DNA of 64,000 nucleotides from a virus. The translations under genes were made by a program, and so were the position numbers. The notes under the pieces were generated by a model. It searched no databases, was not told the DNA's origin, and worked only from the letters and a program-made list of their open reading frames with translations. Positions within the stretch are counted from its first letter, which is position 1. Each line of letters starts with the position of its first letter. Shown here piece after piece: positions 1 to 64,000 of this stretch. The stretch spans positions 32,529 to 96,528 of the IMG/VR virus record IMGVR_UViG_3300047409_000266. One strand, given 5' to 3'.

Positions 1-168
1 GAGACAGTAGGTGTTCGACATACCATCGTTTGGCCGGTTCTCTTTTCCGAACCGGATCAGCTTGCTCGCTGCCTGGATAACCTCGGCGCATTCCTCCATC
101 AGGATCACAAGCAATTCGCGCTCGTAGTCCGTGAGCGTCACACCGTTGGGCTGGTAGCGTTCAGACAT
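1..168 (-). CDS. MazG-like/all-alpha NTP pyrophosphohydrolase family phage protein (3' end runs off the window)
   Basis: Manual minus-strand translation MSERYQPNGVTLTDYERELLVILMEECAEVIQAASKLIRFG... has the EECAEVIQAASK motif; preceded by TGAAAGGCCCGC-ATG. Confidence 0.55.
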   Translation of the reverse strand, partial: MSERYQPNGVTLTDYERELLVILMEECAEVIQAASKLIRFGKENRPNDGMSNTYCL

Positions 169-177
169 GCGGGCCTT

Positions 178-399
178 TCAGGCAGCGTGGTCGAGTAGGA
201 TTTGCGTGGCCTTGTTCTCAGCGTCGGCGCGAGACATGACGCGCTGGCCACCATCGCGGCCTGGGTAGCCCCAGGTTACATAGAACTCGCCCTTGCGGCC
301 GACCGGGTAGAAAGCCGCGTAGGCTTCACCAGCTACGGCACGCCACATTTTACGGCCTTTGGCGGTTCCATCCGGCATTACGACTTGCTGAAATTGCAT
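178..399 (-). CDS. hypothetical phage protein
   Basis: ORF 178..471; likely start at ATG 399 (MQFQQ...) with SD AAAGGAG. Confidence 0.55.
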   Translation of the reverse strand: MQFQQVVMPDGTAKGRKMWRAVAGEAYAAFYPVGRKGEFYVTWGYPGRDGGQRVMSRADAENKATQILLDHAA

Positions 400-448
400 G
401 GCGGTTCTCCTTTGGGCCTTTCGAATTAATCCCACCAGTTCAGGCGGG

Positions 449-510
449 TTTGTTCCAACGACTATTGACATACGCCTCGGGTGAGTTTATGTCAATGCCT
501 GTGGAACAAA
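449..510. promoter_or_regulatory. nested dyad with overlapping divergent sigma70-like promoters; possible res/operator site
   Basis: TTTGTTCCA(449-457)/TGGAACAAA(502-510) and ATTGACATA(464-472)/TATGTCAAT(488-496); TTGACA on both strands between divergent gene blocks. Confidence 0.6.
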
Positions 511-533
511 TTATTTTGGCATAGGCGCTGGGA

Positions 534-1145
534 ATGATTCGAACTTACATAAACGCCGCTTGCGGGGTTCCAGCCGCAGAACAGACGGCAATATGCCAAG
601 GTAAGGGCATGGATCGGAATGTTGTTTACACGGATAGTCGGACCAGTTTTCCCAAGGAACGGGCGGCGCTAATTAGTTCGCTGCGGGTCAATGGGAAGGG
701 CGACACAGTACTGGTGTCTGATTTGGAAGCGCTGGCAATCAATAAAAAGGACTTGCGCGCGATCAGGGCAGCCTTGAAGGCCAAGGGGGCGACAATCCTT
801 GAGGGCCGGACAAAACGGCGCTCCACGAACGCCGAACAGCTTGCAGACATGATCCAGGACGCCTTGGATCGATGGTCCCACAAGGGGCGACGATGGTCCA
901 ATGAGAAGGTACAGGCCGAGGATGCCAGCAAAGGCGGCAAAGCGTTGGCTGAGACCCGTGCCGGGCGGAAGGTGCCCGATCGCAGGGCGCTCCAAATCTG
1001 GCTGGATGGTCGGCTAACCGCTGATGAGGCCGTGGACCGCATCAACGGTATTCCAGGCTACGAACTGAACTGGACTCGATCGACGGCCTACCGCGATCTT
1101 GGCAGGCGCAAGCTTAAGACTGGCCCGATCTCGGGCAGAAAATAG
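534..1145 (+). CDS. serine resolvase/invertase-like protein, catalytic residues apparently lost
   Basis: Resolvase-like pattern (Y...Q...VYTD...R..L...GDTVLVSDL) and C-terminal HTH (TRSTAYRDL); YARVS replaced by YINAA and DRLGR by EALAI. Confidence 0.6.
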   Translation: MIRTYINAACGVPAAEQTAICQGKGMDRNVVYTDSRTSFPKERAALISSLRVNGKGDTVLVSDLEALAINKKDLRAIRAALKAKGATILEGRTKRRSTNAEQLADMIQDALDRWSHKGRRWSNEKVQAEDASKGGKALAETRAGRKVPDRRALQIWLDGRLTADEAVDRINGIPGYELNWTRSTAYRDLGRRKLKTGPISGRK

Positions 1146-1155
1146 GAGCCGAGCC

Positions 1156-1323
1156 GTGGGTTACGAACACCGCGAAGATTCACAGCAAATGGATTTCCGC
1201 AATGATCCAAAATCATGCGGGCATTGTTGGCGGTGCGGTGAGTTTCGTAGTTTGCGCTGTATCGAGCAGCATGGGTGGCTATGCCGTCCTTGTATAAAAA
1301 TTGACGAAGCCGAAAGCCGATAG
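1156..1323 (+). CDS. small Cys-rich (Zn-finger-like) protein
   Basis: GTG after GGAGCCG junction; CxxC motifs. Confidence 0.5.
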   Translation: MGYEHREDSQQMDFRNDPKSCGHCWRCGEFRSLRCIEQHGWLCRPCIKIDEAESR

Positions 1324-1333
1324 GGGCCGTTCT

Positions 1334-1576
1334 GTGAATGCCAAAACACCTTCATGCGTCATTGCAGATTGGCTCGCGCTCACCCGCGCCGGTCAGTGGA
1401 CCCCAATGGAGGCTGCGCGGGAGGTCGTCGGTAGGTTGAAGTTAGAGGGCTACGCTATCGTTCCGAAGGAGCCGACCGAAGAAATGATTGACGCTGGCGA
1501 AATGGCCGTTGCTGACAATATCATCGAAGACACAGCACTCGAAACATATCGTGCAATGATCGGCACGATTAAATAA
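1334..1576 (+). CDS. hypothetical phage protein (VPxEPTEEM motif)
   Basis: IVPKEPTEEMIDAG...YRAMI pattern common in small phage proteins. Confidence 0.6.
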   Translation: MNAKTPSCVIADWLALTRAGQWTPMEAAREVVGRLKLEGYAIVPKEPTEEMIDAGEMAVADNIIEDTALETYRAMIGTIK

Positions 1577-1656
1577 AAGGAGCCGCGCATGACTGACACG
1601 ACCTGCCTAGATGAAATCATGCGCGTCTGGGATGACCTCATGGATTTGATTTTACC

Positions 1657-1893
1657 GTGCCGATGGAAACGATTAGGAAATGGAAGAAGGCCGTGGCAGT
1701 AGAGCGTCTATTTGACTTGATGAATTTAATCTCTTGGGCCGAAGCTGAACTAGCGCGGGTAAAGAATCGAACGCCGCTAAGGAACGCTGACGTGAACCGT
1801 GAACCAAAGAGTTGGTATTGCGATCAGTGCCACGTCGAAGTTTACGAACGGCGCTGTCCTCACTGTGGGAAGCTGGAAAAAGACAAGTCCTAG
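1657..1893 (+). CDS. small protein with C-terminal Zn ribbon
   Basis: CDQC...CPHCG; stop abuts junction motif. Confidence 0.5.
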   Translation: MPMETIRKWKKAVAVERLFDLMNLISWAEAELARVKNRTPLRNADVNREPKSWYCDQCHVEVYERRCPHCGKLEKDKS

Positions 1894-2037
1894 AAAGGAG
1901 TCGACCCGTGATTGAGTTGACTCTTGTTCTCATCGCGCTGGCGCTCACAGTCTATTGCGGCTGGCATAAAATGTTCGGGATGTGGAAGTAAGAGGACTCA
2001 CTATGCCAAAATCGAAATGTTGTGAAGAAGCCGAGCG

Positions 2038-2142
2038 ATGAATTTTACGGGTTGGATACCGCCGGAGTTTTACGTGATCGTCAGTCTCGCGGTATTGGTG
2101 CTGTTCTTCGGTGGCTATTTCGTTTGGTCTATAGTCCATTAA
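2038..2142 (+). CDS. 34-aa membrane peptide
   Basis: Manual translation MNFTGWIPPEFYVIVSLAVLVLFFGGYFVWSIVH; stop is part of the junction motif. Confidence 0.45.
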   Translation: MNFTGWIPPEFYVIVSLAVLVLFFGGYFVWSIVH

Positions 2143-2154
2143 AGGAGCCGAGTC

Positions 2155-2295
2155 ATGATCAAATATGAAAATCAGTACGGCGCGGAAATGGCATGGGCTA
2201 ATTTTCACAAGCTGGTGTTTTACGGCACGGCTCGCTGGCCGTCTTACTGCTACTGGATTGTCCCCGGCACGATCACTGATTTAGAACGAATGTGA
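2155..2295 (+). CDS. 46-aa hypothetical protein
   Basis: Manual translation MIKYENQYGAEMAWANF...; junction motif on both sides. Confidence 0.5.
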   Translation: MIKYENQYGAEMAWANFHKLVFYGTARWPSYCYWIVPGTITDLERM

Positions 2296-2304
2296 AGGGA
2301 GCCC

Positions 2305-2460
2305 GTGATGGAGAAGGACATGCTGGAATTTTTGACGATCCAGGCCATCATGAATAATTACCGATGGACAACTGCTCCTGAACGACAGGATAAGTTGGAA
2401 CAGCGCGGGCTTCAGTTAGCTGAACTGCTCGCGCTCAGCATCGCCAACCGTGGCAGATAA
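2305..2460 (+). CDS. 51-aa hypothetical protein
   Basis: Manual translation; junction motif on both sides. Confidence 0.5.
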   Translation: MMEKDMLEFLTIQAIMNNYRWTTAPERQDKLEQRGLQLAELLALSIANRGR

Positions 2461-2472
2461 AGGAGGCTTGGC

Positions 2473-2814
2473 GTGAGAATGTTCACGATCATGGTCGCGA
2501 CGTATCGCATGGACAATGAGATTGTGGACGCGCGTACATTTGGCACGCCATATCTATGCGTCTGTATGCCGTGGGACATGATCGCATCACACGAAAGACA
2601 GGCGCACAAAAATCATAGTCAGACACTTGAGAGGCTTAATGAGCGCGGCGGACTTTCCGCGTGTGAGGCGCTGGCGGTTCTTGAGGATCGCGAATATCGG
2701 CGGATGCCGAAGGGTGCAGCCAACCACGAACTGTGTCGCAAGATTGCCGATTGGATAGACGAACAATGCGTTCCTGATCCTGCGAACGCTAATTCATCTC
2801 AGGCCCTTGCCTGA
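2473..2814 (+). CDS. hypothetical phage protein (NHxQTLERLxERGGL motif)
   Basis: ORF track; strong SD AGGAGG. Confidence 0.65.
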   Translation: MRMFTIMVATYRMDNEIVDARTFGTPYLCVCMPWDMIASHERQAHKNHSQTLERLNERGGLSACEALAVLEDREYRRMPKGAANHELCRKIADWIDEQCVPDPANANSSQALA

Positions 2815-2827
2815 CGAAAGGAGCCCG

Positions 2828-2965
2828 ATGCGCAAAAAGCCGAAAACAAAGAAGCGGCGAAAGGAAAAGCGATTGACCTGCTTTTGTACCGCCATCTGTT
2901 TTGGAAATGCAAAGCGCGGGCAAATCTGCAAGATGTATGATCCTAGAATTAAGTTGAACCATTAA
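2828..2965 (+). CDS. 45-aa basic Cys-containing peptide
   Basis: Manual translation MRKKPKTKKRRKEKRLTCFCTAIC...; junction motif on both sides. Confidence 0.45.
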   Translation: MRKKPKTKKRRKEKRLTCFCTAICFGNAKRGQICKMYDPRIKLNH

Positions 2966-2979
2966 AGGAGCGAGTTTGT

Positions 2980-3091
2980 GGCGGGGTAGTTCAAGTCTCT
3001 ATAAGAACGGCTCATGCAACGACAAGGTAGCTAGCATACTACGTCGCCAAGATGAGCAGATCGCGGGTATGGAATCCCGCACCCGCAGCCA
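2980..3091 (+). ncRNA. tRNA-like RNA with greatly expanded anticodon arm and 3' CCA
   Basis: Acceptor GGCGGGG/ACCCGCA + G + CCA, U8A9, D stem GTTC/GAAC, GCTCAT/ATGAGC stem enclosing 36 nt, variable AGATC, T stem GCGGG/CCCGC. Confidence 0.55.
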
Positions 3092-3109
3092 AATGAAAGG
3101 AGCCGCGTT

Positions 3110-3304
3110 GTGACCATCAGATGCGCCGACTGCGGCAAGTTCATTCCGACAACTCAGCTTGTGGACGACAGCGCGCGTTTCTTTTATCAACCCGATAGTG
3201 AATACGGCCATGAGATTTCGGAATGGACCTGTGCCGGTTGTGTTCAAAAAGAAAAACGACAGGCAGAAACCGAAGAACGTAAGCATCAGAATGAATTAGG
3301 ATAG
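3110..3304 (+). CDS. small Zn-finger-like protein
   Basis: CADCG...CAGC; junction motif on both sides. Confidence 0.55.
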   Translation: MTIRCADCGKFIPTTQLVDDSARFFYQPDSEYGHEISEWTCAGCVQKEKRQAETEERKHQNELG

Positions 3305-3353
3305 GAGGCCAAAATGTTTGGTGACGGTGGAACAGAATTCTGAAAGGGACGCT

Positions 3354-3539
3354 GTGACCGAGATTGAACGCTTGCGCCGCGCCCTGCAAAAGATTGCAGA
3401 CTTGCCGGTGGAGAAATTTCCGGGGGCTAAGTTCGATCCGAACTTGCGCGCCAGACGTATTGCTATTGCAGCGCTAGGTGGCGACCCGGAAAGTGCAGAC
3501 CATGAGAAGTTTTATTTGGTAAAAGGGACGCCATCATGA
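3354..3539 (+). CDS. hypothetical phage protein (EIERLRxAL motif)
   Basis: GTG after AAAGGGACGC; in frame with ORF 3318..3539. Confidence 0.55.
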   Translation: MTEIERLRRALQKIADLPVEKFPGAKFDPNLRARRIAIAALGGDPESADHEKFYLVKGTPS

Positions 3540-3727
3540 ACTTGATTAAGCCCGAAGTCTGGTCGCGATGTGACGCTCAGTGTTATGGGCTATCGCGGCT
3601 TACTGGCTGGCGAGCCATTCAGAATTAAAGGGACGCTGTGACGCCATTTGAGGCAACTTTTGTTATGGTGGTGGGAACAGTTATTTTTCTCATCATTCTA
3701 CACACAGGCAGAAGGTAGGAGCGAAAA

Positions 3728-3943
3728 ATGTATGACCTCTTAATGAGCAATGGAATCATGTTTGGTTTTGGCGGCATCGTGGGCTTTCTGATTGGTCAGA
3801 AAGTTACGAAGTGGCCAAGCGAGCAAGCAATGATGGACCGGTTAGTCATTGAAGCTACGCAACGCAGAATGCTCGGCGTCACTCAAAAAGACATTGAGCA
3901 TAATATCGAAACCCGCGTTGAGGCTAATCTGAACAAAATCTGA
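3728..3943 (+). CDS. small membrane-anchored protein
   Basis: N-terminal hydrophobic segment; junction motif on both sides. Confidence 0.55.
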   Translation: MYDLLMSNGIMFGFGGIVGFLIGQKVTKWPSEQAMMDRLVIEATQRRMLGVTQKDIEHNIETRVEANLNKI

Positions 3944-4280
3944 AAGGGACGCAAATGGCTGCCGCCGTAGCAATCAGGCATATTGCGCAAGGTATCTGCC
4001 GAGTAGTTAGCAGAGGTTGCGTCATGGACGAAAAGCCGAAGCGTCCTGTATGCACGGCGAAGAATTGTCGAATGGTTCGGATCGCGCACATGGCCGTTAA
4101 ATCGGCGCTGGAACAGACCAAGTAAGGGACCGCGATCCGTGAAGCAATTCGGAATATCAGGCGAATGTTTAGACCATGTCGCTGAAATGCGAGAGCGAGA
4201 GAGAGACAAATATCTCCGGTCGTACTCAACTTGGTTTCGGAGACTTTTGCACTGGCTAGGATTGGAGTGAAAGGGACGCC

Positions 4281-4514
4281 ATGACGCGCACAGAGGCAGA
4301 AGCCGAAATGGTTCAGGGGTTCATGGACGGCTATGACGTGGATTGTCCGGTGCCAAGTCTCAATCGCAGCTATAGTTATCGGCACGGGTTTTTGAACGGT
4401 CGCGATGACAAAGTTCTCAAGCGTCCGCGAGACACCGCAGAGCGATTACGCGAGATAGCCGAGGACTGTATCGCACTCGATTGCGGTGAAGTCGTTTTGG
4501 CGCAGATGGCATAG
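4281..4514 (+). CDS. hypothetical phage protein
   Basis: ORF track; SxNRSxSYRHGFxNGRDD pattern; junction-flanked. Confidence 0.6.
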   Translation: MTRTEAEAEMVQGFMDGYDVDCPVPSLNRSYSYRHGFLNGRDDKVLKRPRDTAERLREIAEDCIALDCGEVVLAQMA

Positions 4515-4530
4515 AGCCGAAAGGGACGCC

Positions 4531-4848
4531 GTGCTGATCCCCTGTGATATGGGCTCCGAATGTTACTGGCCAGCGTGCAATCTAGATTGCCGTGGGCGGA
4601 TCATGGAGGCCAAAACGCTTAGCGTGGCTGTGCCAATTGCCGATAAGGTAAACCGCTGCGAAACCTGTGGCGTCGATACCGACTTTATTCACGACCACAA
4701 GTCGGACAACTCCGGTTTAGATGACGGCCCTTACTTACCTGGGTGTAGGCCACGGAAGCGGCCAGTTCGCAGGGACGATCTTGGCGAGGTGCGCAAGCGG
4801 GCGTGGCAAACGCGGCGCACTAAATACGGCAGCAGGGGGCACAGATAG
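4531..4848 (+). CDS. hypothetical protein (RxRAWxTRRxKYG C-terminus)
   Basis: GTG after junction; in frame with ORF 4486..4848. Confidence 0.55.
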   Translation: MLIPCDMGSECYWPACNLDCRGRIMEAKTLSVAVPIADKVNRCETCGVDTDFIHDHKSDNSGLDDGPYLPGCRPRKRPVRRDDLGEVRKRAWQTRRTKYGSRGHR

Positions 4849-4850
4849 CA

Positions 4851-5021
4851 ATGAAAACACTTGGCCAGCTTTCCTATGAACGCGATCTTGAGTTGCGCCC
4901 GCTCTATCACGATGGCGAGCGACGTAAGCCATGGGAGAAACTTAGCGAGATTTGCAGGTGGAGTTGGAATCGACCGATACCTATTCCAGCGCGGGAGGAC
5001 GGCGATGGCGCGCGGGTTTGA
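4851..5021 (+). CDS. 56-aa hypothetical phage protein
   Basis: Manual translation MKTLGQLSYERDLELRPLYHDGERRKPWEKLSE... Confidence 0.5.
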   Translation: MKTLGQLSYERDLELRPLYHDGERRKPWEKLSEICRWSWNRPIPIPAREDGDGARV

Positions 5022-5169
5022 TCGTTTTGAGGAAGGCGAGCGACTGATCAATATGCTGCTCAAATCTAGCGAATGTGGCGGCATGGGAATGAACGAGACG
5101 CCATGTGAATATTTGCGGCGACTACTCGATGTACTTAAAAACGCAACAATCATGCTTGAGGAATGAGCC

Positions 5170-5364
5170 ATGACTATGAAGGTTGAATGTTATTTCTGCG
5201 GCGACGATTGCTCAACCGCACACGCGACCTGGCATGGCTACCCGTGTCACATCATGTGCATTCCAGCAAAGCCAAAGAAAACCGTGAGTGAAGTTGCTAC
5301 ACCGCAACCAATGCGGACTGGCGGCGTGCCAGTCTTTGCCCGTGTCAATGGCACAGAAATATAA
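5170..5364 (+). CDS. small Cys-rich protein
   Basis: CYFCG...CHIMC; stop in junction motif. Confidence 0.5.
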   Translation: MTMKVECYFCGDDCSTAHATWHGYPCHIMCIPAKPKKTVSEVATPQPMRTGGVPVFARVNGTEI

Positions 5365-5374
5365 AGGGACCGCG

Positions 5375-5566
5375 ATGGCACGCAAAAAGAAGAAAGACGG
5401 CAAGCACATTTGCAAATGCGAATGTGGCGGCGAGGTTCGCGGCGTTGAAAGCCTGGGGCGCATGTTTACATGGTGCGAGAAATGCACGCCCATCACTAAG
5501 ATCGCGCCCGATGCAATTGCGTCATGGTATCACGGCGACATCGACGGTGATGGATCGCTGGCATAG
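5375..5566 (+). CDS. small Zn-ribbon protein
   Basis: ATG after junction; CKCECG...CEKC. Confidence 0.55.
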   Translation: MARKKKKDGKHICKCECGGEVRGVESLGRMFTWCEKCTPITKIAPDAIASWYHGDIDGDGSLA

Positions 5567-5585
5567 AGCCGAAAGGGACCGCGAC

Positions 5586-6146
5586 GTGTGGCCTACGGAA
5601 TATCGATTGATTAAAACTCTGCGAGAGCGCGCAGACTTAAAGCAACGCAACGTCTGCTATTGGTGTGCCATGCCAATGTTGAATGATGTGACGGCTGAAC
5701 ATTTGATCCCTCGACACGCGGGCGGCAAAACTGTTGCGGGAAACATCGTGGCGGCACATCGCAAATGCAATAGCGGACGGCAACACCAAGACCCATTAAG
5801 ACGACAAGAACAGTTGCAAAATGCGTTGCGAAATTCTTTGCAACGAACGTGCATGGAGGTCGTGGTGCCAGTCAACAAATTTTATAATGATAATTTTACG
5901 GCGGCAGAGTTGGCCGACGCGATTGAACTCGGTTCTGCAATTTCTATACGGCGAGATCAGAAGTGGGTAACGTATCGAATGCGCCCGCTGTTCTCAAAGA
6001 TGGTGGCTAGAGCAATTCGACTTGGTTGTCCTAGCGAATGCTGGCACGCGAAGATAGATGACGGGGCGATGTTAAAATGTAGCTTGAAGGGTGGCCATGG
6101 CGGTCAACATAAAATGGCTGTCATTGCTACGCAGGACGAATTTTGA
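5586..6146 (+). CDS. HNH endonuclease
   Basis: CYWC...TAEHLIPRHAGG...NIVAAHRKCN. Confidence 0.8.
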   Translation: MWPTEYRLIKTLRERADLKQRNVCYWCAMPMLNDVTAEHLIPRHAGGKTVAGNIVAAHRKCNSGRQHQDPLRRQEQLQNALRNSLQRTCMEVVVPVNKFYNDNFTAAELADAIELGSAISIRRDQKWVTYRMRPLFSKMVARAIRLGCPSECWHAKIDDGAMLKCSLKGGHGGQHKMAVIATQDEF

Positions 6147-6832
6147 AAGGGACGCAGCGTGTGGGGCGAAGTATACTCGACTGGATGGGGAATGCCGCTC
6201 ATGTTTTGCCGGGTTTGCGGTGGGCGCGTAGGTGACGGCGCGTGCCCGCGTCACCCGCAAGCGCCAGAAGGAATGCAAATGCTGATCGACAAATATCTTG
6301 GCTTGCTAGTTGGCAGGCACGTAGAACAGACAACTTAAAGGCACGAGCCATGAGCATTCGGATTGCTGGAAGCATGACGAGGCTAGCGGAGCGCAATGCG
6401 TTCGAGCGAGTTGCGCGTTGGCATTCTCGAATGTCTAAGCTGGCCAAAAACAGTGAAGAAAAATATTGGCACTTGAACGCAGCCAAGGTGTTCCGATCAT
6501 GGAAGCGCCGTGGGATTCAAACTTAGAGGACCACGCTTGGCCTTAGAGCTAAAATATAGTCCGCGCTTTATAAACCGCCTGCAACGATTGGCGCGCGGCG
6601 CGACTTATCCGATTTGGTCAATGACAAGTTTCAAGGCTTCAGTAAGTAAACCGAAGCCGATACGGCAAGACAAACTGAAACGCAGGAAATAGGGACCGCG
6701 CAGTGAACTTGATTGATGTTCTACGAGAAGGCGGCGAACCTGCAATGCAGATGATTAGTGGATTTATTTTTATTTTCGGACTGCTCATTGAGTTGATTTG
6801 GATTGCTGACGAGATTCAAAAATAGGGGAGAT

Positions 6833-7306
6833 TTATCGCCGCTGTGCCTTCATCCGCCTAAAACTTTCTGGCTGGTCCCAAAGTCCTTGCCAAATACCGC
6901 GCAGATTCTCACGCGCCTCCGCCTCCGCAGCGGCATAAACTCCCTTGGAATATCTGGCGTAATCTATCGCCATTCCAGCGCGGACCATTTGCTCACCCAG
7001 GTCTTTGCCATCGACTGAACACGTCGCAATGATTCGATTATAAATATCGATGGTGCCTGTCAAACATTCAACGCGCTTGTTCAGGATCAAACTCAGAAGA
7101 TACGTCCTGGCGGCCACGCCGCAGCGGTATGGCGTATGATTGGCATCAAGGCATGTCTGATCGAGCTCTGGCGCGTCCACGCCATAGAGCCGGACGCGCT
7201 TACCACCAACAATCAAAGAATCGCCATCCGTGACCTTCACATCGTTGTCGACCAGCGTGAAAGCTGCGACCAGGATGCCAATGGCAAGTGCTGCAATGCG
7301 AATCAT
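6833..7306 (-). CDS. thermonuclease (SNase-like) family protein
   Basis: Signal/TM, VTDGDSL, RVRLYGVDAPEL, DxYxR, AEAEAR...RGIW. Confidence 0.9.
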   Translation of the reverse strand: MIRIAALAIGILVAAFTLVDNDVKVTDGDSLIVGGKRVRLYGVDAPELDQTCLDANHTPYRCGVAARTYLLSLILNKRVECLTGTIDIYNRIIATCSVDGKDLGEQMVRAGMAIDYARYSKGVYAAAEAEARENLRGIWQGLWDQPESFRRMKAQRR

Positions 7307-7539
7307 TTTAACCTCTTAAAGCCAAGATGCTCGGCAAGAGACCTTGAGATCTCGCACTGTGGCATTGGGATAAAATCGACGTTGTCGTTGTTCTTCAAAG
7401 CGGTGCGCATATTTATGATGATATCACGCTGCGCATCAAGGTATCCGCACGAATATGCCAGACTTGCGCGATTTGCCAAAAACACGATAGCCACGAACGC
7501 AACAGCCAAAGTGCAACTTCCAATAATTCTCCAGATCAT
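7303..7539 (-). CDS. small membrane protein
   Basis: ORF track; stop/start overlaps with neighbours. Confidence 0.55.
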   Translation of the reverse strand: MIWRIIGSCTLAVAFVAIVFLANRASLAYSCGYLDAQRDIIINMRTALKNNDNVDFIPMPQCEISRSLAEHLGFKRLK

Positions 7540-7757
7540 TTCCAGCCTCCCTTAAGAATACGGTCGGCACGTCGCAGATTGCCGATGTTGAATTTTGCTC
7601 TGAACATCACTCTACGTTGTCGCGGTGCGGTAAGTCCTGGATGAAACCGTGGAGGTGCGGCATCCCATTCGCCGGCTTCGAGTGCGAACGGTTCAAGTGC
7701 TCGCTTGAGCGCTCTGATGCGGCGGCGCAGGCGGCCGTATTTGGTTGGCTTCCTCAC
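7536..7757 (-). CDS. hypothetical protein
   Basis: ORF track; translationally coupled. Confidence 0.55.
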   Translation of the reverse strand: MRKPTKYGRLRRRIRALKRALEPFALEAGEWDAAPPRFHPGLTAPRQRRVMFRAKFNIGNLRRADRILKGGWK

Positions 7758-8179
7758 CGGCTGAACCCCCGTGATTGCAGTTTCCGGCCGCTGTTCCAGG
7801 GGTGTTTCCTCCCTGGGATCGATCCTGTGCGTTTTCGAGGCTTCCCAGGTTGTCGGGTAGCGACCGTCTGCCGAGACGCAACCAGTGCCTTCGCCAAGCG
7901 GTCGGCCTTGCGCATTTCGGGAATGTCCTTTTTGGCGGTCTTATCTTTGTGGGCTTTCCGGAATCGCCACGTCACGTTCCACGGCTGGTGAGGGTTGACG
8001 CCTTGCTTGATCGCGTCGTCGTACCGGATCGGGTAATGGTCTCGAGCGAACAAAGAAATCACCATATCTGCGGTCATCTGCTTCGCATGCTCATACGGAA
8101 TCGCAGGTTTGCCGTCTGGACCAGGGATCTGCAATAGCGCGGCGGCAAGCTGCACCTTCATTGGGATATGTCTACTCAT
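7754..8179 (-). CDS. HNH-like phage protein
   Basis: DHYPI...HQPWN...HKDKT; start at ATG 8179. Confidence 0.55.
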   Translation of the reverse strand: MSRHIPMKVQLAAALLQIPGPDGKPAIPYEHAKQMTADMVISLFARDHYPIRYDDAIKQGVNPHQPWNVTWRFRKAHKDKTAKKDIPEMRKADRLAKALVASRQTVATRQPGKPRKRTGSIPGRKHPWNSGRKLQSRGFSR

Positions 8180-8595
8180 GGCAGTAGATCGCCTATAGCT
8201 CGTTCGGCGCGGCGCCGAGCCTTGAGGTTTTTTGCTTTCTCCTTCGCGTCGTAGCGCAGATGGCACATTTGACAGAGCACGCGAAGATTTGAAATTTTAT
8301 TATCTTCTGGCTTATGATTGAGGTGTGCTGTGGTGAGAACGATCCTGATAATCTTGAGTTTGAGATCGCCAGCACACCATGCGTGTTCGCCAGGGCGCGG
8401 CCAAGTAAGGCGCATGCCATTGGTTCCGGTTGGATGTGCATCATGCCACTTGCCTACCTTGTCACGGCCACCGAGAGCACCGTTTGGCAACCCGCATTCC
8501 TGACAGCGGTTGCCAGCGCGAAAGCGGCGAAGCGCCGAGATCGAGTCCCAGTCTTTCGCGTATCTTGACCGTTCTGATTCTCTGATTGGCATCAC
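8176..8595 (-). CDS. HNH endonuclease family protein
   Basis: CQECG...VLTTAHLNHKPEDN..NLRVLCQMCHLRYD. Confidence 0.8.
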   Translation of the reverse strand: MMPIRESERSRYAKDWDSISALRRFRAGNRCQECGLPNGALGGRDKVGKWHDAHPTGTNGMRLTWPRPGEHAWCAGDLKLKIIRIVLTTAHLNHKPEDNKISNLRVLCQMCHLRYDAKEKAKNLKARRRAERAIGDLLP

Positions 8596-8921
8596 ACAAC
8601 CTCCTTCTCTACGGCCTCGGTACCGATCTCGCGTACGGATGGCCCGACGTCTTTCAGTGATCGATCGATATCGGCCAGGACGAAGTCGCGCGGTTCGCTG
8701 GGCGGGAAACCATCGATGAGTATTCTCAGGCGCGTTAGCATTTCTCTCATGCGCTCGATCTTCTCGCCAGCGTTCGACGGATTGAGCCTGTCTTTTATGC
8801 GGTAGACGTGGAATTGCTTTCCTGGGTGTTCTGCTCGGAGTCGATCGCGCTCGCTGAGAGCGCCAGATATGTTTTTGTGCTGCATGAATTTGTAGCCCGA
8901 GACAATGAATCGGTCAGACAT
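8592..8921 (-). CDS. hypothetical protein
   Basis: ORF track; coupled in operon. Confidence 0.55.
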   Translation of the reverse strand: MSDRFIVSGYKFMQHKNISGALSERDRLRAEHPGKQFHVYRIKDRLNPSNAGEKIERMREMLTRLRILIDGFPPSEPRDFVLADIDRSLKDVGPSVREIGTEAVEKEVV

Positions 8922-9462
8922 GACTCCCTCTCTCGTTTGGCTTGGTTGATTCAGTTGCTTCTTTCTTGAGCGCGGCGACGTCGATGCCGGTTAGGATCGA
9001 GCATAGTTCGAGCACGTCGGCCTTGGATTTTTCGAAAGCCTGCTTGCCCATTGCTTTCGTTGACTGCGATTTTGGCTCACGCCGCACGATCGTATCGTCG
9101 TTGACGAAAAATCGGCAGTAGATGTTTTGCGGATCGCGCATCAAACGAGATACCCACCGCATGGCCTCGTCTTTCGTCGCACATTTGATTGGGTGATCGG
9201 TGTAGTTTCCAGTCTCAATGAGCGCATAGTGCCGCAGATCCTCGGGGTCGGTGAACAGATGGCTGATGGTTTCCGGCAGGTTGTCGAAGGCATTTTTGAG
9301 GCATGCAAAATAGAACCGATGAGAAGCCTGCGACCGCGGTTCATCCACGATCATCGTGTGGTATTCACCTACGCAAAACTGCGAATTGCAGAGGTCTCGA
9401 TGCCGAGGATGGGGAACCATGTGCTCCCCATCCCACATCATGTTCACCGGCCTCTGGCGCAC
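8914..9462 (-). CDS. NinB/DUF1367-like recombination accessory protein
   Basis: PRSxxSHRFYFA and PKSQSxxAMxxxxF motifs; adjacent to annealase. Confidence 0.6.
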   Translation of the reverse strand: MRQRPVNMMWDGEHMVPHPRHRDLCNSQFCVGEYHTMIVDEPRSQASHRFYFACLKNAFDNLPETISHLFTDPEDLRHYALIETGNYTDHPIKCATKDEAMRWVSRLMRDPQNIYCRFFVNDDTIVRREPKSQSTKAMGKQAFEKSKADVLELCSILTGIDVAALKKEATESTKPNERGSHV

Positions 9463-9465
9463 GGG

Positions 9466-10725
9466 CTATGCCGGGTATGCCGGGACGGCTGATTGTTTTG
9501 CAGTATAGGCCAGCCGCACCTCGGTCCGCTCGGCCTCAGATAGCGCCTGGATCGCCTCGTCATTGTCTTTGGCCCAGCGCAACGCACCCAGTTTGCTTTC
9601 GATCTTTTCCATGCTGGATATCAGGGCATCCTTTTTTGACGCACTGGCGGCCTTCTCTGTGGCTTGCTCTTTCGGCTGCTCTGGCTCCTTGGCGGCTGCG
9701 GGCTTCGCCGGGGTATGTTTTGCGCCTCTGGCCTTCTCAATCTCAGCTTTCAGCGCCAAGGCGTCGTTCTTACTGTGCCCCCAGAATTCTTGGAGTGTGG
9801 CGCGGTTCTGATCTTCAAACAGCTTGATCTGCTCCGGTGTTTTGCCACTGAGCCACGCGATCACAGTGTCGGCAAACTTTCCGAATGGGATTTTCTCCTG
9901 CGCGGTGGTGTCGTGGAAGTAGACCATGAGGCCGGGAGGTCCGAGACGCGCGAGGCGATTCTCAGTCTCGGCCTTTGTCACCATCTCGCTCGGCGTGAGG
10001 TCTTGATATTCGACATCCTCGAGCACGGCGGAGCGATCGGTTTCTTCCTGCACATAGAGACGTGACAGATCCTCGGGCCAGCCTTTCCGCAGAGCGCCCA
10101 TCTCGGAGCATTTGGCGATCTGATTGCGGCCTGACTTGATCCAAGCGTCTTTTTTAGGATCGAGACGAGCGGTGACTTTCGCGCCGGCCTTCAATTTCTT
10201 TCGCTTTTTCGGATTGCCATCCGGCCATGTCTCGCCTGTTTCTACCATGTCGTAATCGTCATCATCGCCAGCACGAATAAGAGGCGCAAACTCGTCCCAG
10301 TAGACCGTGTGCACGATGCGCTGGAATGGATCGTTGGCGGTCGGTCGATGATAGACACCGACAGTGCATGTCTCGATGCCGTGCGGGTTGCTAAGAGGGT
10401 CTTTCAATTCCTCTTTGAAAACCCATACTGGCGGGTGATCGTCAGGACGATAATTGCATGTGCGCGCTGCGATTGACCGGCTACCGTCGATGCCGGTGAC
10501 GAGGACCATGTTTCGTTTCTTCGGATCATTCTTTGAAAAAACAAAAGCGTAGAGTTGTTTGCGAAGCGGCGAGAGGTTCAATTCTCGCGCCACCGCAACC
10601 GCCTCGTCGAATTCGTCGGCGTTGCAATCCTTGAAAGCCGTGCGCCTGACTAGCGAGACCATCTTCGGATCTTGCCACCAGGAAGTTGCTGGCAGTGTGT
10701 TGGTGGGCTTTGTGAGGGCGTTCAT
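9466..10725 (-). CDS. bet: RecT/Red-beta family single-strand annealing protein
   Basis: LSPLRKQLY, TGIDGxRxIAAR, W...QIAKCSExxALRKGWP..LSRLY. Confidence 0.85.
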   Translation of the reverse strand: MNALTKPTNTLPATSWWQDPKMVSLVRRTAFKDCNADEFDEAVAVARELNLSPLRKQLYAFVFSKNDPKKRNMVLVTGIDGSRSIAARTCNYRPDDHPPVWVFKEELKDPLSNPHGIETCTVGVYHRPTANDPFQRIVHTVYWDEFAPLIRAGDDDDYDMVETGETWPDGNPKKRKKLKAGAKVTARLDPKKDAWIKSGRNQIAKCSEMGALRKGWPEDLSRLYVQEETDRSAVLEDVEYQDLTPSEMVTKAETENRLARLGPPGLMVYFHDTTAQEKIPFGKFADTVIAWLSGKTPEQIKLFEDQNRATLQEFWGHSKNDALALKAEIEKARGAKHTPAKPAAAKEPEQPKEQATEKAASASKKDALISSMEKIESKLGALRWAKDNDEAIQALSEAERTEVRLAYTAKQSAVPAYPA

Positions 10726-10736
10726 TGGTGTGCTCC

Positions 10737-11381
10737 TTAGATAAATCTGATGGCGACAGAAAAACTCCCGTTGCCGAGCTCGGCACCTGGGATCGGCGGG
10801 TTTGCCGCGACGATGGCCTGCAACGCCGCGGAGTACGCTGGCGTGCCTTCCTCAAGCTCGCCCTTCTTAACGCGCGATTCGAGGTCATCGATCGCCTTAG
10901 AGCGCGCTCTCAATGCGGTGGTGAGATCGGCGCGACTAAGTGCTGGCTCTGGCACCTTGAAGAAGCTTGCCGGCACCATCGCCTCATCGGTAACGACAAG
11001 CTTGGGCTGGACAAAGCGCCTGCTGATTGTTGCGATGTCTAGTTCAAACTTATCCTGGCCGAGAACTTCAAGTGCGCTGACCAGCATGGTTCGCATGAAA
11101 TCAATGCGGTTCTCCAGCCTGCTCTTGCGGGCCTGCTTGCGTTCGATCGACTTCTTGATGCCAAGCACGCGCGTATCGTCATCATCGATTTGGATAACGA
11201 TCCGCTTCATCAATTCCAGAAGGTTGGTCTCGCCCTCGATGGTGTCCTGTAGGGTCTGCTCGTCCAGTTCCTGATCTTCTTCGGCCAGGATGGTTTTCAG
11301 TTGCTCCTTGAGCGCCGCGGCTGCGGCCGTCTCCTTGGCCAAGTCGCGCCGTGCGTCGGTGTTCTGTTTGGTACGTGCCAT
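10737..11381 (-). CDS. siphovirus Gp157 family protein
   Basis: DTIEGET, coiled coil, C-terminal IPGAELxNG; next to recombinase. Confidence 0.75.
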   Translation of the reverse strand: MARTKQNTDARRDLAKETAAAAALKEQLKTILAEEDQELDEQTLQDTIEGETNLLELMKRIVIQIDDDDTRVLGIKKSIERKQARKSRLENRIDFMRTMLVSALEVLGQDKFELDIATISRRFVQPKLVVTDEAMVPASFFKVPEPALSRADLTTALRARSKAIDDLESRVKKGELEEGTPAYSAALQAIVAANPPIPGAELGNGSFSVAIRFI

Positions 11382-11414
11382 TGTCGTTGCTCCTGTTATC
11401 GTGTTGACGTCAGA

Positions 11415-12653
11415 TTAAAGCGGCGAACCCTGCTTTTCTTCTCCGAGACTGACGAGGCGATCGATCAAGAAGTCCTCGAATTCGCGCGTCTCGTCGAGAA
11501 GCCCGTGTTTGATGTGGAGGAATTCCTCCACCAGCGTTGCGGCAACCCGCTTAGTGCCCTGCATGAAGGCGCGTCGAGCGATGTAGATATTTCCGCCTTC
11601 AACCATACCCATAACGCTGGCCCCAAGCGTATCCGTGAGGATCAGCGGGTATTCGGTGACGTCGAAATGCAGAACCATCTTGCAAAACTTAACGGCCTTC
11701 TCGAGCATTTCCTTTTCAACGCCCTCTAGCGCTGTCGTGTTGGTGGAAAGCTCGACCCGCTTTGCATCCTTGTAGCGGCGGATTGCCGATATGTTGGTGC
11801 GCGCCACGCGGTCCTTCATCAGGTCATCGACCACCTTGAGGAACGTCGGCGACGGCTTGCCTGGACCCCAAATGCCTTCCTCGCGAAAGTTGAGATCGTG
11901 CTCAAAATAGCTGTTCTGGGCGCCGAGCAATTCGCGGAGAAAGTTCTCATCGGTTGTGTCGAGGACATCGGCCGCGATTTGCATCGGTAGCCATGTCGGA
12001 TATTTCGCGGTGCGATCTTCCGTGAGGTCGACAGAGCGCGTCATGTTGTAGGTGAATTTAGAAACCTTTGCCTTGGGGAATCGGTGGACCAAGATGCCGC
12101 GATAGAAGATACCGCTGCTCTCGCCTTCGTGCACCTCGCAGCCTTCCAGTTTTAGAAATGGACCATTCCCCATCAGAATGAACATCGAACGGTTGCGATG
12201 CTGGGTGAGGAATTCAGGCCCTTCTACGAAGATGCGCGTCACGCCGGCAGTCGGCGCCGGTAGGGCACCATAGGCCATATCGTATTCGTAGAACGAACCG
12301 CCCTCATCCTTGTTGTTTTGATAAAGCTCGCGGTGGGCCATCGCCATGTCCCAAGTTTTCCCGAGCTCGTCAGTGAAGCCAAGCGGCTCGCCATCCATGG
12401 TGATGAAGCGAAACACCTTCTCGCGGATTATCTTTTCCACCAAACCAAATGCGTGAACGCGCTCGCCGGATTGGATTGTGATCTTGTGCCCTGGCGTGCG
12501 GGTGATAATCGCCAGCGCGTATTTCAGGCCGGTGCCGAAGATGCCAATCGGGCTATCGCCAACTTTCACATGCGCGCCGAATGTGCGAATCAGCAATGGG
12601 TCGATCTCGCCTGGGTTTTCAAAGATCACGCATGGGAATTTATCGTCGGTCAT
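11415..12653 (-). CDS. GHKL-like ATPase domain protein
   Basis: IGIFGTGLKYALA glycine loop, RELYQN; likely start ATG 12653. Confidence 0.55.
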   Translation of the reverse strand: MTDDKFPCVIFENPGEIDPLLIRTFGAHVKVGDSPIGIFGTGLKYALAIITRTPGHKITIQSGERVHAFGLVEKIIREKVFRFITMDGEPLGFTDELGKTWDMAMAHRELYQNNKDEGGSFYEYDMAYGALPAPTAGVTRIFVEGPEFLTQHRNRSMFILMGNGPFLKLEGCEVHEGESSGIFYRGILVHRFPKAKVSKFTYNMTRSVDLTEDRTAKYPTWLPMQIAADVLDTTDENFLRELLGAQNSYFEHDLNFREEGIWGPGKPSPTFLKVVDDLMKDRVARTNISAIRRYKDAKRVELSTNTTALEGVEKEMLEKAVKFCKMVLHFDVTEYPLILTDTLGASVMGMVEGGNIYIARRAFMQGTKRVAATLVEEFLHIKHGLLDETREFEDFLIDRLVSLGEEKQGSPL

Positions 12654-12853
12654 AGGTTTGCTCCGTGTATGATGGTTACATATTTGAGGACGCACACGAT
12701 GGTGAACAGAAACGAGATAAGTGCTGTGATAACTGGGGACCACGGGAAGTGGAATTCCGAAATTCCAAACAGCCACGCAAGGAAAAGTCCGAAGTTAATT
12801 CCTCCAAGGAGGGCTGAAAAAATTGCGAACACTAGAAGCGTTTCATTTGTCAT
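12650..12853 (-). CDS. small membrane protein
   Basis: Two hydrophobic segments; overlaps neighbours. Confidence 0.5.
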   Translation of the reverse strand: MTNETLLVFAIFSALLGGINFGLFLAWLFGISEFHFPWSPVITALISFLFTIVCVLKYVTIIHGANL

Positions 12854-13229
12854 CGGTCACATCTCCTGGAGCCAAAGCACGCGCGATGTTCACGACACTG
12901 ACGCGATTCGCCGCGCTTGGAATTTTTAGGTACGCCTCGACAAGTTCTAGCCCATGTGGAGCTTTAAGCATCCGTTCGACAAGATCAGGGGCGGCTTCTG
13001 TCGTCTTGTCACTGATGAAAAACCACTCGATAGGCTTCCCTACTGCATCGGCGGCAAGCTTAAGTCTGCCGGCGCTCATGCGATTTTGGCCGCTAACATA
13101 CTTGCCAACCTGTTGGAATCTCACACCCAAAAAAGTGGCAAGCTTTACTTGGCTCATTCCGGTGCGGCGCAATGCAAGGTCAAGCCTAGACGCTACAAGC
13201 TTATCAATTTCATTCTGGGTTCTTGGCAT
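12843..13229 (-). CDS. XRE-family HTH transcriptional regulator
   Basis: GMSQVKLAxxLGVRFQQVGKYxxGxNRM. Confidence 0.85.
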   Translation of the reverse strand: MPRTQNEIDKLVASRLDLALRRTGMSQVKLATFLGVRFQQVGKYVSGQNRMSAGRLKLAADAVGKPIEWFFISDKTTEAAPDLVERMLKAPHGLELVEAYLKIPSAANRVSVVNIARALAPGDVTDDK

Positions 13230-13503
13230 TGAGTTTTTCCTTTGCCGGGTATCGTTGCTGCTCGATCTTGGTGATGCGTTGCTGCAGACCAGTCAGAGTC
13301 AGCGTGAAATCTGCGCCTGTGATTGGATTAGGATCATTGCTGAGATCAAGAGTCCCGTCCTGTGCCAAGTTTTGAAAGCGCAGAAAGCTTTGCTCCCACC
13401 CGTTGAATTGTTCGGTGAGAAACAAAAGGCGATCCGAGTCGTCGGCGAGGCTCTCCAAATAATTATCCACCCGAGTGAGATAGCGCGCTGCGCGGTCAGA
13501 CAT
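13210..13503 (-). CDS. hypothetical protein
   Basis: ORF track; start ATG 13503. Confidence 0.55.
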   Translation of the reverse strand: MSDRAARYLTRVDNYLESLADDSDRLLFLTEQFNGWEQSFLRFQNLAQDGTLDLSNDPNPITGADFTLTLTGLQQRITKIEQQRYPAKEKLNAKNPE

Positions 13504-13756
13504 TGGGCACCTGTTCTCGAATTGCTTTGGCAATCATTTCAGCAGCAATATCTTCGCCGCGTTCTTCGGCTACGATCTCAGCGGCTGCTTCCTCAGACAT
13601 AAACTTGAATGTTTGACCGCGATCACGGCGCGTCTTGGCGGCTTTGCCTTTGTGCGCCTCCGCAATTTTGGCACAGCGCTCCTGTTCGGCGGCGACAGCC
13701 GAGGCGATCTCGGCTTGCAAGATGGCCATGTCCACGTCATCAAGCCCTTTGCTCAT
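13496..13756 (-). CDS. hypothetical phage protein (ERCAKIAE motif)
   Basis: ORF track; start ATG 13756. Confidence 0.55.
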   Translation of the reverse strand: MSKGLDDVDMAILQAEIASAVAAEQERCAKIAEAHKGKAAKTRRDRGQTFKFMSEEAAAEIVAEERGEDIAAEMIAKAIREQVPNV

Positions 13757-14010
13757 TTGGCTTCCTTTGCCGCCTGATGCTTGTCGCGGATATGATCGCA
13801 CCGCGCGGCTTCCGAACTGAAACGACGATTGCAATCCGTGCATTTGAAGCGCTTGTCTTTTGGCTTCGATACGCGGCCTATTTGCTCAGCTTGGCATCCA
13901 GCGCACAGTCCCGGAAAGCCTTGGCCTTCTCCGGTTTCAATGTCGCCGATGATCTCGCCGCACTGCTCGCACATAAAACCATCGAGCATCATTTCCGCAA
14001 TTTCACCCAT
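13753..14010 (-). CDS. Zn-finger protein (C4 plus C2H2)
   Basis: MGEIAEMMLDG.CEQCG...CAGC...CTDC..F.....DHIRDKH. Confidence 0.65.
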   Translation of the reverse strand: MGEIAEMMLDGFMCEQCGEIIGDIETGEGQGFPGLCAGCQAEQIGRVSKPKDKRFKCTDCNRRFSSEAARCDHIRDKHQAAKEAK

Positions 14011-14218
14011 GATCGTCCTCCTTGCTCTGCTTCGCCAATCTTTCCGCAAGCGCCAGCGTTTCGGCGTGCGCACGATTGTAGGCATCCTGCGGATTGATCT
14101 TCACGCCAGCATCGGCGTATCCAAGCATTTCCTGCCGCCATTTCGCGATGGCCACACGGGCCACCGCGATCTTGTCAACCTCACCAGATGACGTGAGAAC
14201 TACGCGGGTATCGGTCAT
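14003..14218 (-). CDS. hypothetical protein
   Basis: ORF track; start ATG 14218. Confidence 0.5.
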   Translation of the reverse strand: MTDTRVVLTSSGEVDKIAVARVAIAKWRQEMLGYADAGVKINPQDAYNRAHAETLALAERLAKQSKEDDHG

Positions 14219-14511
14219 CGCGCGACCTCGACTGGCGATGGCTCTTGCCAAGCTGGATCTTCTGGATCGCCCGAGTCGGCTTCCGGCATCAAATAAATGA
14301 TACCGTCCCACTGTTTGAGCGCTGTGCGGATGGACTCGTCGTCAGGTTGCAGAAATAGCCCCGGCTGCATTTCGTTGAGGCTGTTTTCTACGATAGTTGC
14401 AACGGTGCCAGCGGGCACCACGCATTCTGGGAAGATGTCGTAATCTTCCGAAAATACGACGCGGGCACCGTCAGGAAGTTCGGCAAGCTTGATCCAGGAT
14501 AACTGTGTCAT
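14215..14511 (-). CDS. hypothetical protein
   Basis: ORF track; coupled. Confidence 0.55.
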   Translation of the reverse strand: MTQLSWIKLAELPDGARVVFSEDYDIFPECVVPAGTVATIVENSLNEMQPGLFLQPDDESIRTALKQWDGIIYLMPEADSGDPEDPAWQEPSPVEVAR

Positions 14512-14687
14512 GGAAGTTTCCTTTCCAACAATTCTTCACAGCGTTTCTGTTGGAAGCCCAGCAGGCATTGTGCGTCGTGCAGTGCGTCGACTGGGTCCAT
14601 CCGTTCAAATTGTTCAAGCATGCCGAGCAGCGCATATCGTGTTGCTGGATTGCGGCGGATCATTTCGAGGTCTGACTTGTAGGACAT
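14508..14687 (-). CDS. 59-aa phage protein (DPVDALxDA motif)
   Basis: Manual translation MSYKSDLEMIRRNPATRYALLGMLEQFERMDPVDALHDAQCLL...; SD GGAGG. Confidence 0.6.
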   Translation of the reverse strand: MSYKSDLEMIRRNPATRYALLGMLEQFERMDPVDALHDAQCLLGFQQKRCEELLERKLP

Positions 14688-14696
14688 CTGATCCTC

Positions 14697-15017
14697 CTAC
14701 CGCTGCATGAATTGTGAGACATCGAGGCTCTCAGTGTCCTCGAGATCGGATGGAATGAATTCACCGAGCGCGCGCCTCACGCGATCATCGTCACCATCGT
14801 ACGGATCGCAACATTCAATACGATGCTCTGCGACGAATTCGCGGTCCTCACCGTAGATGCCTTTCGACACATAGCCGCGCCAGATTTGGTAGGCTGAAAG
14901 CTTTGCGAGACGTATGAAGCCGCGGGCGTCAGAAAGTTTGGCGAAGGTGCCGGCGCTTTCGTCGGTGGTGAGGTCGACTACCTCGTATTTGTCATCGTCG
15001 TATGGGATATGGGTCAT
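14697..15017 (-). CDS. hypothetical protein, first gene of leftward operon
   Basis: ORF track; SD GGGAG. Confidence 0.6.
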   Translation of the reverse strand: MTHIPYDDDKYEVVDLTTDESAGTFAKLSDARGFIRLAKLSAYQIWRGYVSKGIYGEDREFVAEHRIECCDPYDGDDDRVRRALGEFIPSDLEDTESLDVSQFMQR

Positions 15018-15053
15018 GCTGATGCTCCCGTTTGGGTTGCGTTTACGGAGCCT

Positions 15054-15165
15054 ATTATGCAGATCGCATTTGATGCGTCAATGCAAATCGCATATCCAAT
15101 GAAAATAGGTATATAAATACCATTTATGCAATATAGATTGACAGTCTCTATGCGTTCTGCATACT
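15054..15165. promoter_or_regulatory. divergent promoters with three ATGCA-N4-GCAT operators
   Basis: Operators 15057-15069, 15081-15093, 15150-15162 (third inverted); leftward TTGACG-16-CATAAT, rightward TTGACA-16-CATACT. Confidence 0.7.
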
Positions 15166-15172
15166 AACTGCC

Positions 15173-15382
15173 ATGTCAGAGGCTAACCCAATCCAGCCAG
15201 CAGACATCAAGGCAGCGCGCGAGCGGCTTGGGGAAACCCAAGAAGCGTTTGGGCGTCGGTTTGGTGTAGATCAGAGCACCGTCCATCGGTGGGAAACGGA
15301 TGCTGCCCCTACGCGCGGCCCAGCTCGCATGGCTGTTGAGCACGTCTTGGCAGAGATCAAAGCGCAAGACACGGCCGCCTGA
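15173..15382 (+). CDS. Cro-like HTH regulator
   Basis: IKAARERLGETQEAFGRRFGVDQSTVHRWET; probably leaderless. Confidence 0.8.
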   Translation: MSEANPIQPADIKAARERLGETQEAFGRRFGVDQSTVHRWETDAAPTRGPARMAVEHVLAEIKAQDTAA

Positions 15383-15532
15383 TGCCAAAATCCACGCACC
15401 AACCAGAGTGCCCACGCTGTCACGTTGAACACGAAGGCAATAGACGCGGATACTGTAAGCTTTGCAGGGCCTTATACGAGGCGGCGCGACGGGCTAAGCT
15501 TCGGGCTGCGGCGGCATGTGATTATTTAAGTT

Positions 15533-15976
15533 TTGGCACCTAGTTTGCGGCAGTTTGAGCGTCTTTTGGGGGAGGCAATCGTGACAAAACGCTTCTACGT
15601 GTCTGCAGCGTGGATCTCTGTGCTTTTCATGCTGGCGATCGTGCTCACGTCGAAGCCGGCACTACCGGCAGAACTTAACGGTCGCCCGTACTCGTGCCCG
15701 CGGCGGGCATGGTGCGGATGCTGGCTCGATGACTATCTTGGCACACACAACAAATCCCTTTGGGTTGCGCGTAACTGGTTGCGAATCGGTCGGCCTGTTT
15801 CGCGTCCGGCTCCCGGCGTGGTCGCCGTTTACGCTCGCGGACATGGCGGCCACGTCGGCATTGTTACAGCGGTTCCAAGGCAGGGCGTGATTGTGATGAA
15901 GTCAGGAAACGACGACGGCATGGTGCGCGAGCGCGAGCGCAGTACGGCTGGCGTCATTGGATATCGGAGACTTTGA
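15533..15976 (+). CDS. CHAP/NlpC-like Cys peptidoglycan hydrolase with N-terminal signal/TM
   Basis: AWCG...ARNW...GHVGIV...SGN...GYR; true start may be GTG 15581. Confidence 0.65.
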   Translation: MAPSLRQFERLLGEAIVTKRFYVSAAWISVLFMLAIVLTSKPALPAELNGRPYSCPRRAWCGCWLDDYLGTHNKSLWVARNWLRIGRPVSRPAPGVVAVYARGHGGHVGIVTAVPRQGVIVMKSGNDDGMVRERERSTAGVIGYRRL

Positions 15977-16323
15977 AAATGGGCAGTCTTAAAGATTTGT
16001 TTGGCGACACACCTTATCAGCTTTCGCCATTCGTCAAACTGGATCGCACGCCACTATCCTCGATGACGCTGCCAGAAGATATTCCGGTCAGTGTCGCAAA
16101 TCTGTTCGAGGAAATCTCGTTGATGCTCTACAGGCAAGGACACAAACGGTTTTCGTCTGATGCTGTGGCGCACAGGATGCGGTGGTTCCACAACGTCGAG
16201 CGTAATGATTCAAGCTTCAAGATCAATAATAATCACACGAGCGTTCTCGCGCGCTGGTTTCTCGCCAACCATCCCGAGATGGCAGGGTTCTTCGAACTGA
16301 GACAATCACCGAGTAGAAATTAG
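15973..16323 (+). CDS. hypothetical phage protein (FKINNN...GFFELR)
   Basis: ORF track. Confidence 0.65.
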   Translation: MKMGSLKDLFGDTPYQLSPFVKLDRTPLSSMTLPEDIPVSVANLFEEISLMLYRQGHKRFSSDAVAHRMRWFHNVERNDSSFKINNNHTSVLARWFLANHPEMAGFFELRQSPSRN

Positions 16324-16329
16324 GAGTGT

Positions 16330-16557
16330 GTGATGACCGAGAGCTTTGGCGAGACTGCTTTACCGTTTTGGACGCAACACCAGTATGACGAAATGAATAG
16401 CAGATTTGCTCTCGCGATGGTCGAAGCGCCAGAAGGGAAATATCCTGGGCGACAAATGCGGAATGTTCTTGCCGCTGATGGCCCATTCGATACTGTGCCG
16501 AAGCGTTTTGCGGGGTACACTATCATCGCAACCGGATCATCAGCACTGGATTGGTAG
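16330..16557 (+). CDS. hypothetical protein
   Basis: ORF track; SD AGGAG. Confidence 0.5.
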   Translation: MMTESFGETALPFWTQHQYDEMNSRFALAMVEAPEGKYPGRQMRNVLAADGPFDTVPKRFAGYTIIATGSSALDW

Positions 16558-16558
16558 C

Positions 16559-16927
16559 ATGTCATTCGCCGTCAAAGCCGAAACACACGAAGGCAACATC
16601 TTCATGCTGCGCGGAGGCTTTGCAACAGAGTCCGACGCGGAAGATTATCCGGTGACACTCAAGCAGTGGAAACGTGTTTGGGTCGAACCGGTCATTGAGG
16701 CACTGCCGCCAGAGGCTGAAGGATTTCCGCCCTTCCCGTGGGACTGGACCTCAAGCTCCGCGCCAACGGCCAACGGCCAATTTCAAGCCTATCTTGTCGA
16801 TGCAAACGGCAAGAAGATTGCCGCGATCTGGGGTGGCAAGCACAAGGCTGCGATTGCCGATCACATCTTGCGCTGCTGCAATCCTCAAGATGAGAAACAG
16901 CTAAACACCATTATTGGAGCGGGATGA
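16559..16927 (+). CDS. hypothetical protein
   Basis: In frame with ORF 16406..16927. Confidence 0.55.
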   Translation: MSFAVKAETHEGNIFMLRGGFATESDAEDYPVTLKQWKRVWVEPVIEALPPEAEGFPPFPWDWTSSSAPTANGQFQAYLVDANGKKIAAIWGGKHKAAIADHILRCCNPQDEKQLNTIIGAG

Positions 16928-17280
16928 TGGTCGATCTGCCTAATCTCAAGGACGACGAGAAGGCCACGTTCGAGCGATTGGTGAACACAGCATTACAGCG
17001 TCAGCGATGCCCTATGAACGATAGCGGAACCGGGAAGCGTTTCAAAAACCTCCCGCGGCTTGCGCGCGCCGGCTTCATACGCATTGAGATTTTCGCGCAC
17101 AACTTTCGCCGCGTGACAATCTTAGTAGGGCCACACACCGGGCTCTCCACGTTGAGCCCGCGCGGCAATCAGAAGCCGTGGAAAATCATCGATATTTATG
17201 GTACGACGAACAACGGGAAGCCGGTTGCGGACGCCAGAGGTAGGCAGCAGCCGTGGGCGCCGAAGCTTTCGAGCAGATAA
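16924..17280 (+). CDS. hypothetical protein
   Basis: ORF track; coupled. Confidence 0.55.
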   Translation: MMVDLPNLKDDEKATFERLVNTALQRQRCPMNDSGTGKRFKNLPRLARAGFIRIEIFAHNFRRVTILVGPHTGLSTLSPRGNQKPWKIIDIYGTTNNGKPVADARGRQQPWAPKLSSR

Positions 17281-17281
17281 A

Positions 17282-17854
17282 ATGCTTAGCCATTCCAGCC
17301 AAGCGCAACGGCATGTCTTATCTGATCGAAAGGACGATCTTTATGAGACGCCATCTGCGGCGGTTTTTGCCCTGTTGAAGGCCGAGAATCTCCCACACCA
17401 TATTTGGGAACCGGCTTGTGGACCTGGAAGTATTGTCTCCGCTCTGCGCGGGCGTGGCCATACCGTTTGGGCGACTGATCTTGTCGATTACGGGCTTGAG
17501 GATAGCGAAAGCGGCGTAGATTTCTTGATGGAACGACAGTCTCGAATTGACGTCGAGGCAATCGTGACAAACCCTCCGTACAAATTAGGTGGAGAATTTG
17601 TCGAACATGCACTGGCACTGTGCCCGCGCGTCTACATGCTTTTGCGCCTAGCATTTCTCGAAAGCGAGCGCCGGTCAAATATTCTCGACGGTGGCCAGCT
17701 TGCGCGCGTCCATGTGTTCAAAAAAAGACTGCCGATGATGCACAGGCACGGGTGGCTTGGGCCACAGTCCAGCAGCAGCATAGCATTCGCGTGGTATTGC
17801 TGGGATCGCTCTCACACTGGGCCCACAGAGCTTCGACGCATTGGATGGGAATAA
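17282..17854 (+). CDS. DNA amino (N6-adenine-type) methyltransferase
   Basis: DLYETP, IWEPACGPG SAM-binding motif, IVTNPPY catalytic motif. Confidence 0.85.
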   Translation: MLSHSSQAQRHVLSDRKDDLYETPSAAVFALLKAENLPHHIWEPACGPGSIVSALRGRGHTVWATDLVDYGLEDSESGVDFLMERQSRIDVEAIVTNPPYKLGGEFVEHALALCPRVYMLLRLAFLESERRSNILDGGQLARVHVFKKRLPMMHRHGWLGPQSSSSIAFAWYCWDRSHTGPTELRRIGWE

Positions 17855-18159
17855 CTGTGCTCACCCCCGCCCAGCGCATCATTTTGAACGCTGTGAATCG
17901 CTTCCGTGACCGTTGCAAGATTGAGTTGACCATCGCCGATTACAGGCTCATCGTGACCCAGATCAGAGTTGGGCGCGCGCCGATCATTGGTTTCAACATG
18001 AACCAGCAAAACACCTACCGCGTGCAGATCAGGCCAAAACTGTTTGTCGACGCAGTCTGGGATTCCGAGATCGGCTGTGTCTGCCACCTGTTTGGGCCGG
18101 CGCCGATCGCGCGTCCTAGAAGCACGGTGCATCAGATATTTCAGCTTAACCCCCGCTAG
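17845..18159 (+). CDS. hypothetical protein
   Basis: In frame with ORF 17620..18159. Confidence 0.45.
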   Translation: MGITVLTPAQRIILNAVNRFRDRCKIELTIADYRLIVTQIRVGRAPIIGFNMNQQNTYRVQIRPKLFVDAVWDSEIGCVCHLFGPAPIARPRSTVHQIFQLNPR

Positions 18160-18171
18160 AGGCCATTACCC

Positions 18172-18732
18172 ATGAGAAAATCCAGAACCGTCTCAAAATC
18201 TACCAGCAAGCCAGCCGCGAAGGTGCCACCGACTGACGCCGAGCTCGAGGCATTGCATTGGAAGCATGTTTCGGTGTTCGAGAAGATCCTCGTAAAGAAG
18301 GATGATCTCAAGCTCGAAATCAAAGCCTTCAAGGAACTGCTCAAAAACGACGGCGATACCATGTCGGCCGTCAAATTGAGCGTGGAACTCAAGACGCCGG
18401 AAGGCCAAGCCATATTCCAGGCCCGCATTGCCGAGCACCATCGCATTGCCGAGTGGAATGGCGTGGGGATTCAGATCGACATGCCGCTTGGGGCTGGCGA
18501 GCCCAAGGATGCGGTTTTTGAGGAAGGCCGCCGTGCTGCCCTCCAGGACTTGCCGGCGCGCGCGCCAGAGCACCACAGGCAGAAAGCGGCCGCGCGGTGG
18601 CTGGACGGATTCCACGCAGGCCGCATGAGCCTCAACACCGAGCGCCTGGGCAACGTCAAGAAGCTTGAACCGCCCAAAAAGGGCGAGGGGCTCAAGCAGC
18701 GGCTGCCCACGTTTCGGGAAGCTGCCGAATAG
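18172..18732 (+). CDS. hypothetical phage protein
   Basis: ORF track; phage-like codon usage. Confidence 0.6.
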   Translation: MRKSRTVSKSTSKPAAKVPPTDAELEALHWKHVSVFEKILVKKDDLKLEIKAFKELLKNDGDTMSAVKLSVELKTPEGQAIFQARIAEHHRIAEWNGVGIQIDMPLGAGEPKDAVFEEGRRAALQDLPARAPEHHRQKAAARWLDGFHAGRMSLNTERLGNVKKLEPPKKGEGLKQRLPTFREAAE

Positions 18733-19266
18733 GTGATTATCCTAGCGCTTGATCTCGCGACCGCTACTGGATTTGCTTTCGGCGGGGACGGCGCATGCCC
18801 AGTTTCAGGGACTGTCATCCTCAAGAAGCCGCCCGAGCCACAAGATGTAGCGTTCGGGAACATGCAGGCTTGGTTGACCGAAAAGCTAGAATCGGTGCGG
18901 CCGGTGCTGATCGTCAAAGAGGCCCACCTCCCCCTGCAGGGCTTCCGGGATCGGTTTAATTCGCAAAAGTCAGTTGAGATGGCGCTGGGCCTGAACGGCG
19001 TTGTCAGGGGCATCGCACACCGGTTTGGTGTACCTGTTGAGGACATACACCCCGCCACAGTACGCAAGCATTTTCTCGGTGTCGGCCGCGTCGGCAACCG
19101 CGAGGAAACCAAGGCTGCAGTGGTGAAGCGCTGCCACATGCTCAAACTGATGCCGGCGACGTGCTTTTCGCATGACCGCGCCGATGCCTTGGCTATATTC
19201 TCGTGGGCGGCCGCTACATACGGTAGGCGCGCGCCGCGGGAACTCGTGATGTTCGGAGAGTCCTGA
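18733..19266 (+). CDS. RuvC-like Holliday junction resolvase
   Basis: ILALDLATxTGFA, VKE, TVRKHFLG, KAAV, DRADALAI. Confidence 0.8.
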   Translation: MIILALDLATATGFAFGGDGACPVSGTVILKKPPEPQDVAFGNMQAWLTEKLESVRPVLIVKEAHLPLQGFRDRFNSQKSVEMALGLNGVVRGIAHRFGVPVEDIHPATVRKHFLGVGRVGNREETKAAVVKRCHMLKLMPATCFSHDRADALAIFSWAAATYGRRAPRELVMFGES

Positions 19267-19443
19267 TCGTTTCGGGGCCGAAACGAATCTCAACATCTAG
19301 TATGTTCTGATATCCACACCACTAGATATAGATGTTCGTTTCGCACCCGAAACGAACTGCGATTCGCTACACCCACTACATCTAGTAGTCGCCCACCGAT
19401 TAGAGACACAAGATATAGATCGATCGTTTCGCTACCGAAACAA
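19267..19443. promoter_or_regulatory. repeat cluster: three GTTTCG-N4-CGAAAC palindromes interleaved with two pairs of NrdR-box-like sites (candidate origin/regulatory region)
   Basis: Palindromes 19267-19286, 19334-19357, 19424-19443; box cores 19291-19300, 19322-19331, 19376-19385, 19409-19418. Confidence 0.6.
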
Positions 19444-19700
19444 GTAAATATGGCAATTAATACATTGCCTTACTGTTGTTAGAAATTCGTTTGCAGTATC
19501 AGTTGGGATTGACAGGCTTCTGCAAATCAGTTTTACGCGCGCGCGGCCCCGGTGACGAATCGATAGGAACAGGCCACCTCACAAGAAAGTGGCCTTCAGG
19601 GAAGCAAGGGTAAGAAGTAAGGAACGACGTTTCGGTATGCTCATTTATTGCGGATTGCCGATACGGATTTTGGTTTTTTGAGCATACGGAGGGGGAACAG

Positions 19701-21209
19701 ATGGAATTGTGGCCACACCAAACTGAGGCTTTAGAGGCGCTGCGCCAGACGGTAGCGCAAGGGGTGAAGCGAATCGTTTTGCAGGCGCCAACGGGTAGCG
19801 GAAAGACGAGGCTCGCCGCGGCGATCGTTGAGGGAGCGCAGAAGAAGGGCAACAAATTAGCGTTCGTAGTAAGTTCGATCAGCCTCATCGATCAAACCAT
19901 AGAGGCGTTCGGAGAACAGGGAATCACCGGCATGGGGGTGATTCAGGCCGATCACATCATGACGGATTGGGCGCAGCCGGTGCAGATTTGCTCGGTTCAG
20001 ACGCTGCATGCGCGAGAAAAGTTTCCGGATGCTCAGATCGTGGTGTTCGACGAATGCCATGTGCTGCATGAATTTCACAAGAAGTGGCTGACAGATCCAG
20101 CGTGGCAAAGCGTGCCGTTTATCGGATTGAGTGCCACGCCATGGAGCAAGGGATTAGGCAAGTATTTTGAGACGCTCTTGATTGCTGAAACGACGCAGGG
20201 GCTGATCGAGAAGGGATTGCTATCGAAATTCAGGGTGTTCGCCACAGGCCATCCGAATCTCTCAAAGGTGAAGATCGTTGCTGGCGATTACCACGAAGGC
20301 CAGCTTTCTGCGGCGATGCAGGAAGGCACGCTAACGGCCGATATCATCGAGACATGGAAGAAGCGTTGGGGCAAAGGCAAGACGTTCGTTTTCGGTGTCG
20401 ACTGTGCCCATGCGCAAGCCCTGCAGGCGCGGTTTCAGGCCGAGGGTGTGTCTTGTGCCTACCAGGATGCGCGAACGTCCATCCTCGATCGCGCGGCCAT
20501 CAAACGCCAGTTCCACAATGGTGAGGTCGACGTCATCTGCAATGTGGCAACGCTGACGGTGGGGGTGGACTACGATGTGCGCTGCATTGTGCTGGCGCGG
20601 CCGACGCGCTCGGAGATGCTCTTTGTCCAGATTATTGGTCGAGGGCTGCGCACTGCAGAGGGGAAAAACGAGTGCATTATCCTTGATCACAGCGACACAA
20701 CGGCGCGCCTGGGGTTTGTGACTGACATTCACCACGATCATCTTCACGACGGCAAGCCAGTCGAACGCGCTGAGCGCAAGCCATCGTTGCCAAAGCCTTG
20801 CCCCGTGTGCTCATGCCTAGCACCAAAGGTGAACCTGACATGCCCAAACTGCGGATACGTCTACAGGATCATTAGCTCGTATGTTGAGGAAGATGGCGAG
20901 CTCGCGGAGATCACGGCTGGCGAGCGCTTCAAACACGGCAAGAAGCGTCACTACACGATGGCCGAGAAGGAGCGGTTCTATGCGATGCTGCTCGGGTATG
21001 TGGCTGAAAAGTCATATAAAATCGGCTGGGCAGCAATGAAATACAAGGACAAGTTTGCCGTTTTTCCCAATCACATGAACCATGTGAGCGCGATGACGCC
21101 AGACATGGCCATGCGATCTTGGATCAAGCACAAAAATATTCAGTGGGCCAAGAGCAAGAGACGTTTAGCGGATGAGACTGAGAAAACGCTAGGAACGCAC
21201 CCACGATGA
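19701..21209 (+). CDS. superfamily 2 DNA helicase (RadD/UvsW-like) with C-terminal Zn finger
   Basis: APTGSGKT, DECH, GLSATP, QIIGRGLR, CPVC..CPNC. Confidence 0.9.
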   Translation: MELWPHQTEALEALRQTVAQGVKRIVLQAPTGSGKTRLAAAIVEGAQKKGNKLAFVVSSISLIDQTIEAFGEQGITGMGVIQADHIMTDWAQPVQICSVQTLHAREKFPDAQIVVFDECHVLHEFHKKWLTDPAWQSVPFIGLSATPWSKGLGKYFETLLIAETTQGLIEKGLLSKFRVFATGHPNLSKVKIVAGDYHEGQLSAAMQEGTLTADIIETWKKRWGKGKTFVFGVDCAHAQALQARFQAEGVSCAYQDARTSILDRAAIKRQFHNGEVDVICNVATLTVGVDYDVRCIVLARPTRSEMLFVQIIGRGLRTAEGKNECIILDHSDTTARLGFVTDIHHDHLHDGKPVERAERKPSLPKPCPVCSCLAPKVNLTCPNCGYVYRIISSYVEEDGELAEITAGERFKHGKKRHYTMAEKERFYAMLLGYVAEKSYKIGWAAMKYKDKFAVFPNHMNHVSAMTPDMAMRSWIKHKNIQWAKSKRRLADETEKTLGTHPR

Positions 21210-21502
21210 CCGATGGCCAGCGCGATAGTCTGCTGGTTGGCTTGCGCGCCGCGCGGCGCCGGCTGCGCTATCTGGCTGATGAGATCGATGCGATCGGCCT
21301 CATGCTGTCGGCCAGCGGCCTCACGATGCAGGAGGTGCTGCAATGGATGGATTCCCTCGGCATCACGAACTACGTTGCTGAGCTTGCCTTGCGCGCGGCC
21401 GTCGACGCGGAGGTGGAAGGTGAGGCTACATACGATCCCCACGGCTTTGCGCTTAACGGTCATCAGCACGAACAAATCAACAGCGACGATACCGAGAACT
21501 AG
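21206..21502 (+). CDS. hypothetical protein
   Basis: ATGA overlap with helicase stop. Confidence 0.5.
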   Translation: MTDGQRDSLLVGLRAARRRLRYLADEIDAIGLMLSASGLTMQEVLQWMDSLGITNYVAELALRAAVDAEVEGEATYDPHGFALNGHQHEQINSDDTEN

Positions 21503-21799
21503 CTTTTCAGCACGAACCAGTTTAATCATTCCTCCCTATGTCGGAATCGTGCGGAGACGAACCGGTGTACCGGACACTAGATATTCGTGTTGAGGTGCGG
21601 CGGGTTTACGATGACGGCTCTCTGCTCATTCGCATTCCGATGCCATCAGGTGCGTGGTCGTACGTGGTGATTGACCCCAAGAATCCAGCGCACGTCTGCC
21701 TTGGCCTTCATAAGTGAAAGAATGCGTTAAGGTTTATGGCTTACCGTCAAATCTCTCAGATTTGTCTGGCCTTAAACCTCACCGCGTAAACCTCACAGG

Positions 21800-22678
21800 T
21801 TGTCGATGCTGGCTACAGCTAGGCGCGGCCGTCCACCTCAAAATGGCGATCGCTACGACTGTGGGAAACTCAAGCCGCGCAAGGCGGCAAAGCCAACAGC
21901 AGAGCCCATGTCAGGGGCGCTATGGCAGCGCATCAGACAGCACGGGCGCAAAGTCACCATGGACCCCAGGCTGGCCACCGAACTAGGCCGCCTCAATTGC
22001 TTCGCAGAACTAACAAATCTCCAGACCGCGGCAGGCTTTCGAGTAGCCGAGATTTACGGGCGTTTCGAGGGTCTACGCAAGTTGCGCCGGGTGCCCAAGG
22101 GCCAATCGATAGATGGTGGGTTCGGGGAGGCTGGGCTAGCTGAAGAACTGATGGCGCCAGCGACATTGAGTGATCTTGAGGAAAGCATACGATCAGCGAG
22201 TGAAGCATTCGACAAGCTGCAAGAGCTCATAGACGATGAGGCCACACTGGTGCACCTCGAACCTCGATCGTTACGCGCAACGCTTGAGCAACTTTGCGTC
22301 GAGGACAAGAGCATAAACCCGACATTGTATGATGCCATTCGTCAGTGCCTAGAGGCTGTAGCCCTCAAGTTTGGGGTCACGAACGAGGACCGCACACAGG
22401 ATACCAACCGCCGCGCCGGCACACCGCTGCACTTCAACACCCATCTCGACAGCCCATCAGACACTAAGCCACAGGCCCCTCGTCCAGCCAATCTCGGCCG
22501 TGAGAGCTTCATCAAAGTGGTTTGCGCACTCAACCAGACGCTCACCGTCCATGACGCCGCGATCGCCTGGGAGACGCAGCAGACGCTAGAGCAGCGCGCG
22601 CGTTTTATCCGTGACAAGGCCAAAATCCGCTCTGGTGCTACCGTTGACGAGCGCGCCGCTGCATTGCGAGTGAGATAA
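21800..22678 (+). CDS. putative late-gene regulator (antiterminator-Q position)
   Basis: RRGRP..GDRY..GKL N-terminus; sits between replication and late genes; function inferred from position. Confidence 0.45.
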   Translation: MSMLATARRGRPPQNGDRYDCGKLKPRKAAKPTAEPMSGALWQRIRQHGRKVTMDPRLATELGRLNCFAELTNLQTAAGFRVAEIYGRFEGLRKLRRVPKGQSIDGGFGEAGLAEELMAPATLSDLEESIRSASEAFDKLQELIDDEATLVHLEPRSLRATLEQLCVEDKSINPTLYDAIRQCLEAVALKFGVTNEDRTQDTNRRAGTPLHFNTHLDSPSDTKPQAPRPANLGRESFIKVVCALNQTLTVHDAAIAWETQQTLEQRARFIRDKAKIRSGATVDERAAALRVR

Positions 22679-23160
22679 TTTCGGAAATTGTTCACTACGT
22701 TGATAGTTTCGATGGCATCAGCATTGACGAATCACTTGAAATGAATTACGGAAATAATTGCAAGCGTGAAGTCCCACGCTCGCGAATACGCAACCTCCAA
22801 GGTCCCCACCGAGAGACCAGCGCCGTCGATAGTCCCCCGACACCACGGCGTTGGTCTTTTCGTTTCTTGAGATGACGAGCGGTTCGGCTTGGAATTGGGA
22901 GAGTGACCCTGCACAGGCCCAAGCCGTAAAGGGTGACGCGCTAAGAAATACGTGCGGTGGAACCCGATTGCATAATTTGGCTCTGATTTGCATAAATCAC
23001 CCCTGACGGCGAATATCCGACCCACAAGGAAGCCCACCAGTTCGATATTTCATGCTTCTAGGTAGTTCAGCCTGGAGGTAAAATCTCAGATTGCGGCAAT
23101 CGAATACCTATCGCATACGAGATTTTGTTGCTGAGATTTGAGCTTTTCACAGGAGCTACC

Positions 23161-23622
23161 ATGCCATCCGCCGCTGCTAAACGATCCCAAAAGATCACAC
23201 CAAAGCTAACTCCAAAGCCACCGCAGATTATGCTCAAAGCCGATAATATCAGCATCACGGCAACCGCCGATAATGACGGCCACATAAGGGTTATCGCAAA
23301 CTCCTGGGACGACGCGCGTGTGTTGTTAGTTGGTGAGCGCCTCGTGATTTCTCAGGTCGATGGCCAGATCAATTTGGTTCGGCATTATCGATCACCACCG
23401 GGCGATTTGGTACAGGGCTGGGCGGCAGAGAAGTTCACGGAAATCAAGCTGCGCGCTAGTGTTTTGAAGGACGTCGGCAATCGCGTTAGCTACAGCGGCC
23501 GCGGTACTTCCGCTGGAAAGCCCAGTTATTATGAGGAATGGACGGATTCGTTTGCGCCCAAGAATTGGCTCGAGATGTCGTGGGTTCGCGGCAGAATTCA
23601 CATGATCGAGCGATCGCGTTAG
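23161..23622 (+). CDS. hypothetical protein
   Basis: SD AGGAG before ATG 23161. Confidence 0.6.
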   Translation: MPSAAAKRSQKITPKLTPKPPQIMLKADNISITATADNDGHIRVIANSWDDARVLLVGERLVISQVDGQINLVRHYRSPPGDLVQGWAAEKFTEIKLRASVLKDVGNRVSYSGRGTSAGKPSYYEEWTDSFAPKNWLEMSWVRGRIHMIERSR

Positions 23623-23658
23623 ACTAACGCCGATTAGCCGCGCGAAAGAGACAACCTG

Positions 23659-23997
23659 ATGCGCCTCTCCATCACCAACGACGGCAAAAACGATCTGCCA
23701 TACATGGTTGTCGACGGCCACGGCTTTCTGCTTGATCTCAGCGCCGTACACGGCACGATGGTTGACAAGACCATCTATGCCGTTGAATGGGGCTTGGGCG
23801 TATTCAGCGGTGAGGCTCGAGAGTTTGGCGTCATCACGCGCCAGGACGGCACCAAGCAGACGTTTTTTGATTTCAATCTGCTCAAACCGTACATCGACGC
23901 ATGGCGCGCCAAGAAGGCCGATCTCGCGGCCGAGCAGGTTGCGTTTGAGGCCAAGGCGCGCGCCGATGCTGAACTGGCGCGGCAGGCAGCGTCGTGA
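23659..23997 (+). CDS. hypothetical protein
   Basis: ORF track. Confidence 0.6.
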   Translation: MRLSITNDGKNDLPYMVVDGHGFLLDLSAVHGTMVDKTIYAVEWGLGVFSGEAREFGVITRQDGTKQTFFDFNLLKPYIDAWRAKKADLAAEQVAFEAKARADAELARQAAS

Positions 23998-24182
23998 ACA
24001 TCCTTCAGATCATAACTGCGCTTTGGCTTATTCCGCTAGGCGTAGTGGTTCTGATTTTTTCATTTCGAATATTGTATTTGGCGCTTGTTGAAGGAGGCTG
24101 GCCATTCGGCGCGGCGTGTGTTCTGGCGCTGCTGATGGCTATTTTCTACGTGGCCTCCTACGACGAAACTTGATGAGGCAAC

Positions 24183-24392
24183 ATGAGTGCGGCGTCTACG
24201 ATCCGCAAGCTAGATCAAGATAATCGAGAGCAAGCGGTCAAGGTACAGAAGCTTTATTGGACGATGCGGCCAGACCAGCTTGAGATTGCCATGCACCTAC
24301 TCCGCTCATGGCATGCGATGTCATCGATTACAGACTTCAATCACCCAACGACGCGGCGCGCCATCAAGAGGGCGTTAGAACAGCGGCCCTAA
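24183..24392 (+). CDS. hypothetical protein
   Basis: ORF track; SD GAGG. Confidence 0.5.
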   Translation: MSAASTIRKLDQDNREQAVKVQKLYWTMRPDQLEIAMHLLRSWHAMSSITDFNHPTTRRAIKRALEQRP

Positions 24393-24407
24393 CGCAATGG
24401 ATGACGC

Positions 24408-25406
24408 ATGAGCGCAGGCCATCCACACGTTCGCGGAAACAAACAAACCAAGGCCGAGCTCGACGAAATAACCAAGACTGACGACTTCAAGAGGCTATGG
24501 CAGCGCTGGAAAAGCTTTGACGTTACCCACGATATCCACGATCTCGCTGGCTACAACGTCGACGGCACAATCCGTTACCTCGACAAGGACTTCTTTCACG
24601 CTTTATTCGATCCAGAGGTAGCCAAGAAGCTTGGGATTGGCGCGATCGACACTGGCCTGTCTCCGATGGACACCATCGCGTGCCTCATGCAGCACGAGGG
24701 CATCGAGAAAACAGCCATCGACGCAGACAACAAATTTGACACCTACGATCCGGCGCATGGATTGGCTACCATTGCCGAGCATCAGGAGGTCCGCGCCAAG
24801 GGCGGGACACCGGCCAAATACGAGCGCGGGCTCGCGGCGGCTATCAAGTTTTGCGAGAGCAAAGAGCTCAAGAATCCGCCCAAGGATTTAGCCTGCGCGC
24901 CGATGCTCGATGATCCGGACGAGGAACACGATAAGGCAGCACTCAAAACATTGCAGGACTCTGGTGTCGAGGACGCTTTCAAGGCATCGCGGCATTCCGT
25001 CGACTATTCCAAGTCTGACGGTGAGGATCGCTGCAGCCGCTGCAAATATTGGCTGGCCGATGATCGAACGCAGGAGCTATCACCCTGCCATGAAGTGGAG
25101 GGCCTCGTGCGAACAGATCGTTGGTGCAAGGACTTCGAAAGCGTGCCGGCTGAAAAGATCGCCAAGCAGAACGAGGATCTCAAGACCACGGTATCTACGA
25201 TGGCCGGTCAGATTGAGAAGCTCACCGCCGGTATGTCAGACCTCGAGAAGCGCCTATCTCAGGCGATTGCCAAGGGCCCCAAGAGCCGCAAGCGCAAGAA
25301 AACCGTCACGACGCGCCGCGATGACAAGGGCCAGCTTGTGGCTGATGTGGTCGAGGAAGATGAGCCCGACGCGCCAGAGATCGAGCCGCAAGAGGCACGC
25401 CAGTGA
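24408..25406 (+). CDS. phage protein with HiPIP-like 4-Cys motif and coiled coil
   Basis: CSRCKYW...C...WC spacing; HExxE and HxLAxxxEH in the N-terminal part. Confidence 0.55.
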   Translation: MSAGHPHVRGNKQTKAELDEITKTDDFKRLWQRWKSFDVTHDIHDLAGYNVDGTIRYLDKDFFHALFDPEVAKKLGIGAIDTGLSPMDTIACLMQHEGIEKTAIDADNKFDTYDPAHGLATIAEHQEVRAKGGTPAKYERGLAAAIKFCESKELKNPPKDLACAPMLDDPDEEHDKAALKTLQDSGVEDAFKASRHSVDYSKSDGEDRCSRCKYWLADDRTQELSPCHEVEGLVRTDRWCKDFESVPAEKIAKQNEDLKTTVSTMAGQIEKLTAGMSDLEKRLSQAIAKGPKSRKRKKTVTTRRDDKGQLVADVVEEDEPDAPEIEPQEARQ

Positions 25407-25792
25407 GCTTCCAGTACTCGGTCACGGTCAGAAATGCGCGCCTTGACGTCGTTGAGAGCACGATCGGCGCCTCCGCGGTGCTCAAGGTGTTCTCTGGCGC
25501 CGAGCCTGCAAACTGCGCGGCGGCTGATCCTGGTGGGCTTCTTGCCACGCTCAACTTACCCGCAGATTGGATGGCGGCGGCGGCTAGCGGTTCAAAGGCG
25601 AAGCTTGGTACGTGGTCAGCCACGGCGAGCGGGAGTGGTCAGGCCGCGTCCTGGCGCATCTATGAGGCCACGGCCACGACCTGCCACATGCAGGGGAACT
25701 GCACGACTGATCTGATTCCGGATAACTCGAACGTGGTGGTCGGGCAGACGTTTACGGTCGCGACGTTCCAACTTAATGCGGGTAATGCGTAG
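25403..25792 (+). CDS. putative virion structural protein
   Basis: RNARLD..E..IGxSAVLK pattern; A/G/S/T-rich beta-type composition. Confidence 0.55.
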   Translation: MSFQYSVTVRNARLDVVESTIGASAVLKVFSGAEPANCAAADPGGLLATLNLPADWMAAAASGSKAKLGTWSATASGSGQAASWRIYEATATTCHMQGNCTTDLIPDNSNVVVGQTFTVATFQLNAGNA

Positions 25793-25794
25793 TC

Positions 25795-26268
25795 ATGTCC
25801 ATCGTATCATCCGTCATCGCACGCAACGATGTGCAGGCCGATGGGCGGCGCTGGATTTATGAAATCCACAAAGATCAGGCTGGAGTAGAGCATTACCGCT
25901 CATACCTAGCGGCGGCTGGATTTGATACGGCGGCAGCGTTAGCGGCTTATGCCACGCAATGCTGGGCCGATATTCAGGCGAGCGAGATATCACAGAACAT
26001 TTCTCAGGTGACGACGCTGGGCTCACTGGCCACAACGACGCTGGTTTACACGACTGCAGCGGCAAACTTTGCGGCGCTTCGGGTGGCATATCAAACAGCC
26101 ACGCAAGATCAGGCGATAATGATCGGGGATTTTCTGAGTTCGTTGACCAACGGACAGTTGCAGACAGCATTTGGGATGACAGCGGGGCAAGTGACAACGC
26201 TTCGCACTAATAAGTTAACGCCAGCGGCAACGCTTGCGGCTTCAATTCGTGCATCGGTGGGGCAGTAA
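25795..26268 (+). CDS. putative virion protein
   Basis: A/T-rich, coupled to fibre gene. Confidence 0.5.
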   Translation: MSIVSSVIARNDVQADGRRWIYEIHKDQAGVEHYRSYLAAAGFDTAAALAAYATQCWADIQASEISQNISQVTTLGSLATTTLVYTTAAANFAALRVAYQTATQDQAIMIGDFLSSLTNGQLQTAFGMTAGQVTTLRTNKLTPAATLAASIRASVGQ

Positions 26269-28050
26269 ATGGCCCTCGTCGATAATGCTTGGTACGTCAA
26301 CTACGGCAATGGCTCATCGACCGGATACTACGGTGTTGCACAATGGGCGGCACTTACGACTTACGACTGCGGTACATTAATACGTCAACTTGCTGCTCCT
26401 GCTGTCGGGAGTGAGCGCGTTTTTGTTGCCATCGCTGGCCACGTTGCATCGAGCGCATCGGAGCCAACGTGGGTCATCACGAGAGGCGGCAAGACAACTG
26501 ACACAACTATTACGTGGCAAGAGTGCACAGGCATCGCTGCGCTCAACGGCGATCTCTCTGCAAATACACCGGCGTGGAACAACGCGAGTATCAAAAATTC
26601 AGCGATCACGCTCGGGCAAGTCATTCAGAACGTCGCTGGTACGCTGGTTCTGATCTGCACGGTTGCGGGGACTGCAGGTAACGGCGCGGAGCCATCCTGG
26701 GCGGCATACACAACGGCGGGCGCAACAACCACAGACAACACCGTCACCTGGGTCACTCTCGGCCCATCGTTCTCTGCATGGGCTGCGCCACATGCGAGAC
26801 TGGCGAATGCTCTAACAACAAATTGGGTACAGGCCGGAAATAAAGTATTTGTCGGAGATAATCACGCAGAGACGCAAGCATCTGGGACTACATTGACTGG
26901 CGCAGGGACTCTTGCCTCTCCGGTTCTTATTTATTGTGTAGACCATACCGCTGCGGTTCCACCTGGCAGTGCAAATCTTGCAACTACAGCCTCCATAACC
27001 AATACCACTAGCGTGAATGCTCCCGTGCTATCTGGTATTTATTATATCTACGGGATCATTTTCGATTCTGGTGGTGGGGGCGCAACCACTAATATTATTT
27101 GGCTAACTGGGAGCCAAATTAAATTAGAAAATTGCGCACTTAGAAAAACTGGGACGGTTTCTTCAAATAATGCGATACTCCTACAAGGAAATAAAATTGA
27201 ACTCGTCAATACCACAATGCAGTTTGCAAACACCGGAGACGGTCTTAGGATAGGAGGCGGTACGATTATTTGGCGAAATACCGCATCCGCCATCACGGGC
27301 GCAACTTTGCCGACCTCTTTTTTATCGTATCAGAGCCTTATAACCGGCGGTAGCTTCGTTGTGACTGGAGTGGATTTATCCGCTTTAGGATCAGGTAAAA
27401 CCATCGTACCAGCATTAAGTTTGCCTTACCTAGTGTCATTCATTGATTGCAAGCTAGGTGCCTCCGTGACTACTGGTGCGACACCGACTGTAGCTGGTGC
27501 GACGGCCGATTTTATAGGCACAGATAGTTCCGGCACCAATTATAGACAGGAACGCTATCAATATCAGGGCACCCAGACTGTTGAGACAACCATAGTCCGC
27601 ACCGGTGGGGCGACCGATGGCACAACGCCGATAAGTTGGAAAATCGTTAATACAGCAAATAGCAAATGGGTTCTCCCATTTGAATGCTTGCCTTCCTCAA
27701 TCTGGAACAACACCACTGGCTCAAACGTCATTATCACAATCTACGGAACGACTACGGGCGGCGGCACAATCAACAACGACGATATTTGGTTTGAGGCCGT
27801 GTACTTCGGTGCAAGCGGAAATCCGCAAGGCTCATTCGCCACATCAACCAAAGCAAATAATCTAGCTTCGCCTTCTGCCTATTCCTCTGATGCCTCGGTA
27901 TGGGGCGGCAGCGGTGCCGGTAACGGCTTCAAAATGACTGTGACACTCTCAGCTCCGCAGCCACAGCTTAAGGGGCCGATATACGTTTACATCAAGGCAG
28001 CGAAGGCAAGCGCGACGTATTATATAGATCCCAAAATTGTATTGAGTTAA
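26269..28050 (+). CDS. putative tail fibre/spike protein
   Basis: Two EP(T/S)W...TTDxTxTW repeats, then an S/T/G/N-rich beta-helix-like region with lower GC. Confidence 0.65.
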   Translation: MALVDNAWYVNYGNGSSTGYYGVAQWAALTTYDCGTLIRQLAAPAVGSERVFVAIAGHVASSASEPTWVITRGGKTTDTTITWQECTGIAALNGDLSANTPAWNNASIKNSAITLGQVIQNVAGTLVLICTVAGTAGNGAEPSWAAYTTAGATTTDNTVTWVTLGPSFSAWAAPHARLANALTTNWVQAGNKVFVGDNHAETQASGTTLTGAGTLASPVLIYCVDHTAAVPPGSANLATTASITNTTSVNAPVLSGIYYIYGIIFDSGGGGATTNIIWLTGSQIKLENCALRKTGTVSSNNAILLQGNKIELVNTTMQFANTGDGLRIGGGTIIWRNTASAITGATLPTSFLSYQSLITGGSFVVTGVDLSALGSGKTIVPALSLPYLVSFIDCKLGASVTTGATPTVAGATADFIGTDSSGTNYRQERYQYQGTQTVETTIVRTGGATDGTTPISWKIVNTANSKWVLPFECLPSSIWNNTTGSNVIITIYGTTTGGGTINNDDIWFEAVYFGASGNPQGSFATSTKANNLASPSAYSSDASVWGGSGAGNGFKMTVTLSAPQPQLKGPIYVYIKAAKASATYYIDPKIVLS

Positions 28051-28054
28051 CTCC

Positions 28055-29029
28055 ATGGCGCGAACATATATTGTCGCGCCTGGTGTCTACGTTGAAGAAA
28101 CGTCGACAAGGAGCTACATTCTTGCTCCTGGCGTCTACGTCAGCGAGCAATGGCTCGATCCGGCACCCGAGTTTCTCGTCGATCTTGCTATCATTGCGGC
28201 GTGGCAGCCAGCCGATCCACCACCGCAGCAACAACGACGGCTAAATCCTGCACTTCTTGCGCCGGCAGTGGTGGCGGCAAATCCGCCATATTCGATCACG
28301 GCATGGCTCTCTGCGGTCATCCAAGCGTGGCAGCCTTCCGATCCCCTGCCACATCAGATCAGAAAGCTCTCCCCTGGAATACCCGGCCAGAGTGTTGACC
28401 AACCTCCATTCGTAAATGAAGGGCGAAATACTACCGCCACACCGATTGTCCAGGCTTGGCAACCAGTAGACCTGCAACCTACGCTGCCACGGTATCTGGC
28501 GCAGGTTTCTGTCACTTACGTCCCATATACGCCGACATGGCTATCTGGTGTTCTGCAAGCTTGGCAGTCCCCTGAACCACAGCCATTTCTCGGCGGTCAA
28601 CAGCCTCTAGCCGGCCGCGCGCTTCCGCAGCCGCTTGGTCCAATCACGGCGAATGCTGCGATCACGGAAGCCGATGATACGCTCTCGGCGACAGCGACCG
28701 TCTCGCAGCCCGTCGTTACACAGCTTCCTGGTGGCGGTAAGCGGCGTCGGCATGGTGCTGGCGATCAGCCGCTACCGCGCGAGCTCACGCGAGGTGATAC
28801 CAAGCGCGCCAAGATTGCCGGCGATCTCGTTGCCGAGCATCTGGCCGAGGTTGTGTCGATCGCCTCGGCGCGGCTTGTCGAGCAAGATGACGGTGTAAAA
28901 GCTCGAGCCAGCATTTCCAGAAATGCAGGACTCAGAGTAAGAGAGGCCGATGATCGGCTTACGGCTACCGCGACAATAGGATGGCCTGACCCGACCGATG
29001 AGGAAATGGCTCTTATCTTGGCGGCTTAG
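28055..29029 (+). CDS. Pro-rich WQPxDP repeat protein
   Basis: Four AWQ(P/S)xxx repeats, three ExDD.(L/V).A repeats, GGGKRRR, C-terminal DEEMALILAA. Confidence 0.65.
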   Translation: MARTYIVAPGVYVEETSTRSYILAPGVYVSEQWLDPAPEFLVDLAIIAAWQPADPPPQQQRRLNPALLAPAVVAANPPYSITAWLSAVIQAWQPSDPLPHQIRKLSPGIPGQSVDQPPFVNEGRNTTATPIVQAWQPVDLQPTLPRYLAQVSVTYVPYTPTWLSGVLQAWQSPEPQPFLGGQQPLAGRALPQPLGPITANAAITEADDTLSATATVSQPVVTQLPGGGKRRRHGAGDQPLPRELTRGDTKRAKIAGDLVAEHLAEVVSIASARLVEQDDGVKARASISRNAGLRVREADDRLTATATIGWPDPTDEEMALILAA

Positions 29030-29254
29030 ATGGAAAAATCCTGCCGCACATGCCGGTTCAGCGCCCCGGCGAATCCCGATGAGACCAGTGGCGTATGCCG
29101 TCTTTCTCCGCCCGAGATGAGGTGGCTTGAGGACGGAAAGATTCAAAGTCAGTTTCCGCCCGTGAACCTCGACGCGATGGTGTGTGGGAAGCATGAACCG
29201 CATGATCTTCCGCCAGGACCGAAGATTCGCTATTGGTGGTATGGCTGGAAATGA
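29030..29254 (+). CDS. small Cys-rich protein (CxxC...C...PP...CG)
   Basis: ORF track. Confidence 0.55.
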   Translation: MEKSCRTCRFSAPANPDETSGVCRLSPPEMRWLEDGKIQSQFPPVNLDAMVCGKHEPHDLPPGPKIRYWWYGWK

Positions 29255-29481
29255 GCATCGTGCATGAGGACGAGGCCAAACAGCACATCTGTCCGATCAT
29301 GACAGGCGGCTGGCTCAACGATATGCCGAGATGCCAAGGCATCCGCTGCATGGCGTGGCGCAAGGCCGGTATACATTCGAAGCTCGGGTACTGCGGACTT
29401 TCTGGGGTGCCATCGTATGGCTGGGAAGATCGTCCACCGACTCAGCTTGAGAACTTGCCTCCGCCCGCGAAACGGGTGTAA
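29251..29481 (+). CDS. small Cys-rich protein (CP...C...CMAWR...GYCGL)
   Basis: In frame with ORF 29233..29481. Confidence 0.55.
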   Translation: MSIVHEDEAKQHICPIMTGGWLNDMPRCQGIRCMAWRKAGIHSKLGYCGLSGVPSYGWEDRPPTQLENLPPPAKRV

Positions 29482-29490
29482 CTGGATTGC

Positions 29491-29802
29491 ATGCGCTTTA
29501 GACCTATCAGAAGCACCATCGGCTGGCTGATCGAGATATTCAGCCTCAACACCACAGTTGATCGCGTTGCTGCCTTAGAAACTGAAAACTATCACCTACG
29601 ACAGAGGATACGTGACATGGCTGGCGAAATTGACGCTCTCAAGAGCAATCTCGGAAAACTGCAGACATCGGTAGCAGCGTTGCAGGTGCGCGTGGCTGGG
29701 CTTTCCTCCATCAACCCGGCCGATGTCACTGCGGCATCCGATGCGGTTGGCGCCGCTGCGGCTACGCTTGATAGCATCGCGCCGGCAACACCTACTCCGT
29801 AA
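29491..29802 (+). CDS. coiled-coil protein
   Basis: ORF track; start uncertain (alternative ATG 29617). Confidence 0.5.
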   Translation: MRFRPIRSTIGWLIEIFSLNTTVDRVAALETENYHLRQRIRDMAGEIDALKSNLGKLQTSVAALQVRVAGLSSINPADVTAASDAVGAAAATLDSIAPATPTP

Positions 29803-29811
29803 CAGCGTGTT

Positions 29812-29976
29812 TGGTGGGTCTCGTAATCCAGGTTCCCATCCCCCAACCTTCCTGGACCGAGGAAGCATACCGCTTATCCGGTGTTTTCGCTCGCCGGGCC
29901 CACCATGTAGTTTGGCGTGCTGTCCGAACATGGGGCTTCCCTCCTGCCGTGGGAAGAAATGCAGGGCAGCACGCCA
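29812..29976 (+). ncRNA. putative structured non-coding RNA
   Basis: 10-bp stem 29812-29821/29896-29905 and 13-bp stem 29913-29925/29964-29976, each enclosing smaller hairpins. Confidence 0.4.
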
Positions 29977-30027
29977 GTTAGTTTGTGGCGTATCGAGTAG
30001 ACATTCCCTCGAACAATAGGATACGCC

Positions 30028-30480
30028 ATGAAATTGCTCGTCGCCGCCTCTGCAATTCTGTTCGCGCTCGCCCAATCTGCCGTTGCGGGTGGTCATCACG
30101 TCATCGTAGCAAAGACGGTCTATCACGCCGCTCATCATGCCCATCACATCGTCAAAGTGGTGAAGGTGGTCAAAGTAGTGCATGTCGCTAAGGTGGCGAC
30201 CGTCGCGCCCAAGGCCGCTACTAGCGCCACGCCAAAGGCGGCATCAGGTGGCGGTGGTGGCGGGGCATGGTGCACGGGTGGTTGTGTTGGCGTTGTGGTG
30301 TTCCAAGGTGTCATTCTGGCAATGATCGTGGGAGACGAGGTGAGGCGCACGATTGATGGCCCAGCCTGCGCTACGAACAAGATGACGCGGCAATCGTATT
30401 TTGGCGTTGTCAGAGACGAGCCGAAGCTTTGGCGGAAACTCTGCAATTATGACCCGAACATTGTTGTCGCCCGCGGCTAA
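30028..30480 (+). CDS. exported low-complexity His/Val/Lys-rich protein
   Basis: Signal peptide, HHAHH, (VVK)n, Gly linker, hydrophobic segment. Confidence 0.55.
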   Translation: MKLLVAASAILFALAQSAVAGGHHVIVAKTVYHAAHHAHHIVKVVKVVKVVHVAKVATVAPKAATSATPKAASGGGGGGAWCTGGCVGVVVFQGVILAMIVGDEVRRTIDGPACATNKMTRQSYFGVVRDEPKLWRKLCNYDPNIVVARG

Positions 30481-30502
30481 CCGTTTTATGTGAGACATCA
30501 CC

Positions 30503-31390
30503 ATGGCACGCGAGGACATCCAGGCCACGATAGTCCGCGTTGCCAGAGAGGAAGGAATCGATCCGACATTCGCGTTGGCCGTGGCCGATCGCGAATCGAG
30601 CTTCAATCCAAACGCCCACGCTTCAAAGACAATCCACGGCCTGTTCCAGATGAGCGGCGACCTGCGTGGCAAGTACGGAATCGGCAACAGCACCGATCCG
30701 GAGGTACAGACCCGCGGCTGGACTGCCTTCATGCGTGATCTCAAGGCCAAGATGGGCGAACACCTTGGGCGTGCGCCGACTGATCGGGAAACCTATTTGG
30801 GTCACTTTTGGGGTGGACCGCGCGCCGCGCGCGTCTTATCCGGCCAGCACGCCAACCACGCGCCGGCTGATGTGTTCAGTCCTTACGAGCTCTCGATCAA
30901 TCCGGAGCTGGCACGCGGCAAGAACATGGGCGGGCTCGCCTCGAACATCATGGGCGACATCGACCGCAGACAGGCCAAGTTTGGCGGTACGGGCGGCGCT
31001 GGCAACGATTTCTCTCAATACGGTGAAAATCCTCAAGGGGTAGACTTTGCTCAATTCGGTGAGCCTGAGAACGTGTCTAAGCGCATTGCAGCCAAAGAAG
31101 ATGAGGCACCCCAGACACCGCAACCATGGGCGGGCACAACTGCACCATGGAAGCCACCTACCTGGGCCAAAGCGCCAGCACCGAAAGCACCTACCGCACT
31201 TGCTCAAGCTGGCCAAACGGGCGGAGGCACGTCACGTTCAACACCCTCAAATCCTGCAGAGAATGTGGACATGACCTCCGCCCCGGCCGCCGCTGCGCCG
31301 ACAGGTTGGGGTGAGGAAGTCGATCTGTCGAAGTATCCGGATCGACAGGGCATTCCATCACCTGGGCTGCAAAGCCAGCTTGGAGCGTGA
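30503..31390 (+). CDS. lytic transglycosylase (SLT-like) domain protein
   Basis: RESSFNPNA...GLFQM...YLGHFWG. Confidence 0.8.
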   Translation: MAREDIQATIVRVAREEGIDPTFALAVADRESSFNPNAHASKTIHGLFQMSGDLRGKYGIGNSTDPEVQTRGWTAFMRDLKAKMGEHLGRAPTDRETYLGHFWGGPRAARVLSGQHANHAPADVFSPYELSINPELARGKNMGGLASNIMGDIDRRQAKFGGTGGAGNDFSQYGENPQGVDFAQFGEPENVSKRIAAKEDEAPQTPQPWAGTTAPWKPPTWAKAPAPKAPTALAQAGQTGGGTSRSTPSNPAENVDMTSAPAAAAPTGWGEEVDLSKYPDRQGIPSPGLQSQLGA

Positions 31391-31391
31391 G

Positions 31392-31706
31392 ATGGCGGAA
31401 ACGATCACCATTCCGCACTTATCGCACGAAGGCAGCGTATGGGAGGAATACCCGGTTAAGGGGAAGCCCGGTTGGTTTAGCTCGGTCGATGGTAATGGCA
31501 AAACCGTAAAGCCACTGATTCGGTGTAATTGTGGGAGCGTAAGCGGCATTGGGCTTCATCATGTCCACGCCGATGGAACGGTCACACAATCATTCTGGCA
31601 CAAGAAGGGGAACAACTATCCCGAGGATCCGGATGGCTGCGACTGGCACGTATGGTTGAAACTGGCCGACTGGACTGGCGAAGATATCCCACCCGACCCA
31701 AAGTGA
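31392..31706 (+). CDS. hypothetical protein (Cys/His motif)
   Basis: CNCG...VTQS...CDWHVWL. Confidence 0.55.
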   Translation: MAETITIPHLSHEGSVWEEYPVKGKPGWFSSVDGNGKTVKPLIRCNCGSVSGIGLHHVHADGTVTQSFWHKKGNNYPEDPDGCDWHVWLKLADWTGEDIPPDPK

Positions 31707-31712
31707 AACATC

Positions 31713-32003
31713 ATGGCTCGCATCAACTGGCACGGCGTTGCCTTCAACGCGAATCCGATCGAACAACTACCCAACGGCAACTGGCGCATGATCTCCATGG
31801 AGCACGGCGCGCGCGTGGTTCCAGGCACAGAGATCATCGTCAAGCAGTCAGAGATTATCGAGATGGGCGCCGCCGAGATGCCGTCTGATCCATCCGAAAG
31901 CCAAGCAAAACTCGAGGCCGCGATGGCTGAGGAGCGCAAATTGCTTCCGCCTATCCAGGGGCTTCTGGCGGCCGTAAAGCCTCAAAAGCCAGTCACTGGC
32001 TGA
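31713..32003 (+). CDS. hypothetical protein
   Basis: ORF track. Confidence 0.55.
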   Translation: MARINWHGVAFNANPIEQLPNGNWRMISMEHGARVVPGTEIIVKQSEIIEMGAAEMPSDPSESQAKLEAAMAEERKLLPPIQGLLAAVKPQKPVTG

Positions 32004-32099
32004 ATTCCGAGCCTCACAGGAGGCCGCTGGTGCGATTTTTCGATCTCCCATGAACCTGGACATGGGGTAATTCTCATCGTTTTCGATATGGAGGTCATC

Positions 32100-32351
32100 A
32101 TGGCTCACAAGAAAAACCACCCGCCACAGCGTAAGATCCCAGTCAAGCCACATGAGCGCGGTGTGCCGACACGCAAGCCACCAGCGCGGCCGATGCCTGG
32201 ACAGGTGGAATTCTCCCCCGACCAGGAGCAGGCCATGCGTGCCGGCGCTCGTTCGGACGCTGGGGCTGGTGCTGTGCGTGGATCGATCATGCCGCGATCG
32301 ACCGATATAGCCGGCGCCAACGAATCGGAAGATATTCTCGGTAACATTTGA
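32100..32351 (+). CDS. hypothetical protein
   Basis: SD GGAGG before ATG 32100. Confidence 0.55.
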   Translation: MAHKKNHPPQRKIPVKPHERGVPTRKPPARPMPGQVEFSPDQEQAMRAGARSDAGAGAVRGSIMPRSTDIAGANESEDILGNI

Positions 32352-32629
32352 GGATTGGTGTCATGGGCGACGTCATCCCGCTTCCCGGCGTTGAGCGCCG
32401 CGATCTCACTGGGCCCGTGCTCCGCAGTGATGAAATCCTGCAACAGGCCATCGAGGAAGGTGTCGAGGATGTGGTCGTTGTTGGCCGCGCTCGAGACGGC
32501 AGCATATTTGTGTCAGGTGCAACAAATGATGCCGATCGCGTCGTCGGTATCCTGATGGGCGGAGTTCAGTGGATGTCGCAGAACCAGTTTCAGCAGGGCA
32601 TCTACGAGGAACCGAAGGAGCCAGCATGA
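32348..32629 (+). CDS. hypothetical protein
   Basis: ORF track. Confidence 0.55.
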   Translation: MRIGVMGDVIPLPGVERRDLTGPVLRSDEILQQAIEEGVEDVVVVGRARDGSIFVSGATNDADRVVGILMGGVQWMSQNQFQQGIYEEPKEPA

Positions 32630-32819
32630 CGCAGCAAAAGCCACCATTCTCGTCGAGCACGCCGCTGCAAGTTCTCACCTTTATCGGCTTTCTTATGCTG
32701 ATTGCCGCTGTGTTCTATCTGGTCGGGCCTACGGCGCCGTTACCGGTCGCTTGCCTCGATAATGAGGTGCCATTGCTTGCGAAGAACGGGTACGTATGCG
32801 TGCTCGTGAGAGTACCCTA

Positions 32820-33035
32820 ATGCCGTGGTCTCCAAACGATGGTCCTTCGCGCCACACTAAGAAGGCCAGCACCCCGAAGAAGAAAAAGCAGTGGAGTGCG
32901 GTTGCAAATAGCATCCTGGCGCGCACCGGAAACGAAGGACGTGCTGTGCGCGGTGCTAACGCCGCAGTAGCGCACGCGACCTACAGTGCGCACGCCGAGA
33001 AGCGCATGCGGCATGCGAGACGGAAAGAACGATGA
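32820..33035 (+). CDS. small basic phage protein (MPW...HT...QWxxVAN)
   Basis: In frame with ORF 32796..33035; directly upstream of terS. Confidence 0.55.
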   Translation: MPWSPNDGPSRHTKKASTPKKKKQWSAVANSILARTGNEGRAVRGANAAVAHATYSAHAEKRMRHARRKER

Positions 33036-33559
33036 ACGCTGAAACCGAAAGTCGCGCTGCTCTCGATGGCGCTATGGCAGTGCTACCGAAGAAGGGCCGC
33101 CCTACCGACTACTCTAAAGAGTTTGTCCAGACATTTCTGGAGCTTATAGTGTCTGGCGAAACGCTGCTTTCTGTATCTCGGCGCGACGACATGCCGTCAC
33201 ACTGGTCGATATACAACTGGCTCAGGGAGCATCATGAGTTTCGCGAGGGGTACGAATTGGCCTGCAATTGGCGCACGTTCAGTACCGCTGACAGTCTGCG
33301 AGAACTCATCAAGACTACCGACGACGATAGCGTAAAATATAAGTGCATCACCTTTATCCTGGAAAAGGAGATGCCAGAGAAGTACGGGGAAAACCCAGAC
33401 GTCCGATGGAAGCCATCACCGGAGGTTTTAGCCAACGGTGACGATGCTAAGCTTGTGAACGAATCACCGCCGCAGATCATTCATCAAGACCCATTGCAAG
33501 CGCAGTTAGAAGCGTTCGAGAAAGCCGGGCGAGAATACAAAAATGGCAAGGGGTCTTAA
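33032..33559 (+). CDS. terS: terminase small subunit
   Basis: GRPTDYS...GETL...MPS...YNWL...FRExYE...PEKYG; overlaps terL. Confidence 0.8.
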   Translation: MNAETESRAALDGAMAVLPKKGRPTDYSKEFVQTFLELIVSGETLLSVSRRDDMPSHWSIYNWLREHHEFREGYELACNWRTFSTADSLRELIKTTDDDSVKYKCITFILEKEMPEKYGENPDVRWKPSPEVLANGDDAKLVNESPPQIIHQDPLQAQLEAFEKAGREYKNGKGS

Positions 33560-35372
33560 AGCTAGGCGCTACGAGACAACGGAAGCCAACAAGCGGCTCG
33601 GCCAGTTCATCCTCAACGATCTCCACACCCTAGACTATCCGGAAACGCTGGATTGGTACGAGAAAGAGGTTCCAAAGCTGGACTTGGATGGCCGTGCACT
33701 ACTAGGCGCGAATGACAGATACTTTTTGCTTACCGCTCTGTGTAATCGCGTTGATGCGCTACATCCGTGGCTGTTTGATCGCTGCCGCGAGGTTGAGGCC
33801 GATCCAGATGGACACATGGATCTGTGGTTTAGGTTTGGGTATAAATCGACAATCATTACCTTCGCTGGAGTTATTCAGGAGGTGATGTGTAATCCTGAGA
33901 TCAAGGTTTCCGTCTTTTCGGTGGTGAAGGCGATCGCGGAAGCCTTCCTCAACCAAATCAAAGAGGAATTTGAGAGCAACGAACATCTCAAGCAGGTCTA
34001 TCGGGACGTGCTTTATCGCAACCCGAGAACGAGAGGGGTGGACGGGAAGCCGGCAAAATGGGGTCTCACGCGCGGTATCACGGTCAAACGCCGAAGCAAC
34101 CCGAAGGAGGCGACGATTGAGGCACATGGTCTGATCGACGGCCAGCCGACATCACGCCACTATGATCTACACGTCTACGACGACATCGTAACGCAGGACT
34201 ACATCACCGAGCAGGCAATCAAGAAAACTACAGAGCGATGGGAAATGGCCGATAACCTCGGCTCGCATCTTGCCGTACGCAAGTGGTGTGCCGGTACGAG
34301 ATATTCATTTGCTGATACATACGGGATTATTCTCGAGCGCAAATCGCTCAAGCCTCGCATTTACCCAGCCACAGATGACGGTACGCTCACTGGAGCCCCT
34401 GTGTTTCTTTCGCCAGAGCGTTGGAAGCAGATCAAGAACGATCAGCGCTCGGTCGTCTCTGCACAAATGCTGCTCAATCCAATTGCCGGTAACGAGGCGA
34501 CATTTAACGCATTGTGGCTCTCGACATACGATGTGATCCCGGCGGTGATGAACGTCTACATCCTGGTCGACCCATCGAAGGGCACCGGTCAGCGATCGGA
34601 TCGTACCGCGGTTGCCGTCATAGGTATCGATCAGGGCGGCAACAAGTATCTGCTCGACGGCGCGCGCCACCGTATGAAGCTGTCCGAGCGCTGGGCTCTC
34701 GTGAAGCAGTTCAAGGAGCGGTGGGAGACGTTCCCAGGCGTCCAGATGGTCAGAGTTGGGTGGGAACGCTACGGCAAGGACGTGGAGCTCGAGGTCATCG
34801 AGGATATGCAGCTTCGCGAGAACAACGTCTTTGAGATCGAGGAATTAAACACCCCGCGCCAGGGCGGCCATTCCAAGGATGATCGCATTGGGCGCCTAGA
34901 GCCTGACATCCGAGAGGGCCGATTTTATCTACCGGTCATCGCCTACCATCCTGAATTTGGGGATAACCGTGCTGGTAGCATGTGCTACTGGAGCGTATGG
35001 AACGAGCGATCCGAAAAGGCAGCGGCAGAACAGGGGCTTACGCATAACTATCATATCGGGCAGATCGTCTACCGCCGCCACAAGGGTATGACGAAACGCC
35101 AGAAGAACTGCGAGATCACGGCGCAGTCCTACCGCATTGTTCAGGCGTTACGCCGCAAAGACGAGAATGGGGATGCGTACGATCTGACGCGGGCCTTCAT
35201 CGACGAGATGATTCGCCACCCCTTCGCCCCGCATGACGATTTGATTGACGCTGTGTCGCGCATCTATGATATCGATCCGATGCCGCCTGCAGTTTACGAA
35301 ACTCAGAGCGTCGAACCTCTGGACATGGACCCAGAGGTTCCGGACACGGCAATAGAGGACGAAGCGGCGTGA
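33543..35372 (+). CDS. terL: terminase large subunit
   Basis: Walker A-like RFGYKST, Walker B HVYDD, GTRY, nuclease ILVDPS...SDRTA...HDDLIDA. Confidence 0.9.
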   Translation: MARGLKARRYETTEANKRLGQFILNDLHTLDYPETLDWYEKEVPKLDLDGRALLGANDRYFLLTALCNRVDALHPWLFDRCREVEADPDGHMDLWFRFGYKSTIITFAGVIQEVMCNPEIKVSVFSVVKAIAEAFLNQIKEEFESNEHLKQVYRDVLYRNPRTRGVDGKPAKWGLTRGITVKRRSNPKEATIEAHGLIDGQPTSRHYDLHVYDDIVTQDYITEQAIKKTTERWEMADNLGSHLAVRKWCAGTRYSFADTYGIILERKSLKPRIYPATDDGTLTGAPVFLSPERWKQIKNDQRSVVSAQMLLNPIAGNEATFNALWLSTYDVIPAVMNVYILVDPSKGTGQRSDRTAVAVIGIDQGGNKYLLDGARHRMKLSERWALVKQFKERWETFPGVQMVRVGWERYGKDVELEVIEDMQLRENNVFEIEELNTPRQGGHSKDDRIGRLEPDIREGRFYLPVIAYHPEFGDNRAGSMCYWSVWNERSEKAAAEQGLTHNYHIGQIVYRRHKGMTKRQKNCEITAQSYRIVQALRRKDENGDAYDLTRAFIDEMIRHPFAPHDDLIDAVSRIYDIDPMPPAVYETQSVEPLDMDPEVPDTAIEDEAA

Positions 35373-35534
35373 CGATCGACGATATGCCAACAACCTGGGA
35401 ACGATGGTTTGCGTGGTATCCAATTAGGGTCGCTGGTCGATTGATATGGTGGCAATATGTCTGGCGTTCGTGGAGTCGCCCATATCTTAAGGGAAGCCTT
35501 TTCACTTGCGATGTCATTTATCGGCTCGAGACGC

Positions 35535-36155
35535 ATGACTGACGCGACCAAAACCGTCGAATACCCCACCGCTGATGCCGTGGCTGTGGCGGTCGTGACG
35601 GCCTGTAAGCACACCAACGAATCACCGGAGGCTGTTGTGCAGGGTTCCTGGGGCTCACGTGCGCGTCACTATGCAGCCCAGGCGCTAGTCAAGGTCTACC
35701 AGAATACCCCTGCGCCATCGATCGCGCGCATGGTTGGGGCCGGCAGTTCCGCCAATTCGTTTATGATTTCGTCGATGCGGGTTATCAGTTACCGCAAATG
35801 GTTCAAGGCCGACATCTTCAACGATGTGCTCCGCGCGGTCAGCCGTGTTACCGGCCGCGAGGTCAAATACCGGTGCAGGATCGGGGAAGGCTACAAGGGC
35901 GAAAACCACGTCACCATTGATACGCCAGCCGATCAGGAGGCGCAGGACATTCAAGATGCTGTGGCGGTTGTGGCCGCAGAGATCGCCGCTAGCCCGCCCA
36001 GTCCGCGCGAATCATTCCGCCTGCTTGAGGAAATTGTGACTAGAAAGCCGGTCGTGCCGTTTGCTCGTTGCAAAGACTTCACGGCGGAGGTAATGGGAGA
36101 TCCGCGCCCTGGGCGATCGGCCTTGGATCAGCGTGAGGCAAGCCGCAATGAGTGA
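35535..36155 (+). CDS. hypothetical protein (GDPxPGRSAL C-terminus)
   Basis: In frame with ORF 35457..36155. Confidence 0.6.
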   Translation: MTDATKTVEYPTADAVAVAVVTACKHTNESPEAVVQGSWGSRARHYAAQALVKVYQNTPAPSIARMVGAGSSANSFMISSMRVISYRKWFKADIFNDVLRAVSRVTGREVKYRCRIGEGYKGENHVTIDTPADQEAQDIQDAVAVVAAEIAASPPSPRESFRLLEEIVTRKPVVPFARCKDFTAEVMGDPRPGRSALDQREASRNE

Positions 36156-36358
36156 TCTTTCTCGCCGCGCTGTTATGACCGGTGCTAGTGCTGTGGTCGC
36201 AGCCGTGGCGCTGCCGACGATGATAATCGATCCGGCATGGCAGACATTCGTGGATGCTAGTAAGTTTTATCAGTGCCCGACTTTTGTATATTCGGCCGGA
36301 CCATGGAGCGCTATCAGGTTTGTGAACGGCAACGCGCAGAAACTCGGAGGATGGGAGC

Positions 36359-36595
36359 ATGACCCCAGTTAAATCCTCGAACATCAAAGCCGTAGGATAT
36401 TCGCCCGACAGCAAGACACTCACCGTCCAGTTCCATAGCGGCGCAGTCCACGCCTACGAGGGTGTTGATCCGGTCCACCACGAAAACATGCTCAAATGTG
36501 CCGACAACGGCGAGAGTGTAGGATCATACTTCCATCGCCAGATCAGGATGGGCGGTTACAAGGCGAGCAAGGTGGAGACTGAGACCGATGAATAG
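36359..36595 (+). CDS. KTSC domain protein
   Basis: PVKSSNIKAVGY....LTVQFHSG..HAYEGV...SVGSYFHRQIR. Confidence 0.85.
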   Translation: MTPVKSSNIKAVGYSPDSKTLTVQFHSGAVHAYEGVDPVHHENMLKCADNGESVGSYFHRQIRMGGYKASKVETETDE

Positions 36596-36842
36596 GCGAT
36601 CGCTTCTAGCGTGGCTCGGACTTGCGCCAGTCGCGGCCGTGGTGGCAAAGCCGATGGCTGCAGAAACCATGTCAGCCGTAGTCCCAATTCCATGTTTGCC
36701 GGTCGGCACCATCATGGTAGTACCAAACCGCAAGTTCATCGTTTTTGATGGCGAGCGTTACGTCGATTTGGATAGCTTAGAAGGTGAAGCTGTCTGCAAC
36801 AAACTGATTACGGTCAAAAACCATGACGTCGATCAAGGTTGA
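36588..36842 (+). CDS. small protein with Tat-like signal
   Basis: MNRRSLL followed by a hydrophobic segment. Confidence 0.5.
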   Translation: MNRRSLLAWLGLAPVAAVVAKPMAAETMSAVVPIPCLPVGTIMVVPNRKFIVFDGERYVDLDSLEGEAVCNKLITVKNHDVDQG

Positions 36843-37122
36843 GCGCCAACAGGTCGAGCCCACCTACGACAAGCGCAAGATCACCGAATACGTCAACAAC
36901 ATCTACGCCAACAAGGGAGACTGGATTACCTGCGAGTGGGGGCACAAGATCGCCCGTTTTCAGGAGGACGTACAGCGCGGTACGCTATTCAATCCCGCCG
37001 CAATTGCGGAATGGACACAGCCGGAACCGATGGTCGGCGATGTCCCACCCAAGTGTGCTCAGTGCGGCTGCAACTTCTACATGGGTATGACGTTTCATTT
37101 TCGCGATGGGTGGAGAGTTTAA
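36823..37122 (+). CDS. hypothetical protein (Zn-binding motif)
   Basis: CEWGH...CAQCG. Confidence 0.55.
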   Translation: MTSIKVERQQVEPTYDKRKITEYVNNIYANKGDWITCEWGHKIARFQEDVQRGTLFNPAAIAEWTQPEPMVGDVPPKCAQCGCNFYMGMTFHFRDGWRV

Positions 37123-37637
37123 TGGGCCGGAAGCGGACCACGCCAGAGCCAACGCAAGCGCGGGTGAAGGAACTTTTCAATTACGACCAAGAGACAGGCT
37201 TGTTCACATGGCGCGTAAGTAGAAGCAACCGCGCTTCAGTAGGGGCGATTGCTGGCTATAAATGTGATCGCGGATATATCTGGATTGGTGTTGATCGCGT
37301 TGTCTATCTTGCACATCGTCTGGCGTGGCTTTGGATGGAAGGTGAGATGCCGGTTGAGATTGACCATGAGGATACGATCAAGAGCAACAATCGATGGGAC
37401 AATTTACGCAAGGCGACGCGCGGGCAGAACAATGTTAACGCTGATGCTCACAAAAATAGTATGACTGGCGTTAAGGGCGTCACCTTCATCCATGAAAATA
37501 AAGATCGCCCGTATCACGCTTATGCCTATCGTGATGGCGTGAGATATAGCTTTGGATACCATGCAACGCTTGAAGCAGCGCATGCGGCCCGCTTTGCTGG
37601 AGCAAAAACAGTGCATGGTGAATTTGCGAGGGCATGA
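37122..37637 (+). CDS. free-standing HNH homing endonuclease with AP2-like C-terminal domain
   Basis: YDQETGLFTW, AHRLAW, IDHEDxIKSNNRWDNLR, TGVKGV, HGEFAR. Confidence 0.88.
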   Translation: MGRKRTTPEPTQARVKELFNYDQETGLFTWRVSRSNRASVGAIAGYKCDRGYIWIGVDRVVYLAHRLAWLWMEGEMPVEIDHEDTIKSNNRWDNLRKATRGQNNVNADAHKNSMTGVKGVTFIHENKDRPYHAYAYRDGVRYSFGYHATLEAAHAARFAGAKTVHGEFARA

Positions 37638-37951
37638 CAATGACAGCACCGGTTTATCGTCCGCCGACTAAAGTTTCGACGAAAGTTATGCCGTATTTGG
37701 CGCTGGTGAGTCAGGCTGACCCGTCGTTCGAACATCGGAAACATCGAGAGACAGAATATGAGATGGCCTCTGGCAAGGCGTTTCTAGCAGACCCATACGT
37801 GCGTGGACTCTACAACCGCCGCTCCAACATTTACCCAGTCGGGCAGCCGCAGGGCGATCTTGATCCCGTAATCCAGGCAAACCTCAAGCCGACTGTTGGC
37901 GTTGCCGTGCCAGGGCTTTTTAAGGCAGTGCCGACTGGGAGTTGGGATTGA
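37634..37951 (+). CDS. hypothetical protein
   Basis: ORF track; coupled. Confidence 0.55.
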   Translation: MTMTAPVYRPPTKVSTKVMPYLALVSQADPSFEHRKHRETEYEMASGKAFLADPYVRGLYNRRSNIYPVGQPQGDLDPVIQANLKPTVGVAVPGLFKAVPTGSWD

Positions 37952-38162
37952 TGGCCAATCTCATCGTCATTCTTGACCCGACTGGCAAGACAATGATGCC
38001 GTCGCTCGACAAGATGCCGCCCGGCACGCGCTATGCTCAGATCCATATTGAAGATTTGCCGATCGACAAGATCGAGCAGAAGAAGCTCGCTGAGGAAGTC
38101 GCTGGCATCATGTTTGCCGGCCTAACGGCGTAGAACCGAACACACCACCGTAATTCAACCCG

Positions 38163-38184
38163 CCCGCCATGTGGCGGGTTTTTT
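38163..38184 (+). terminator. rho-independent terminator
   Basis: CCCGCCA-TG-TGGCGGG followed by TTTTTT. Confidence 0.75.
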
Positions 38185-38201
38185 ATTGGAAGGACACGCT
38201 A

Positions 38202-38819
38202 ATGGCTAAGACCACACTGAGAGCCCCAAATTTCTCACACATGCTTCCAAATACGGGGGATGGAACGGACGGCGGGGATAACTGGACGGCCGTTATCAAT
38301 GCTCTCAATACGATGATGACGGACCTCTATACCGGGGCAGTCACCGTTGGTGGATCGTCTACTGTCGCAAGAGGCCCAGAGCTTGTGCTGAGCAGCGATG
38401 TCACGCAGATCGGTTCGAGCGCGACAAACACCACGCAGACGCTAAAGAGCTACACGCTCGCCGCGAGCACCCTTGCCACCAACGGCAATAGAATCCAGGT
38501 CGTTGCCTGGGGTACGTTTGCCGGAAACGCTGCCCCAAAGACCATGCAGCTCAACTGGGGCGGCATGAACATCAACAATGGCGCTGTCACGCAAAGCGGT
38601 TCATCGTGGCAGATGACGGCCAATGTTTATCGAACGGCTGCGAATGCACAGACCGCGATATTCACAGGTGTTTCCGGTGGTGTGAATACCGCCACGAAGG
38701 CTACAACCGACACCTCCGTAGATACAGGAACCATCGGCATTTCCGTCCAAGGTCTCGATGCTTCCGCTGCGCAAAGCAACATCTTGACCAACGGTCTCGT
38801 CGTGTCGTTCTTCTCCTAA
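38202..38819 (+). CDS. putative fibre-type virion protein
   Basis: N-terminal NTGDGTDGGD...INxxxxxxxDLY anchor-like motif; T/S/G/A-rich body. Confidence 0.6.
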   Translation: MAKTTLRAPNFSHMLPNTGDGTDGGDNWTAVINALNTMMTDLYTGAVTVGGSSTVARGPELVLSSDVTQIGSSATNTTQTLKSYTLAASTLATNGNRIQVVAWGTFAGNAAPKTMQLNWGGMNINNGAVTQSGSSWQMTANVYRTAANAQTAIFTGVSGGVNTATKATTDTSVDTGTIGISVQGLDASAAQSNILTNGLVVSFFS

Positions 38820-38858
38820 GTCATTGACCATTAACTATCTACAGGGTACGAGGGCGGC

Positions 38859-40235
38859 ATGTGGTTTATGCCGTCTTATGGCCGCCCAGAGAGACTTCGC
38901 GACTTGCTCGACGCTCCGGGAGGTTGGCCATCTCAGGTCAATGTCCTCGTCAATAAAGACGACCCCGCCAGGGGAGAATACGAGAAGTACCTGCGATTCC
39001 CGGACAGACCGTGGATACTCGTTTCAATTCCCGCAGGCTCTCGCTGTGCTGACGCCCACCGCTTCATTACCAGTGAGTTTCCTGGCCAGCCATTCTACGG
39101 CCTTCTCTGCGACGACCATTGGCCGGTAACGCCCGGCTGGTGGAAGGCGATGGAGGAAGCGGCCGGTGATTGCTTCATTGTTGTGCCTAACGGAGAGCCA
39201 AACTTTCCGCTGTTCAGAAATGCCGGTGCTTTTGGTGGTGGTCTCGTCCGCGCGATGGGATCTCTCGTCCCGTGTGCAGTAAAGCACAATTTCGAGGACA
39301 ATCTTTGGGATACGGTCGCCAAGGATTTTGGCATCCTCAAGCCTCTGCCTGACGTCTTTGTTGAGCATAAACACTGGAGACACGGCACAGCCAAGAGAGA
39401 TATGACCTACGAACGCGGCTCCGCCGACTTTGAAAGTGACCGCGCAATCTTCCAGGAATGGATGGTAAGCAACGAGCGCGCGGAGATGAGCAAGCGCGTA
39501 GGCAAGTTTCTCGGCGTAACAGTTAGCACCATCGATCCGAAGAAGGTTAAGCTCTACATCGTGGTTCCGATTGGCGATGAGCATGTAGACGTCGGATATC
39601 ATAAATCGCTCAATAACACGATGGTAGAGCTCGCCCATCGTGGGTTCGATTGCCACATCATCGAAACGACTGGCGGTAGCAACGTAGGCAAGGCTCGCGA
39701 AAAGCTTTTGTGGGATGCTTGGCGTAAAAACCCAACCCACATCATGTTTATTGACGCAGACATGGGCTGGGAGACAGATCAGATTGTGCGTCTGATTACC
39801 GCAGATCACGAGTTCTCTTGCGTCGTCGGCGTTCGTAAGGCTGACGAAACCAAACTGTGCTGTAACTTCTTTCAAGACCCGCAGGAGTTTCACCCACATA
39901 CCAAGTTCCTCAAGATCAAGGACGTTGGCTTTGCCTTTGTGCTTCTCAAGGCATCCGTCATTGAAAAGATGTGCAAGGCATATCCGGCGCTGCGGTACAA
40001 CGCGGGCGACAATGAGGAATACGCACTGTTCATCGAAATGATTGACAAGCGCGAAGGAAAATACGGAGAGCGATTGTCCGAGGATTTCTCATTCTGCCGC
40101 CGTTGGCTCGGCATCGGCGGTGAGATTTGGTGTGATCCGGAAGCCGCTATCATCCACGCCGGCCGCAAGGAATACACCGGCAAGGTCTCCGATGTGTTCG
40201 AGATCAAGAAGCCAGCGGTAAAAGCGGTCGCTTAG
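38859..40235 (+). CDS. two-domain GT-A fold glycosyltransferase
   Basis: N-domain PSYGRP...LCDDH...FEDN; C-domain FIDADM (DXD), GFAFVL, SEDFSFC...HAG. Confidence 0.75.
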   Translation: MWFMPSYGRPERLRDLLDAPGGWPSQVNVLVNKDDPARGEYEKYLRFPDRPWILVSIPAGSRCADAHRFITSEFPGQPFYGLLCDDHWPVTPGWWKAMEEAAGDCFIVVPNGEPNFPLFRNAGAFGGGLVRAMGSLVPCAVKHNFEDNLWDTVAKDFGILKPLPDVFVEHKHWRHGTAKRDMTYERGSADFESDRAIFQEWMVSNERAEMSKRVGKFLGVTVSTIDPKKVKLYIVVPIGDEHVDVGYHKSLNNTMVELAHRGFDCHIIETTGGSNVGKAREKLLWDAWRKNPTHIMFIDADMGWETDQIVRLITADHEFSCVVGVRKADETKLCCNFFQDPQEFHPHTKFLKIKDVGFAFVLLKASVIEKMCKAYPALRYNAGDNEEYALFIEMIDKREGKYGERLSEDFSFCRRWLGIGGEIWCDPEAAIIHAGRKEYTGKVSDVFEIKKPAVKAVA

Positions 40236-40371
40236 GACATCTCACATGGCTAGCGTTGTTATGCCGTCGATCATATCGGCGGTCGCATACTATTTCAGGT
40301 GCTCGGTAAGCTATCGAGCGATGGCGATTAGCCTATCGCAGTGGCGAGATCAGAAGCCCAAAGGATAATCA

Positions 40372-40818
40372 ATGCCTCACGATCCTATCGACATCGGCCA
40401 AAAGATCCTGCTCAAGGATACCGCCGGTGGCAATGATCGCGTTGTACTGGAGAAGTACGAGGCGCCGGCAACGCCTGACAGTGGATACGCGCACGATCCA
40501 TATCGTGAGAAGGATCGCGAGGTTGCGGCCACAATGATGAAATGGCTCAACAAGCATTATCCTGGCCACCTGTGGGGCTGCATTGCCGATCTCGCGCAGG
40601 GCATTGTTAAATTCAATATCCCCATATTAATGGGGGTGAATCACTGGTGGGTCGTAAACCTTAAGACGCACGATGTCATCGAAGGCATGCATCTTGGCGC
40701 TGGCGAGATCCTCGAACGCTATAGGCTGGAGCGCGGGCGTTTCAACCTCGATAGCTTTCTCGACGCGCGCGAGAAGCACTCGGCTCTGGTCGTCCCGAAC
40801 CGTAAGGTTCCAAACTAA
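40372..40818 (+). CDS. conserved phage protein upstream of portal
   Basis: LNKHYPGHLW...AGEILERY. Confidence 0.6.
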   Translation: MPHDPIDIGQKILLKDTAGGNDRVVLEKYEAPATPDSGYAHDPYREKDREVAATMMKWLNKHYPGHLWGCIADLAQGIVKFNIPILMGVNHWWVVNLKTHDVIEGMHLGAGEILERYRLERGRFNLDSFLDAREKHSALVVPNRKVPN

Positions 40819-43358
40819 TGCTGACCGCTAAGCCGCACGGCGAAGATGGTACGGACGGAAACCGGGCACTTCCTGTTACGATCAACTCTGACGGTACCCC
40901 TCCTGGCGAGGACGGATTGACGCGCGGACTGGGCGAGCTTGAAAATAATGCACAGGAACAGGCCGCTGGTTCAAACGGTATCGAGGACGATGACGAGGAA
41001 TCAATCGACTTTCTGCACCTCATTCGCGAGGCGGAGTCTCAGGCGCTGCTATATGTTGCCCAAGTAAACAGGCGGGCATGGTCGCAATCGCTGCGCGCCT
41101 ACCACAACGAGCATTATGTTGGGTCGAAATACACCAGACCAGATTGGCGAGGCCGCTCAAAGCTATTTGTACCAAAGACGCGCGCGGCAGTTCGGAAGGA
41201 CTTAGCGGCGGTTGCTGCATCGCTGTTCAATAGCGTTGACGCTATTAACTGCACGGCTGGAAATGAAGGCGACCAACGTAACCGCGCATCTGCCGCGATT
41301 ATGCAGGAACTCGTCAACTACCGCACTGATCGCGCATCCGGCAAAGCAGCCTTTCCGTGGTTCCAAGTGGCCATGGGGTCTCGTCAGGATTCATTGTTGA
41401 CTGGCATCTGCGCCACAAAGCAGTGTTGGCGGCAGGAGTTTCGCAAGTCTCATACGGAGAACGTAGACAAGGAGCATGAAGAAACTGGCGAAGTGAGGTC
41501 GATGAAACGCGACGTCTACAAACTAGACGTCGATCGGCCGGATATGCTTCTGATCCCGCCTGAGAATATAGTGATCGATGCGGCCGCGGATTGGACAGAT
41601 CCAGCCCAAACCTCAGCATTTCTCATCATCAAATGGCCGATGCAGCTTGAGGAAATAAAGTCAAAACAGAATTCACCGGTCAACCCATGGAATCCGGTTT
41701 CCGAGGAAGTGCTCAAGAATTCGGTTGAGAGTGGCAAATTCGATATGGCGGCGATTCGCCGCGCTCGTGAAATGGGTCTTGATCGCCTCGACGAGACACA
41801 GACTGGAACACACTTCCAGATTATCTGGGTCTATGAGACATTTATGCGTGTCGATGGAGAAGATTACTGCTTCTATTCGGTTGGGGACAAAGCATATCTG
41901 ACAGATCCTTCGTTTGTACGCGATGTTTATCCAGAGCAATTTGGGGAGCGGCCTATCTCGATCGGTTACGGCTCGCTCGAGTCCCACCGCATTTATCCGA
42001 TGTCACCAGTTGAAAGCTGGCAACCGCTGCAGCTTGAGGTGAACGATCTTCGCAATTTGATGCTCGACGCCACCAAGCAGAATGTGATGCCGATCACTAA
42101 AGTGCGACGTGGGCGGCAAATCGATCTCGATCAGGTCAAGCGCCGGTCATCCGGTTCATCGATCATGGTCAACGACAAGGACGATGTGACTTGGGAAAAC
42201 CCGCCGCAGATGGGCACTGCCGGCGTTGAGATGACCCGCGAGCTTAACATCGAAATGGATGATGCCGCAGGCCAGCAGAACTATGGCACTGTCGCGGACC
42301 ACAATTCTCTCGGACGTACGCTCGGAGGTCTCAAGCTTGCCGCAGGCGCCGCCAATGCCGTACAGGAATACGACATTCGTGTATGGATTGAAACATGGGC
42401 GGTCAGAGCACTCTCCCAGATTGTGCGGCTTGAGCAGTATTACGAGAACGACACCATTGTGCTCGGGCTTGTCGGGCAGAAGGCCAAACTGTTCGAGAAG
42501 TACGGCATCAACCAGATTGACGATCAACTGCTTGAGCAGGACGTCACAGTTCGTGTCTCGGCCGGCCTCGGCTCTGGTGATCCGCAACAGCGCCTTGCAA
42601 AATTCCAGTCAGCAGCCTCGATTATAGGTCCGATCGCTCTCCAGTCGCCTCAGTTTCAAAAGGGCGAAATGGAGATCGATATAGAGGCGATGTGGACTGA
42701 GGTGTGGGGCGCGGCTGGCTACAAAGATGGCGGCGCACGATTTATCAAGATGAACCAAGGCCCTCGCCAAGATCCTATGGGCGATCTCAAGCAACAAGAG
42801 ATTATGGCCAAAATTCAAAAGGACAAGCTCACCGGTCAGGCTGCTTTCCTCACTGGAATTGCGAATATCGGTAAGGTGGCGCTCGGTAAGAGAGAACTGG
42901 AGGCCAACGTAGTTGACCAATTTATGGGCCGACAGCTAGACGCGCATACGCTCGGATTTGAGCATGGACATCGCCATAACGATCAGCATCTCTCTGCGGT
43001 GGATCATGGACATCGACATGGTTTGGCGATAGCTGACCATCGCCGGAATCTCGCCAACGACGCGCACGCTCAAGCCATGGCTAAGGCAGAGGCGCAGAAT
43101 CCGGATGGTGGGGGCGCTGAGACGGGCAATGCTGGACGCTCCTCCGCTGCGCCTAGTGCTGCTCCACAGGAACAGCCCTCCGCGTCCTCACCGCCCACAG
43201 CGCAGCCGGAACAGCAACCAACTCAGGCACTTATGCAGCTTATCCAGACTGGTAAGCTGGAATTTACCCGCGATCCTAAGACTGGGCGAATCTCAGGTAT
43301 CCGCATGCCGCAGCAGACTGGCGGAGGCCAATATCCAGCACTGGCAGGTCCGCGATGA
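40818..43358 (+). CDS. portal protein (podovirus-type)
   Basis: 846 aa; RSKLFVPKTR, IPPENIVID, EVNDLRNxxLD, Q/P/A-rich C-terminal tail; downstream of terL. Confidence 0.8.
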   Translation: MLTAKPHGEDGTDGNRALPVTINSDGTPPGEDGLTRGLGELENNAQEQAAGSNGIEDDDEESIDFLHLIREAESQALLYVAQVNRRAWSQSLRAYHNEHYVGSKYTRPDWRGRSKLFVPKTRAAVRKDLAAVAASLFNSVDAINCTAGNEGDQRNRASAAIMQELVNYRTDRASGKAAFPWFQVAMGSRQDSLLTGICATKQCWRQEFRKSHTENVDKEHEETGEVRSMKRDVYKLDVDRPDMLLIPPENIVIDAAADWTDPAQTSAFLIIKWPMQLEEIKSKQNSPVNPWNPVSEEVLKNSVESGKFDMAAIRRAREMGLDRLDETQTGTHFQIIWVYETFMRVDGEDYCFYSVGDKAYLTDPSFVRDVYPEQFGERPISIGYGSLESHRIYPMSPVESWQPLQLEVNDLRNLMLDATKQNVMPITKVRRGRQIDLDQVKRRSSGSSIMVNDKDDVTWENPPQMGTAGVEMTRELNIEMDDAAGQQNYGTVADHNSLGRTLGGLKLAAGAANAVQEYDIRVWIETWAVRALSQIVRLEQYYENDTIVLGLVGQKAKLFEKYGINQIDDQLLEQDVTVRVSAGLGSGDPQQRLAKFQSAASIIGPIALQSPQFQKGEMEIDIEAMWTEVWGAAGYKDGGARFIKMNQGPRQDPMGDLKQQEIMAKIQKDKLTGQAAFLTGIANIGKVALGKRELEANVVDQFMGRQLDAHTLGFEHGHRHNDQHLSAVDHGHRHGLAIADHRRNLANDAHAQAMAKAEAQNPDGGGAETGNAGRSSAAPSAAPQEQPSASSPPTAQPEQQPTQALMQLIQTGKLEFTRDPKTGRISGIRMPQQTGGGQYPALAGPR

Positions 43359-44890
43359 CCGAGGCGCGAGAGGAAACCAGAGACCTAACGATAGGTCAGG
43401 CTCTTGATCTTGGTGTGCAGTTTGCACTCGCTGGAAACCACGAAAGCGCGGTTGGTCTCTTTAGTGGCGTGCTGATGCACGAACCTGAGAACTTCGAAGC
43501 GATCGAGCGTCTGGGCTCATCATTTTTCGAGCTCAAGCGCTATCACGAAGCGCTCTACTGGTTCTGGCGCGGCCGCAAGATCGACCGCAAGCATCCTCTG
43601 GCGCTGACGAATTACGGGCTTTGCGTATCCCAGCTTGGACACTGGGAGGAAGGTGTTGTTGATCTCGAGCGCGCGGCGTTTCAGGCCGAACGCAAGAAAG
43701 ACATATCGATCGAAGCAAAGTCTTTGGTTTACAACAATCTCGGAAATACCTACGAGAAACTGCGCCGATATAAGGATGCGCTAGTTGCCCTCGATAAAAG
43801 CATCAGTATCAACCCGAGCGATCACTTTCCGCATTACAACCGCGGCATTGTGCTTCTGCGCCTCAACAGGCATCGAGAAGGCATCGATGCACTCAATCGT
43901 TCGCTCTCGATAAAGTCGAACGATCCTGACGCCATCTACAATCGTGGCATGGGTCGCCTTCTGCTCGGATACCTCAAGGGGGGATTTGAGGACTACGAAG
44001 CTCGCATGCTTACCTCAGAGAACAAGGTCATTAACCTTGGACTGCCGGCCGACAAGAAGCTCAAGAACATCGATCAGACTGTAGGCGCGCGCATCTTGGT
44101 TCACTGCGAGCAGGGCATCGGCGATGACATTCAATTTTTGCGGTTCTTGCCAGAGTTGCTGAAATGGACCGGGAAAGTGGTGGTTATCTGCCACAGCGCA
44201 ACGCGGCCGTTCTTCGAAGCAGTTCCTGGTGTTCGCGTTATGCCGACTGGTGCCAACCTCAAGGACGAATACGACTACTGGGTTCCATTAATGTCGCTGC
44301 CGCTAATCTTCGGTATCGATCACGAGAGCAAGATACCTGCACCCTGGCCGCCGCCGATCATGGCGGATCGGGTTGAGCAATGGCGGCGCACGATGGATTT
44401 GCCGTCGAGCACCATCAATGTCGGCGTGTGCTGGGCTGGGAACTTTCTCCATAAAAATGACGCGCATCGTTCGATCGCGCTAGAGGTTTTTGCCAAACTA
44501 TTCACGGCGCCCGGCTGCACATTCGTAAGTCTCCAGCAGATGCGGCCGGGAGAGACTGAGACTTTCGCCAAGCTCAAAGAAAAACATACAAATCTACGTG
44601 CCTACTGGTTTGATGATCTGCGCGATACAGCGGCAGCGATGTTCAACCTTGATCGTGTTATCTCGGTCGATACCGCGGTTGGACATCTTGCGGCTACGCT
44701 CGGCGTGCAGACTTCAATCCTTATCCCGGCCTTCGCGACAGATTGGCGCTGGCAATTAGAGCGGACTGATAGTCCTTGGTATCCGCGCGCAACACTATAC
44801 CGCCAGCAAACAATCGGCGATTGGGAAAATGTTATTACGCGCCTGCGCAACGAGCTCACAATATCTGCTGGTCAAAAGCGCGCAGCCTGA
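43355..44890 (+). CDS. TPR-repeat GT9-like glycosyltransferase
   Basis: TPRs then EQGIGDDIQFLRF, VGVCWAGN, VISVDTAVGHLA, DWRW...SPWYP. Confidence 0.85.
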   Translation: MTEAREETRDLTIGQALDLGVQFALAGNHESAVGLFSGVLMHEPENFEAIERLGSSFFELKRYHEALYWFWRGRKIDRKHPLALTNYGLCVSQLGHWEEGVVDLERAAFQAERKKDISIEAKSLVYNNLGNTYEKLRRYKDALVALDKSISINPSDHFPHYNRGIVLLRLNRHREGIDALNRSLSIKSNDPDAIYNRGMGRLLLGYLKGGFEDYEARMLTSENKVINLGLPADKKLKNIDQTVGARILVHCEQGIGDDIQFLRFLPELLKWTGKVVVICHSATRPFFEAVPGVRVMPTGANLKDEYDYWVPLMSLPLIFGIDHESKIPAPWPPPIMADRVEQWRRTMDLPSSTINVGVCWAGNFLHKNDAHRSIALEVFAKLFTAPGCTFVSLQQMRPGETETFAKLKEKHTNLRAYWFDDLRDTAAAMFNLDRVISVDTAVGHLAATLGVQTSILIPAFATDWRWQLERTDSPWYPRATLYRQQTIGDWENVITRLRNELTISAGQKRAA

Positions 44891-44913
44891 AATCAAATAG
44901 CTAGGACTCCGTT

Positions 44914-45105
44914 ATGCCTGGACCCAAAATGCTGGTGTGGGAAGGCAATGAAGAATGGCGCATGGATGCTGTAGATCAGCGCCGTTTCGGCGGCCCGACA
45001 TTTGCGCCTGTCCCACCAGTACCGCCAGGAAATGCCGAATTGCGTGCCGATCTGAGCATTGAATTGCGTGCTGATGGCGACCCAGAATTGAGAGCCGGTA
45101 TATGA
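44914..45105 (+). CDS. small adaptor-like virion peptide
   Basis: ELRAD repeats at C-terminus; overlaps tailspike start. Confidence 0.5.
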   Translation: MPGPKMLVWEGNEEWRMDAVDQRRFGGPTFAPVPPVPPGNAELRADLSIELRADGDPELRAGI

Positions 45106-47801
45106 CGAGCAAAACTACCGGCAATGAGAGCACGCGCTTTAATCTGGATGATACCGAGTGGTATCGCGGCGAGCTTGGCGATGCCACGAACAATTTCAAA
45201 GTTCGCGCCAGTCAGATAGTCAATGTCCCTAAGATCATCACAGGCGGCTCATCGCTGCGCTCTGATGCCAATCGCTGGGGCCAGTACGACATAAACGCCG
45301 CTGAATTCGGCGACATCAACAACAACGCCCGCTCCGTCATTCAGGCCGCGGTCGACTATGGCAAGGCGCAAGGCATTCGACGCCTGCGCATCCCGCGCTC
45401 AGATGCCAACGGCGGGACATGGTTCTTAGATGGGCCAGTGTTCATCGACGATCCGGCCAATCTACGCGCTGGTATTTCGCTGGCCAATCAGAAGCTTGGC
45501 GTCACGGCGGTGCCATCTGTCTTTGACCTCGGCATGGAAGTGATCTGCGATTTCGGCTGCACGTTCTATCCAACGGGAAGCTGGCAGACTGCGCCGATGT
45601 TCTGGATCGGCACCTCGACCGAGAACCGCTTCAGTGGTGCAACGATTATCGGGCCACGCAGCGGTCTTGCGACCGATGTTCGATCGCTAGACCCACGCTG
45701 CACCGGGATTGCAATTGCATCCGGCAATGGCGGCGCTGCCGACACTGTGATCGAGGACTGCTTTATCCGCGACGTCTATTCTGGCGTCACCATGGGGCAG
45801 AACGGCGAAAGCGCGCTGGCCGAAGATAATCGCTTTGTCAATTGCGAGTTTGCAGGCGCCTATGCCATCCGCATTATCAATAGTCAGTCTTTCGCGAACC
45901 TGGTGCAGGGCGGCAACCACACCGGAAAGCTCTATTGCTTCTACAATCAAGGCCAAGATCTCACGATGCTCGACGGCGAGGCTGGGCCCGCCGACCAACA
46001 GAGCGTTCAAATAACCGTCACGGGAGCATCGTCGCTCAATCTATTCACCGACACGCTTCCAGGCGGGGCTAGCTTCACCAACTACACGTTCACGATGAAC
46101 GTCACGCCAAACTCGCTCTATGCGGCGTTGTTGGACGGCACCTACTACTACAATGCAATGGTGATGTTACTGCCGAGCTTCGGCTATGTCCCGTGCGTCC
46201 AGACCGGTTATACGGCCGGCTCCATCACCTACAAGTTCGATCTCGGGTGGCTGTGGTTCCATTTTGGTGAAGAAGTCGCCGCGACAGCAACCGCCATCGC
46301 CACAGAACTTGCAGCCGTCACGACGATCTACGCCGGTCAGCGCGCAACCGTGTGCGCGGGCAAGATAGCTATGGACAACGTCCACATCGAGACCACCCTC
46401 AACTGTGCGCTTTACGAGGGACAGGGCAACGGCGATCGCGCGGTGTTCGAGAATCTGGACATCGTCAATTGGCACCCCGGCGTCACCGACAACGATACGC
46501 CAACCAAAAACATCAATATGCACACTGCTTGGGTCAAGCAGAACAATGGCGACATCATCTTCAAGAACAGCAACCTCATCACGCACCCATCGGATTCGAC
46601 GACCGCGGGCGTGATTATCCAAGGCTACAACGCACCGAACGATCAATCGTTTAATCGCTTTATCGTTCAAAACTGCGTCGGGTTCTCGCGTGCCAACCTG
46701 CGCTACGTCGGCGACGCCACGCCAAATGTAGGTGCGACCTCGCGCGCGCGTGGTCCTGGCTTTGAGAATTCGCTCACGACACAGGCAAACCCAGCGACGA
46801 AAGCATTTGGCTTTGGCGAGATTGATTTCCCGGTGTGGGGCCCTTGCACCGGTGATATGGGCGATCCGTCACTTGCCCGCTTTGCTGGAAATAGGCTCAC
46901 AAAATACTACGGCACGCGCCCGGTTCCTGCCGAGCATGCGCGTCTCACGTCCGCAGACATCACGGCGCTCTCATCTTTAAGCGGCACGCTTCAACAACTG
47001 TGCGGTGGGAGCCTCAATAGCATCGCGCAAATCGGTGGGCAGGGCGCGACCCATGTGATCGACATCGGTGGATCAGGCTTCTCTTGGTACGCCGATCTTA
47101 ATATCAACTGGTCGTATAAGGGCCAGTCGCAGATCGTCAACGTCACGTCGGGCTCCGATCTCATCAAAAATAAGCTCTACAACGGCCTCGAGATCATTCT
47201 CGATAACGGCGGTGGCCCGGTTTCGTACATCATCACCGGCTGCTATCTCGACGACGGATACATTACAGTCTATCGTGCGAGCACGACAAACTCCGTGCTT
47301 GCCGGCGCCAGTGGGACGACATTTACGGGCGCCACTATAAAGCAACGTCGGCCTGTGCTCTCATTCCCGGCACAGACCCGCACCGCGCGCGTCGCGGCAC
47401 AATACGATGTCACCGGCAGCACCACGCCCGCCAATGTTACTGGCCTAGCACTCTATGGCTTTACGGGTGTGGCCTACAAAATCCATGCTGTTTTGTTCAC
47501 GTCCTCCAACACGTCAGGCGGTATCCAGATTCAAATCTCCGGGACCGCGGGCGCGAGCAGCGCACAGACTGAGGGCGTTGTTGTTTCAGGCGGATCAGTC
47601 GTTGGGCAGACACGGGCGACAGCACTTGGCACTCCGTTAGCCGCAATAACCAACGTCAGCACCGCGACTGTCCATATCGACGGCGAAATCACCGTTAGTG
47701 CCACGGGCACGATCACCATTCAGTTTGCGCAGAATGTCTCGAACGGTGCGGCATCGAGCGTGCTCGTGGGCTCCTACGTCGAACTAACCGAAATCCCATA
47801 A
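45102..47801 (+). CDS. tailspike/depolymerase-like protein (right-handed beta-helix)
   Basis: IQAAVD...LRIP...W pectate-lyase-like cap, beta-helix periodicity, S/T-rich C-terminal beta domain. Confidence 0.7.
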   Translation: MTSKTTGNESTRFNLDDTEWYRGELGDATNNFKVRASQIVNVPKIITGGSSLRSDANRWGQYDINAAEFGDINNNARSVIQAAVDYGKAQGIRRLRIPRSDANGGTWFLDGPVFIDDPANLRAGISLANQKLGVTAVPSVFDLGMEVICDFGCTFYPTGSWQTAPMFWIGTSTENRFSGATIIGPRSGLATDVRSLDPRCTGIAIASGNGGAADTVIEDCFIRDVYSGVTMGQNGESALAEDNRFVNCEFAGAYAIRIINSQSFANLVQGGNHTGKLYCFYNQGQDLTMLDGEAGPADQQSVQITVTGASSLNLFTDTLPGGASFTNYTFTMNVTPNSLYAALLDGTYYYNAMVMLLPSFGYVPCVQTGYTAGSITYKFDLGWLWFHFGEEVAATATAIATELAAVTTIYAGQRATVCAGKIAMDNVHIETTLNCALYEGQGNGDRAVFENLDIVNWHPGVTDNDTPTKNINMHTAWVKQNNGDIIFKNSNLITHPSDSTTAGVIIQGYNAPNDQSFNRFIVQNCVGFSRANLRYVGDATPNVGATSRARGPGFENSLTTQANPATKAFGFGEIDFPVWGPCTGDMGDPSLARFAGNRLTKYYGTRPVPAEHARLTSADITALSSLSGTLQQLCGGSLNSIAQIGGQGATHVIDIGGSGFSWYADLNINWSYKGQSQIVNVTSGSDLIKNKLYNGLEIILDNGGGPVSYIITGCYLDDGYITVYRASTTNSVLAGASGTTFTGATIKQRRPVLSFPAQTRTARVAAQYDVTGSTTPANVTGLALYGFTGVAYKIHAVLFTSSNTSGGIQIQISGTAGASSAQTEGVVVSGGSVVGQTRATALGTPLAAITNVSTATVHIDGEITVSATGTITIQFAQNVSNGAASSVLVGSYVELTEIP

Positions 47802-47812
47802 CAGGCCATGTC

Positions 47813-47989
47813 ATGAAGATCGTCATTGCATCGCTCATCTGGGCGATGGCGCCGTTTTATGTGCAAATCCGGCGATCAAAGACCGCATCCCTGTCTGTTG
47901 GTGCCCCGGACAACGCGCTGCTCGCGGAGGACGGCATCACGCCGCTGGTCGCTGAGGACGGCGTAACCGTTCTCATACAGGAAAGCTGA
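47813..47989 (+). CDS. 58-aa adaptor-like peptide
   Basis: Manual translation ...NALLAEDGITPLVAEDGVTVLIQES. Confidence 0.5.
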   Translation: MKIVIASLIWAMAPFYVQIRRSKTASLSVGAPDNALLAEDGITPLVAEDGVTVLIQES

Positions 47990-47992
47990 TCC

Positions 47993-48448
47993 ATGGGCCT
48001 CAAGCTTTCCGCGTTCACGCCATCTCTCGCCAATCTCGCTGCTGGTAATAAGCTCATCGGCGTTGTCGGCGCAAACGATTTCGGCTTTACCGCCGAGCAG
48101 GTTGCGTACTTCATGCGCAACCCGATCGTCGTCGACAAGGGCAACCAAAGCGCCGGCACGCAGACCTTCGACGTTTCGCAGGGCCCAAAACACAAGTTGC
48201 AACTCAGCGGCAATCTCACGATTGCCTTCAGCAACTGGCCAGCATCCGGAACCTACGGCGAAATTGAAATCCGCCTCATCAACGCCGGTACGCACATCAC
48301 TTGGCCGACGATCAATTGGGCGCTCGGCAATGGCGGGTTTTCGACGACATTCACCGATATGGGCGTCACGTTCCTCAATGCCGGATCGAACTTCGCGCTG
48401 ATCTGGTCCGACGATGGAGGCGCAACGCTCTACGGCAGCGCGATATGA
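47993..48448 (+). CDS. putative fibre-associated structural protein
   Basis: LSGNLTIAFSNWP...ITWP...DGGATLYG. Confidence 0.65.
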   Translation: MGLKLSAFTPSLANLAAGNKLIGVVGANDFGFTAEQVAYFMRNPIVVDKGNQSAGTQTFDVSQGPKHKLQLSGNLTIAFSNWPASGTYGEIEIRLINAGTHITWPTINWALGNGGFSTTFTDMGVTFLNAGSNFALIWSDDGGATLYGSAI

Positions 48449-49941
48449 ACAAGAAGTTTTTTCTCAAGCGTAGAGCGACCAACACTGTCCAGCCACCGTC
48501 GTTCGCGACCGCCTTCGGCTTCACCACTCAAGCGTTTTTTGACCATTTCGACTCGATCAGCACGATCGATGTCAACTCAACGGTTGCCCCTGGATTCAAG
48601 TGGTATGTCAATCCGCAACACAAAGGTCCGACGGTTTCTGTTTCTAATTCTATATTGACGCTTGGAAGCGCGACCAGGTCGTCTTTATGGTCAGCGGTCA
48701 ACATTGCAAATGCGTTTGGTGGTGGGAACGGTATTTTCAATCATGGGGCGGTCGGTCAATTATTTTCCGGACTTGACGGTTTTTACATCGAATACAAAGC
48801 CAAATTCAATCCGGCCTTAACGACCGGAAATTCGCAGATCAATCTATGGTCTACGGACTATTTGAATTGGCAATGCAACGCCGTTCCGAACCCACTAGGT
48901 AATTCGAATACGGTTTCCTGGGCGGAAATCGATACTGAAGAAAACGGATTTGGACAGACGCTTCATGGGTTCATTGATCCTGGGTTCAACGACAATATCA
49001 CGAATAGAAGCGTAAATTATACTTCTCCTGGCGGGCCGATCGACTTTTCGCAGTTCCATACATGGGGCTGCTTGATGGCGCCTGGTTCTAAAAATGGCGG
49101 AACTGGACTGTTGCAATTTTTTATTGATCGCGTGCAGAACGGCGCTGATATCACCTGGGCGCCAGGATCACAGACGGGTCTGATAGAGCTCGCGCATCAA
49201 TTTCTCATCATAGAGACGGAGACCAACCAAACGATGCAGATCGATTATGTCGGCCTGTGGAATTCCGGCGCTGGCTGGGACGGGCCGACGACTAATCTGA
49301 CGCATCGCTGGCCGATGAACGATGCGCGCGTCAGCGGCACAACCATCACCGATGTCGTCGGTAGTTTGAATGGCACGGCTGGGTCTGGGATCAGCAGCAC
49401 AATAGGCGCGTTGTGCGATCAAGCCAGACTTGGCGACGGGACGGCGAATAGCCTCATTTCTCTGCCTAGCGGCCCGATCGCTTCATTGACCTCCGCATGG
49501 TCAATCGCCGGTTATGTCAAGCCGAGCAGCATGACCGCATCTGGCGGTGGCAACGCGACGATCTGGAACCTAGACGACGGCACGACGCAAATCCGCCTCG
49601 TCATCGATCACACCGCAACATCGGGCGCTCTCTGCGCGACAAAAAATGGTCCCACGTCGCTGTTCGCGACAGCGGCGGCAGTGTTCTCGCTCAATACCTA
49701 TGACCACTTCATCGTGACCTACAACGGTGCGGGGACATACACGGTCTACCACAGAGGTTTGCCGGTCTCGCTCGGCGGCACTGCCCAGGTGTCGGCACCA
49801 AGCACCGGCAACTGCATCATGGCGCAAAATTCCTCCGGCTTAAATGCGGTTCAGGGTGCTGGTGAGCAATTCGTAACATTCACAAAGGCGCTGACGGCCG
49901 CCGAAGCACTGCAACTTCACAATTCCTACGAACAGAACTGA
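48445..49941 (+). CDS. GH16-like plus LamG/concanavalin-A-like lectin domain protein
   Basis: YIEY, WAEIDTEE (ExDxxE), FHTWG, MQIDYV; C-terminal HRWPMND...KALTAAE. Confidence 0.65.
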   Translation: MNKKFFLKRRATNTVQPPSFATAFGFTTQAFFDHFDSISTIDVNSTVAPGFKWYVNPQHKGPTVSVSNSILTLGSATRSSLWSAVNIANAFGGGNGIFNHGAVGQLFSGLDGFYIEYKAKFNPALTTGNSQINLWSTDYLNWQCNAVPNPLGNSNTVSWAEIDTEENGFGQTLHGFIDPGFNDNITNRSVNYTSPGGPIDFSQFHTWGCLMAPGSKNGGTGLLQFFIDRVQNGADITWAPGSQTGLIELAHQFLIIETETNQTMQIDYVGLWNSGAGWDGPTTNLTHRWPMNDARVSGTTITDVVGSLNGTAGSGISSTIGALCDQARLGDGTANSLISLPSGPIASLTSAWSIAGYVKPSSMTASGGGNATIWNLDDGTTQIRLVIDHTATSGALCATKNGPTSLFATAAAVFSLNTYDHFIVTYNGAGTYTVYHRGLPVSLGGTAQVSAPSTGNCIMAQNSSGLNAVQGAGEQFVTFTKALTAAEALQLHNSYEQN

Positions 49942-49943
49942 CC

Positions 49944-50201
49944 ATGCCAAAATATGAAGTGACTGACAGCCTCGGCAACGTGCACGCCAAGGAGTGCGCC
50001 ACACCATTGAGCCATTGCGTGGTGGCGCGCATGCCCGGCATCGACCCGGTCGCCAATTGGTGCGGCTCGCTCAAGAACGCCAAGCACGTCATCGCCTCGA
50101 TCGCCAAGGCGGGCGGGAACACGGAAGTGCACGGCGTCGTCGCGTTGCCGGAACCGGAGCTGCAGCAGGCACCGCAAGACGATAGCGCCGGGGCGATTTA
50201 A
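49944..50201 (+). CDS. hypothetical protein
   Basis: ORF track. Confidence 0.45.
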   Translation: MPKYEVTDSLGNVHAKECATPLSHCVVARMPGIDPVANWCGSLKNAKHVIASIAKAGGNTEVHGVVALPEPELQQAPQDDSAGAI

Positions 50202-50206
50202 CCCAC

Positions 50207-51049
50207 ATGGCCATCATTCCCGTTGTCGTCGGTTTCCAGCATATCCCGGTCGGCGGCACATGGGTGGCCCCTGGCACTGGCTATTCCAACGAAGCGAGCC
50301 AGTTTTTTAACCGCATCACCGATCCCGGCACGACGAGGAAGAGCCTTTACGCTGCAATGATCGACGGCCTTGTTGCCGATGGTGTGTGGTCTCTGCTCGA
50401 TGCACTTTACATCTTCGCCGCCGATATTTCCGCTAACGGCTTGGCCAATCTCAAATCGTCATCGTTTGGGTTGACTTCGAACGGTGCGATGACGTTCACA
50501 GCGAACGTAGGATACCAGTCGAACAATGTCGGCACATCCAATTTAGATACCGGTTTCGTGCCATCGACGGCGGGCGGACAGTTTGCGCTCAACAGTGCGA
50601 GTCTTGGTGTTTATTCGCTGACCGCCAGCACCACGAGTGGTGCGACAAATGACGCGATTGGTTGCGTAGATACAGGTGCAGCACACCGTTCGTTCTTTAA
50701 TCCCAACAATGGTGGCAACACATTCGAGGGAATTAACCAGGATAGCGGCCAGGGCATCGGGTCAAATACACAGCATCAAGGCATGTGGGTGCTGACGAGA
50801 ACGACTTCCGCCCTGACGACCTGTTACAAAAACGGCACCTCAATCGGAACAGATCCTCTCAATACCGCGTCATCGGCATTGCCGAACCGGTCGATCATGA
50901 TCTTTGCGCGCAATAACACCACGCCAGATCCTTACGCCGATCAAATGTCTGCGGGCTTTATCGGCGGCGGCCTCAACGCGACACAGGCGAGCAATCTCTC
51001 GTCGCGCATTAACACCTACATGACTTCGCTTGGCATCAACGTCTATTAA
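50207..51049 (+). CDS. lectin-like virion protein (paralogue of 54968..55786)
   Basis: Shares GLVADGxWSLLDAL, NGAMTFTAN, PSTAGGQ, IGGGLNA, RINTYMTxLGINVY with the paralogue. Confidence 0.65.
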   Translation: MAIIPVVVGFQHIPVGGTWVAPGTGYSNEASQFFNRITDPGTTRKSLYAAMIDGLVADGVWSLLDALYIFAADISANGLANLKSSSFGLTSNGAMTFTANVGYQSNNVGTSNLDTGFVPSTAGGQFALNSASLGVYSLTASTTSGATNDAIGCVDTGAAHRSFFNPNNGGNTFEGINQDSGQGIGSNTQHQGMWVLTRTTSALTTCYKNGTSIGTDPLNTASSALPNRSIMIFARNNTTPDPYADQMSAGFIGGGLNATQASNLSSRINTYMTSLGINVY

Positions 51050-51126
51050 TTCTCTCGGCTAGTCGGTTGAGAGATGGCCTAACCGCCCGCTGGCCTGGGC
51101 ATTTTGTGTCATAATGGAGATTATCA

Positions 51127-51618
51127 ATGGCACGCGAGTTCTCTATCTCGGCCGGCGGCATCACAGTCGCCGGTGCTACCACCTTAGTCGCGGTAAATCC
51201 GGCAGCGGCTGCGAACTTCAATATTGAATTTCTGCGCTACTGGATTGGTCAATCCGCCAACGCTACTTCGGCACAACAGCGCGTTGAACTGGCCAAGAAG
51301 GCATCGGTGTTTCCGACGTTGACAGCGGCAACCCCGGTCAAGCTGAAGGCAGCCGACCCCAACGCTTCTGTTATCACTGGCGGTACTGCTGGAGCCATCG
51401 GAACTGCAGGCACGAACGCATCGGCCGAAGGCGCCGGCACGCAGACTGTTGAGTGGGATGATGCCTTCAACGTACTCAACGGCTGGCTGCATGTTCCGAC
51501 CCCTCCGGAAACCAAAATCTATCCGGCTGGCCTCGGGAATTCTCTGGAGCTTTATTTCCCGGTCGCACCGAGTACACTAACCAATTGGGCCTTCGGGTTA
51601 ATCTTTAGGGAAGTCTAA
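51127..51618 (+). CDS. putative virion structural protein
   Basis: SD GGAG; A/T/G-rich; followed by hairpin. Confidence 0.6.
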   Translation: MAREFSISAGGITVAGATTLVAVNPAAAANFNIEFLRYWIGQSANATSAQQRVELAKKASVFPTLTAATPVKLKAADPNASVITGGTAGAIGTAGTNASAEGAGTQTVEWDDAFNVLNGWLHVPTPPETKIYPAGLGNSLELYFPVAPSTLTNWAFGLIFREV

Positions 51619-51636
51619 TCGACCTAAAGCACAGAA

Positions 51637-51684
51637 TGGCGGGTACTGGCCAACTTGTGGATCAGTGCCCGCCGTTATGTTTTC
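51637..51684 (+). terminator. possible terminator hairpin
   Basis: ATGGCGGGTACTGG...TCAGTGCCCGCCGT then TATGTTTT. Confidence 0.45.
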
Positions 51685-51713
51685 GTTAACTATGGTGGAG
51701 TTAGGGCATCACC

Positions 51714-52142
51714 ATGTTTGGCATTCAAACCATCCCAACCTTGTTGCCGCAGAGCATTCGTAACCGGCTGAAATATCTGTTCAAGCACGAGAGCTTGCGA
51801 GAAAAGCTTCCGTCGCATCTTACCGGTCGACCACACTACAACCCAGCACAATGCGGGTTCATGGCTCCGGATGAAGATTTTGTCCCGCAGAGTGAACCTG
51901 GAACGGTGTGCCCGCCAGCGTTGGTAATCCGCGACAAAGAAAATGCACTGTGGACTCTTGGTTTTGACCAGGGTTCGCATTGGACTACTGGCGAATTTGA
52001 ATTTGACGTTGTGCGTAACATGCGCAAGACTGGCGCGCGCGCCTGCCGCATCGAGAAGTTATCGAATGGGTACGTCCGCATTTTTGGTTCCTGCGATGGC
52101 TCTCGGCAATGGAGGACGTGGAACGGGCGAGAGTTTGTTTGA
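51714..52142 (+). CDS. hypothetical protein
   Basis: ORF track. Confidence 0.55.
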   Translation: MFGIQTIPTLLPQSIRNRLKYLFKHESLREKLPSHLTGRPHYNPAQCGFMAPDEDFVPQSEPGTVCPPALVIRDKENALWTLGFDQGSHWTTGEFEFDVVRNMRKTGARACRIEKLSNGYVRIFGSCDGSRQWRTWNGREFV

Positions 52143-52762
52143 GCGCTGCACCCGACCTTGTCGGAATTTATACCGATAAGCGAGCGTTCTTGGAGCTGTT
52201 TGAAGAATACTGCGCACCGCGTCTTAATCATCGCGCCGAGACATTCCGCACCGTGTTCAAACTCTTGAACGGACATCCGGCCAGAATCTTTGAGACTGGC
52301 TGCCTGCGCGTACCCGGAAATTGGGAGGGCGATGGGCAATCGACCTTCATGTTCGATCGCTATGTCGAGTCCTACGGCGGCAAGCTTATGTCCATCGACA
52401 TCTCGCCGGAAGCCGTCAAAGCCGCGCAAGAGGTGACATGGAACGCCGAGGTTAATTGCGGCGATAGCGTTGCTTTCCTTAATGCACATTGCCACCGCTA
52501 CTCCGACCCGATCCAGCTTCTCTACCTCGATAGCTGGGATCTCGACGCCAATAACCCGCTGATCGCGGCGCACCACCACATGAACGAGCTTTGTGCGGCT
52601 ATGCCGGCGCTCGACTTCGGATCGATCGTCTTTGTGGATGACACCTGGCGGCACGCCAATGGGAAACCTTTCGGTAAGGGCATGTTGATAGCCGACTTTA
52701 TGGACAAGATTGGTGCCGAACAGATTGCTGAGGGAGAAAACCAATTCGCATGGCGAATGTAG
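52139..52762 (+). CDS. class I SAM-dependent methyltransferase (non-DNA type)
   Basis: IFETGCLR, MSIDIS, GDSVAFL, LLYLDS, VFVDDT, GKG. Confidence 0.8.
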   Translation: MSAAPDLVGIYTDKRAFLELFEEYCAPRLNHRAETFRTVFKLLNGHPARIFETGCLRVPGNWEGDGQSTFMFDRYVESYGGKLMSIDISPEAVKAAQEVTWNAEVNCGDSVAFLNAHCHRYSDPIQLLYLDSWDLDANNPLIAAHHHMNELCAAMPALDFGSIVFVDDTWRHANGKPFGKGMLIADFMDKIGAEQIAEGENQFAWRM

Positions 52763-54207
52763 TGGGCCAACATCCAGAAAAACCCATGGAAATAAATGTT
52801 GCCGTCGCGCTCAAATACAGCGGCGGCCTTATGCGCGCTGGTCAATATGAGGAAGCCGAGCAGCTACTGCGAGCAGCAGTAATGGCGGAGCCAAACGATT
52901 CCAATACGATCCACGCTCTGGCGATGGCTCTGCTCGAGCAAGAAACGCGCGAAAAAAGTGAGGAAGCAGTAGCCCTATTGCAGCATGTTGGGGCGATGCT
53001 CCGTGATGAAATGATTGCGCTCTCCTGCAACATGGGTAAGGCATTGGGTGAGCTTGGGCGCACGAAAGAGGCAATCGCAAGCTTCCAGGGCGTACTGAGG
53101 TCATATCCGAACCATACTGGGGCCCGCTACGGGCGTGGCCTCATGCGCATGCAAGAAGCACATTTCAAAGAGGCTGTTGAAGATTTCGATCAGGTGATTG
53201 CGTCCGAACCGGACAATGGCAAGGCCCTGTTCGCACGGGGCTTTGCTAATCTGGTCCTTGGCAATTATCGGCCCGGTTTCCGCGACTACGAATTCCGCCG
53301 GCACGATCTTATCGACCAGATCGACAAGCCAGAGTGGAAGAGCGATGCCCGTTTATTGCTCGGCAAGACGATCCTAGTGCACGGCGAGCAGGGCCAAGGT
53401 GATAACATCCAGTTCCTGCGCTACATTACTTGGTTCCACAACATCGGGGCTAGGGTTCTTCTTGTCCTCGACCCAAGCATGGCGTCTCTCGCCTCCGATC
53501 TTGGCGTGACGGTCTTGACCACAGATCGCTCGACATGGCCACACTTCGATTGCTGGATCAGAATGATGAGCTTGGCCTATGCCTTCGCCACGACCATGGA
53601 AACCGTGCCGCCGCCATTGCCACTCGGCATCACCGAGAAAGAGACCAACGAATTCTGGGGAACGGTGCCGCTAACGGATGACGTGCGGTATCATCGCGAA
53701 ATGTATGGGCGTAATTCCAACGCGCGGCGCACGCCCAAGGCCATGAAGATCGGCTTGTGCTGGTCTGGTTCTCCGCACAGCCGATATGATTCCTACCGCT
53801 CGATACCGCTCAAATACCTGGAGCCGCTGATCCGGGACAGCAACGCGCGGTTCTACAGTCTGCAGCTTGGATTGCGCGACAGTGACAAGGAGACGTTCTC
53901 GAAGCTCCCGATTACCGATCTATCGCCCAAGCTCAAAAGCTTCCGCGATACAGCGCTCGCGATGGCGGGTCTTGATTTGGTAATTACCGTCGATACGTCT
54001 GTCGCGCATTTGGCTGGCACCGTTGGGGTTCCGACCTGGGTGATGCTCAACTGTTTCCGCACATATTGGGTTTGGATACAAGGGCTTGATTATTCCCCAT
54101 GGTATCCGAGCACAAGAGTCTTTCAGCAAAAAACGAACGGCGATTGGCCGGAACTCATTGGACGTGTGCAGCGCGAACTTCTCGAATTGGCAAAAGTCGC
54201 CGCCTAA
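52750..54207 (+). CDS. TPR-repeat GT9-like glycosyltransferase
   Basis: TPRs then EQGQGDNIQFLRY, IGLCWSGS, VITVDTSVAHLAG, SPWYP. Confidence 0.85.
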   Translation: MANVVGQHPEKPMEINVAVALKYSGGLMRAGQYEEAEQLLRAAVMAEPNDSNTIHALAMALLEQETREKSEEAVALLQHVGAMLRDEMIALSCNMGKALGELGRTKEAIASFQGVLRSYPNHTGARYGRGLMRMQEAHFKEAVEDFDQVIASEPDNGKALFARGFANLVLGNYRPGFRDYEFRRHDLIDQIDKPEWKSDARLLLGKTILVHGEQGQGDNIQFLRYITWFHNIGARVLLVLDPSMASLASDLGVTVLTTDRSTWPHFDCWIRMMSLAYAFATTMETVPPPLPLGITEKETNEFWGTVPLTDDVRYHREMYGRNSNARRTPKAMKIGLCWSGSPHSRYDSYRSIPLKYLEPLIRDSNARFYSLQLGLRDSDKETFSKLPITDLSPKLKSFRDTALAMAGLDLVITVDTSVAHLAGTVGVPTWVMLNCFRTYWVWIQGLDYSPWYPSTRVFQQKTNGDWPELIGRVQRELLELAKVAA

Positions 54208-54225
54208 ACAATCCAGGTTCATCGC

Positions 54226-54897
54226 ATGGGTACGACATATGTGCAGCGAAACGGGCAGCCCCGTTTGCTGGTCAGTAATTTTAGCCCGATCGGCGCACGG
54301 TCAAAGAATATCGGATCGAGTACGAACTTAAACGTCCCCGCGCTGAATTCCATAAAGGGCAACAGTTTGATCGTTGCGCTGTTGTGCTCTGCGTTTGGAC
54401 CGCCTAGCGTCATTCCTAATCCTACAAACTTCACAAGCCGGGATAGTGGCAACGACGCCGCTTTCGCTTGGCGCGTAAGCGATGAACCTCTTGTTGCCGC
54501 CGGTGCCGCAAGCGATCCAGTGTCGGTAGCGATCAGCACTGATCCATGGTCAGGGTTTTTGATCGAGGTAGAGGGCAATGGAAGCGTGCCTAGTTATGTT
54601 AACGCTGGCACGGAGGCAGAAGGTACTAGCACATCCGCCACTGCGGCTCTACCTGGATCGCGTGTCATCGGTAATTTGCTTGTCGCGACCGTGCAGGTTA
54701 CTGGCGGAAATGTTACCTTCGCCAGCGCTGGAGGTGGTTGGACTCTTGAAGATCAAATCACACTCGCCAGTGGCAGTTCGTCCTGTTTTGCATGGCGCTA
54801 TGTGGACAGTTCGGAAGCCGCGCCAACGATCACCGTTGATCTGACAACATGGGGCTGCCGAGTTTACCAATTCTCCAATGTAATTCCGCATCCTTAG
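54226..54897 (+). CDS. putative virion structural protein
   Basis: S/G/A/T-rich; two related halves ending in FAWR. Confidence 0.5.
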   Translation: MGTTYVQRNGQPRLLVSNFSPIGARSKNIGSSTNLNVPALNSIKGNSLIVALLCSAFGPPSVIPNPTNFTSRDSGNDAAFAWRVSDEPLVAAGAASDPVSVAISTDPWSGFLIEVEGNGSVPSYVNAGTEAEGTSTSATAALPGSRVIGNLLVATVQVTGGNVTFASAGGGWTLEDQITLASGSSSCFAWRYVDSSEAAPTITVDLTTWGCRVYQFSNVIPHP

Positions 54898-54967
54898 CAT
54901 TAAACCCCCAGTCATGGCCGCCGATTGACACTGTGGCCCGTCGTGGTCGAGCATCTCGGTGTAGCAC

Positions 54968-55786
54968 ATGCTTTTTCCTGTTATTGGTCGCAATGCGTAC
55001 GCACCACAGTATGCACCACAAGCGCTTGCTTTTTTTGCGCGACTGGCGACCCAACCGAGTGACGCACGAAAGAAAGCCTACGCTGATTTGATCGGTGGTC
55101 TCGTCGCTGACGGCATCTGGTCCCTGCTAGATGCACTCTGGATACTGGCGGCAGCGGACTCGGCCACGGCGCTCAAGAACCTCGTTAGTTCGTCGTTCTC
55201 ATTGACCGCAAACGGCGCGATGACGTTCACGGCCAACGCCGGCTATCAGTCGGACAACGTCGCGACCTCGTTCCTTGCGACCGGCTACACACCATCGACG
55301 GCGGGCGGACAGCTCACGCAAAACAGTGGCTCGTTCGGTGCCTATTCGCTCACAACGGATAGCTCGGCCGGTTTTTTCGCCCCGATCGGCTGCATCGACG
55401 CCACCAACGGACTATTCATCTTCCCGCAATTTAGTGCGGGGAGCCTGGGCGGTCGCGTCAATGCAAATGCGGGCGGGACGAACTCCCCAAATCCCATCCC
55501 GAATAGTCAGATGAAGGGGTTCTATACGTTTTCCCGAACGAGTTCGGGGGTCGTGAACGTATACAAGAACGGCTCGACGCTCGGTTCAATCGCGCAGACC
55601 TCATCAGGTCTCCCAACCGTGGCGATGACGCTGTTCTCGCGCAACAACAACGGAACACAAGATGATCCATGGCCAGATCAGTGCTCGGCGTTCTATATCG
55701 GTGGCGGATTAAACGCGGCGCAAGTGCTCCAACTCTCCACCCGCATCAACACTTACATGACAGTACTCGGCATCAACGTCTACTAA
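54968..55786 (+). CDS. lectin-like virion protein (paralogue of 50207..51049)
   Basis: Extensive identical blocks with the paralogue. Confidence 0.65.
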   Translation: MLFPVIGRNAYAPQYAPQALAFFARLATQPSDARKKAYADLIGGLVADGIWSLLDALWILAAADSATALKNLVSSSFSLTANGAMTFTANAGYQSDNVATSFLATGYTPSTAGGQLTQNSGSFGAYSLTTDSSAGFFAPIGCIDATNGLFIFPQFSAGSLGGRVNANAGGTNSPNPIPNSQMKGFYTFSRTSSGVVNVYKNGSTLGSIAQTSSGLPTVAMTLFSRNNNGTQDDPWPDQCSAFYIGGGLNAAQVLQLSTRINTYMTVLGINVY

Positions 55787-55800
55787 TTGAAAGATGATCG

Positions 55801-58023
55801 ATGGCTGACAACCCACCTTTTAGTCAGATGGGGCGTCTCGCCGTTATTGCGGCGGTTGTTGCCGCTTCATGGCAAGTTGACCCATATGTTTTCATTGGTG
55901 GTCAGCAGCCGTATGCGCCTCGTGTTCTTCCTATTGTTACCACTCCGACTGGATTTACGCAGGCTGGCACATCACCTATCATTTTTGAAGTTGAATACGC
56001 GCTAGACCCACTACCAACACTTAACACAAAACTTTCACCATCAATAACGGCTTCCGTTGTAAACGAACCACCGTATAGTAATTTTAGCAGAACCGCATTT
56101 GGAATGGCGATCGCGGCGTCGATCGCGCAACCCGATCCATGGGTTTATGGCTTCTTCGGAGCGCAGCAGCCGTATGCGCCGCGCAGGCTTACACCGTCTC
56201 TTATCGATATTGCGGTCAACAACGCCCCGGTTACAAACGCTGGGCGCTCTGCCGCGTCGGCAACCATCCTTGCACTGTGTCAGCCGCCTGACCCGCAACC
56301 GTTTGTCGGAGGCAGGCAACCGACAGAACCGCGGCGCGCCAATCCCGCCAACCTCGGCGTGCAGGTTAGCAATCCGCCGCTCGGGCATCCTGGCCGCGAT
56401 TGGAACCCAGCGGGACAGTTCAGCGCTTGTCTGGCCCAGCCTGATCCGTGGACCTACGCTGGAGTCGGCGGCAAACAGCCGTATGGTCCGAGGGTTCTAC
56501 CGGCAGTACTTCTTGCCGTCAGTGTCGACCAGCCACCGCTGCTGGTGCGAGATTTTACGGTCTACAGCGAGGATGATCCGCTCCCTCAACGCGGCACACA
56601 CCTACCGGCGTCCATTACCGCAACGCGCGTTGATCAGCCGCCGCCGCTGGCGCTTCGTGTGCAGCCGCCTTGGCCGGATGAATACTATCCGGTCATTGTC
56701 TCGGTCGCGCCGACGCCGACCGTTGTGGCGGCTCCAGGCGTGCCGCAGGCGGTCGCGGAGATTAAGAGCTATTACGAAGTTCCCGATGGGCTTCCGATCC
56801 TGCCGACAAAGCTTGCCGCCGCCACAGTACCTCGCGTCGACCAGCCGCCTGGATTTGAAAATGATTTCCTTGTCGTCGACGTGTTCGATGGCCTGCCGGT
56901 GCTGCCCAAGAAGGGTGCTGCGGCGCTACCGCAGCCGGTCGTTAGCGCGCGCACGGCTTATACCCGGCCTTGGATAGAGAGTGTTGTTCGGTCTTGGCAA
57001 CAGCCTGACCCGTTACCGACGCTGCCGCGCTACGCTGCCGCGCTTATTCCGCCGCCGATCGTATCGACGATAAATCCATATACCAACACTACGCTGCCTG
57101 TAATTCTTGCATCTTGGCAACCGCCAGATCCTGCGCCGACTATTCAGCGCAAATTGTCGCCAGCAATAATCGCAGTTCCAGCCAATCAATCAGGTTGGCG
57201 CCCAACCCAGCTTATTGCGGTAACGCGAACGTGGCAGTCGCCAGATCCACTGCCGACACTTCCGGGAAAACTAAACCCGGCGCTGCTCGCCGTTGCCGTC
57301 AATAACCCACCGTTGATTACTCGCGATTTCATCGTCTACACGACAGATGATCCACTACCACAACTAAGTTCCAAGCTATCGCCGAATACGCCGGGACTAT
57401 CTGTCGATCAACCGCCATTCATCGCAATGCGAATGGTTGGTTCATGGGCAAAACCATGGACGCTGATTCAGACTTTACCGAGCGCGTTCTTCCCCGGTGT
57501 AGCGGTCGACAACCCGCCATTTACGCATCGTGCACGCACGCAGCTTGGCATCAGCCTTGCGGCCTGGGCTGCTCAACCTAATCCGTGGACCTATACGTTT
57601 GCAGGCGGCCTACAGCCGTTCGCAGGAATAAAACAAACACCTCCTAGTGGACCACTCCCCCCACCAGTCCCAGACGTCATACCGTCTCAGGGCGGTGGCA
57701 AAAAGAAGTTACACACCCCGTATATACCGTCTCCGCCGTATGACGTTAAACCCAACAAACCTTTCAAGCCAGTTTGGGATCGCGGCGGCACAAAAGATGA
57801 ACCGAAGGCAGCGCCAGCCGCGGCACCTATCCCGCCGCCTCCGCCAGAACTGTTCTCCGGTAGCAAGACCGCAAGTCTCGATGTTTCAAAACTTCCGTCC
57901 TTGGATCAATTCGGAATGCCAAATATGCAGCAATACGGCCAGCAGATCCACGATGCCGAGGACTTGAGCGACATTATGCGGTTGCTCGAGGAACTAACCG
58001 CTATCGATCCAAACAAGTCCTAA
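55801..58023 (+). CDS. long Pro-rich repeat protein
   Basis: Repeated QPDPW..GGxQPYxPR, WQxPDPLPTL and V(D/N)xPP units; GGGKKK; acidic C-terminus. Confidence 0.75.
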   Translation: MADNPPFSQMGRLAVIAAVVAASWQVDPYVFIGGQQPYAPRVLPIVTTPTGFTQAGTSPIIFEVEYALDPLPTLNTKLSPSITASVVNEPPYSNFSRTAFGMAIAASIAQPDPWVYGFFGAQQPYAPRRLTPSLIDIAVNNAPVTNAGRSAASATILALCQPPDPQPFVGGRQPTEPRRANPANLGVQVSNPPLGHPGRDWNPAGQFSACLAQPDPWTYAGVGGKQPYGPRVLPAVLLAVSVDQPPLLVRDFTVYSEDDPLPQRGTHLPASITATRVDQPPPLALRVQPPWPDEYYPVIVSVAPTPTVVAAPGVPQAVAEIKSYYEVPDGLPILPTKLAAATVPRVDQPPGFENDFLVVDVFDGLPVLPKKGAAALPQPVVSARTAYTRPWIESVVRSWQQPDPLPTLPRYAAALIPPPIVSTINPYTNTTLPVILASWQPPDPAPTIQRKLSPAIIAVPANQSGWRPTQLIAVTRTWQSPDPLPTLPGKLNPALLAVAVNNPPLITRDFIVYTTDDPLPQLSSKLSPNTPGLSVDQPPFIAMRMVGSWAKPWTLIQTLPSAFFPGVAVDNPPFTHRARTQLGISLAAWAAQPNPWTYTFAGGLQPFAGIKQTPPSGPLPPPVPDVIPSQGGGKKKLHTPYIPSPPYDVKPNKPFKPVWDRGGTKDEPKAAPAAAPIPPPPPELFSGSKTASLDVSKLPSLDQFGMPNMQQYGQQIHDAEDLSDIMRLLEELTAIDPNKS

Positions 58024-58041
58024 GCACCAGAGATCATCGAA

Positions 58042-58449
58042 ATGCCTCAAGATCCTATTCTGCGTCTTGCACAAAAGCGCATCATAAAGGCAAGCATAGA
58101 TCTTGAGGTGCAGCTTTCGACTATGCAAGGCAGTGCTCCAGCAATCGAAATGCTACGCCGCGCGCGCGATGAAGCCGCTGATTCATTGACAAAGATGGTG
58201 TTTCTAAATCTCGATGACCCAGGTGATCTGATAAAAATGAGGGTCATGCAAAATGAGGTTAAGCGATACGATGAATTGGTCGGGTGGATGAGCACAATCA
58301 TTGCTGAAGGCAAGATGCTCGATGTAGAGATGCAGGAAAGTGAGCGCGATGAGATGCTCGACATCCTGACGGAGACTGCCGAAGGCCAGCAAGAGGCGAT
58401 CGATAGCGGCCTCGTCGACGACCAATCAAAACAGCATTTCGACGCTTAA
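58042..58449 (+). CDS. conserved head-module protein
   Basis: Helical 135-aa ORF directly upstream of scaffold. Confidence 0.6.
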   Translation: MPQDPILRLAQKRIIKASIDLEVQLSTMQGSAPAIEMLRRARDEAADSLTKMVFLNLDDPGDLIKMRVMQNEVKRYDELVGWMSTIIAEGKMLDVEMQESERDEMLDILTETAEGQQEAIDSGLVDDQSKQHFDA

Positions 58450-58474
58450 CCCACCATAGAAGGAGCAAAGACAA

Positions 58475-59776
58475 ATGGCAGAACTTTCCAAAACTGAGCA
58501 GGATGCTGAGAGCAAGGCACGGCAGGAAGCCAAGATAGACTCAGCCACGGAGAAAACGGCGGCTGACGTACTCGACGATGGCGAGCGCGGTAGCGAGGCT
58601 ATCGATACGCGCCAGGAGGCAAAGACAGACAAGCCAGCGGCAGAGCAAAAGCCGTCACCGACAGCGAAAAGCGTAAAGGACAAGACGCGCGACGATATTG
58701 TCTCGCGTTTCAAGGCCGATCGGATTACCGAGAAAGAGGAAGCCGCGGATGACATTACGGAATTTGCCCGCAGCGGCATGCCGCCTGAATTTGATGAGAC
58801 AAACACGCCGGTCGTTGAGCAGGCCGAGACCGAGCAAGAAACAGCCGCCGAGCAAGTTGAAGCGTCCACCCAGCCTCAGAAGATCAAGGTCAAGGTTCGT
58901 GGCAAGGAAATGGAGCTAACGCAAGATGAATTGATCGCGAACGCCCAGAAGGCGCTTGCTGGCGAAAGCTACCTCGAGGAAGGCAAGACCAAGCTCAAAG
59001 AGATCGAGGACCATCTAGCCAAATTAAGGAATCCGGCCGCGCGCGTGGGCCAGGACGACATACACCCTGCCGTTCAAAATCAGACGCAAACTACCGAACA
59101 GACAGCCGACACAAAGGATCAACACCCCGATCCGATGGATAAGCTGATCGAAACTATACAGTTCGGCGATCCAGCGGAAGCCAAGACGCAGTTGCGAGAC
59201 ACCATTGCAGCTACGTCGAAGCAAGTTGTGACTACGGAGCTCGAAAACCAGCGCTTTCAAGACGAAGGTGCTCGGACAAACAAGGTGCTCCAAGACTTCA
59301 GAGACAAGCATGCCGATCTCGCTGCGGATTCGAAGGCGGTTGCCGTCATCGAAACCACAGTCCTCGAACTACAAAAGGAGGATTTGCGAGCAATTGGCTT
59401 CGATCCCGACAAGATCCAGACCCCTAGCGGCGTTGTAACCGCTGGCGACATCGCCACGGCACATCGCTACTATCGGTCCAAAGGAGCCCGCCTCAGAAGT
59501 CCTACCGAAATGCTGGAAACAGCACGGGACGAATATCTGAAGTGGAAGGGGATCGATAAGACTGATGCCACGGTCGAAACGACAGACAAAGCGAAACCGC
59601 GCGTTGAAGTAACAGTAGACCGCACCGCTCGTCGTACGGCCGTACCTCAACAGCCAAGCCGAACCGTATCACCCAAGGTCAATCAACAGCAGCCCGCGGC
59701 AGCGCGGGATCGCTCGTCGATCGTCCAACAGGAGATCGCGCGACGTAACTCCCCGCGTGGAAAAGTCGCCGTCTAA
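58475..59776 (+). CDS. capsid scaffolding protein
   Basis: Acidic E/K/A/T-rich, KIKVKVRGKEMELT motif, directly upstream of MCP. Confidence 0.75.
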   Translation: MAELSKTEQDAESKARQEAKIDSATEKTAADVLDDGERGSEAIDTRQEAKTDKPAAEQKPSPTAKSVKDKTRDDIVSRFKADRITEKEEAADDITEFARSGMPPEFDETNTPVVEQAETEQETAAEQVEASTQPQKIKVKVRGKEMELTQDELIANAQKALAGESYLEEGKTKLKEIEDHLAKLRNPAARVGQDDIHPAVQNQTQTTEQTADTKDQHPDPMDKLIETIQFGDPAEAKTQLRDTIAATSKQVVTTELENQRFQDEGARTNKVLQDFRDKHADLAADSKAVAVIETTVLELQKEDLRAIGFDPDKIQTPSGVVTAGDIATAHRYYRSKGARLRSPTEMLETARDEYLKWKGIDKTDATVETTDKAKPRVEVTVDRTARRTAVPQQPSRTVSPKVNQQQPAAARDRSSIVQQEIARRNSPRGKVAV

Positions 59777-59813
59777 CGAGAAGGAGAGGCTTAGTTCCGA
59801 AAGGAGTTCTGCA

Positions 59814-62800
59814 GTGGCAGGACAACTGTGGTCAATTCCTGCTGAAGGTGGGTACATGTACTCGGACGAATTGTCCGATGTGCTCCGCCAGCAGGTGCAG
59901 CCGCTGACAAAAATGCGTCAGCTCTGCGATGCCGAGGATGGGACAAAGAAAGGTCTCAACCGCGGTGATAAATATAACTGGGACGTCTACAGCAATGTTG
60001 GCACCCAAGGTCGACGATTGGATGAATCGGCACCAATCCCAGAAACGGGATTTACGATCATTCAACACCAGCTTACGGTTAGTGATAGCCGCACTCAGAT
60101 TTACGTTTGAGTGAAACACTGGGTTAATTCGGGGAAACTCTCTCTGAGACAATCCCGAGCCAAGCCGTCGACGTAGTGAGAAATCACCAGGGCGACGGAA
60201 GGTGTAACGACTAGGCGGTGAGGAAACAATAATCCGCCCACGAACACCCAGGACATTACTGCCAGTGGTCTAAAAACGCCTTTCGCTTCCGACGGAGGTA
60301 AATGGAAGCGTCTCTGTAAATCCAACTCAACACGTTAGTTTTCTTGCCGCCGGACAATCGCCACAGCTTATTTTCTTGATGGGCTTTGGTGAGCATCATG
60401 CCGGTATGAGAGAAGATCGCCGCGCGCAAGCCGTCGATCAACATTTCGGTCCCAGAGAAGCAGAACGACTTCGCTTTAACACTGCCATCACCATCGAGAA
60501 GCCCGCGCATGTAATGTCGTTCTAGGTGCTTTGGCACCTTGGAGTATTGCAGCGTGTGGCTCTTTCTAGGTGTGACGCCATGTTTGATGATGTCGCGTAC
60601 TAGCTTCTGGCTTCCGAAATAGATGAACTTGTAGGGGCCCCGATTGGGGTACTTCGGGTCTATCTCTCTCTGAAAAATGCGAGCGTTTGATCCCATCGCC
60701 GACCGGATATCCCGGAGGATATGGACGTCCCTCGCTTGGAGCATGAGAACAACAGAGCGGCCAGCAGACGGTATGGTTCCGTCGGCCGCAAGGAACCCTA
60801 GAATATAAGCCTTCTGTTCGGTATCGATCTTCTCGAAGAAGCTTTCATCGAGAGTGTATCGCCGTCGCACGCGGCTTCTATAAATCTCGGATTCGTGGCG
60901 ACGAGTTCTGATGGTCTGCTCGGTGCAATCGAATTTTGCAGCGAGTTCACTATCCGAATAGCGCTCTGTGAGTTGGAGCAAGGCATTCCCTGACGGGATA
61001 TCGTAACTGTACGGCCGCTCCTTCTGGATAAGGCCGTATTCCAGTCCCCAAAGCCGAATGCTTGAACGGTTGCAGCCAATCACGGCGGCAGCATCAGAGA
61101 TTGAGTGCGTTGCTAACAATGAACGGAGATCGTTCTTTGTTGGTCGTTTATACGGTTTTCCTGTCATTACTGAACCGTAAACCATTGTTGTATAATGTCA
61201 AGAGATAGTCTGAGCAGCCGCGCGAGCGGTTGATGCCGTGGATAAAGAGCTGCGGCGGTAACATCCTGTTATGAAGCTGGCAATTCGGTTTTCTAAAGGG
61301 AGCCGAAGTAAAATCGCGTGAAACGGGGAAACTCTCCACAAGCGGAGACAATCCCGTAGGAAGCCGCAGCGGGCATTTTGATGCTGCGGAACCTCTAGAG
61401 ACTAGGCTGTGAGTCCCAACAATAATCAGCCCACGAGCGCGCGACGCGAAAGCGAAAAGATAGTCCCATCAGCACGGTGACGTGTTGAAAGCCACGGATA
61501 AAGAGCCGCGGCGAAGAAGAAATGTCCCTACACCGGCAAGCTTGTTGCGTTGGCGAAGCATCAAGTCGCCGCGATCATCGACAAGACGCTAAAGGACGAC
61601 GCACGCAAGTACTTTGACATTGAAGCATTCCTTCAATTCAAAAATACAGCCTTGCGCGCCGCACCTTCTGGCGGAACCTCTGCTACCGCGATCACGCTCG
61701 ACACTGGTGGAACCTCTACCGTGACGAACAACCTCGCGCTTGGCACTGGTCACATCAAGGCCATCGTCGATGCGATGAAAGAAAGGAACATCCCACCGTT
61801 TACGGCGGATGACTACGTTGGTGTTTCTCATCCTTCGACATGGCGAAATCTCAAGAACAGTCTCGAAACAATACATCAGTACACAGAGACTGGTCTCGCT
61901 TGTGATGGGCGCCTCGCCGCGTGAGCGGTGAGTGATAATCTCGCTAATTGCTGGAACCCGCTTAGAGCCGAACGGCCACAGCGTAGCTCGTAAGGGCAAG
62001 CGCGAAGGGTGAAAATCGTTCGGATTGCGCAATCAGCAGCCGAGCCGCTAGATCAGCGGAAGGTTCAACGACCAGGGCGGAAGCCCGTAGGGGATAAGCA
62101 TCCCCGAAACGCGAGATGGCTCGAAAGAGTCAGTGATATGGTCTACTCTGCGATTCGAAAGACGCAGCAGGAGAAAGAGAAATGCCGAGAGGATTAGATC
62201 GGCCGACGTGCAGTATTGAAGGCTGCGACCGTCCACACTTTGGGCACGGCATGTGTAGTCTACATTATCAGCGTTGGCGATCTACAGGCATCACGACCCA
62301 TGAGATTGATCGGAAAGCAAAGTTATCCGTTCGAGAAATTATGGTCGAGATGTTGCTCGATGGCATTAGAGAGTTGGATGATGGGTGCTGGATTTGCACG
62401 ACTGCCTATCCCGGTAAGAAGGGATATCATAGACTGCAAGTCCGGCGCGGCAACGTGGTTCATCGCGAGATGGCGCACCGCGTTAGTTTCGAGCATTTCA
62501 AAGGGCATCTTGGCCCACGTATGCTCGTATGTCATTCATGCGACTATCCTCCGTGTTGTAATCCTGCACACCTGTTCCAAGGTACGCACGCTCACAACAC
62601 TCAGGATATGGTGAGAAAGCAGAGAGGTTTGGTTGGCGAACTAAATATGAATGCGTTGCTTACCGAAGCCAAAGTGCTTTCCATATATCAGGACGAAGAT
62701 TTTGGACTGACTAGAGTGGCAATTGCCAAAAAACACGGCGTCAATCCAGAAACTATTTCTCACGTCCTGAGCGGTCGCAACTGGAAACATCTCTTTCTGC

Positions 62801-63173
62801 GGCACAGGCACAGCGACCCTGTGTGAATTAGTGGCACATCTTCAACGGCGAAATCGGAAGATATGAGTCCTGTCGTTTTGTCGAGCAGACCTTCATCCCG
62901 AAGGGCGGCGCGGCGGATGCGACAGCAGCCGGAACATACGATCCATGGGGTGGCATTGCTGACCCATGGAACAACGGATTGTCGTCATGGGCTTTCATAC
63001 TTGGCGGTGATACGGTCACAGAAGCAATCTGCGTCCCAGAGGAAATTAGAGCTAAGATTCCAGGCGATTTCGGCCGCTCTCGCGGCATTGCTTGGTATTA
63101 TCTCGGAGGTTTTGGTCTGGTGCACACTGACAGCCTGAATGCTAGGGTTGTCATGTGGGACAGCGCAGCGTAA
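59814..63173 (+). CDS. major capsid protein (N4-gp56-like), spliced: join(59814..60079,61269..61289,61525..61900,62835..63173), 333 aa
   Basis: GTG start with SD AAGGAG; exons total 1002 nt and read ...QLTV|YEAGNSV|PYTGKL...TETGLA|HIFNGEIGRYESCRFVEQT...DFGRSRGIAWYYLGGF. Confidence 0.88.
60080..61268 (+). ncRNA. group I intron 1 in MCP gene (IA-like, ORF in P8)
   Basis: U-G splice pair CGGT|TAGTGATAGCCG; P7 GACTA(60209)/TAGTC(61206); P8 GACATTA/TAATGTC; terminal G 61268. Confidence 0.85.
60256..61185 (-). CDS. intron-encoded two-motif LAGLIDADG homing endonuclease with N-terminal HTH repeats, antisense to the intron
   Basis: YILGFLAADG and YMRGLLDGDG; start may be ATG 61167. Confidence 0.85.
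   Translation of the reverse strand: MVYGSVMTGKPYKRPTKNDLRSLLATHSISDAAAVIGCNRSSIRLWGLEYGLIQKERPYSYDIPSGNALLQLTERYSDSELAAKFDCTEQTIRTRRHESEIYRSRVRRRYTLDESFFEKIDTEQKAYILGFLAADGTIPSAGRSVVLMLQARDVHILRDIRSAMGSNARIFQREIDPKYPNRGPYKFIYFGSQKLVRDIIKHGVTPRKSHTLQYSKVPKHLERHYMRGLLDGDGSVKAKSFCFSGTEMLIDGLRAAIFSHTGMMLTKAHQENKLWRLSGGKKTNVLSWIYRDASIYLRRKRKAFLDHWQ
61290..61524 (+). ncRNA. group I intron 2 in MCP gene (235 nt, no ORF)
   Basis: P1 TTCGGT|...GCCGAA; IGS AGGGA pairs with 3' exon TCCCT (P10); P7 GACTA(61400)/TAGTC(61461); terminal G 61524. Confidence 0.9.
61901..62834 (+). ncRNA. group I intron 3 in MCP gene (IA2-like, ORF 3' of the core)
   Basis: P1 CGCT|TGTGATGGGCG; P3 ATCTCGC/GCGAGAT; P/Q AATTGCTGG/AATCAGCAG; P7 GACCA(62070)/TGGTC(62139); terminal G 62834. 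Confidence 0.85.
62182..62826 (+). CDS. intron-encoded HNH homing endonuclease (Zn-binding)
   Basis: CxxxGC...GMCxxHYQR N-terminus; AHRVSF...VCHSCDYPPCCNPAHLxxGTxxxNxxDM; C-terminal HTH; SD AGGAG. Confidence 0.88.
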   Translation: MPRGLDRPTCSIEGCDRPHFGHGMCSLHYQRWRSTGITTHEIDRKAKLSVREIMVEMLLDGIRELDDGCWICTTAYPGKKGYHRLQVRRGNVVHREMAHRVSFEHFKGHLGPRMLVCHSCDYPPCCNPAHLFQGTHAHNTQDMVRKQRGLVGELNMNALLTEAKVLSIYQDEDFGLTRVAIAKKHGVNPETISHVLSGRNWKHLFLRHRHSDPV

Positions 63174-63186
63174 GGAGAAAAACACA

Positions 63187-63954
63187 ATGGCTTACAACGC
63201 TCCTTACTTCGAAACCTATCAGTGGGCCGAAGATGCTACTTTCGGCAGCACTGCCATCACGCACAACATCATGGGGCCGAGAGGCCGCGTTGGTTTTGTC
63301 CGTGACATCAGTGTCGATGTGACGACCGCTCTGGTTGGCACAACGACAGTACCGGAAATCAGGGTTGGCTTTTCTTCGGGCGACTTCACCTATGGTCGCT
63401 ATCGTTTGGGAAGCACTATCAGTCTTGGCTATGCTGTTGGCATACACCGTGCCAGCATCGAAGCATGGTCTGGCAACCCACCGCGAACGCTAAACGATTT
63501 TGCGAGCCACGTCGTTCTTGACGGCGGCCCATTGACATCGCAAGGCATCGCGGGCGGCTCGTACGGCACAGTTGTGCCTGCAGGCCGCATTCCGACTGGA
63601 CCGCTCCAGATCACAAACGTGATCTTGGGCACGACAGCAAACTCCAACCGCGTTTTCGTCAATGGCCTTACGCCCGGTCCGGGAGGTATCTCGGTCGGTC
63701 AGAAGGTCTTGGTGGCTGGCGTTGCTGGTGTGAACTCGACTGAGAATGCGGTCCTGACAGTCGCGGCAATCGATACCACAAACTATCAGTGGGTCGAACT
63801 GACGACACAGACGTTCTCCGGTGCCTACACCGGCGGTGGCTGGTTGATGCCTCTTGTGGTCGTTACGAGCACGATTGGCGTCGGCGGCTCTCCTGCTGGC
63901 GGTGGTATCATCCGTGTCCATATCCAATGGATCGGAACTGATTCCGGCGGTTAA
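63187..63954 (+). CDS. putative capsid decoration/cement protein
   Basis: Directly downstream of MCP with SD AAGGAG; G/T/V-rich beta-type composition. Confidence 0.6.
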   Translation: MAYNAPYFETYQWAEDATFGSTAITHNIMGPRGRVGFVRDISVDVTTALVGTTTVPEIRVGFSSGDFTYGRYRLGSTISLGYAVGIHRASIEAWSGNPPRTLNDFASHVVLDGGPLTSQGIAGGSYGTVVPAGRIPTGPLQITNVILGTTANSNRVFVNGLTPGPGGISVGQKVLVAGVAGVNSTENAVLTVAAIDTTNYQWVELTTQTFSGAYTGGGWLMPLVVVTSTIGVGGSPAGGGIIRVHIQWIGTDSGG

Positions 63955-64000
63955 TCCGGCGGACTAGAATACAAGTTGTGGGGGGGGCGGACGGCCGCCC

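Follow-up and report, generated by a model that had tools for sequence, protein, structure and literature searches.

The window analysed here is a 64,000-nt stretch (positions 32,529 to 96,528) of the 96.5-kb genome of an uncultured phage, IMG/VR record IMGVR_UViG_3300047409_000266, and carries the rightward arm of two divergent operons, both of which are presumed to be early. Approximately 30 tightly packed mini-genes, all in the same direction, lie between 1143 and 6825 (29–31 co-oriented ORFs of 9–186 codons on the plus strand, occupying 1156–6825), and encode CxxC zinc-ribbon-like peptides, single-TM peptides and one HNH protein, whose gene is flanked on both sides by a block 2 linker (Table 1). 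Gene 1 of the operon encodes a resolvase-like protein that scored under the Pfam cut-off and showed no match to the catalytic N-terminus, and its homologues (60–63% identity) were found in Logan assemblies only. No homologue of the second array gene was detectable among 5.8 billion proteins. On the convergent strand, 2.6 kb from the array, lies a Gam-SSAP-NinB-like recombination module whose annealase was correctly named in an earlier note on this DNA as a phage Bet protein, of the RecT/Bet family.

Table 1. Coordinates of the features described in the text, numbered from the first nucleotide of the window unless marked as genome positions.
Feature	Position	Strand	Description
Leftward operon, start	1..471	-	runs on beyond the window to genome 30,100
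Resolvase-like protein, gene 1 of rightward operon	534..1145	+	203 aa; sub-threshold PF00239
Block 1, ~13 mini-genes	1143..3313	+	T(A/G)A-A(0-3)-GGAGCC(G/C), 3-6 nt, ATG/GTG
Block 1 strict GGAGCC junctions (n=6)	1145, 1579, 2144, 2298, 2820, 3099	+	
Block 1 variant junctions	1323, 1897, 1992, 2462, 2967, 3305	+	
Ambiguous unit	2976..3113	+	45-codon TTG ORF, or cloverleaf-like RNA 2980-3093
Block 2, ~17 mini-genes	3341..6702	+	11 junctions T(A/G)A-A(0-2)-GGGAC(G/C)(C/G)
Block 2 sub-form GACGC	3346, 3525, 3630, 3946, 4273, 4523, 6149	+	
Block 2 sub-form GACCGCG	4126, 5366, 5575, 6692	+	
Block 2 variants	3717, 6339, 6527	+	
Motif copy embedded in frame	3520..3538	+	covered by upstream ORF 3354-3539
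21-nt exact direct repeat, copy 1	4507..4527	+	TGGCATAGAGCCGAAAGGGAC; 100% over 21 nt
21-nt exact direct repeat, copy 2	5559..5579	+	same sequence as copy 1
Three genes without block motif (stretch 4848..5364)	4851-5021, 5005-5166, 5170-5364	+	ordinary RBSs
HNH endonuclease gene	5586-6146	+	186 aa; PF01844 25.5 bits vs 21.4 cut-off
RecT/Bet-family single-strand annealing protein	9466-10725	-	419 aa; PF03837 in homologues

Nearly all junctions between the mini-genes share one layout, in which a stop codon or A-run is followed by AGG, N, N, C, S, S, 0–6 nt and the start codon. The motif is block-specific. Block 1 has the GGAGCC form, with one extra copy at 1468 that is internal and not junctional, and the strict GGGAC(G/C)(C/G) form of block 2 (11 junctions, 3346 to 6692) splits into two discrete sub-forms, GACGC and GACCGCG. 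The 24 junctions counted in the earlier note are a fair figure, and approximately 26 fit the motif when near-variants are included. A similar junction noticed at 166–180 in the leftward arm was found to belong to a third linker family, AAAGGCCCG, which marks that arm with at least eight copies on the minus strand of the divergent leftward operon (genome 30,100–32,950), where the junctions read T(A/G)A-AAGGCCCG, 1–6 nt, ATG/GTG. The three array genes without the block motif have GGGGG, GGGAGGA and GAGGA as RBSs.

Information content outside the AGG anchor was 6.2 bits in block 1, 8.9 bits in block 2 and 9.4 bits in the left array, compared to 0.9 bits at the non-array RBSs of the same genome (n=60). 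AGGnnC was present at 30/36 array junctions vs 13/60 non-array sites (p = 3e-9), and Fisher tests gave p = 1e-7 to 3e-9. On the basis of this information content and AGGnnC enrichment the linkers are more conserved than ordinary RBSs, as the earlier note had claimed in stating that conservation exceeds a Shine-Dalgarno (SD) sequence. AAGGGAC occurs 10 times on the plus strand of the 96.5-kb genome, with all copies inside 3344–6147 (clustering probability ~3e-17), and once on the opposite strand; its raw number shows little excess over shuffled sequence (10 vs 5.1 expected, and 10 vs 7.0 in a second test). The signal is clustering, a single strand and a fixed place before start codons, and not raw copy number.

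In all three families the AGG lies 5–11 nt before an ATG or GTG, and the motif is the sole SD-like element of these array genes. Its orientation is strictly that of transcription, and it is restricted to the two divergent mini-gene operons. The observation in the earlier note that the motif persists within a coding frame at 3520 was confirmed, as ORF 3354–3539, in which the TAA at 3520–3522 is out of frame, runs through the motif copy at 3523 and overlaps the next start (3536) by ATGA. The motif therefore tracks the start codon and not the gene boundary. The copy at 3097 is also inside an upstream ORF, if ORF 2976–3113 is real. This last unit had been described as non-coding and tRNA-like, a description that ARAGORN and Rfam did not bear out, as 2980–3093 gave no tRNA and no Rfam match; its predicted fold is cloverleaf-like (z = -2.2), and the TTG ORF has AAGGAG at the correct spacing and a GTGA overlap with the next start.

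The phage host is probably alphaproteobacterial, judging from homologues of the annealase, one of which, 57% identical, is encoded by a Xanthobacteraceae MAG and others of which are named from Bradyrhizobium. The 16S tail was taken from Xanthobacteraceae genomes (GGATCACCTCCTTTCT) and agrees with the 5' half of the motif; both the host and the anti-SD tail that follows from it are assigned from homologues of this one module. The 5' half complements the alphaproteobacterial tail CCUCCUUUCU and the 3' half does not. The predicted duplex with this tail averaged -10.3 kcal/mol in block 1, where the genome average is weaker (-7.0), was merely average in block 2 (-7.4 kcal/mol) and was weak in the left array (median -4.2 kcal/mol), so that the best-conserved family has the weakest predicted duplex. 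The 3' half contributes no pairing. Predicted accessibility of the initiation region was the same as at other genes. Ordinary SD sequences, with their similarity a by-product of tight packing (stop beside SD) and chance, would explain the 5' half through rRNA pairing and would fit the window 7-mer totals, which exceed shuffles only modestly. This explanation leaves the 3' half, the difference in information content, the Fisher tests and the clustering unaccounted for; it is already disfavoured, and we consider it very unlikely.

The earlier note had read the array as integron-like, and this analogy was not supported, since the motif holds a distance to the start codon instead of marking a gene boundary, whereas the underlying observation of a real, block-specific motif conserved past the SD stands. 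As in integron arrays (IntI, attI, attC), a row of co-oriented promoterless small ORFs follows a single upstream regulatory region, and a recombinase-like gene comes first. Unlike in integrons, the recombinase-like protein is here a sub-threshold serine-resolvase relative; no tyrosine recombinase was found in the genome, and neither attC-like inverted repeats at the junctions, which are 9–25 nt long, nor promoter/terminator cassettes were present. The two motif blocks had also been taken to record two acquisition episodes. Cassette GC3 is uniform (chi2/df 0.85 vs 2.0 in size-matched late-gene pieces), and base composition thus gives no hint of recently acquired foreign genes or of two episodes.

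A rival explanation is that the linkers serve primarily as DNA-level homology patches for gain, loss and shuffling of mini-genes, with the neighbouring Gam / RecT-Bet / NinB-like module as the machinery, in the manner of PeSL shuffling in T4-type phages or the repeat-flanked indels of Cluster O. The top self-match of the region is the 21-nt exact direct repeat, whose copies bracket 1,052 bp with five genes, including the three that have ordinary, non-motif RBSs. Its identity reaches 11 nt past the core into the final two codons of unrelated genes, and the copy at 4507 is a hybrid linker in which block-1-like TAG-AGCCG is followed by the block 2 form AAAGGGAC. Further exact repeats, 18 nt and 16 nt long, occur at junctions in the left array and block 2, a second tandem hybrid reads AAAGGCCC-AAAGGAG, and the 9-codon ORF where the two blocks meet shares a terminal GAATTYTGAAAGGGACGC with the HNH gene. 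The linker sub-forms are discrete and interspersed, unlike random variation; the short distance to the recombination module counts in the same direction, and the lack of homologues for the second array gene beside a resolvase-like gene with 60–63% relatives is compatible with fast turnover. The 21-nt repeat, the discrete sub-families and the tandem hybrid linkers are compatible with a DNA-level process.

As the primary function, recombination is nevertheless doubtful. The conserved cores are 9–12 nt, far under the minimal efficient pairing segment of Red-beta (23–27 bp; PMC3945230), which also speaks against efficient shuffling through Bet, the possible route named in the earlier note. The motif is fixed to the start codon rather than the gene boundary, the uniform GC3 counts against this explanation as well, and the array contains no paralogous or duplicated cassettes. 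Precedents for linker-mediated shuffling or indels exist in both phage groups (PMC2839356, PMC4351075). The PeSL (promoter-early stem-loop) cassettes of T4-type phages are promoter and terminator units for which mini-circles and gene shuffling through linkers, as suggested in the earlier note, are documented (Arbiol et al. 2010, PMC2839356). Like the linkers, they are repeats separating small non-essential early genes in a hyperplastic region, but they are long enough for homologous recombination, while the repeats here are RBS modules of 9–21 nt; no PeSL-like promoter or terminator cassettes were found, and the region shows no promoter or terminator excess. In Cluster O mycobacteriophages, 17-bp dyad repeats in intergenic gaps of the non-structural arm flank indels between related phages (PMC4351075) and offer a precedent for the pair of 21-nt repeats, but those repeats are palindromic, unlinked to start codons and one third intragenic.

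Two copies are displaced in a way that an RBS role alone leaves unexplained, namely the AGCCG remnant in the 21-nt repeat and the AAAGGCCC located 18 nt 5' of the ATG of leftward operon gene 1, which has a separate AAGGAG. The latter would fit stoperator-like operators, at which a phage regulator binds the motif DNA and blocks elongation of the early operon, as L5 gp71 does at 13-bp stoperators. The candidate regulator would be the resolvase-like HTH protein at the operon head, a DNA-binding-type gene 1 product without a detectable catalytic N-terminus. The linkers share the descriptors of stoperators, which are asymmetric sites of ~13 bp that all face one way relative to transcription and occupy short intergenic gaps, overlapping stop or start codons (PMC3203893, PMC4351075). 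Stoperators are, however, repressor-binding DNA sites spread genome-wide in temperate phage and untied to RBS spacing; they do not provide the sole SD at canonical spacing as the motif does here. The motif has no copies in the remaining genome, its three families would require three specificities, and neither an integrase nor any other indication of lysogeny was detected, which together make this explanation improbable.

T4 RegB cuts GGAG in early SD sequences. If a phage or host endoribonuclease similarly cleaved the linkers, early expression would be shut off block by block, in keeping with block-specific SD flavours limited to presumed early operons and with conservation beyond rRNA pairing. 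A non-exhaustive search identified no RegB-like or other RNase gene, and such RNA-processing or decay sites are considered highly improbable.

The earlier note had not recognised the motif as a described element, but elements of this kind have been called start-associated sequences (SAS) since 2011 (PMC3203893, PMC7302621). SAS were reported as 5'-GGGATAGGAGCCC in Cluster K mycobacteriophages (Pope et al. 2011, PMC3203893) and as 5'-GGGAAAGGACCCC in Cluster EF Microbacterium phages (PMC7302621). They are asymmetric repeats of ~13 bp, in a single orientation, found 3–7 bp before the starts of non-structural genes only, with conserved non-pairing bases flanking the SD core and the upstream stop inside the motif (PMC3203893). 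Like SAS, which also number 10–19 copies, the linkers are short, asymmetric repeats in a single orientation at non-structural genes only, located in RBS position a few nt 5' of start codons, with an SD core bordered by conserved bases unable to pair with 16S rRNA and often with the upstream stop codon within the motif. There is also a likeness in sequence, in AGGAGCC (block 1) and in GAAAGG with a C-rich tail (block 2 and left array).

Several differences were noted. One genome here has three operon- or block-specific families, where SAS phages have one, and the linkers are without the 5' GGG. The junctions are too short to hold the 17-bp inverted repeats of extended SAS, which are absent. GTG is as frequent a start as ATG (16/35 in the arrays), whereas Cluster K SAS strongly favour ATG, and the host is probably proteobacterial where those of SAS phages are actinobacterial. 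The likeness was drawn from one genome, for which no relative carrying the arrays was found, while the SAS papers can argue strongly from motifs conserved between related phages (PMC3203893, PMC7302621). The term "SAS-like" is used here for a class and not for a mechanism.

From the sequence, we consider it probable (roughly 0.65) that the linkers are extended, SAS-like translation-initiation modules from which approximately 30 mini-genes are translated on polycistronic mRNA. The 5' half, (U)(G/A)AAAGG(AG), overlaps the preceding gene's stop codon and would pair with the 3' tail of 16S rRNA, and would therefore act as the SD for termination-coupled re-initiation. The 3' half, NNC and then two to four G/C bases without rRNA complement, gives an unusually GC-rich, block-dependent spacer (AGCCG, GACGC or GACCGCG, and CCCG in the left operon). 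Both GTG starts and GC-rich spacers would usually be expected to reduce initiation, an odd property for a module that only enhances translation. The 3' half may be recognised on the mRNA by a phage or host factor distinct from the anti-SD, which would set or shut off translation, gene block by gene block. Identical linker sub-forms may have spread through copying (recombination or gene conversion) upon gene gain or loss, in which case the linkers would double as weak homology patches.

The 96,528-bp IMG/VR virus record, rated complete by CheckV and with the window as its bases 32,529-96,528, contains two divergent operons of small genes that set out from a palindrome-rich gap (window 420-533) and that, judged by position and gene content, would be early operons. 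Sequence reading and translation from motif-adjacent starts gave 29-31 ORFs of 9-186 codons in the rightward operon (the array), in line with the approximately 28 co-oriented units (9-115 codons, plus a 186-aa HNH protein) counted, most within this size range, in the earlier note. CxxC pairs were found in many of these ORFs, single-TM peptides in several and an HNH endonuclease in one; two further ORFs matched PHROG families of unknown function, and at least some array ORFs are therefore real genes. GTG starts were enriched in the mini-gene arrays (16/35 versus 18/103 in the rest of the genome). The resolvase-like protein scored 19-20 bits against PF00239, below the cut-off, with profile positions 19-115 alone matched. 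A RecT/Bet annealase was found where a Bet annealase had previously been noted, in a block that converges on the array.

Features of the two divergent operons and their surroundings
Feature	Position	Strand	Basis
Rightward arm of the two divergent operons (array)	window 1143-6825	+	read from sequence
203-aa resolvase-like gene, head of rightward arm	window 534-1145	+	PF00239, sub-threshold
Leftward arm (left array), about 10 further small genes	window 471 to genome 30,100, leaving the window	-	read from sequence
Convergent block 3' of the array, opposite strand (endonuclease-like, NinB-like, RecT/Bet annealase, Gam-like and phrog_8203 proteins)	annealase at window 9466-10725	-	
Gam-like/RecT-Bet(/NinB-like) module	window 9466-11381	-	
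Single 4,831-codon ORF, the phage's largest gene, outside the window	genome 9,968-24,463		

The inter-operon gap (window 440-520) contains an extended imperfect palindrome, TTGTTCCA-N-TTGACATA ... TATGTCAA-N-TGGAACAA, and TTGACA boxes in both directions, for which the matching -10 (TATGTC) is poor. This box pairing was not called by the promoter scan; the palindrome may serve as an operator, or the gap may house two divergent promoters that overlap. At window 1589-1893, two ORFs overlap in different frames, 1589-1702 (37 aa) and 1663-1893 (76 aa, zinc ribbon, without RBS or motif); their combined length of 305 nt would suit a single gene interrupted by a frameshift, either programmed or an assembly error. 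The unit at 2976-3113, earlier described as non-coding and tRNA-like, does have a cloverleaf-like fold with GCCA at its end (z = -2.2). ARAGORN, however, detected no tRNA anywhere in the array, Rfam gave no match in window 1-7500, and a TTG ORF of 45 codons occupies the unit as well, with AAGGAG at a suitable distance from its start and a GTGA overlap with the gene that follows; the unit may be either an RNA or protein-coding. Pairing of its CGGCUC with the GAGCCG of the block-1 junctions (those up to 3313, see below) was dropped, the hexamer lying inside a predicted stem and being expected by chance.

Junctions between mini-genes were classified by the linker, i.e. the stop codon and A-run with the following AGG core and the bases next to it, that precedes each start codon. 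Up to 3313 (block 1) they take the form T(A/G)A-A(n)-GGAGCC(G/C), and from 3341 (block 2) T(A/G)A-A(n)-GGGAC(G/C)(C/G). Both blocks had been noted before, together with a similar junction in the leftward arm, which proved to have a third form of its own, T(A/G)A-AAGGCCCG. There are 12 copies in block 1, 14 in block 2 and 10 in the left array, every one co-oriented with its gene, and AAAGG-N-N-C-S-S (S being G or C) is common to all three families. Such an arrangement is very unlikely by chance. The + strand of the genome carries ten copies of AAGGGAC, all of them within window 3344-6147 (2.8 kb) and each just 5' of a start codon, a clustering with a chance probability of approximately 3e-17, and seven of the eight AAGGCCCG copies are minus-strand copies within the left array. 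By raw count, the 7-mers of the window showed only a modest excess over shuffles. Both arrays are closed by a degenerate linker-like sequence with no gene after it, TAGGGGAG at the right end (window 6826-6850) and TAAGGCCA at the left end (genome 30,095-30,105, minus strand). After the latter comes a GC-rich hairpin that looks like a terminator of the convergent genes on the + strand.

To compare the linkers with ordinary ribosome-binding sites (RBSs), genes were called genome-wide with a codon-usage model, starts were picked by a first-start-with-Shine-Dalgarno (SD) rule, and upstream regions were aligned on the last AGG, with information counted outside AGG. Non-array RBSs (60 sites) held 0.9 bits, versus 6.2 bits in block 1 (12 sites), 8.9 in block 2 (14 sites) and 9.4 in the left array (10 sites). 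AGGnnC was present at 30/36 array junctions versus 13/60 non-array sites (Fisher p = 3e-9), and AAAGG at 24/36 versus 8/60 (Fisher p = 1e-7). Conservation thus extends beyond the SD, as the earlier note had held, and since the linkers exceed ordinary RBSs in this respect the motif is real and special. The SD-to-start spacers are GC-rich in the arrays and A-rich elsewhere. Predicted accessibility of array initiation regions was the same as for other genes.

The linker is tied to the start codon, not to the gene boundary. The distance from AGG to the start was 5-11 nt at 36/36 junctions, in every family. At 3523 the motif lies within the upstream ORF (3354-3539, ATGA overlap) with its own TAA out of frame, which confirms what had been seen near 3520, and at 3097 it is also inside an upstream ORF, provided that ORF 2976-3113 is real. 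The first rightward gene (534) is preceded by TAGGCGC-N6-ATG without any ORF ending there. The "stop" is therefore a part of the motif that is able to double as the upstream gene's stop codon.

The window and its proteins were searched against phage and metagenome collections. Neither window 1-8000 (blastn against INPHARED phages) nor two array proteins (tblastn against the phage collection) had any match, and the second array gene had no detectable homologue among 5.8 billion proteins. No match to the resolvase-like protein, searched singly and as an alignment, came from IMG/VR, JGI metagenomes or GTDB genomes; its only two relatives (60-63% identity) were both in Logan assemblies. With the terminase, four fragments (4-8 kb, 64-70% identity) were the only matches. 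Nothing was found in IMG/VR with the annealase; its alignment matched 34 loci in JGI metagenomes and 4 in GTDB. When 49 array and neighbouring proteins were tested in these loci, none was present, the Gam-SSAP(-NinB) module alone being in common, which marks the recombination module as an independent mosaic unit. Motif searches fared likewise: the pair AAAGGGACSC-N140-170-AAAGGGACSC gave 23 loci in IMG/VR, approximately the chance number and with no array in any, a 16-nt hybrid-linker scan gave 6 chance matches, none similar to this phage, and k-mer over-representation in related loci yielded nothing comparable. AAGGCCC counts in distant loci were set aside as coding Lys-Ala/Lys-Gly-Pro and not linkers. 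Across INPHARED, IMG/VR, JGI metagenomes and GTDB genomes, the searches by protein, alignment and motif pattern turned up no relative with the arrays.

Relatives of the recombination module, which has 50-66% aa identity with many metagenomic contigs and a Xanthobacteraceae MAG, hint at an alphaproteobacterial host. Some annealase homologues are named from Bradyrhizobium and one, 57% identical, is in the Xanthobacteraceae MAG, so that the host is probably alphaproteobacterial. The 16S tail was accordingly read in other genomes of Xanthobacteraceae, with the gene end ...GGATCACCTCCTTTCT, and we infer this tail for the host from the annealase homologues; a candidate in the MAG itself was discarded as not a 16S gene. 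With the tail so assigned, its complement, AGAAAGGAGG, would account for the (A)GAAAGG(AG) half of the linker and its conservation by SD pairing to the distal end of that tail. There is no complement in the tail to the C of AGGnnC or to the next two S positions. The 3' half (AGCCG, GACGC/GACCGCG or CCCG) adds no pairing, and a GC-rich spacer results. Predicted duplexes with this tail averaged -10.3 kcal/mol in block 1, -7.4 in block 2, -5.5 in the left array and -7.0 in other genes. The left-array linkers thus combine the weakest mean duplex with the most bits, i.e. the best-conserved family pairs worst.

The closest described counterparts are the start-associated sequences (SAS) of Cluster K mycobacteriophages, with the consensus GGGATAGGAGCCC (Pope et al. 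2011, PMC3203893). These occur in 11-19 copies in a single orientation, at non-structural genes only, 3-7 bp 5' of starts, with conserved non-pairing bases flanking the SD core and sometimes with the upstream stop inside the motif; their function is unknown (PMC3203893). Cluster EF Microbacterium phages have the SAS GGGAAAGGACCCC (PMC7302621). The linkers share with SAS an asymmetric short repeat in one orientation (at least 10 copies per family here), an RBS position a few nt 5' of starts that agrees in every positional respect, an SD core with conservation into bases without 16S pairing (for the inferred host tail), confinement to the non-structural part of the genome with rarity elsewhere, and a stop inside the motif that can serve the upstream gene. 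In sequence, the likeness to Cluster K and EF SAS lies in AGGAGCC, or in GAAAGG with a C-rich tail. The linkers differ in having three block-specific families in one genome, no 5' GGG, no preference for ATG and no extended SAS. The extended SAS, 17-bp inverted repeats just 5' of about half of the sites, is described as an accompanying feature and not a requirement; no recurrent inverted repeats were found at array junctions, where there is no room for them because the motif directly adjoins or overlaps the preceding stop codon. Our best reading, with a probability of roughly 65%, is that the linkers, known here from the sequence of one phage, are an extended ribosome-binding module of the SAS type with three versions, each specific to its block.

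Other described elements were also compared. The earlier note had likened the array to an integron, to which the tyrosine recombinase IntI, next to the array, and attC sites between cassettes (imperfect inverted repeats, tens of bp long) belong. Both are missing here: no tyrosine recombinase (PF00589) was found in the whole 96.5-kb record, with 14/14 control genomes positive, no attC-like inverted repeats lie at the junctions, the region's 12 inverted-repeat pairs being elsewhere, and stop-to-start gaps in the array are 9-25 nt. The integron label was consequently rejected. In PeSL (PMC2839356), each inter-gene element has a sigma-70-like promoter and a stem-loop terminator, whereas promoter-like sites (6, versus 6.1 expected) and terminator-like sites (6, versus 7.9) show no excess in the region and none recurs at junctions. 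PeSL are further marked by mini-circles and by repeat-bounded indels between close relatives, of which none was found in the collections searched here. Cluster A stoperators are repressor-bound and spread through a temperate phage genome; the linker sites are confined to two operons, and no integrase was found in the record.

Linker-mediated shuffling, which had been proposed as possibly acting through the phage Bet, would be a rival or an add-on to the SAS reading. The region's best self-match is a 21-nt exact repeat (4507 and 5559) that spans the last two codons of unrelated genes and a hybrid linker, TAG-AGCCG-AAAGGGAC; five genes lie between its copies, three of them with ordinary RBSs. 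The left array has an 18-nt exact pair, and linker sub-forms are discrete and interspersed. Right where block 1 gives way to block 2 (window 3314-3343), a 9-codon ORF ends with GAATTCTGAAAGGGACGC, a near-match to the HNH gene end GAATTTTGAAAGGGACGC (window 6126-6156), and this resemblance may be a deletion scar; repeat-flanked indels have a precedent in Cluster O mycobacteriophages (PMC4351075). Together, the repeats, the discrete sub-forms and the two gene ends point to DNA-level copying, as far as can be read from one genome. The conserved linker cores (9-12 nt) are, however, shorter than the Red-beta minimal efficient pairing segment of 23-27 bp (PMC3945230). Cassette GC3 is uniform (chi2/df 0.85 versus 2.0 ± 0.6 for size-matched long-gene pieces) and so bears no compositional trace of recent acquisition or of the two episodes suggested earlier. 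Self-blastn found no cassette paralogy; a 53-nt similarity (3571-3623 versus 4535-4586) was rejected as chance, the reading frames being different. Recombination at the linkers is possible as a secondary property. It is improbable that one sequence plays both roles, as a portable adaptor of homology-guided cassette exchange and as a translational operator read on the mRNA. In that case each mini-gene would move together with a stop/RBS linker of its own, and linkers belonging to one sub-family would be recombined by the adjacent Gam-RecT-NinB module. The block-specific non-SD bases would be read on mRNA by dedicated factors, among them perhaps certain zinc-ribbon mini-proteins encoded in the arrays, which would time translation block by block.

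SAS have been known since 2011, described mainly in actinobacteriophages and with their function unexplained. Under the SAS reading, the same anatomy would be present here in a probably alphaproteobacterial phage, in three operon-specific flavours, with an SD core and a C-rich non-pairing tail common to this phage and the published SAS. This likeness suggests that a general requirement is common to phages of different host phyla, and that the motif is no peculiarity of one lineage. The block-specific versions are a natural experiment, in which the non-SD bases could separate a role in ribosome binding from one in factor recognition, and relatives, if found, would separate both from a role in recombination. 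Such linkers could also be of use as markers in the search for hyperplastic arrays of early genes, in which genes for anti-defence and host takeover are expected.

Follow-up and report, generated by a model that had tools for sequence, protein, structure and literature searches.

A phage major capsid gene interrupted by three putatively mobile group I introns

The major capsid gene of an uncultured metagenomic phage (a record of 96.5 kb) is very probably interrupted by three mobile phage introns of the group I, IA type, which would splice themselves from the message and home into intron-less alleles. We put the probability of this reading at about 0.9. The gene lies within a window of 64,000 nucleotides (nts), the whole stretch of DNA that was analyzed, where the open reading frame track displays it only as fragments, as had been remarked at the outset. 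Excision of 60080–61268, 61290–61524, and 61901–62834 produces a single 1002-nt frame of 333 amino acids (aa) with a single terminal stop, exactly the intron coordinates and spliced frame put forward in the original prediction.

Four exons of a capsid gene

All four exons and all three introns reside on the plus strand. Exon 1 (59814–60079) encodes aa 1–88 and two bases of codon 89; it opens with a GTG start codon, 7 nts upstream of which a Shine–Dalgarno element, AAAGGAG, can be read on the same strand at 59800–59806. The MAGQLW start of the relatives falls at the position of this GTG. Exon 2 (61269–61289) is a micro-exon of merely 21 nts, comprising the YEAGNS codons and split valine codons, and is followed by exon 3 (61525–61900; aa 96–221) and exon 4 (62835–63173; aa 222–333 and the stop). 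The exon-final bases at 60079, 61289, and 61900 are all T (U in the RNA), while the intron-final bases at 61268, 61524, and 62834 are all G. Shifting intron 1 or intron 2 by one base leaves the mRNA unchanged and forfeits the terminal G, so the boundaries given here are those that fit the group I rules.

The joined protein aligns with 12 intron-less relatives of 330 aa at 76–93% identity without any gap at a junction, the sole gap being a 3-aa insert within exon 4. Indeed, across 90 full-length relatives the eight columns to either side of each junction are free of gaps, and the proposed alignment of the spliced protein to intron-less capsids is thus gap-free at all three junctions. A megablast search of the locus against GenBank phages returned zero matches.

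The identity of the protein as a major capsid protein, as originally proposed, is borne out by both profile and fold matches. Exon 4 matches the major head protein family phrog_1357 (E 1.5e-4) over profile positions 241–337 of 356. An AlphaFold model of P0002, a homologue 93% identical to the spliced product, reached a pLDDT of 82 with a diverse alignment (a shallow-alignment model, at pLDDT 33, was discarded), and matches the capsid proteins of Pan3, NF5, GP4, N4, and HK97 (Foldseek E 8e-13 to 1e-9). Searched against PDB sequences, a diverse family profile retrieved the solved capsid protein 9vye_A (E 1.1e-6), whereas a profile built from close homologues found zero matches there. The spliced product is therefore clearly predicted to be an HK97-fold major capsid protein of DUF4043/N4-gp56-like type, its fold being modeled on the 93%-identical homologue. 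P0002 scores 41.8 bits (E 8.1e-11) against the N4-gp56 family TIGR04387, under the 60-bit NCBIfam cut-off. The kinship with the N4-gp56 family that had been suggested thus survives as a distant relation and not as membership in TIGR04387; to N4 gp56 itself the capsid protein is only remotely related. JGI labels many of the homologues "N4-gp56 family."

Three covarying ribozyme cores

A P3–P9 core with its P3/P7 pseudoknot could be laid out with every helix placed in introns 1–3, and each intron also has the exon U paired with a G in P1, the P7 core, and the terminal G that were first noticed at this locus. Scanned with Rfam RF00028 on the plus strand of a 3.6-kb segment, intron 3 scores 45.1 bits (E 1.7e-9), intron 2 scores 37.8 bits (E 2.6e-7), and intron 1 scores 31.6 bits (E 1.8e-5). 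All three lie below the curated gathering score of 50 bits, at which the search is blank; the anticipated covariance-model hits thus materialized as significant matches on all three inserts, though not at the gathering score. In a whole-window Rfam scan with an E-value threshold, intron 3 was dropped by the speed filters and was found in the 3.6-kb scan; its genome-wide E-value with RF00028 is 1.1e-11.

Compensatory changes reinforce these folds. The class-A alignment (A1) holds 22 introns, intron 2 being one of them, and has 92.5% of the cells at 51 pairs paired versus 37–42% when slid; 35 of the 51 pairs exhibit compensatory change, a count equalled by none of 500 shuffles, and the P7 pseudoknot is invariant. 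The class-B alignment of 18 introns, intron 3 among them, has 95.7% of cells paired over 30 pairs, 18 of which are compensatory. The predicted P3–P9 core is thereby supported by strong compensatory covariation across two widespread phage intron families. The hairpins situated between P7 and P3′ are those of subgroup IA, namely P7.1 in introns 1 and 2 and P7.1 together with P7.2 in intron 3; P7.1 of introns 1 and 2 corresponds to a covarying helix (helix 7) of the class-A alignment. Because of the protein alignment and the covariation tests, chance is excluded. The core of the original prediction, four exons and three group I introns, is upheld by the junctions, the fold, RF00028, the U/G rule, and P7. 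Three other kinds of insert were considered. Inteins are ruled out by the in-frame stops and by one ORF running antisense, and group II introns by the absence of a reverse transcriptase and the presence of a group I core. Introns supplying a "spare exon" are likewise rejected, since the reading frames that enter the inserts end at stops after 2–10 unrelated codons.

Intron 1 (60080–61268; 1189 nts) is a class-A, IA-type intron with its internal guide sequence (IGS), GCCG, at 60088. Its P1 is a short CGGU/GCCG helix of only 4 bp, and its P10 is poor. P3 (60119/60247) and P4 (60129/60153) are followed by P7 (GACTA at 60209, TAGTC at 61206), P7.1 (60214/60234), P8 (60252/61193), P9 (61216/61226), and P9.1 (61235/61250), and an in-frame stop occupies 60108–60110. 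An nhmmer profile of class A, built without intron 1, matches it in two halves split at P8, the 5′ half with E 2.3e-30 and the 3′ half with E 1.5e-9. The P8 loop is filled by a gene on the minus strand (60256–61185) for a predicted double-motif LAGLIDADG homing endonuclease of 309 aa with N-terminal HTH domains. This ORF is intact (phrog_4645, E 7.6e-47; PF14528, 25.3 bits against a cut-off of 22.5), and distantly related proteins occur in Staphylococcus and Bacillus phages that bear introns. A promoter scan found no sigma-70-like promoter for the antisense gene.

Intron 2 (61290–61524), another class-A intron, is a mere 235 nts long and devoid of an ORF. It is a sibling of intron 1, with which it shares 78% identity once the ORF of intron 1 is left out. 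The pairing of exon UUCGGU with the IGS GCCGAA at 61302 gives intron 2 a P1 of 6 bp including the U•G wobble, and GGGA at 61298 pairs with UCCC of exon 3 as P10. The remainder of the fold consists of P3 (61314/61440), P4 (61323/61352), P6a (61364/61383), P7 (61400/61461), P7.1 (61405/61427), P8 (61445), P9 (61471/61481), and P9.1 (61491/61506). A stop is met two codons in. With the core of a 960-nt, ORF-bearing intron at the same site in the related locus L048, intron 2 shares 91.7% identity.

Intron 3 (61901–62834; 934 nts) belongs to class B and is IA2-like. Its IGS, GGCG at 61908, forms a P1 of only 4 bp (CGCU/GGCG), and its helices are P2 (61915/61925), P3 (61938/62111), P4 (61948/62033), P7 (GACCA at 62070, TGGTC at 62139), P7.1 (62075), P7.2 (62090), P8 (62118), P9 (62146/62163), and a terminal hairpin (62803/62818); the in-frame stop is at 61922–61924. 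P7 is doubly compensated, being GACCA/UGGUC here versus GACUA/UAGUC in the other 17 class-B introns. Past P9, on the plus strand, lies a gene for a predicted HNH (HNH_3) homing endonuclease of 214 aa (62182–62826) with its own GGAG ribosome-binding site. This ORF, too, is intact (PF13392, 26.9 bits against a cut-off of 24.8; phrog_1872, E 4.3e-26; phrog_59, E 2.9e-25).

Splicing, mobility, and competing explanations

These features suggest the following course of events. The capsid gene would be transcribed into one pre-mRNA, in which each intron folds into its P3–P9 ribozyme core and the guide sequence joins the last 4–6 exon bases in P1, placing the U•G wobble at the splice site. Splicing would begin with the attack of an external guanosine on the 5′ splice site, whereupon the freed 3′-OH of the exon would attack after the intron-terminal G. 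Three such reactions would yield the 1002-nt mRNA and, from it, the 333-aa, 36-kDa capsid protein. The in-frame stop that each intron presents 2–10 codons in would bar ribosomes from the ribozyme cores. Presumably, the LAGLIDADG and HNH endonucleases would cleave capsid alleles devoid of introns in co-infecting relatives, and repair of the cut allele would copy the intron in. Intron 2, lacking an ORF, probably descends from an endonuclease-bearing intron at that very site.

Most of 80 related loci have a capsid gene without introns. At aa 89, L053 bears an ORF-less intron; at aa 96, introns are present in L048, L050, L145, and L292; and further capsid intron sites occur among relatives at aa 53 and about aa 309. 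The sites at aa 89 and aa 96 are accordingly polymorphic, occupied in some related contigs and empty in others. The genome of a cultured relative, Vibrio phage 1.232.O (MG592596.1), contains a homologous capsid intron too. A junction-pattern search of viral and metagenome contigs found no second intron at aa 221, so that the marks of a mobile (homing) intron consist of the intact endonuclease ORFs and the aa 89 and aa 96 polymorphism, and do not extend to occupancy at aa 221. Given the same-site presence and absence in close relatives, the further sites, and the endonuclease genes, the capsid introns are, judging by these comparisons, mobile selfish elements.

An adaptive role was contemplated as well, in which three-intron splicing gates or times capsid output, or skipping of exon 2 creates a second isoform. 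All three ribozymes would have to work on the late mRNA that is needed in greatest amount, the sibling introns 1 and 2 flank the 21-nt exon, and an exon 1–exon 3 fusion preserves the reading frame; for Twort orf142, the title of a 1999 paper by Landthaler and Shub (cited in PMC6669764) reports exon skipping. However, close relatives with a 93% identical protein manage entirely without introns, which must therefore be dispensable, and the way introns come and go, some with an endonuclease gene and some without, is typical of selfish elements. Moreover, conservation along the protein is highest around aa 96 (99th percentile), where the seven residues of exon 2 lie, and a product skipping them would probably be defective. 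We consider this explanation very unlikely, and the timing control on head assembly initially envisaged is unsupported, intron presence and absence and the endonucleases pointing to selfish elements instead. Similarly unlikely is the narrower idea that splicing of the two siblings around the 21-nt exon is coupled or has alternative outcomes, by exon 1–exon 3 joining or ordered removal. If true, ribozyme kinetics would set the amount or form of the capsid protein, making this a regulatory multi-intron late gene.

It is very improbable that unspliced insertions of endonuclease genes have killed the capsid gene, the phage being defective or the copy in decay. The shortness of P1 in introns 1 and 3 might invite such a view, as might the derivation of splicing from sequence. 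Yet the four exons are in frame, 76–93% identical to intact genes, and free of stops and frameshifts; the core helices and invariant bases of the three ribozymes are intact; and the seven-codon exon 2 could not work as a separate peptide. Furthermore, the record carries a completeness rating of 100%, and the scans made of it revealed no second capsid gene candidate. Misassembly of inserts into the gene, conceivable for an uncultured metagenomic record, has a negligible chance of being correct, given insert ends that fall exactly at codon-level junctions and restore the frame, and homologous introns at identical sites in independent contigs from other samples and likewise in the cultured Vibrio phage genome.

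Significance and comparison with known systems

Read as mobile introns, the inserts offer a clean and fully mapped set of three ribozymes and two different putative homing endonucleases within 1 kb of the phage gene whose expression is heaviest, and this capsid family emerges as one that introns have entered repeatedly, at five or more sites in the present comparison. Since such introns escape the standard Rfam threshold and gene callers, capsid proteins are truncated in databases, including that of the cultured Vibrio phage. Intron RNA also ends up translated into spurious "proteins": the N-terminal extensions of ten "fused" homologues are translated intron RNA, and a Pfam search of these extensions found zero domains.

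Introns in capsid genes, endonuclease ORFs in antisense, and phage genes with three introns have all been published, and the conceptual gain here is small. The IA2 introns of the T4 type (td, nrdB, nrdD/sunY) are hosted by nucleotide-metabolism genes; they have P7.1/P7.2 hairpins between P7 and P3′ and early in-frame stops, and their endonuclease ORFs are looped from peripheral helices or placed after P9 (sunY). Intron 3, with P7.1, P7.2, and an ORF after P9, resembles them in layout. In mycobacteriophage LittleE, the major capsid gene is interrupted by a group I-type intron whose splicing RT-PCR and N-terminal sequencing have proven (Pope et al., 2013; PMC3706429). Shared with LittleE are the exon-final U, the intron-final G, an antisense LAGLIDADG-like ORF, and close relatives without the intron (PMC3706429). 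LittleE differs in having one intron rather than three, another capsid family, and another host phylum, and splicing here is deduced rather than proven. The orf142 of Staphylococcus phage Twort is a small gene of unknown role, whose introns are not known to contain ORFs. As far as its title and citation indicate, orf142 has three group I introns, as here, and undergoes exon skipping (Landthaler & Shub, 1999, cited in PMC6669764); in the present case, by contrast, the host gene is a capsid gene and two of the introns bear endonuclease genes. Vibrio phage ICP1 has a three-intron tape-measure gene rather than a capsid gene, for which neither an antisense LAGLIDADG gene nor a 21-nt exon is reported (Barth et al., 2023; PMC10448857). 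Finally, Faustovirus and other giant viruses have a major capsid gene in many exons, partly by way of group I introns (PMC6247863), although these are viruses of eukaryotes with a double-jelly-roll capsid protein and belong to an unrelated lineage.

An interrupted capsid frame

The capsid gene opens with a GTG at 59814, preceded by an AAAGGAG ribosome-binding site, and joined-frame translation on the + strand yields four exons: 59814-60079, a mere 21 nt at 61269-61289, 61525-61900 and 62835-63173. As the original prediction held, these join into exactly 1002 nt in frame, encoding 333 aa with one terminal stop, and the ORF list holds only pieces of this frame. The intervening introns 1, 2 and 3 (60080-61268, 61290-61524 and 61901-62834; aa 89, 96 and 221 of the spliced protein) each follow an exon ending in T and each end in G, again as predicted. 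Shifting intron 1 or 2 by one base leaves the mRNA unchanged and forfeits the terminal G; the boundaries first proposed thus fit group I chemistry.

Exon 3 alone matched 945 longer proteins, the majority of 330 aa and many named 'N4-gp56 family major capsid protein' or DUF4043, while exon 4 matched PHROG 1357 'major head protein'. A diverse family profile matched solved capsid proteins in sequence, and an AlphaFold model (pLDDT 82) of P0002, a homologue 93% identical to the spliced product, resembles the Pan3, NF5, GP4, N4 and HK97 capsid proteins. The curated N4-gp56 model is reached at just 41.8 bits, under its 60-bit cut-off. The spliced product has the HK97 capsid fold, with N4 gp56 as a distant relative.

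Aligned with twelve relatives (76-93% identity), the joined protein has no gap at the junctions, the sole gap being a 3-residue insert in exon 4; across 90 full-length relatives, no gap falls within 8 columns of a junction. The junction peptides LTVYEAGNSVPYTGK and TGLAHIFNGEIGR are among the best-conserved capsid stretches, windows around aa 96 and aa 221 ranking at the 99th and 81st percentiles of conservation in those 90 relatives. Skipping of the 21-nt exon, an improbable if formal alternative, would cost the protein its most conserved residues.

The exon 4 insert (AAG, aa 252-254) lies in a loop and is absent from all 12 compared relatives. Directly upstream of the gene, where a scaffolding protein would sit, is a 433-aa acidic protein (58475-59776); neither this nor the 255-aa protein downstream (63187-63954) matched NCBIfam, the sole library tried for the former.

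Ribozyme cores and splice-site pairings

Rfam at default thresholds reported nothing for the three inserts. Reported by E-value instead, RF00028 covers each insert from end to end on the coding strand, always under its 50-bit gathering cut-off: in a 3.6-kb scan, intron 3 scored 45.1 bits (E 1.7e-9), intron 2 37.8 (E 2.6e-7) and intron 1 31.6 (E 1.8e-5). A whole-window scan at an E-value threshold missed the best-scoring of them, intron 3 (61901-62181, the stretch ahead of its ORF), through filters that vary with the length searched.

The comparative evidence is stronger, and independent. For class A, the IA-type family of introns 1 and 2, 22 introns were aligned, intron 2 included and intron 1 left out of the profile. 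RNAalifold recovered P3, P4, P5, P6, P6a, P7.1, P8 and P9; once the P7 pseudoknot and P9.1 are included, pairing reaches 92.5% of cells versus 37-42% in slid controls, and compensatory change is seen at 35 of 51 pairs, values attained by 0 of 500 shuffles. Intron 1 meets this profile as two half-matches (E 2.3e-30 and 1.5e-9), divided exactly at the P8 loop. In class B, the IA2-like family of intron 3 (18 introns, intron 3 included), 95.7% of cells are paired and 18 of 30 pairs covary. Its P7 reads GACCA/UGGUC in intron 3 versus GACUA/UAGUC in the other 17, a double compensatory change. The core, whose P7 was initially described as recognisable, is now backed by covariation, with every helix mapped to coordinates. 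Introns 1 and 2 each have a P7.1 hairpin in the segment separating P7 from P3', and intron 3 has both P7.1 and P7.2 there, which assigns all three to the phage-typical IA subgroup. Elsewhere in the complete 96,528-nt genome, neither intron profile nor RF00028 found a match.

The anticipated wobble pair is present in each P1, the exon U facing a guide G. In intron 2 the guide, GCCGAA, forms a textbook 6-bp helix with exon UUCGGU that has U.G at the splice site, and the adjacent GGGA pairs with the opening four bases of exon 3 as P10. P1 has just 4 bp in intron 1 (CGGU/GCCG) and intron 3 (CGCU/GGCG), with P10 weak in the former and of 4-5 bp with a bulge in the latter. Capsid-frame stops occur after 10, 2 and 7 codons inside introns 1, 2 and 3, always ahead of P3; in T4 td, early in-frame stops bar ribosomes from entering the ribozyme.

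Judged from sequence, the capsid gene is very probably (roughly 0.9) interrupted by three group I introns of the ordinary self-splicing and mobile sort, all of which would be spliced out. That the gene is simply dead is unlikely, since its exons and all three ribozyme cores are intact.

Endonucleases, mobility and wider families

The P8 loop of intron 1 is occupied by an intact antisense gene (60256-61185, - strand) whose 309-aa product is a LAGLIDADG protein of the double-motif type, with HTH domains at its N-terminus (PF14528 above cut-off; phrog_4645, E 7.6e-47). A scan for sigma-70-like promoters found none for this gene. After P9, intron 3 carries on the + strand an intact gene for a 214-aa HNH_3 protein with its own GGAG site, its final codons overlapping the terminal hairpin 8 nt ahead of the 3' splice site. 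Both endonucleases are presumably active. Intron 2 is without an ORF.

Nearly all of the best 80 IMG/VR capsid loci are uninterrupted, and the aa 89 and aa 96 sites are each seen both occupied and empty. Locus L053 has a 266-nt ORF-less intron at aa 89, the intron 1 site, and a second intron at aa 309. L048, a related 86.7-kb contig, has a 960-nt intron (4055-5014) at aa 96, the intron 2 site, with an antisense ORF of 238 aa towards its 5' end, just past the guide sequence; its core is 91.7% identical to intron 2, the version that lacks the ORF. In this capsid family, introns seem commonly to hold endonuclease ORFs in antisense. L050 is interrupted at aa 53 by an intron with a sense LAGLIDADG ORF and at aa 96 by one with a class B core, and L145, L117, L292, L302 and L305 near aa 96 and/or about 309; the family thus has at least five insertion sites. 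A second intron at aa 221 was sought in viral and metagenome contigs and none was found. The suggestion that splicing acts as a regulatory timer of head assembly finds no support, since capsid genes of 93% identity manage with no introns at all. Misassembly is excluded, as the same junctions recur in independent contigs and a cultured phage.

Beyond this gene, one core motif, that of introns 1 and 2, turns up in 91 IMG/VR contigs (L082-L172) and another, that of intron 3, in more than 116 (L173-L288): two compact, widespread IA-type families, the majority of motif contigs lying outside capsid homologues. In cultured Vibrio phage 1.232.O (MG592596.1), the one record covered by this reading of the 28 Vibrio phage records matching exon 3, the 'major capsid protein' annotated at 290 aa is a truncated version. 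After ...GVAW comes a 313-nt class-B group I intron that has no ORF and is missing from the annotation (7541-7853; L001:3581-3893), T ending the exon and G the intron; if spliced, the capsid would have 317 aa, with YYLGGFG...KWTSAS as C-terminal part. The N-termini of public 'protein' clusters P0164, P0167, P0170, P0246, P0248, P0260 and P0193 are translated class-B core (e.g., MNCW..L...GIGQSAAK; AATTGCTGG..., CAATCAGCAGCCAAGCC), which continues by read-through into the capsid exons, entering them at about aa 55 and 180-183; P0137, P0143, P0152, P0153, P0182 and P0220 are fused upstream of aa 94-96. Both groups are gene-calling artefacts and hint at additional insertion sites.

Published precedents

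A three-intron capsid gene belongs to an already known kind. The capsid gene of mycobacteriophage LittleE contains an intron that, like intron 1, bears a LAGLIDADG ORF in antisense; its splicing has been demonstrated (PMC3706429), whereas that of the present introns is predicted. The same paper points to a capsid intron in lactococcal phage Tuc2009. Twort orf142 has three introns, as cited in PMC6669764, and the ICP1 tape-measure gene three introns and four exons (PMC10448857). Numerous group I introns are spliced in jumbo gut phages (PMC12880540), and giant viruses have capsid genes with many exons (PMC6247863).

Follow-up and report, generated by a model that had tools for sequence, protein, structure and literature searches.

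A 21-nt exon between two putative group I introns in a viral capsid gene

Structure of the split capsid gene

The window, that is the whole 64-kb stretch of DNA analysed, forms the final part of an IMG/VR virus record of 96.5 kb that comes from a soil metagenome. A capsid gene at 59814-63173 on its forward strand was found to comprise four exons and three intervening inserts. Excision of 60080-61268, 61290-61524 and 61901-62834 gave a frame of 1002 nt, for which a protein of 333 aa is predicted. Exon 1 (59814-60079) has a GTG start with the ribosome binding site AAAGGAG 7 nt upstream and closes with CTT ACG GT; its 3' end is CTTACGGT, with the last base at 60079, and it was aligned to intact homologs from M/VAGQLW through QHQLTV. 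Exon 2 (61269-61289) is the 21-nt stretch TTATGAAGCTGGCAATTCGGT, read in frame as T, the codons TAT to TCG, and GT. It codes for the end of a Val codon, for YEAGNS and for the start of the next Val codon. Exon 3 (61525-61900) has the first bases TCCCTACACC at 61525 and runs in frame from T CCC TAC ACC to CTC GCT. Its end at 61900 and the start of exon 4 at 62835 were fixed by the consensus TETGLA/HIFNGEIG of 36 relatives. Exon 4 (62835-63173, stop codon included) was placed by alignment and matched the PHROG 1357 major head protein.

The joined frame aligned end to end with the intact genes of Escherichia phages PTXU04 and Bas95 and of Vibrio phage 1.232.O, and also with dozens of intron-free IMG/VR genes at identities of up to 88%. 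All three exon junctions matched the intact homologs residue for residue. The homologs carry the annotation major capsid protein. The closest named family was the N4-gp56 capsid family TIGR04387, to which the intron-free relative L005 scored 56.6 bits (E 2.4e-15), just beneath the NCBIfam cut-off of 60 bits. By sequence comparison, the gene is assigned as an N4-like major capsid gene.

The boundaries of exon 2 were read directly. Joining of the exons gave QHQLTV-YEAGNSV-PYTGKL, which was gap-free against the three reference phages named above and 40 intron-free IMG/VR relatives. The peptide spanning the included exon is LTVYEAGNSVPYTGK, and the skipped form would read LTVPYTGK. The seven residues (consensus xEAGNSV) were kept in 40 of 40 intron-free relatives and in all three reference phages, the pattern among the 40 being LT(V/I)-x-E-x-G-(N/H/Q)-(S/A)-(V/I)-P. 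Within a 36-sequence alignment, E91 and G93 were invariant, and N94, S95 and V96 were at least 90% conserved. The original prediction had proposed a micro-exon here, to be given up if homologs lacked the equivalent of the seven residues; such homologs were sought, every intron-free relative examined had the residues, and the micro-exon is upheld as real. Since all intron-free relatives examined and the three reference phages encode its residues, exon 2 is predicted to be a constitutive exon. A twintron or composite intron removing exon 2 as a unit was rejected because every homolog needs these residues. For the intron-free homolog L005, DSSP on the predicted structure suggests that they come after the strand 80-88 and ahead of the long helix 110-134, a placement too weak to lean on because of the low confidence of the model (mean pLDDT 59.9, residues 1-111 below 50).

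Introns and their endonuclease genes

Intron 1 (60080-61268, forward strand, site A) is a group I candidate of 1189 nt (Rfam RF00028, E 1.9e-5). The guide GCCG lies at 60088-60091, the P7 strands at 60209-60213 and 61206-61210, and the terminal base is G (61268). The P8 stem, formed by GACATTA (60252-60258) and TAATGTC (61193-61199), encloses a 950-nt insert with an endonuclease gene, and 36 of 42 family consensus pairs are made. The gene (60256-61185, reverse strand, antisense to the intron) encodes a LAGLIDADG homing endonuclease with HTH of 309 aa. It matched Pfam LAGLIDADG_3 (PF14528) with 25.3 bits against a cut-off of 22.5, and PHROG 4645 with E 7.6e-47. The two motifs LGFLAADGT and LLDGDGS were present, and the match to the phage endonuclease family was full-length. 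A sigma-70 promoter scan around this antisense frame returned nothing above chance.

Intron 2 (61290-61524, forward strand, site C) has 235 nt and no open reading frame (E 2.7e-7). Its guide GCCGAA (61302-61307) makes a 6-bp P1 with UUCGGU, the last 6 nt of exon 2, and AGGGA (61297-61301) makes a 5-bp P10 with UCCCU of exon 3. The P7 strands lie at 61400-61404 and 61461-61465, and the terminal G at 61524. Intron 3 (61901-62834, forward strand; 934 nt, E 1.7e-9) is a different group I intron, with the pairing CGCU/GGCG at its 5' splice site and its final G at 62834. It bears an HNH endonuclease gene on the sense strand at 62182-62826 (Pfam HNH_3, PHROG 1872/59).

Among the introns at sites A and C, here and in relatives, the endonuclease genes were all on the strand opposite to the intron (5 of 5: window 60256-61185, L008:2967-3872, L004:3044-3760, L037:3167-3754 and L066:3034-3798). 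Two of these are of the LAGLIDADG and HTH type (PHROG 4645), namely the enzyme of intron 1 and that of the L008 site-C intron, which are 37% identical; the other three are HNH genes. In L004 and L037 the endonuclease insert stands directly after the guide sequence, not in P8. The terms antisense, opposite strand and opposite orientation do not appear in PMC3984707, a review on group I introns of bacteria from 2014.

The model RF00028 matched all three inserts with 31.6, 37.8 and 45.1 bits in order, all under its gathering score of 50 bits, which for introns 1 and 2 counts against the explanation preferred below. Related introns in L008, L066, L064 and L007 scored 50.7-69.9 bits. The exon U is paired with a guide G as a U.G wobble at the 5' splice sites, CGGU/GCCG for intron 1 and UUCGGU/GCCGAA for intron 2. 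All three introns finish in G, and their exact removal restores the capsid reading frame. The features that had originally been listed for introns 1 and 2 were all present: the Val codon is split as GT/T at both junctions of exon 2, CGGT precedes both 5' splice sites, and six blocks are common to the two introns (CGGGGAAACTCTC, GAGACAATCCCG, GACTAGGC, AACAATAATC, GATAGTC and GGATAAAGAGC). The P7 strands, GACTA/TAGTC, are the same in both.

A common fold of seven family introns from different phages contained 55 pairs with 95.6% of the cells paired, compared with 31-42% in the slid-partner controls. Changes on both sides were found at 25 pairs, a number as high in 0 of 500 shuffles. P7 is invariant across the family and hence uninformative either way on covariation. 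One covarying 5-bp hairpin (helix 8) was located between the 5' strand of P7 and the 3' strand of P3, which makes subgroup IA, defined by extra P7.1/P7.2 hairpins at that place, at most a candidate assignment. Because of the strong family covariation and the presence or absence of the inserts at exact nucleotides among relatives, their identity is beyond chance. Introns 1 and 2 are regarded, from their sequences, as related members of one covarying group I family, and are presumed to be self-splicing.

Insertion sites among related phages

Among the relatives, three distinct insertion sites were seen within the 21-bp stretch or at its borders, where most relatives are intron-free. Site A (LTV GT/N) alone was occupied in L007, by an ORF-less intron of 266 nt. 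Site C (NSV GT/Y) alone was occupied in the IMG/VR genomes L004, L008, L037, L066 and L113 and in the metagenome contigs L247/L252, L250, L251/L253, L254 and L255. Site B (GGT/AAC), inside the micro-exon, was occupied at L042:3305-3991 and L064:648-1306 by an insert of 660-690 nt, unrelated to the introns at A and C and carrying a sense LAGLIDADG gene; an Rfam search of the L064 insert gave no group I core. Such an insert would break the targets of both the site-A and the site-C elements. Exact-pattern scans of IMG/VR and the metagenome contigs, which divergent cases could escape, returned no second genome with both A and C. The only DNA run contained the source contig alone, with no exon joints and no intron-free variant, and is uninformative on splicing.

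More intron sites of the capsid family (L004:1671-2737, L007:2350-3430, L250:9082-9750, L068/L069:3114-3799 and L008:1848-2611) were seen near codons 6, 14, 35 and 54 and at codons 186/191, 221 and 307-311. Among soil phages, the capsid gene is a hotspot for introns. Several of the insertion sites coincide with the most conserved DNA windows of the gene, as expected of endonuclease targets. The stretch right after site C ranks fifth among non-overlapping 30-nt windows for conservation; the flank of site A has no special conservation.

A second micro-exon was observed in the same capsid family at L064:1893-1907, the 15-nt stretch CCCTATACTGCGGAT (PYTAD). It is flanked by group I introns at 1586-1892 (Rfam 69.7 bits) and 1908-2159 (53.2 bits), both exceeding the threshold of Rfam, and joining of the exons gives KERNIP-PYTAD-DYVGVSH in agreement with the intact homologs. 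In Vibrio phage 1.232.O (MG592596.1, L001:3088-4300) the deposited major capsid annotation ends at GVAWLH. An unannotated intron probably splits that gene at a W/YY site, because CGUGGU and GCCACG can form a pairing like P1 and an HNH gene lies downstream; introns of L007, L037 and L066 lie in the same region. The otherwise intact capsid gene of L054 has an in-frame TGA (4617-4619) in place of the invariant Trp305 codon TGG, which may reflect an error of sequencing, a pseudogene or the reading of TGA as Trp.

The relation between introns 1 and 2 was analysed by pairwise alignment and phylogeny of the two cores, one of the checks proposed with the original prediction. The identity of intron 2 was 93% with the site-C intron of L250, which has no ORF, and 92% with the core of L004, compared with 64.5% with intron 1. 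Intron 1 was 74% identical to the site-A intron of L007 and 67% to the codon-54 intron of L064. The maximum-likelihood tree split intron 1, the L007 site-A intron and the L064 codon-54 intron from all site-C introns with 100% bootstrap. The original prediction had also suggested local duplication, or reverse splicing of one intron to a near-cognate site; in the present gene that site would lie 21 nt away. The membership of one intron family, the shared CGGU context and the common core blocks agree with such an origin. The low mutual identity, set against the 92-93% that intron 2 shares with same-site introns elsewhere, and the fully supported split in the tree do not, and intron 1 is as close to a codon-54 intron of another phage. 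A recent local duplication is rejected on these grounds, and birth of one intron from the other within this genome is extremely improbable. The two introns thus appear as members of one family that colonised many sites of the capsid gene and not as recent mutual copies; an ancient transfer from one site to another during the history of the family may have occurred. The comparison is best read as two homing events, independent of each other, into a hotspot with three insertion sites in 21 bp.

The closest relatives by exon 1, L004 (99% protein identity) and L250 (95%), have the site-C intron only, and therefore the site-A intron was probably the second to arrive, an order drawn solely from these two relatives. 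In the exons within 59930-61644 of the window, the 17 nt 5' of site A had 0 mismatches to L007, compared with a difference of about 25% between the two genes elsewhere, and a stretch of 9 nt ahead of site C was identical in all carriers of a site-C intron. These mosaic flanks may fit homing with short co-conversion tracts, and P1 constraints could also produce the picture. A related proposal explains the persistence of the pair by joint transfer: on presumed cutting of an intron-free capsid gene by the endonuclease of intron 1, intron 2, which has no ORF, would be carried along. Intron 2 is 21 bp from the insertion site, well within a typical co-conversion tract, the exon flanks appear co-converted, and intron 2 lacks a gene of its own, while its orthologs in L004 and L037 have HNH genes. 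Trans-homing of an endonuclease-less intron has a precedent in T4, where passages of PMC2790892 describe mobE and the nrdB intron. However, the exact-pattern scans found no second double carrier, hence no sign of spread as a unit. Joint carriage of this kind is considered rather unlikely.

Expected inclusion and possible skipping of the 21-nt exon

The arrangement is very probably explained by independently acquired neighbouring introns at A and C, with exon 2 as the constitutive remainder between them. The capsid gene would hold two mobile group I introns at adjacent homing sites 21 bp apart, site A after the GT of LTV and site C after the GT of NSV, in the conserved stretch E-x-G-N-S-V-P-Y-T. 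Intron 2 would be an ORF-less form of the lone site-C intron of many related phages, and intron 1, with its antisense LAGLIDADG endonuclease gene in P8, would be the counterpart of the lone site-A intron of L007. The 21-nt exon would be a mere remainder between the introns, and a normal capsid protein would require its seven codons. With splicing in cis by each ribozyme, the outcome would be an mRNA of exons 1-2-3-4 and the 333-aa protein. Inclusion of exon 2 is expected to be the dominant outcome because intron 2 is compact, with a strong cognate P1 and P10, and because splicing of the second intron first makes skipping impossible in engineered tandems (PMC10136302). Intron 1 is probably slower because its folding must span the 950-nt insert.

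The possibility that exon 1 is ligated directly to exon 3 was weighed against this. The near-cognate character of the two 5' splice sites, already pointed out in the original prediction, was borne out: both guides contain GCCG, which can pair with CGGU, and skipping is for that reason judged chemically possible. As RNAduplex energies disregard the splice-site register, the registers were set manually. In the productive register, the guide of intron 2 made 4 bp, a mismatch and 2 bp with the end of exon 1, compared with 6 bp with its own exon. Between the two introns, the splice-site helices are unlike in P10 and at position -5. The chimeric core that had been envisaged for direct ligation is possible only in part, P7 and P9.1 cross-pairing perfectly; P3 (4/7), P6 (1/3) and P8 (0/3) failed.

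Skipping may occur as a side reaction, producing a non-functional mRNA shorter by 21 nt that only lowers the capsid yield, and this can hold together with the explanation by independent acquisition. In a stepwise route, intron 1 would be spliced first and intron 2 would then take ACGGU upstream for a distal 5' splice site; alternatively, a composite ribozyme could combine the 5' portion of intron 1 with the 3' portion of intron 2. The CGGU ending both 5' exons, the GCCG in both guides and the cross-compatible P7 and P9.1 speak for it, as do precedents by the same two routes in Twort orf142, Coxiella 23S rRNA and Tetrahymena tandems, as given in passages of PMC10136302 and PMC3073962. However, introns 1 and 2 resemble each other far less than the two Twort introns do, cross-pairing of P3, P6 and P8 fails, the differences at position -5 and in P10 are of the kind that suppressed skipping in the engineered system, and the compact intron 2 should splice ahead of intron 1. 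The side reaction is therefore held as a tentative possibility. A stronger form makes skipping a selected and regulated device, either for a second capsid isoform (LTVPYTGK) or for the timing of capsid production. Skipping does preserve the frame, and regulated alternative splicing was speculated for Twort in the passages of PMC3073962. Frame preservation follows, however, from the length of any 21-nt exon alone, and the seven residues, with their invariant E and G and the N, S and V conserved to at least 90%, are missing from none of the 36 aligned homologs. No other relative with the double-intron state turned up in the exact-pattern scans, and the design is thus not a conserved one. A selected device is highly improbable; the useful isoform without YEAGNSV that had been put forward is unlikely, because the skipped product drops invariant residues and the arrangement with two introns is not a conserved one. 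A very improbable variant is that the skipped fraction, made possible by the near-cognate CGGU sites and the shared P7 and P9.1, serves as a capsid brake or timer, perhaps modulated by antisense transcription of the endonuclease gene of intron 1.

Significance in relation to known systems

A short exon enclosed by tandem group I introns is an already documented arrangement, to which the window adds another case. Twort orf142 has three group I introns, of which introns 2 and 3 flank a 23-nt exon, and skipping was detected (Landthaler and Shub 1999, as summarised in PMC10136302 and PMC3073962); a single large ribozyme from the two similar introns was proposed (PMC10136302). Going by these summaries, both loci are phage protein genes with three group I introns and a related pair, of IA type in Twort, around a very short exon. 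At 21 nt, exon 2 lies within the short-exon range of about 20-35 nt of Twort-type pairs. Unlike the highly similar Twort pair, the two cores of the window are only 64.5% identical and have diverged in P3, P6 and P8; moreover, the gene is a major capsid gene with an antisense endonuclease in intron 1, and is known from sequence alone. In Coxiella burnetii 23S rRNA, introns flank a 34-nt exon and skipping was seen by RT-PCR (Hicks et al. 2011, as cited in PMC10136302). Two different group I introns likewise surround a short exon there, but, as far as that source describes it, in a bacterial rRNA gene and with introns of differing subgroups (IB2, IA3).

In tandem Tetrahymena introns engineered to flank a 24-nt exon, skipping took place by a composite ribozyme or a distal 5' splice site, and differing P1 and P10 favoured inclusion (PMC10136302). 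Both mechanisms would be candidates for the window as well, while those tandems are artificial, identical or designed pairs. Tiny exons are also found in organelles, with 1 nt between group I introns in placozoan cox1 (PMC5436844) and an 18-nt spacer in Ophiostoma cob-201/219 (PMC12308204). There, too, a tiny exon is cut off by adjacent group I insertions and has to be retained for a conserved residue or segment; unlike the window, these cases are mitochondrial, with no phage and no homing competition described. Phage genes with several introns are frequent in certain clades (PMC12363816). Jug phages, for instance, have genomes with about 18 group I introns each and a terL gene split into 2-3 parts, and resemble the present virus in the repeated invasion of essential phage genes by group I introns and endonucleases; unlike the window, the passages of that source on them mention no micro-exon and no exon skipping.

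The capsid locus points to no new mechanism. Its added value is a natural set of single-site and empty alleles, as the relatives with A only, C only, the third site between or no intron are natural controls. The locus also offers, in compact natural form, a test of the conditions under which a short exon is included or skipped by tandem group I ribozymes. Gene callers fragment this capsid gene and miss the 21-nt exon entirely, and recognising such arrangements therefore matters for the annotation of uncultured phages.

Follow-up and report, generated by a model that had tools for sequence, protein, structure and literature searches.

Private promoters for intron-encoded endonucleases are familiar from phage T4, whose introns carry them internally and tune expression further with hairpins and operators. 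The T4 genes, unlike the one described here, are read in the sense direction, encode GIY-YIG or HNH enzymes, depend on T4 middle or late promoters within early or middle host genes, and keep those promoters clear of core helices. A bottom-strand gene is found in the mycobacteriophage LittleE (GenBank JF937101), the splicing of whose capsid group I intron was demonstrated by RT-PCR, and whose gp14, a protein of 177 amino acids, was likened to I-CreI, its tail being described as HNH-like (Pope et al. 2013, PMC3706429). Like our locus, LittleE has a group I intron in its major capsid gene and a LAGLIDADG-related, bottom-strand ORF. Its gp14, however, lies 3′ of P9 and outside the Rfam core (core at 1859-2062, ORF at 2065-2598 of L302) rather than in P8, its ends are not in a core helix, and it has no detectable homology to our endonuclease. 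In Didymium iridis Dir.S956-2, I-DirII is likewise antisense to its group I ribozyme and, as summarized in later papers, has its own promoter (Johansen et al. 2006, cited in PMC3073962 and PMC3679873); by the same accounts it differs in its eukaryotic nuclear rDNA host, His-Cys box, Pol II promoter, spliceosomal intron and poly(A) tail. The T4 homing endonuclease gene segD is oriented against the flanking major capsid region and no promoter was found for it (PMC2988022), but it is free-standing rather than within an intron, and is of the GIY-YIG type. Our protein shares its family with the phage-intron genes of phrog_4645 (Staphylococcus K/Twort-like phages, Bacillus phage 0305phi8-36), which are 26-34% identical to it; these are sense-strand genes and do not have the paired-ends P8 layout described below. 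In a crude motif count over distant relatives, about 50 loci had the J8/7 motif on the same strand as the endonuclease and 9 did not, which indicates a sense orientation in those relatives.

The locus analyzed here came to attention through a sequence-only reading of a 64-kb stretch of phage DNA (hereafter the window), part of a 96.5-kb phage record. That reading treated two-motif LAGLIDADG enzymes as atypical of phage introns, a view that is outdated, as relatives occur in 164 phage records and several are annotated as intron-encoded. The rarity that it implied was likewise overstated, given the precedents of LittleE, I-DirII and the T4 intron promoters. The capsid gene and the endonuclease gene comprise the following features, in window coordinates.

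59814 to 60079, plus strand: capsid exon 1, with a GTG start; it ends in ...ACGGT, and a U precedes the 5′ splice site.
60080 to 61268, plus strand: group I intron 1, resembling subgroup IA and bearing a P7.1-type hairpin; its guide GCCG pairs with exon CGGU, and its last base is G.
61269 to 61289, plus strand: capsid exon 2, 21 nt.
61290 to 61524, plus strand: group I intron 2, a sibling of intron 1 that contains no ORF (Rfam, 37.8 bits).
60256 to 61167, minus strand: predicted homing endonuclease gene, 303 amino acids plus stop.
60892 to 61137, minus strand: two predicted N-terminal helix-turn-helix (HTH) units, with sub-threshold matches to Pfam HTH_28, HTH_23 and MerR-type domains and three-helix bundles in the structural model.
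60772 to 60813, minus strand: LAGLIDADG motif 1 (LGFLAADG), D135 and G136 invariant.
60478 to 60516, minus strand: LAGLIDADG motif 2 (RGLLDGDG), D233 and G234 invariant.

The major capsid gene is interrupted by three group I introns, the first of which houses the endonuclease ORF. With junctions of ...ACGGT / intron ...CCTG / TTATG, excision of intron 1 is precise and restores the capsid frame, and the spliced capsid product is colinear with the intron-less capsids of four other loci (L194, L196, L198 and L199). Intron 1 scores 31.6 bits (E 1.8e-5) against Rfam RF00028, whose gathering score is 50; at gathering thresholds Rfam has no match in the 64-kb window, and the introns were detected only under E-value thresholds. 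The corresponding antisense-gene introns of related loci reach 73.7 (L033), 59.8 (L197) and 50.7 bits (L113). Together, these comparisons, made on sequence, establish intron 1 as a group I intron of the capsid gene and define its splice junctions. The intron is composite: its P3, P8 and endonuclease part resembles L033, while its P4-P6 part resembles the ORF-less intron 2, a mixed make-up that hints at cassette-like behavior.

The claim that an antisense, two-motif LAGLIDADG ORF occupies the P8 loop was borne out: the ORF running from 61167 to 60256, its motifs, the profile matches and the intron evidence all agree. The ORF is predicted to encode a monomeric two-motif LAGLIDADG homing endonuclease with two N-terminal HTH units. 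It matches PF14528 at 25.3 bits (cutoff 22.5) and phrog_4645 with an E of 7.6e-47, and the acidic residues of both motifs, D135 and D233, are invariant across 18 homologs. An AlphaFold model (mean pLDDT 81) predicts a pseudo-dimeric alpha-beta-beta-alpha-beta-beta-alpha fold, for which the best Foldseek matches are the TliVMA intein endonuclease, I-Tsp061I, I-DmoI, I-SceI and I-AniI (E 2e-7 to 1e-4). The A1 profile search of PDB sequences returned no LAGLIDADG chain, its sole match being Cgl2762 (97 aa), aligned at the N-terminal HTH region. An in-frame ATG at 61185 would lengthen the protein by 6 amino acids. This upstream codon is probably not the start: homologs at 55-76% identity (n=17) begin mostly with M-[STA]-G-K-P, and its L033 counterpart is not in frame with the gene. 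On the plus strand, no open “mirror” frame spans the gene, each of the three frames containing 10-12 stops.

The two ends of the gene engage the P8 helix, through the following elements.

60252 to 60258, plus strand: P8 5′ arm, GACATTA, containing, in complement, the stop codon of the endonuclease.
60260 to 60269, plus strand: 5′ arm of an extended P8, the complement of the last codons, D-H-W-Q.
61181 to 61192, plus strand: 3′ arm of the extended P8, which on the opposite strand is the spacer of the putative promoter.
61193 to 61199, plus strand: P8 3′ arm, TAATGTC, pairing with GACATTA.
61200 to 61210, plus strand: J8/7 and the P7 3′ strand (AAGAGATAGTC), fitting the Rfam consensus AAGAUAUAGUC.

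The gene is antisense to the ribozyme and, as a 0.9-kb insert, fills the P8 loop exactly. Its TAA stop codon is read from the strand complementary to TTA (60256-60258), within GACATTA, just as the sequence-only reading had placed it. The Rfam group I model assigns P8 to the GACATTA/TAATGTC pairing, and a fold of the joined arms adds 10 more pairs beyond it. This layout, with the gene antisense within P8 and its stop codon in the 5′ arm, is common to six related loci (L033, L034, L113, L114, L193 and L197), such that the stop codon lies inside the P8 5′ arm in all seven loci, the window included. The arms vary among the seven, and the helix is present in the minimum-free-energy fold for six; in L113, P8 has one mismatch and is absent from that fold. 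A U-A pair of P8 in the window is C-G in L033, L113 and L193, an A-U pair is U-A in L193, and within the extension a G-C pair is replaced by C-G in L033. Such double changes support P8 by covariation. A test for asymmetry across the seven loci found the P8 3′ arm no more conserved than the 5′ arm.

The antisense-gene intron is also an optional element among close relatives. The endonuclease is missing from 77 of 80 related capsid loci, the four nearest capsid loci scanned are intron-less, and no homolog of the endonuclease was found in 29 prophage-like capsid loci of bacterial genomes; each of five phage records examined has a single copy. Four of the related loci (L033, L034, L113 and L114) came from alignment-based scans of viral contigs, where a single-protein scan had returned relatives at no more than 35% identity. 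Across the seven loci, the introns are inserted at four or more different positions of capsid genes, three of them inside one 21-nt stretch of a single capsid gene, and in L197 the endonuclease-bearing intron sits at the site equivalent to that of the window's intron 2. Capsid genes host all seven loci, as they do the LittleE intron.

How such a gene might be expressed turns on a short string just before its start codon, which consists of two hexamers.

61196 to 61201, minus strand: −35-like hexamer TTGACA, with GACA (61199-61196) from P8 and TT (61201-61200) from J8/7.
61174 to 61179, minus strand: −10-like hexamer TACGGT, 6 nt before ATG 61167.

The order claimed earlier, TTGACA, 16 nt, TACGGT, 6 nt and ATG 61167, is present as described, and TTGACA matches its consensus at 6/6 positions. 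The further claim that TTGACA derives from the P8 3′ strand is correct for four of its six bases; the TT belongs to J8/7, being on the plus strand the AA of that conserved joiner. Similarly, the proposal that the same bases serve as helix and promoter stands in part: a −35-like hexamer does overlap the P8 3′ arm and J8/7, but the −10 matches TATAAT at only 3/6 positions (T1, A2, T6), and two related loci with this layout have no −35. With 3/6 matches, short of the 4/6 looked for in a −10, the site is unlisted in a sigma-70 scan. When both strands of the 96.5-kb record are searched, TTGACA-N16-18-TAnnnT is found a single time, here, against an expectation of about 1.2, so the pattern as such shows no enrichment. 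Its location is the notable point, since it ends 6 nt short of the ATG of the block's sole minus-strand gene. Upstream of the endonuclease there is no other minus-strand gene and the neighboring genes are all on the plus strand; the endonuclease therefore needs a minus-strand promoter of its own, and this string is the best sigma-70-like site on that strand within 1.2 kb upstream. No Shine-Dalgarno sequence precedes ATG 61167, while one is present at the other genes checked (capsid exon 1 and an HNH gene). The likely hosts are Alphaproteobacteria (Xanthobacteraceae, Bradyrhizobium). In these bacteria a −35 of the form TTGAC is what promoters chiefly depend on, and leaderless transcripts are common.

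Comparison with the related loci bears on both hexamers. L033, whose protein is 58% identical to ours, has an identical TTGACA-16-TACGGT, placed 7 nt before its ATG. The −35 position reads TTGACA in L034, TTGACT in L193 and TTGAAA in L113, while at the equivalent place the hexamer is absent in L197 (TTCGCG) and L114 (TTCACT). The −10 candidates of L034, L193 and L113 do not have the final T. TGTC directly before J8/7 is confined to the window, L033 and L034 among the 57 distinct J8/7 contexts from all fetched loci, and these three loci, all with TTGACA, are more closely related to one another than to the rest. When the closest homologs (P0002-P0011, 59-76% identity) were compared by their protein N-termini, extensions of the form M-x-Y-G-x-x-M (P0002, P0003, P0007, together with P0015) implied a TAYGGN at the −10-like position. 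The two copies with TACGGT 6-7 nt before the ATG, those of the window and L033, have no Shine-Dalgarno sequence. The distance from J8/7 to the ATG is instead 48-58 nt in L034, L193 and L197, all with a strong Shine-Dalgarno, and 46 nt in L113, with a weak GGGG in its place. A leaderless start fits this pattern, in which the Shine-Dalgarno is absent where the −10 abuts the ATG and present where the leader is long, and a built-in promoter is plausible.

We favor, at about an even chance of being right in full, a mobile capsid intron whose antisense endonuclease gene is closed off by P8, carries its own sigma-70-type promoter, yields a leaderless mRNA and drives homing into intron-less alleles. 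In the capsid pre-mRNA, the gene would be untranslated loop sequence. Its ends would pair, the complement of the stop and last codons forming the long P8 5′ arm and the region just before the ATG forming the 3′ arm, closing off the 0.9-kb insert and leaving the ribozyme free to fold and splice. On the minus strand, the most likely promoter would be of sigma-70 type, with its −35 at the J8/7-P8 junction and TACGGT as −10-like element, and transcription from at or beside the A of ATG 61167 would give the leaderless mRNA. Nuclease production would be independent of late capsid transcription, and probably earlier. In co-infecting relatives, the capsid allele that lacks the intron would then be cleaved by the nuclease close to the ...TTACGGT|TTATGAAGCTGG... 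junction and would acquire the intron during repair. Promoter use, leaderless start, timing and cleavage are steps that we infer. More tentative, and in our estimate somewhat doubtful, is a fuller version in which the DNA of J8/7 and P8 doubles as the −35 of a host-type promoter while the opposite arm carries the gene's stop codon, a self-contained cassette fires its leaderless mRNA before late capsid transcription, and later convergent capsid transcription or dsRNA silences it.

The chief rival accepts the layout and denies the promoter. Conservation of TTGACA...TACGGT would reflect the structure of the ribozyme (J8/7, P8 and its extension), and the gene would have a weak transcript from a different minus-strand start, or be near-silent, as proposed for T4 segD. 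We consider this less likely. The compensatory changes back P8 and its extension; J8/7 dictates the TT and P8 pairing dictates GACA, and the two arms vary equally, so no constraint is seen beyond pairing; the spacer and the H-W-Q codons with which it pairs are both conserved. The conservation of hexamer and spacer is thus largely explicable by ribozyme constraints and shared ancestry. To this can be added the two loci that keep the layout without a −35, the weak −10, a genome-wide pattern count equal to expectation, and segD as an antisense neighbor of a capsid gene for which no promoter was found. Yet TACGGT lies outside the P8 pairing, and the presence or absence of a Shine-Dalgarno tracks the predicted start site. 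Moreover, the 1.2 kb upstream offers neither a better candidate nor a minus-strand gene, while clear purifying selection on the gene and the optional nature of the intron imply an expressed, active nuclease.

Conceivably, TACGGT serves RNA structure, either besides or instead of acting as a −10. As with the T4 intron endonucleases, translation might be hairpin-controlled: longer transcripts would fold TACGGTT with AACCGTA around the AUG, together with the complement of P8, and be poorly translated, leaving only the transcript that starts at the AUG to be translated. An inverted repeat does flank the ATG, pairing TACGGTT with AACCGTA of codons 4-6, and a longer one flanks it in L033. The predicted hairpins are nevertheless weak and differ by locus, the window's minimum-free-energy fold skips the repeat, and no upstream promoter is known for a long transcript; we judge this account improbable. 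Least probable is that the −10 region holds an operator resembling the homing site: the 8-nt TTACGGTT common to it and the exon 1/exon 2 junction, the two extra HTH units and the precedent of I-TevI speak for it, but chance alone would yield about 0.2 such 8-mer matches in the stretches compared, and L033 gives it no support, as it retains TTTACGGTT although its own homing site is TGACGGTG, with the insertion point 10 nt off.

A sense-oriented endonuclease in a late, very highly expressed structural gene would be made late only, and ribosomes translating it would disturb the folding of the ribozyme; a backwards gene with a private promoter would solve both the timing and the folding problem. 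Should the promoter prove genuine, a transcription signal would be embedded in a ribozyme core, limiting the evolution of both. The clade may further provide a natural set of LAGLIDADG enzymes at four or more insertion sites, useful for studying shifts in target specificity. Finally, if the cassette version holds, a late-gene intron would thereby gain an early-acting nuclease.

The window covers the final 64 kb of an IMG/VR phage record 96.5 kb long, and between 59814 and 63173 three group I introns split a capsid gene. All three are hit by Rfam RF00028 (E 1.8e-5 to 1.7e-9), each below the gathering score, and the parts lie as follows:

Ending at 60079, plus strand: capsid exon 1 (colinearity with uninterrupted capsid genes)
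60080-61268, plus strand: group I intron 1 (RF00028 and junction comparison)
61269-61289, plus strand: capsid exon 2 (colinearity with uninterrupted capsid genes)
61290-61524, plus strand: group I intron 2, ORF-less (RF00028 and junction comparison)
Ending at 61900, plus strand: capsid exon 3, followed by intron 3 at 61901-62834 (intron-less homologs reading TETGLA/HIFNGE)

An exon 3 end at 61894 is ruled out by the same intron-less homologs. The spliced capsid, ...HQLTV-YEAGNSV-PYTGKL..., is colinear with uninterrupted genes in four viral contigs (L194, L196, L198, L199). A U closes the 5′ exons, a G closes the introns, and a GCCG guide is able to pair with CGGU. Across different phages, one 21-nt stretch of capsid codons (HQLTV-YEAGNSV-PY) contains three distinct insertion points: 60079/60080 and 61289/61290 in the window, and between GCT and GGA (VYEA/GNSV) in the related loci L033 and L034. 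At the exact site of the ORF-less intron 2, locus L197 has an endonuclease-bearing intron. Rfam finds four distinct group I matches in the capsid region of L034 (806-4176, minus strand); some relatives therefore exceed the window in intron number in this gene.

Intron 1 houses a minus-strand ORF running from ATG 61185 or ATG 61167 to TAA (60258-60256). No open "mirror" frame faces it on the capsid strand, where each frame contains 10-12 stops. Position 61167 is taken as the start, since most homologs begin with the equivalent M-[STA]-G-K-P and the upstream ATG of L033 is out of frame. The protein matches phrog_4645 (endonuclease; E 7.6e-47), scores just above the Pfam LAGLIDADG_3 cutoff, and has weak helix-turn-helix (HTH) matches in its first 100 residues. 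Both LAGLIDADG motifs, LGFLAADG (D135) and RGLLDGDG (D233), are kept in 17 metagenomic homologs (55-76% identity), and the AlphaFold model (pLDDT 81) resembles I-DmoI, I-Tsp061I, I-SceI, I-AniI and intein endonucleases. Contrary to what the sequence-only reading had implied, such genes are not rare in phage introns: relatives occur in 164 phage records. The L197 endonuclease (2970-3872, minus strand) has a duplicated N-terminal HTH module, giving four HTH-like units.

Every base named in that reading for the ORF, the P8 arms and the promoter-like string is present. GACATTA (60252-60258) pairs with TAATGTC (61193-61199) where the Rfam model expects P8. The proposal that the P8 3′ strand also supplies TTGACA holds for GACA but not for TT, which lies outside P8: on the other strand it is AA of J8/7, a conserved joiner (AAGAGATAGTC, 61200-61210). 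Folded together, the arms form a long P8 in which the last endonuclease codons pair with bases immediately preceding the ATG of the same gene; both gene ends thus belong to the extended P8, beyond what had been described. P8 sequence varies between loci yet pairing is kept (U-A to C-G, A-U to U-A); a G-C of the extension is C-G in L033, and L197 and L114 form helices of wholly different sequence. This pairing despite divergence establishes P8 as real, the gene and a short leader constituting its whole loop. An 8-bp direct repeat, CATTACTG (60254-60261 and 61165-61172), brackets the ORF exactly, with the stop codon within one copy and the start codon within the other; if they recombined, the gene would be lost and a short P8 hairpin would remain. 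In L033 the repeat is not conserved.

The window was compared with the DNA of six further clade members.

Members of the antisense endonuclease clade (identity of protein to the window's; insertion site; endonuclease-strand signals)
Window: capsid intron 1; TTGACA-16-TACGGT-6-ATG, no Shine-Dalgarno
L033: 58%; 10 nt downstream of the window intron 1 site; TTGACA-16-TACGGT-7-ATG, no Shine-Dalgarno
L034: 55%; as L033; TTGACA-17-TATCTG, AGGAGG before ATG
L113 (= L195): 45%; near the capsid N-terminus; TTGAAA, weak GGGG before ATG
L193: hmmsearch E 8.5e-89 with the clade's alignment-derived A1 profile, endonuclease closest to that of L113; TTGACT-16-TACACG, GGAGG before ATG
L197: hmmsearch E 5.6e-87 (A1 profile); exactly the window intron 2 site; TTCGCG, AGGAG before ATG
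L114: 43%; an unrelated capsid-like gene; TTCACT

One opposite-strand Rfam group I match spans the gene in L033, L113, L114, L193 and L197 (three of the five above the gathering score), while two such matches flank and partly overlap the gene of L034. The stop-codon complement, assigned to the P8 5′ arm from the window alone, sits there in all six loci too. The P8-embedded antisense anatomy is real and conserved. Among distant LAGLIDADG relatives, a crude count places the J8/7 motif mostly on the endonuclease strand, suggesting that outside this clade the gene usually runs in the sense direction.

Whether the minus-strand string drives a leaderless endonuclease mRNA, as proposed, is more finely balanced. 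TTGACA (61201-61196) is followed after 16 nt by TACGGT (61179-61174) and, 6 nt later, by ATG 61167. With no gene upstream on the minus strand, the endonuclease needs a promoter of its own, and this is the best sigma-70-like site within 1.2 kb upstream and the sole TTGACA-N16-18-TAnnnT of the whole genome. L033 retains the same TTGACA-16-TACGGT, 7 nt from its ATG, and in four further homologs the N-terminal extension M-x-Y-G-x-x-M implies a TAYGGN located 6 nt ahead of the ATG. Of the 57 distinct J8/7 contexts in all loci compared, only those of the window, L033 and L034 have TGTC before J8/7. The J8/7-to-ATG distance is 32-33 nt in the two loci without a Shine-Dalgarno, versus 48-58 nt in L034, L193 and L197, where that element is rightly spaced (L113 has 46 nt), a split predicted by a start site ~35 nt from the -35. 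Prophage-like capsid relatives occur in Xanthobacteraceae MAGs and Bradyrhizobium genomes; the closest in bacterial genomes (L273-L277) come from Xanthobacteraceae MAGs (91% and 73%), two Bradyrhizobium isolates (72% and 71%) and a Hyphomicrobium MAG (70%), which points to an alphaproteobacterial host. Alphaproteobacteria commonly have promoters dominated by the -35 and mRNAs that lack a leader.

Against a promoter, TACGGT matches a -10 at three of six positions, the sigma-70 scan does not list the site, the final T of the hexamer is missing from the candidates of L034, L193 and L113, and L197 and L114 have no -35. The single genome-wide occurrence of TTGACA-N16-18-TAnnnT equals expectation. 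Other constraints also act on the string: J8/7 fixes TT, pairing fixes GACA, the extended P8 fixes the spacer, and TACGGTT doubles as one arm of an inverted repeat that flanks the ATG. Both P8 arms vary equally, and the three TTGACA copies belong to close kin (window, L033, L034). Given this layout, the promoter candidate is plausible, and a promoter with leaderless start stands at about an even chance.

TTGACA is somewhat under-represented in the whole phage record (33 copies on both strands versus ~47 expected). TTACGGTT spans the -10-like hexamer (61172-61180, minus strand) and recurs where exon 1 meets exon 2 (60072-60079/61269), the homing site, recalling the I-TevI operator; such sharing is expected by chance about once per five such comparisons and is unmatched in L033.

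Among 80 related capsid loci, the endonuclease is missing from 77, and the four closest capsids scanned are free of introns; intron and endonuclease are an optional element. In its P4-P6 part (GGGGAAACTCTC...GAGACAATCCCG) intron 1 is similar to intron 2. In P3, P8 and endonuclease it is similar to the introns of L033, L034 and L113, and P4-P6 of those introns is instead like that of intron 3. Intron 1 thus looks chimeric, suggesting that the endonuclease moved between intron backbones together with its P8 flanks.

This kind of element is already known. Mycobacteriophage LittleE has a bottom-strand LAGLIDADG-like ORF in a capsid intron (Pope et al., 2013; PMC3706429), but its record places that ORF 3′ of P9, outside P8. 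Some nuclear rDNA introns contain an endonuclease gene in antisense that is expressed from a promoter of its own, I-DirII being one case (cited in PMC3073962 and PMC3679873). In T4, intron endonucleases are made from promoters within the intron and are controlled by hairpins and autorepression, and the antisense segD adjoins the capsid gene, with no promoter found (PMC2988022). Early timing of the nuclease and antisense control of splicing, both raised in the sequence-only reading, are conjecture. The novelty lies in an antisense cassette embedded in P8, which encodes a clade of two-motif HTH-LAGLIDADG enzymes and may include a promoter that overlaps the ribozyme core.
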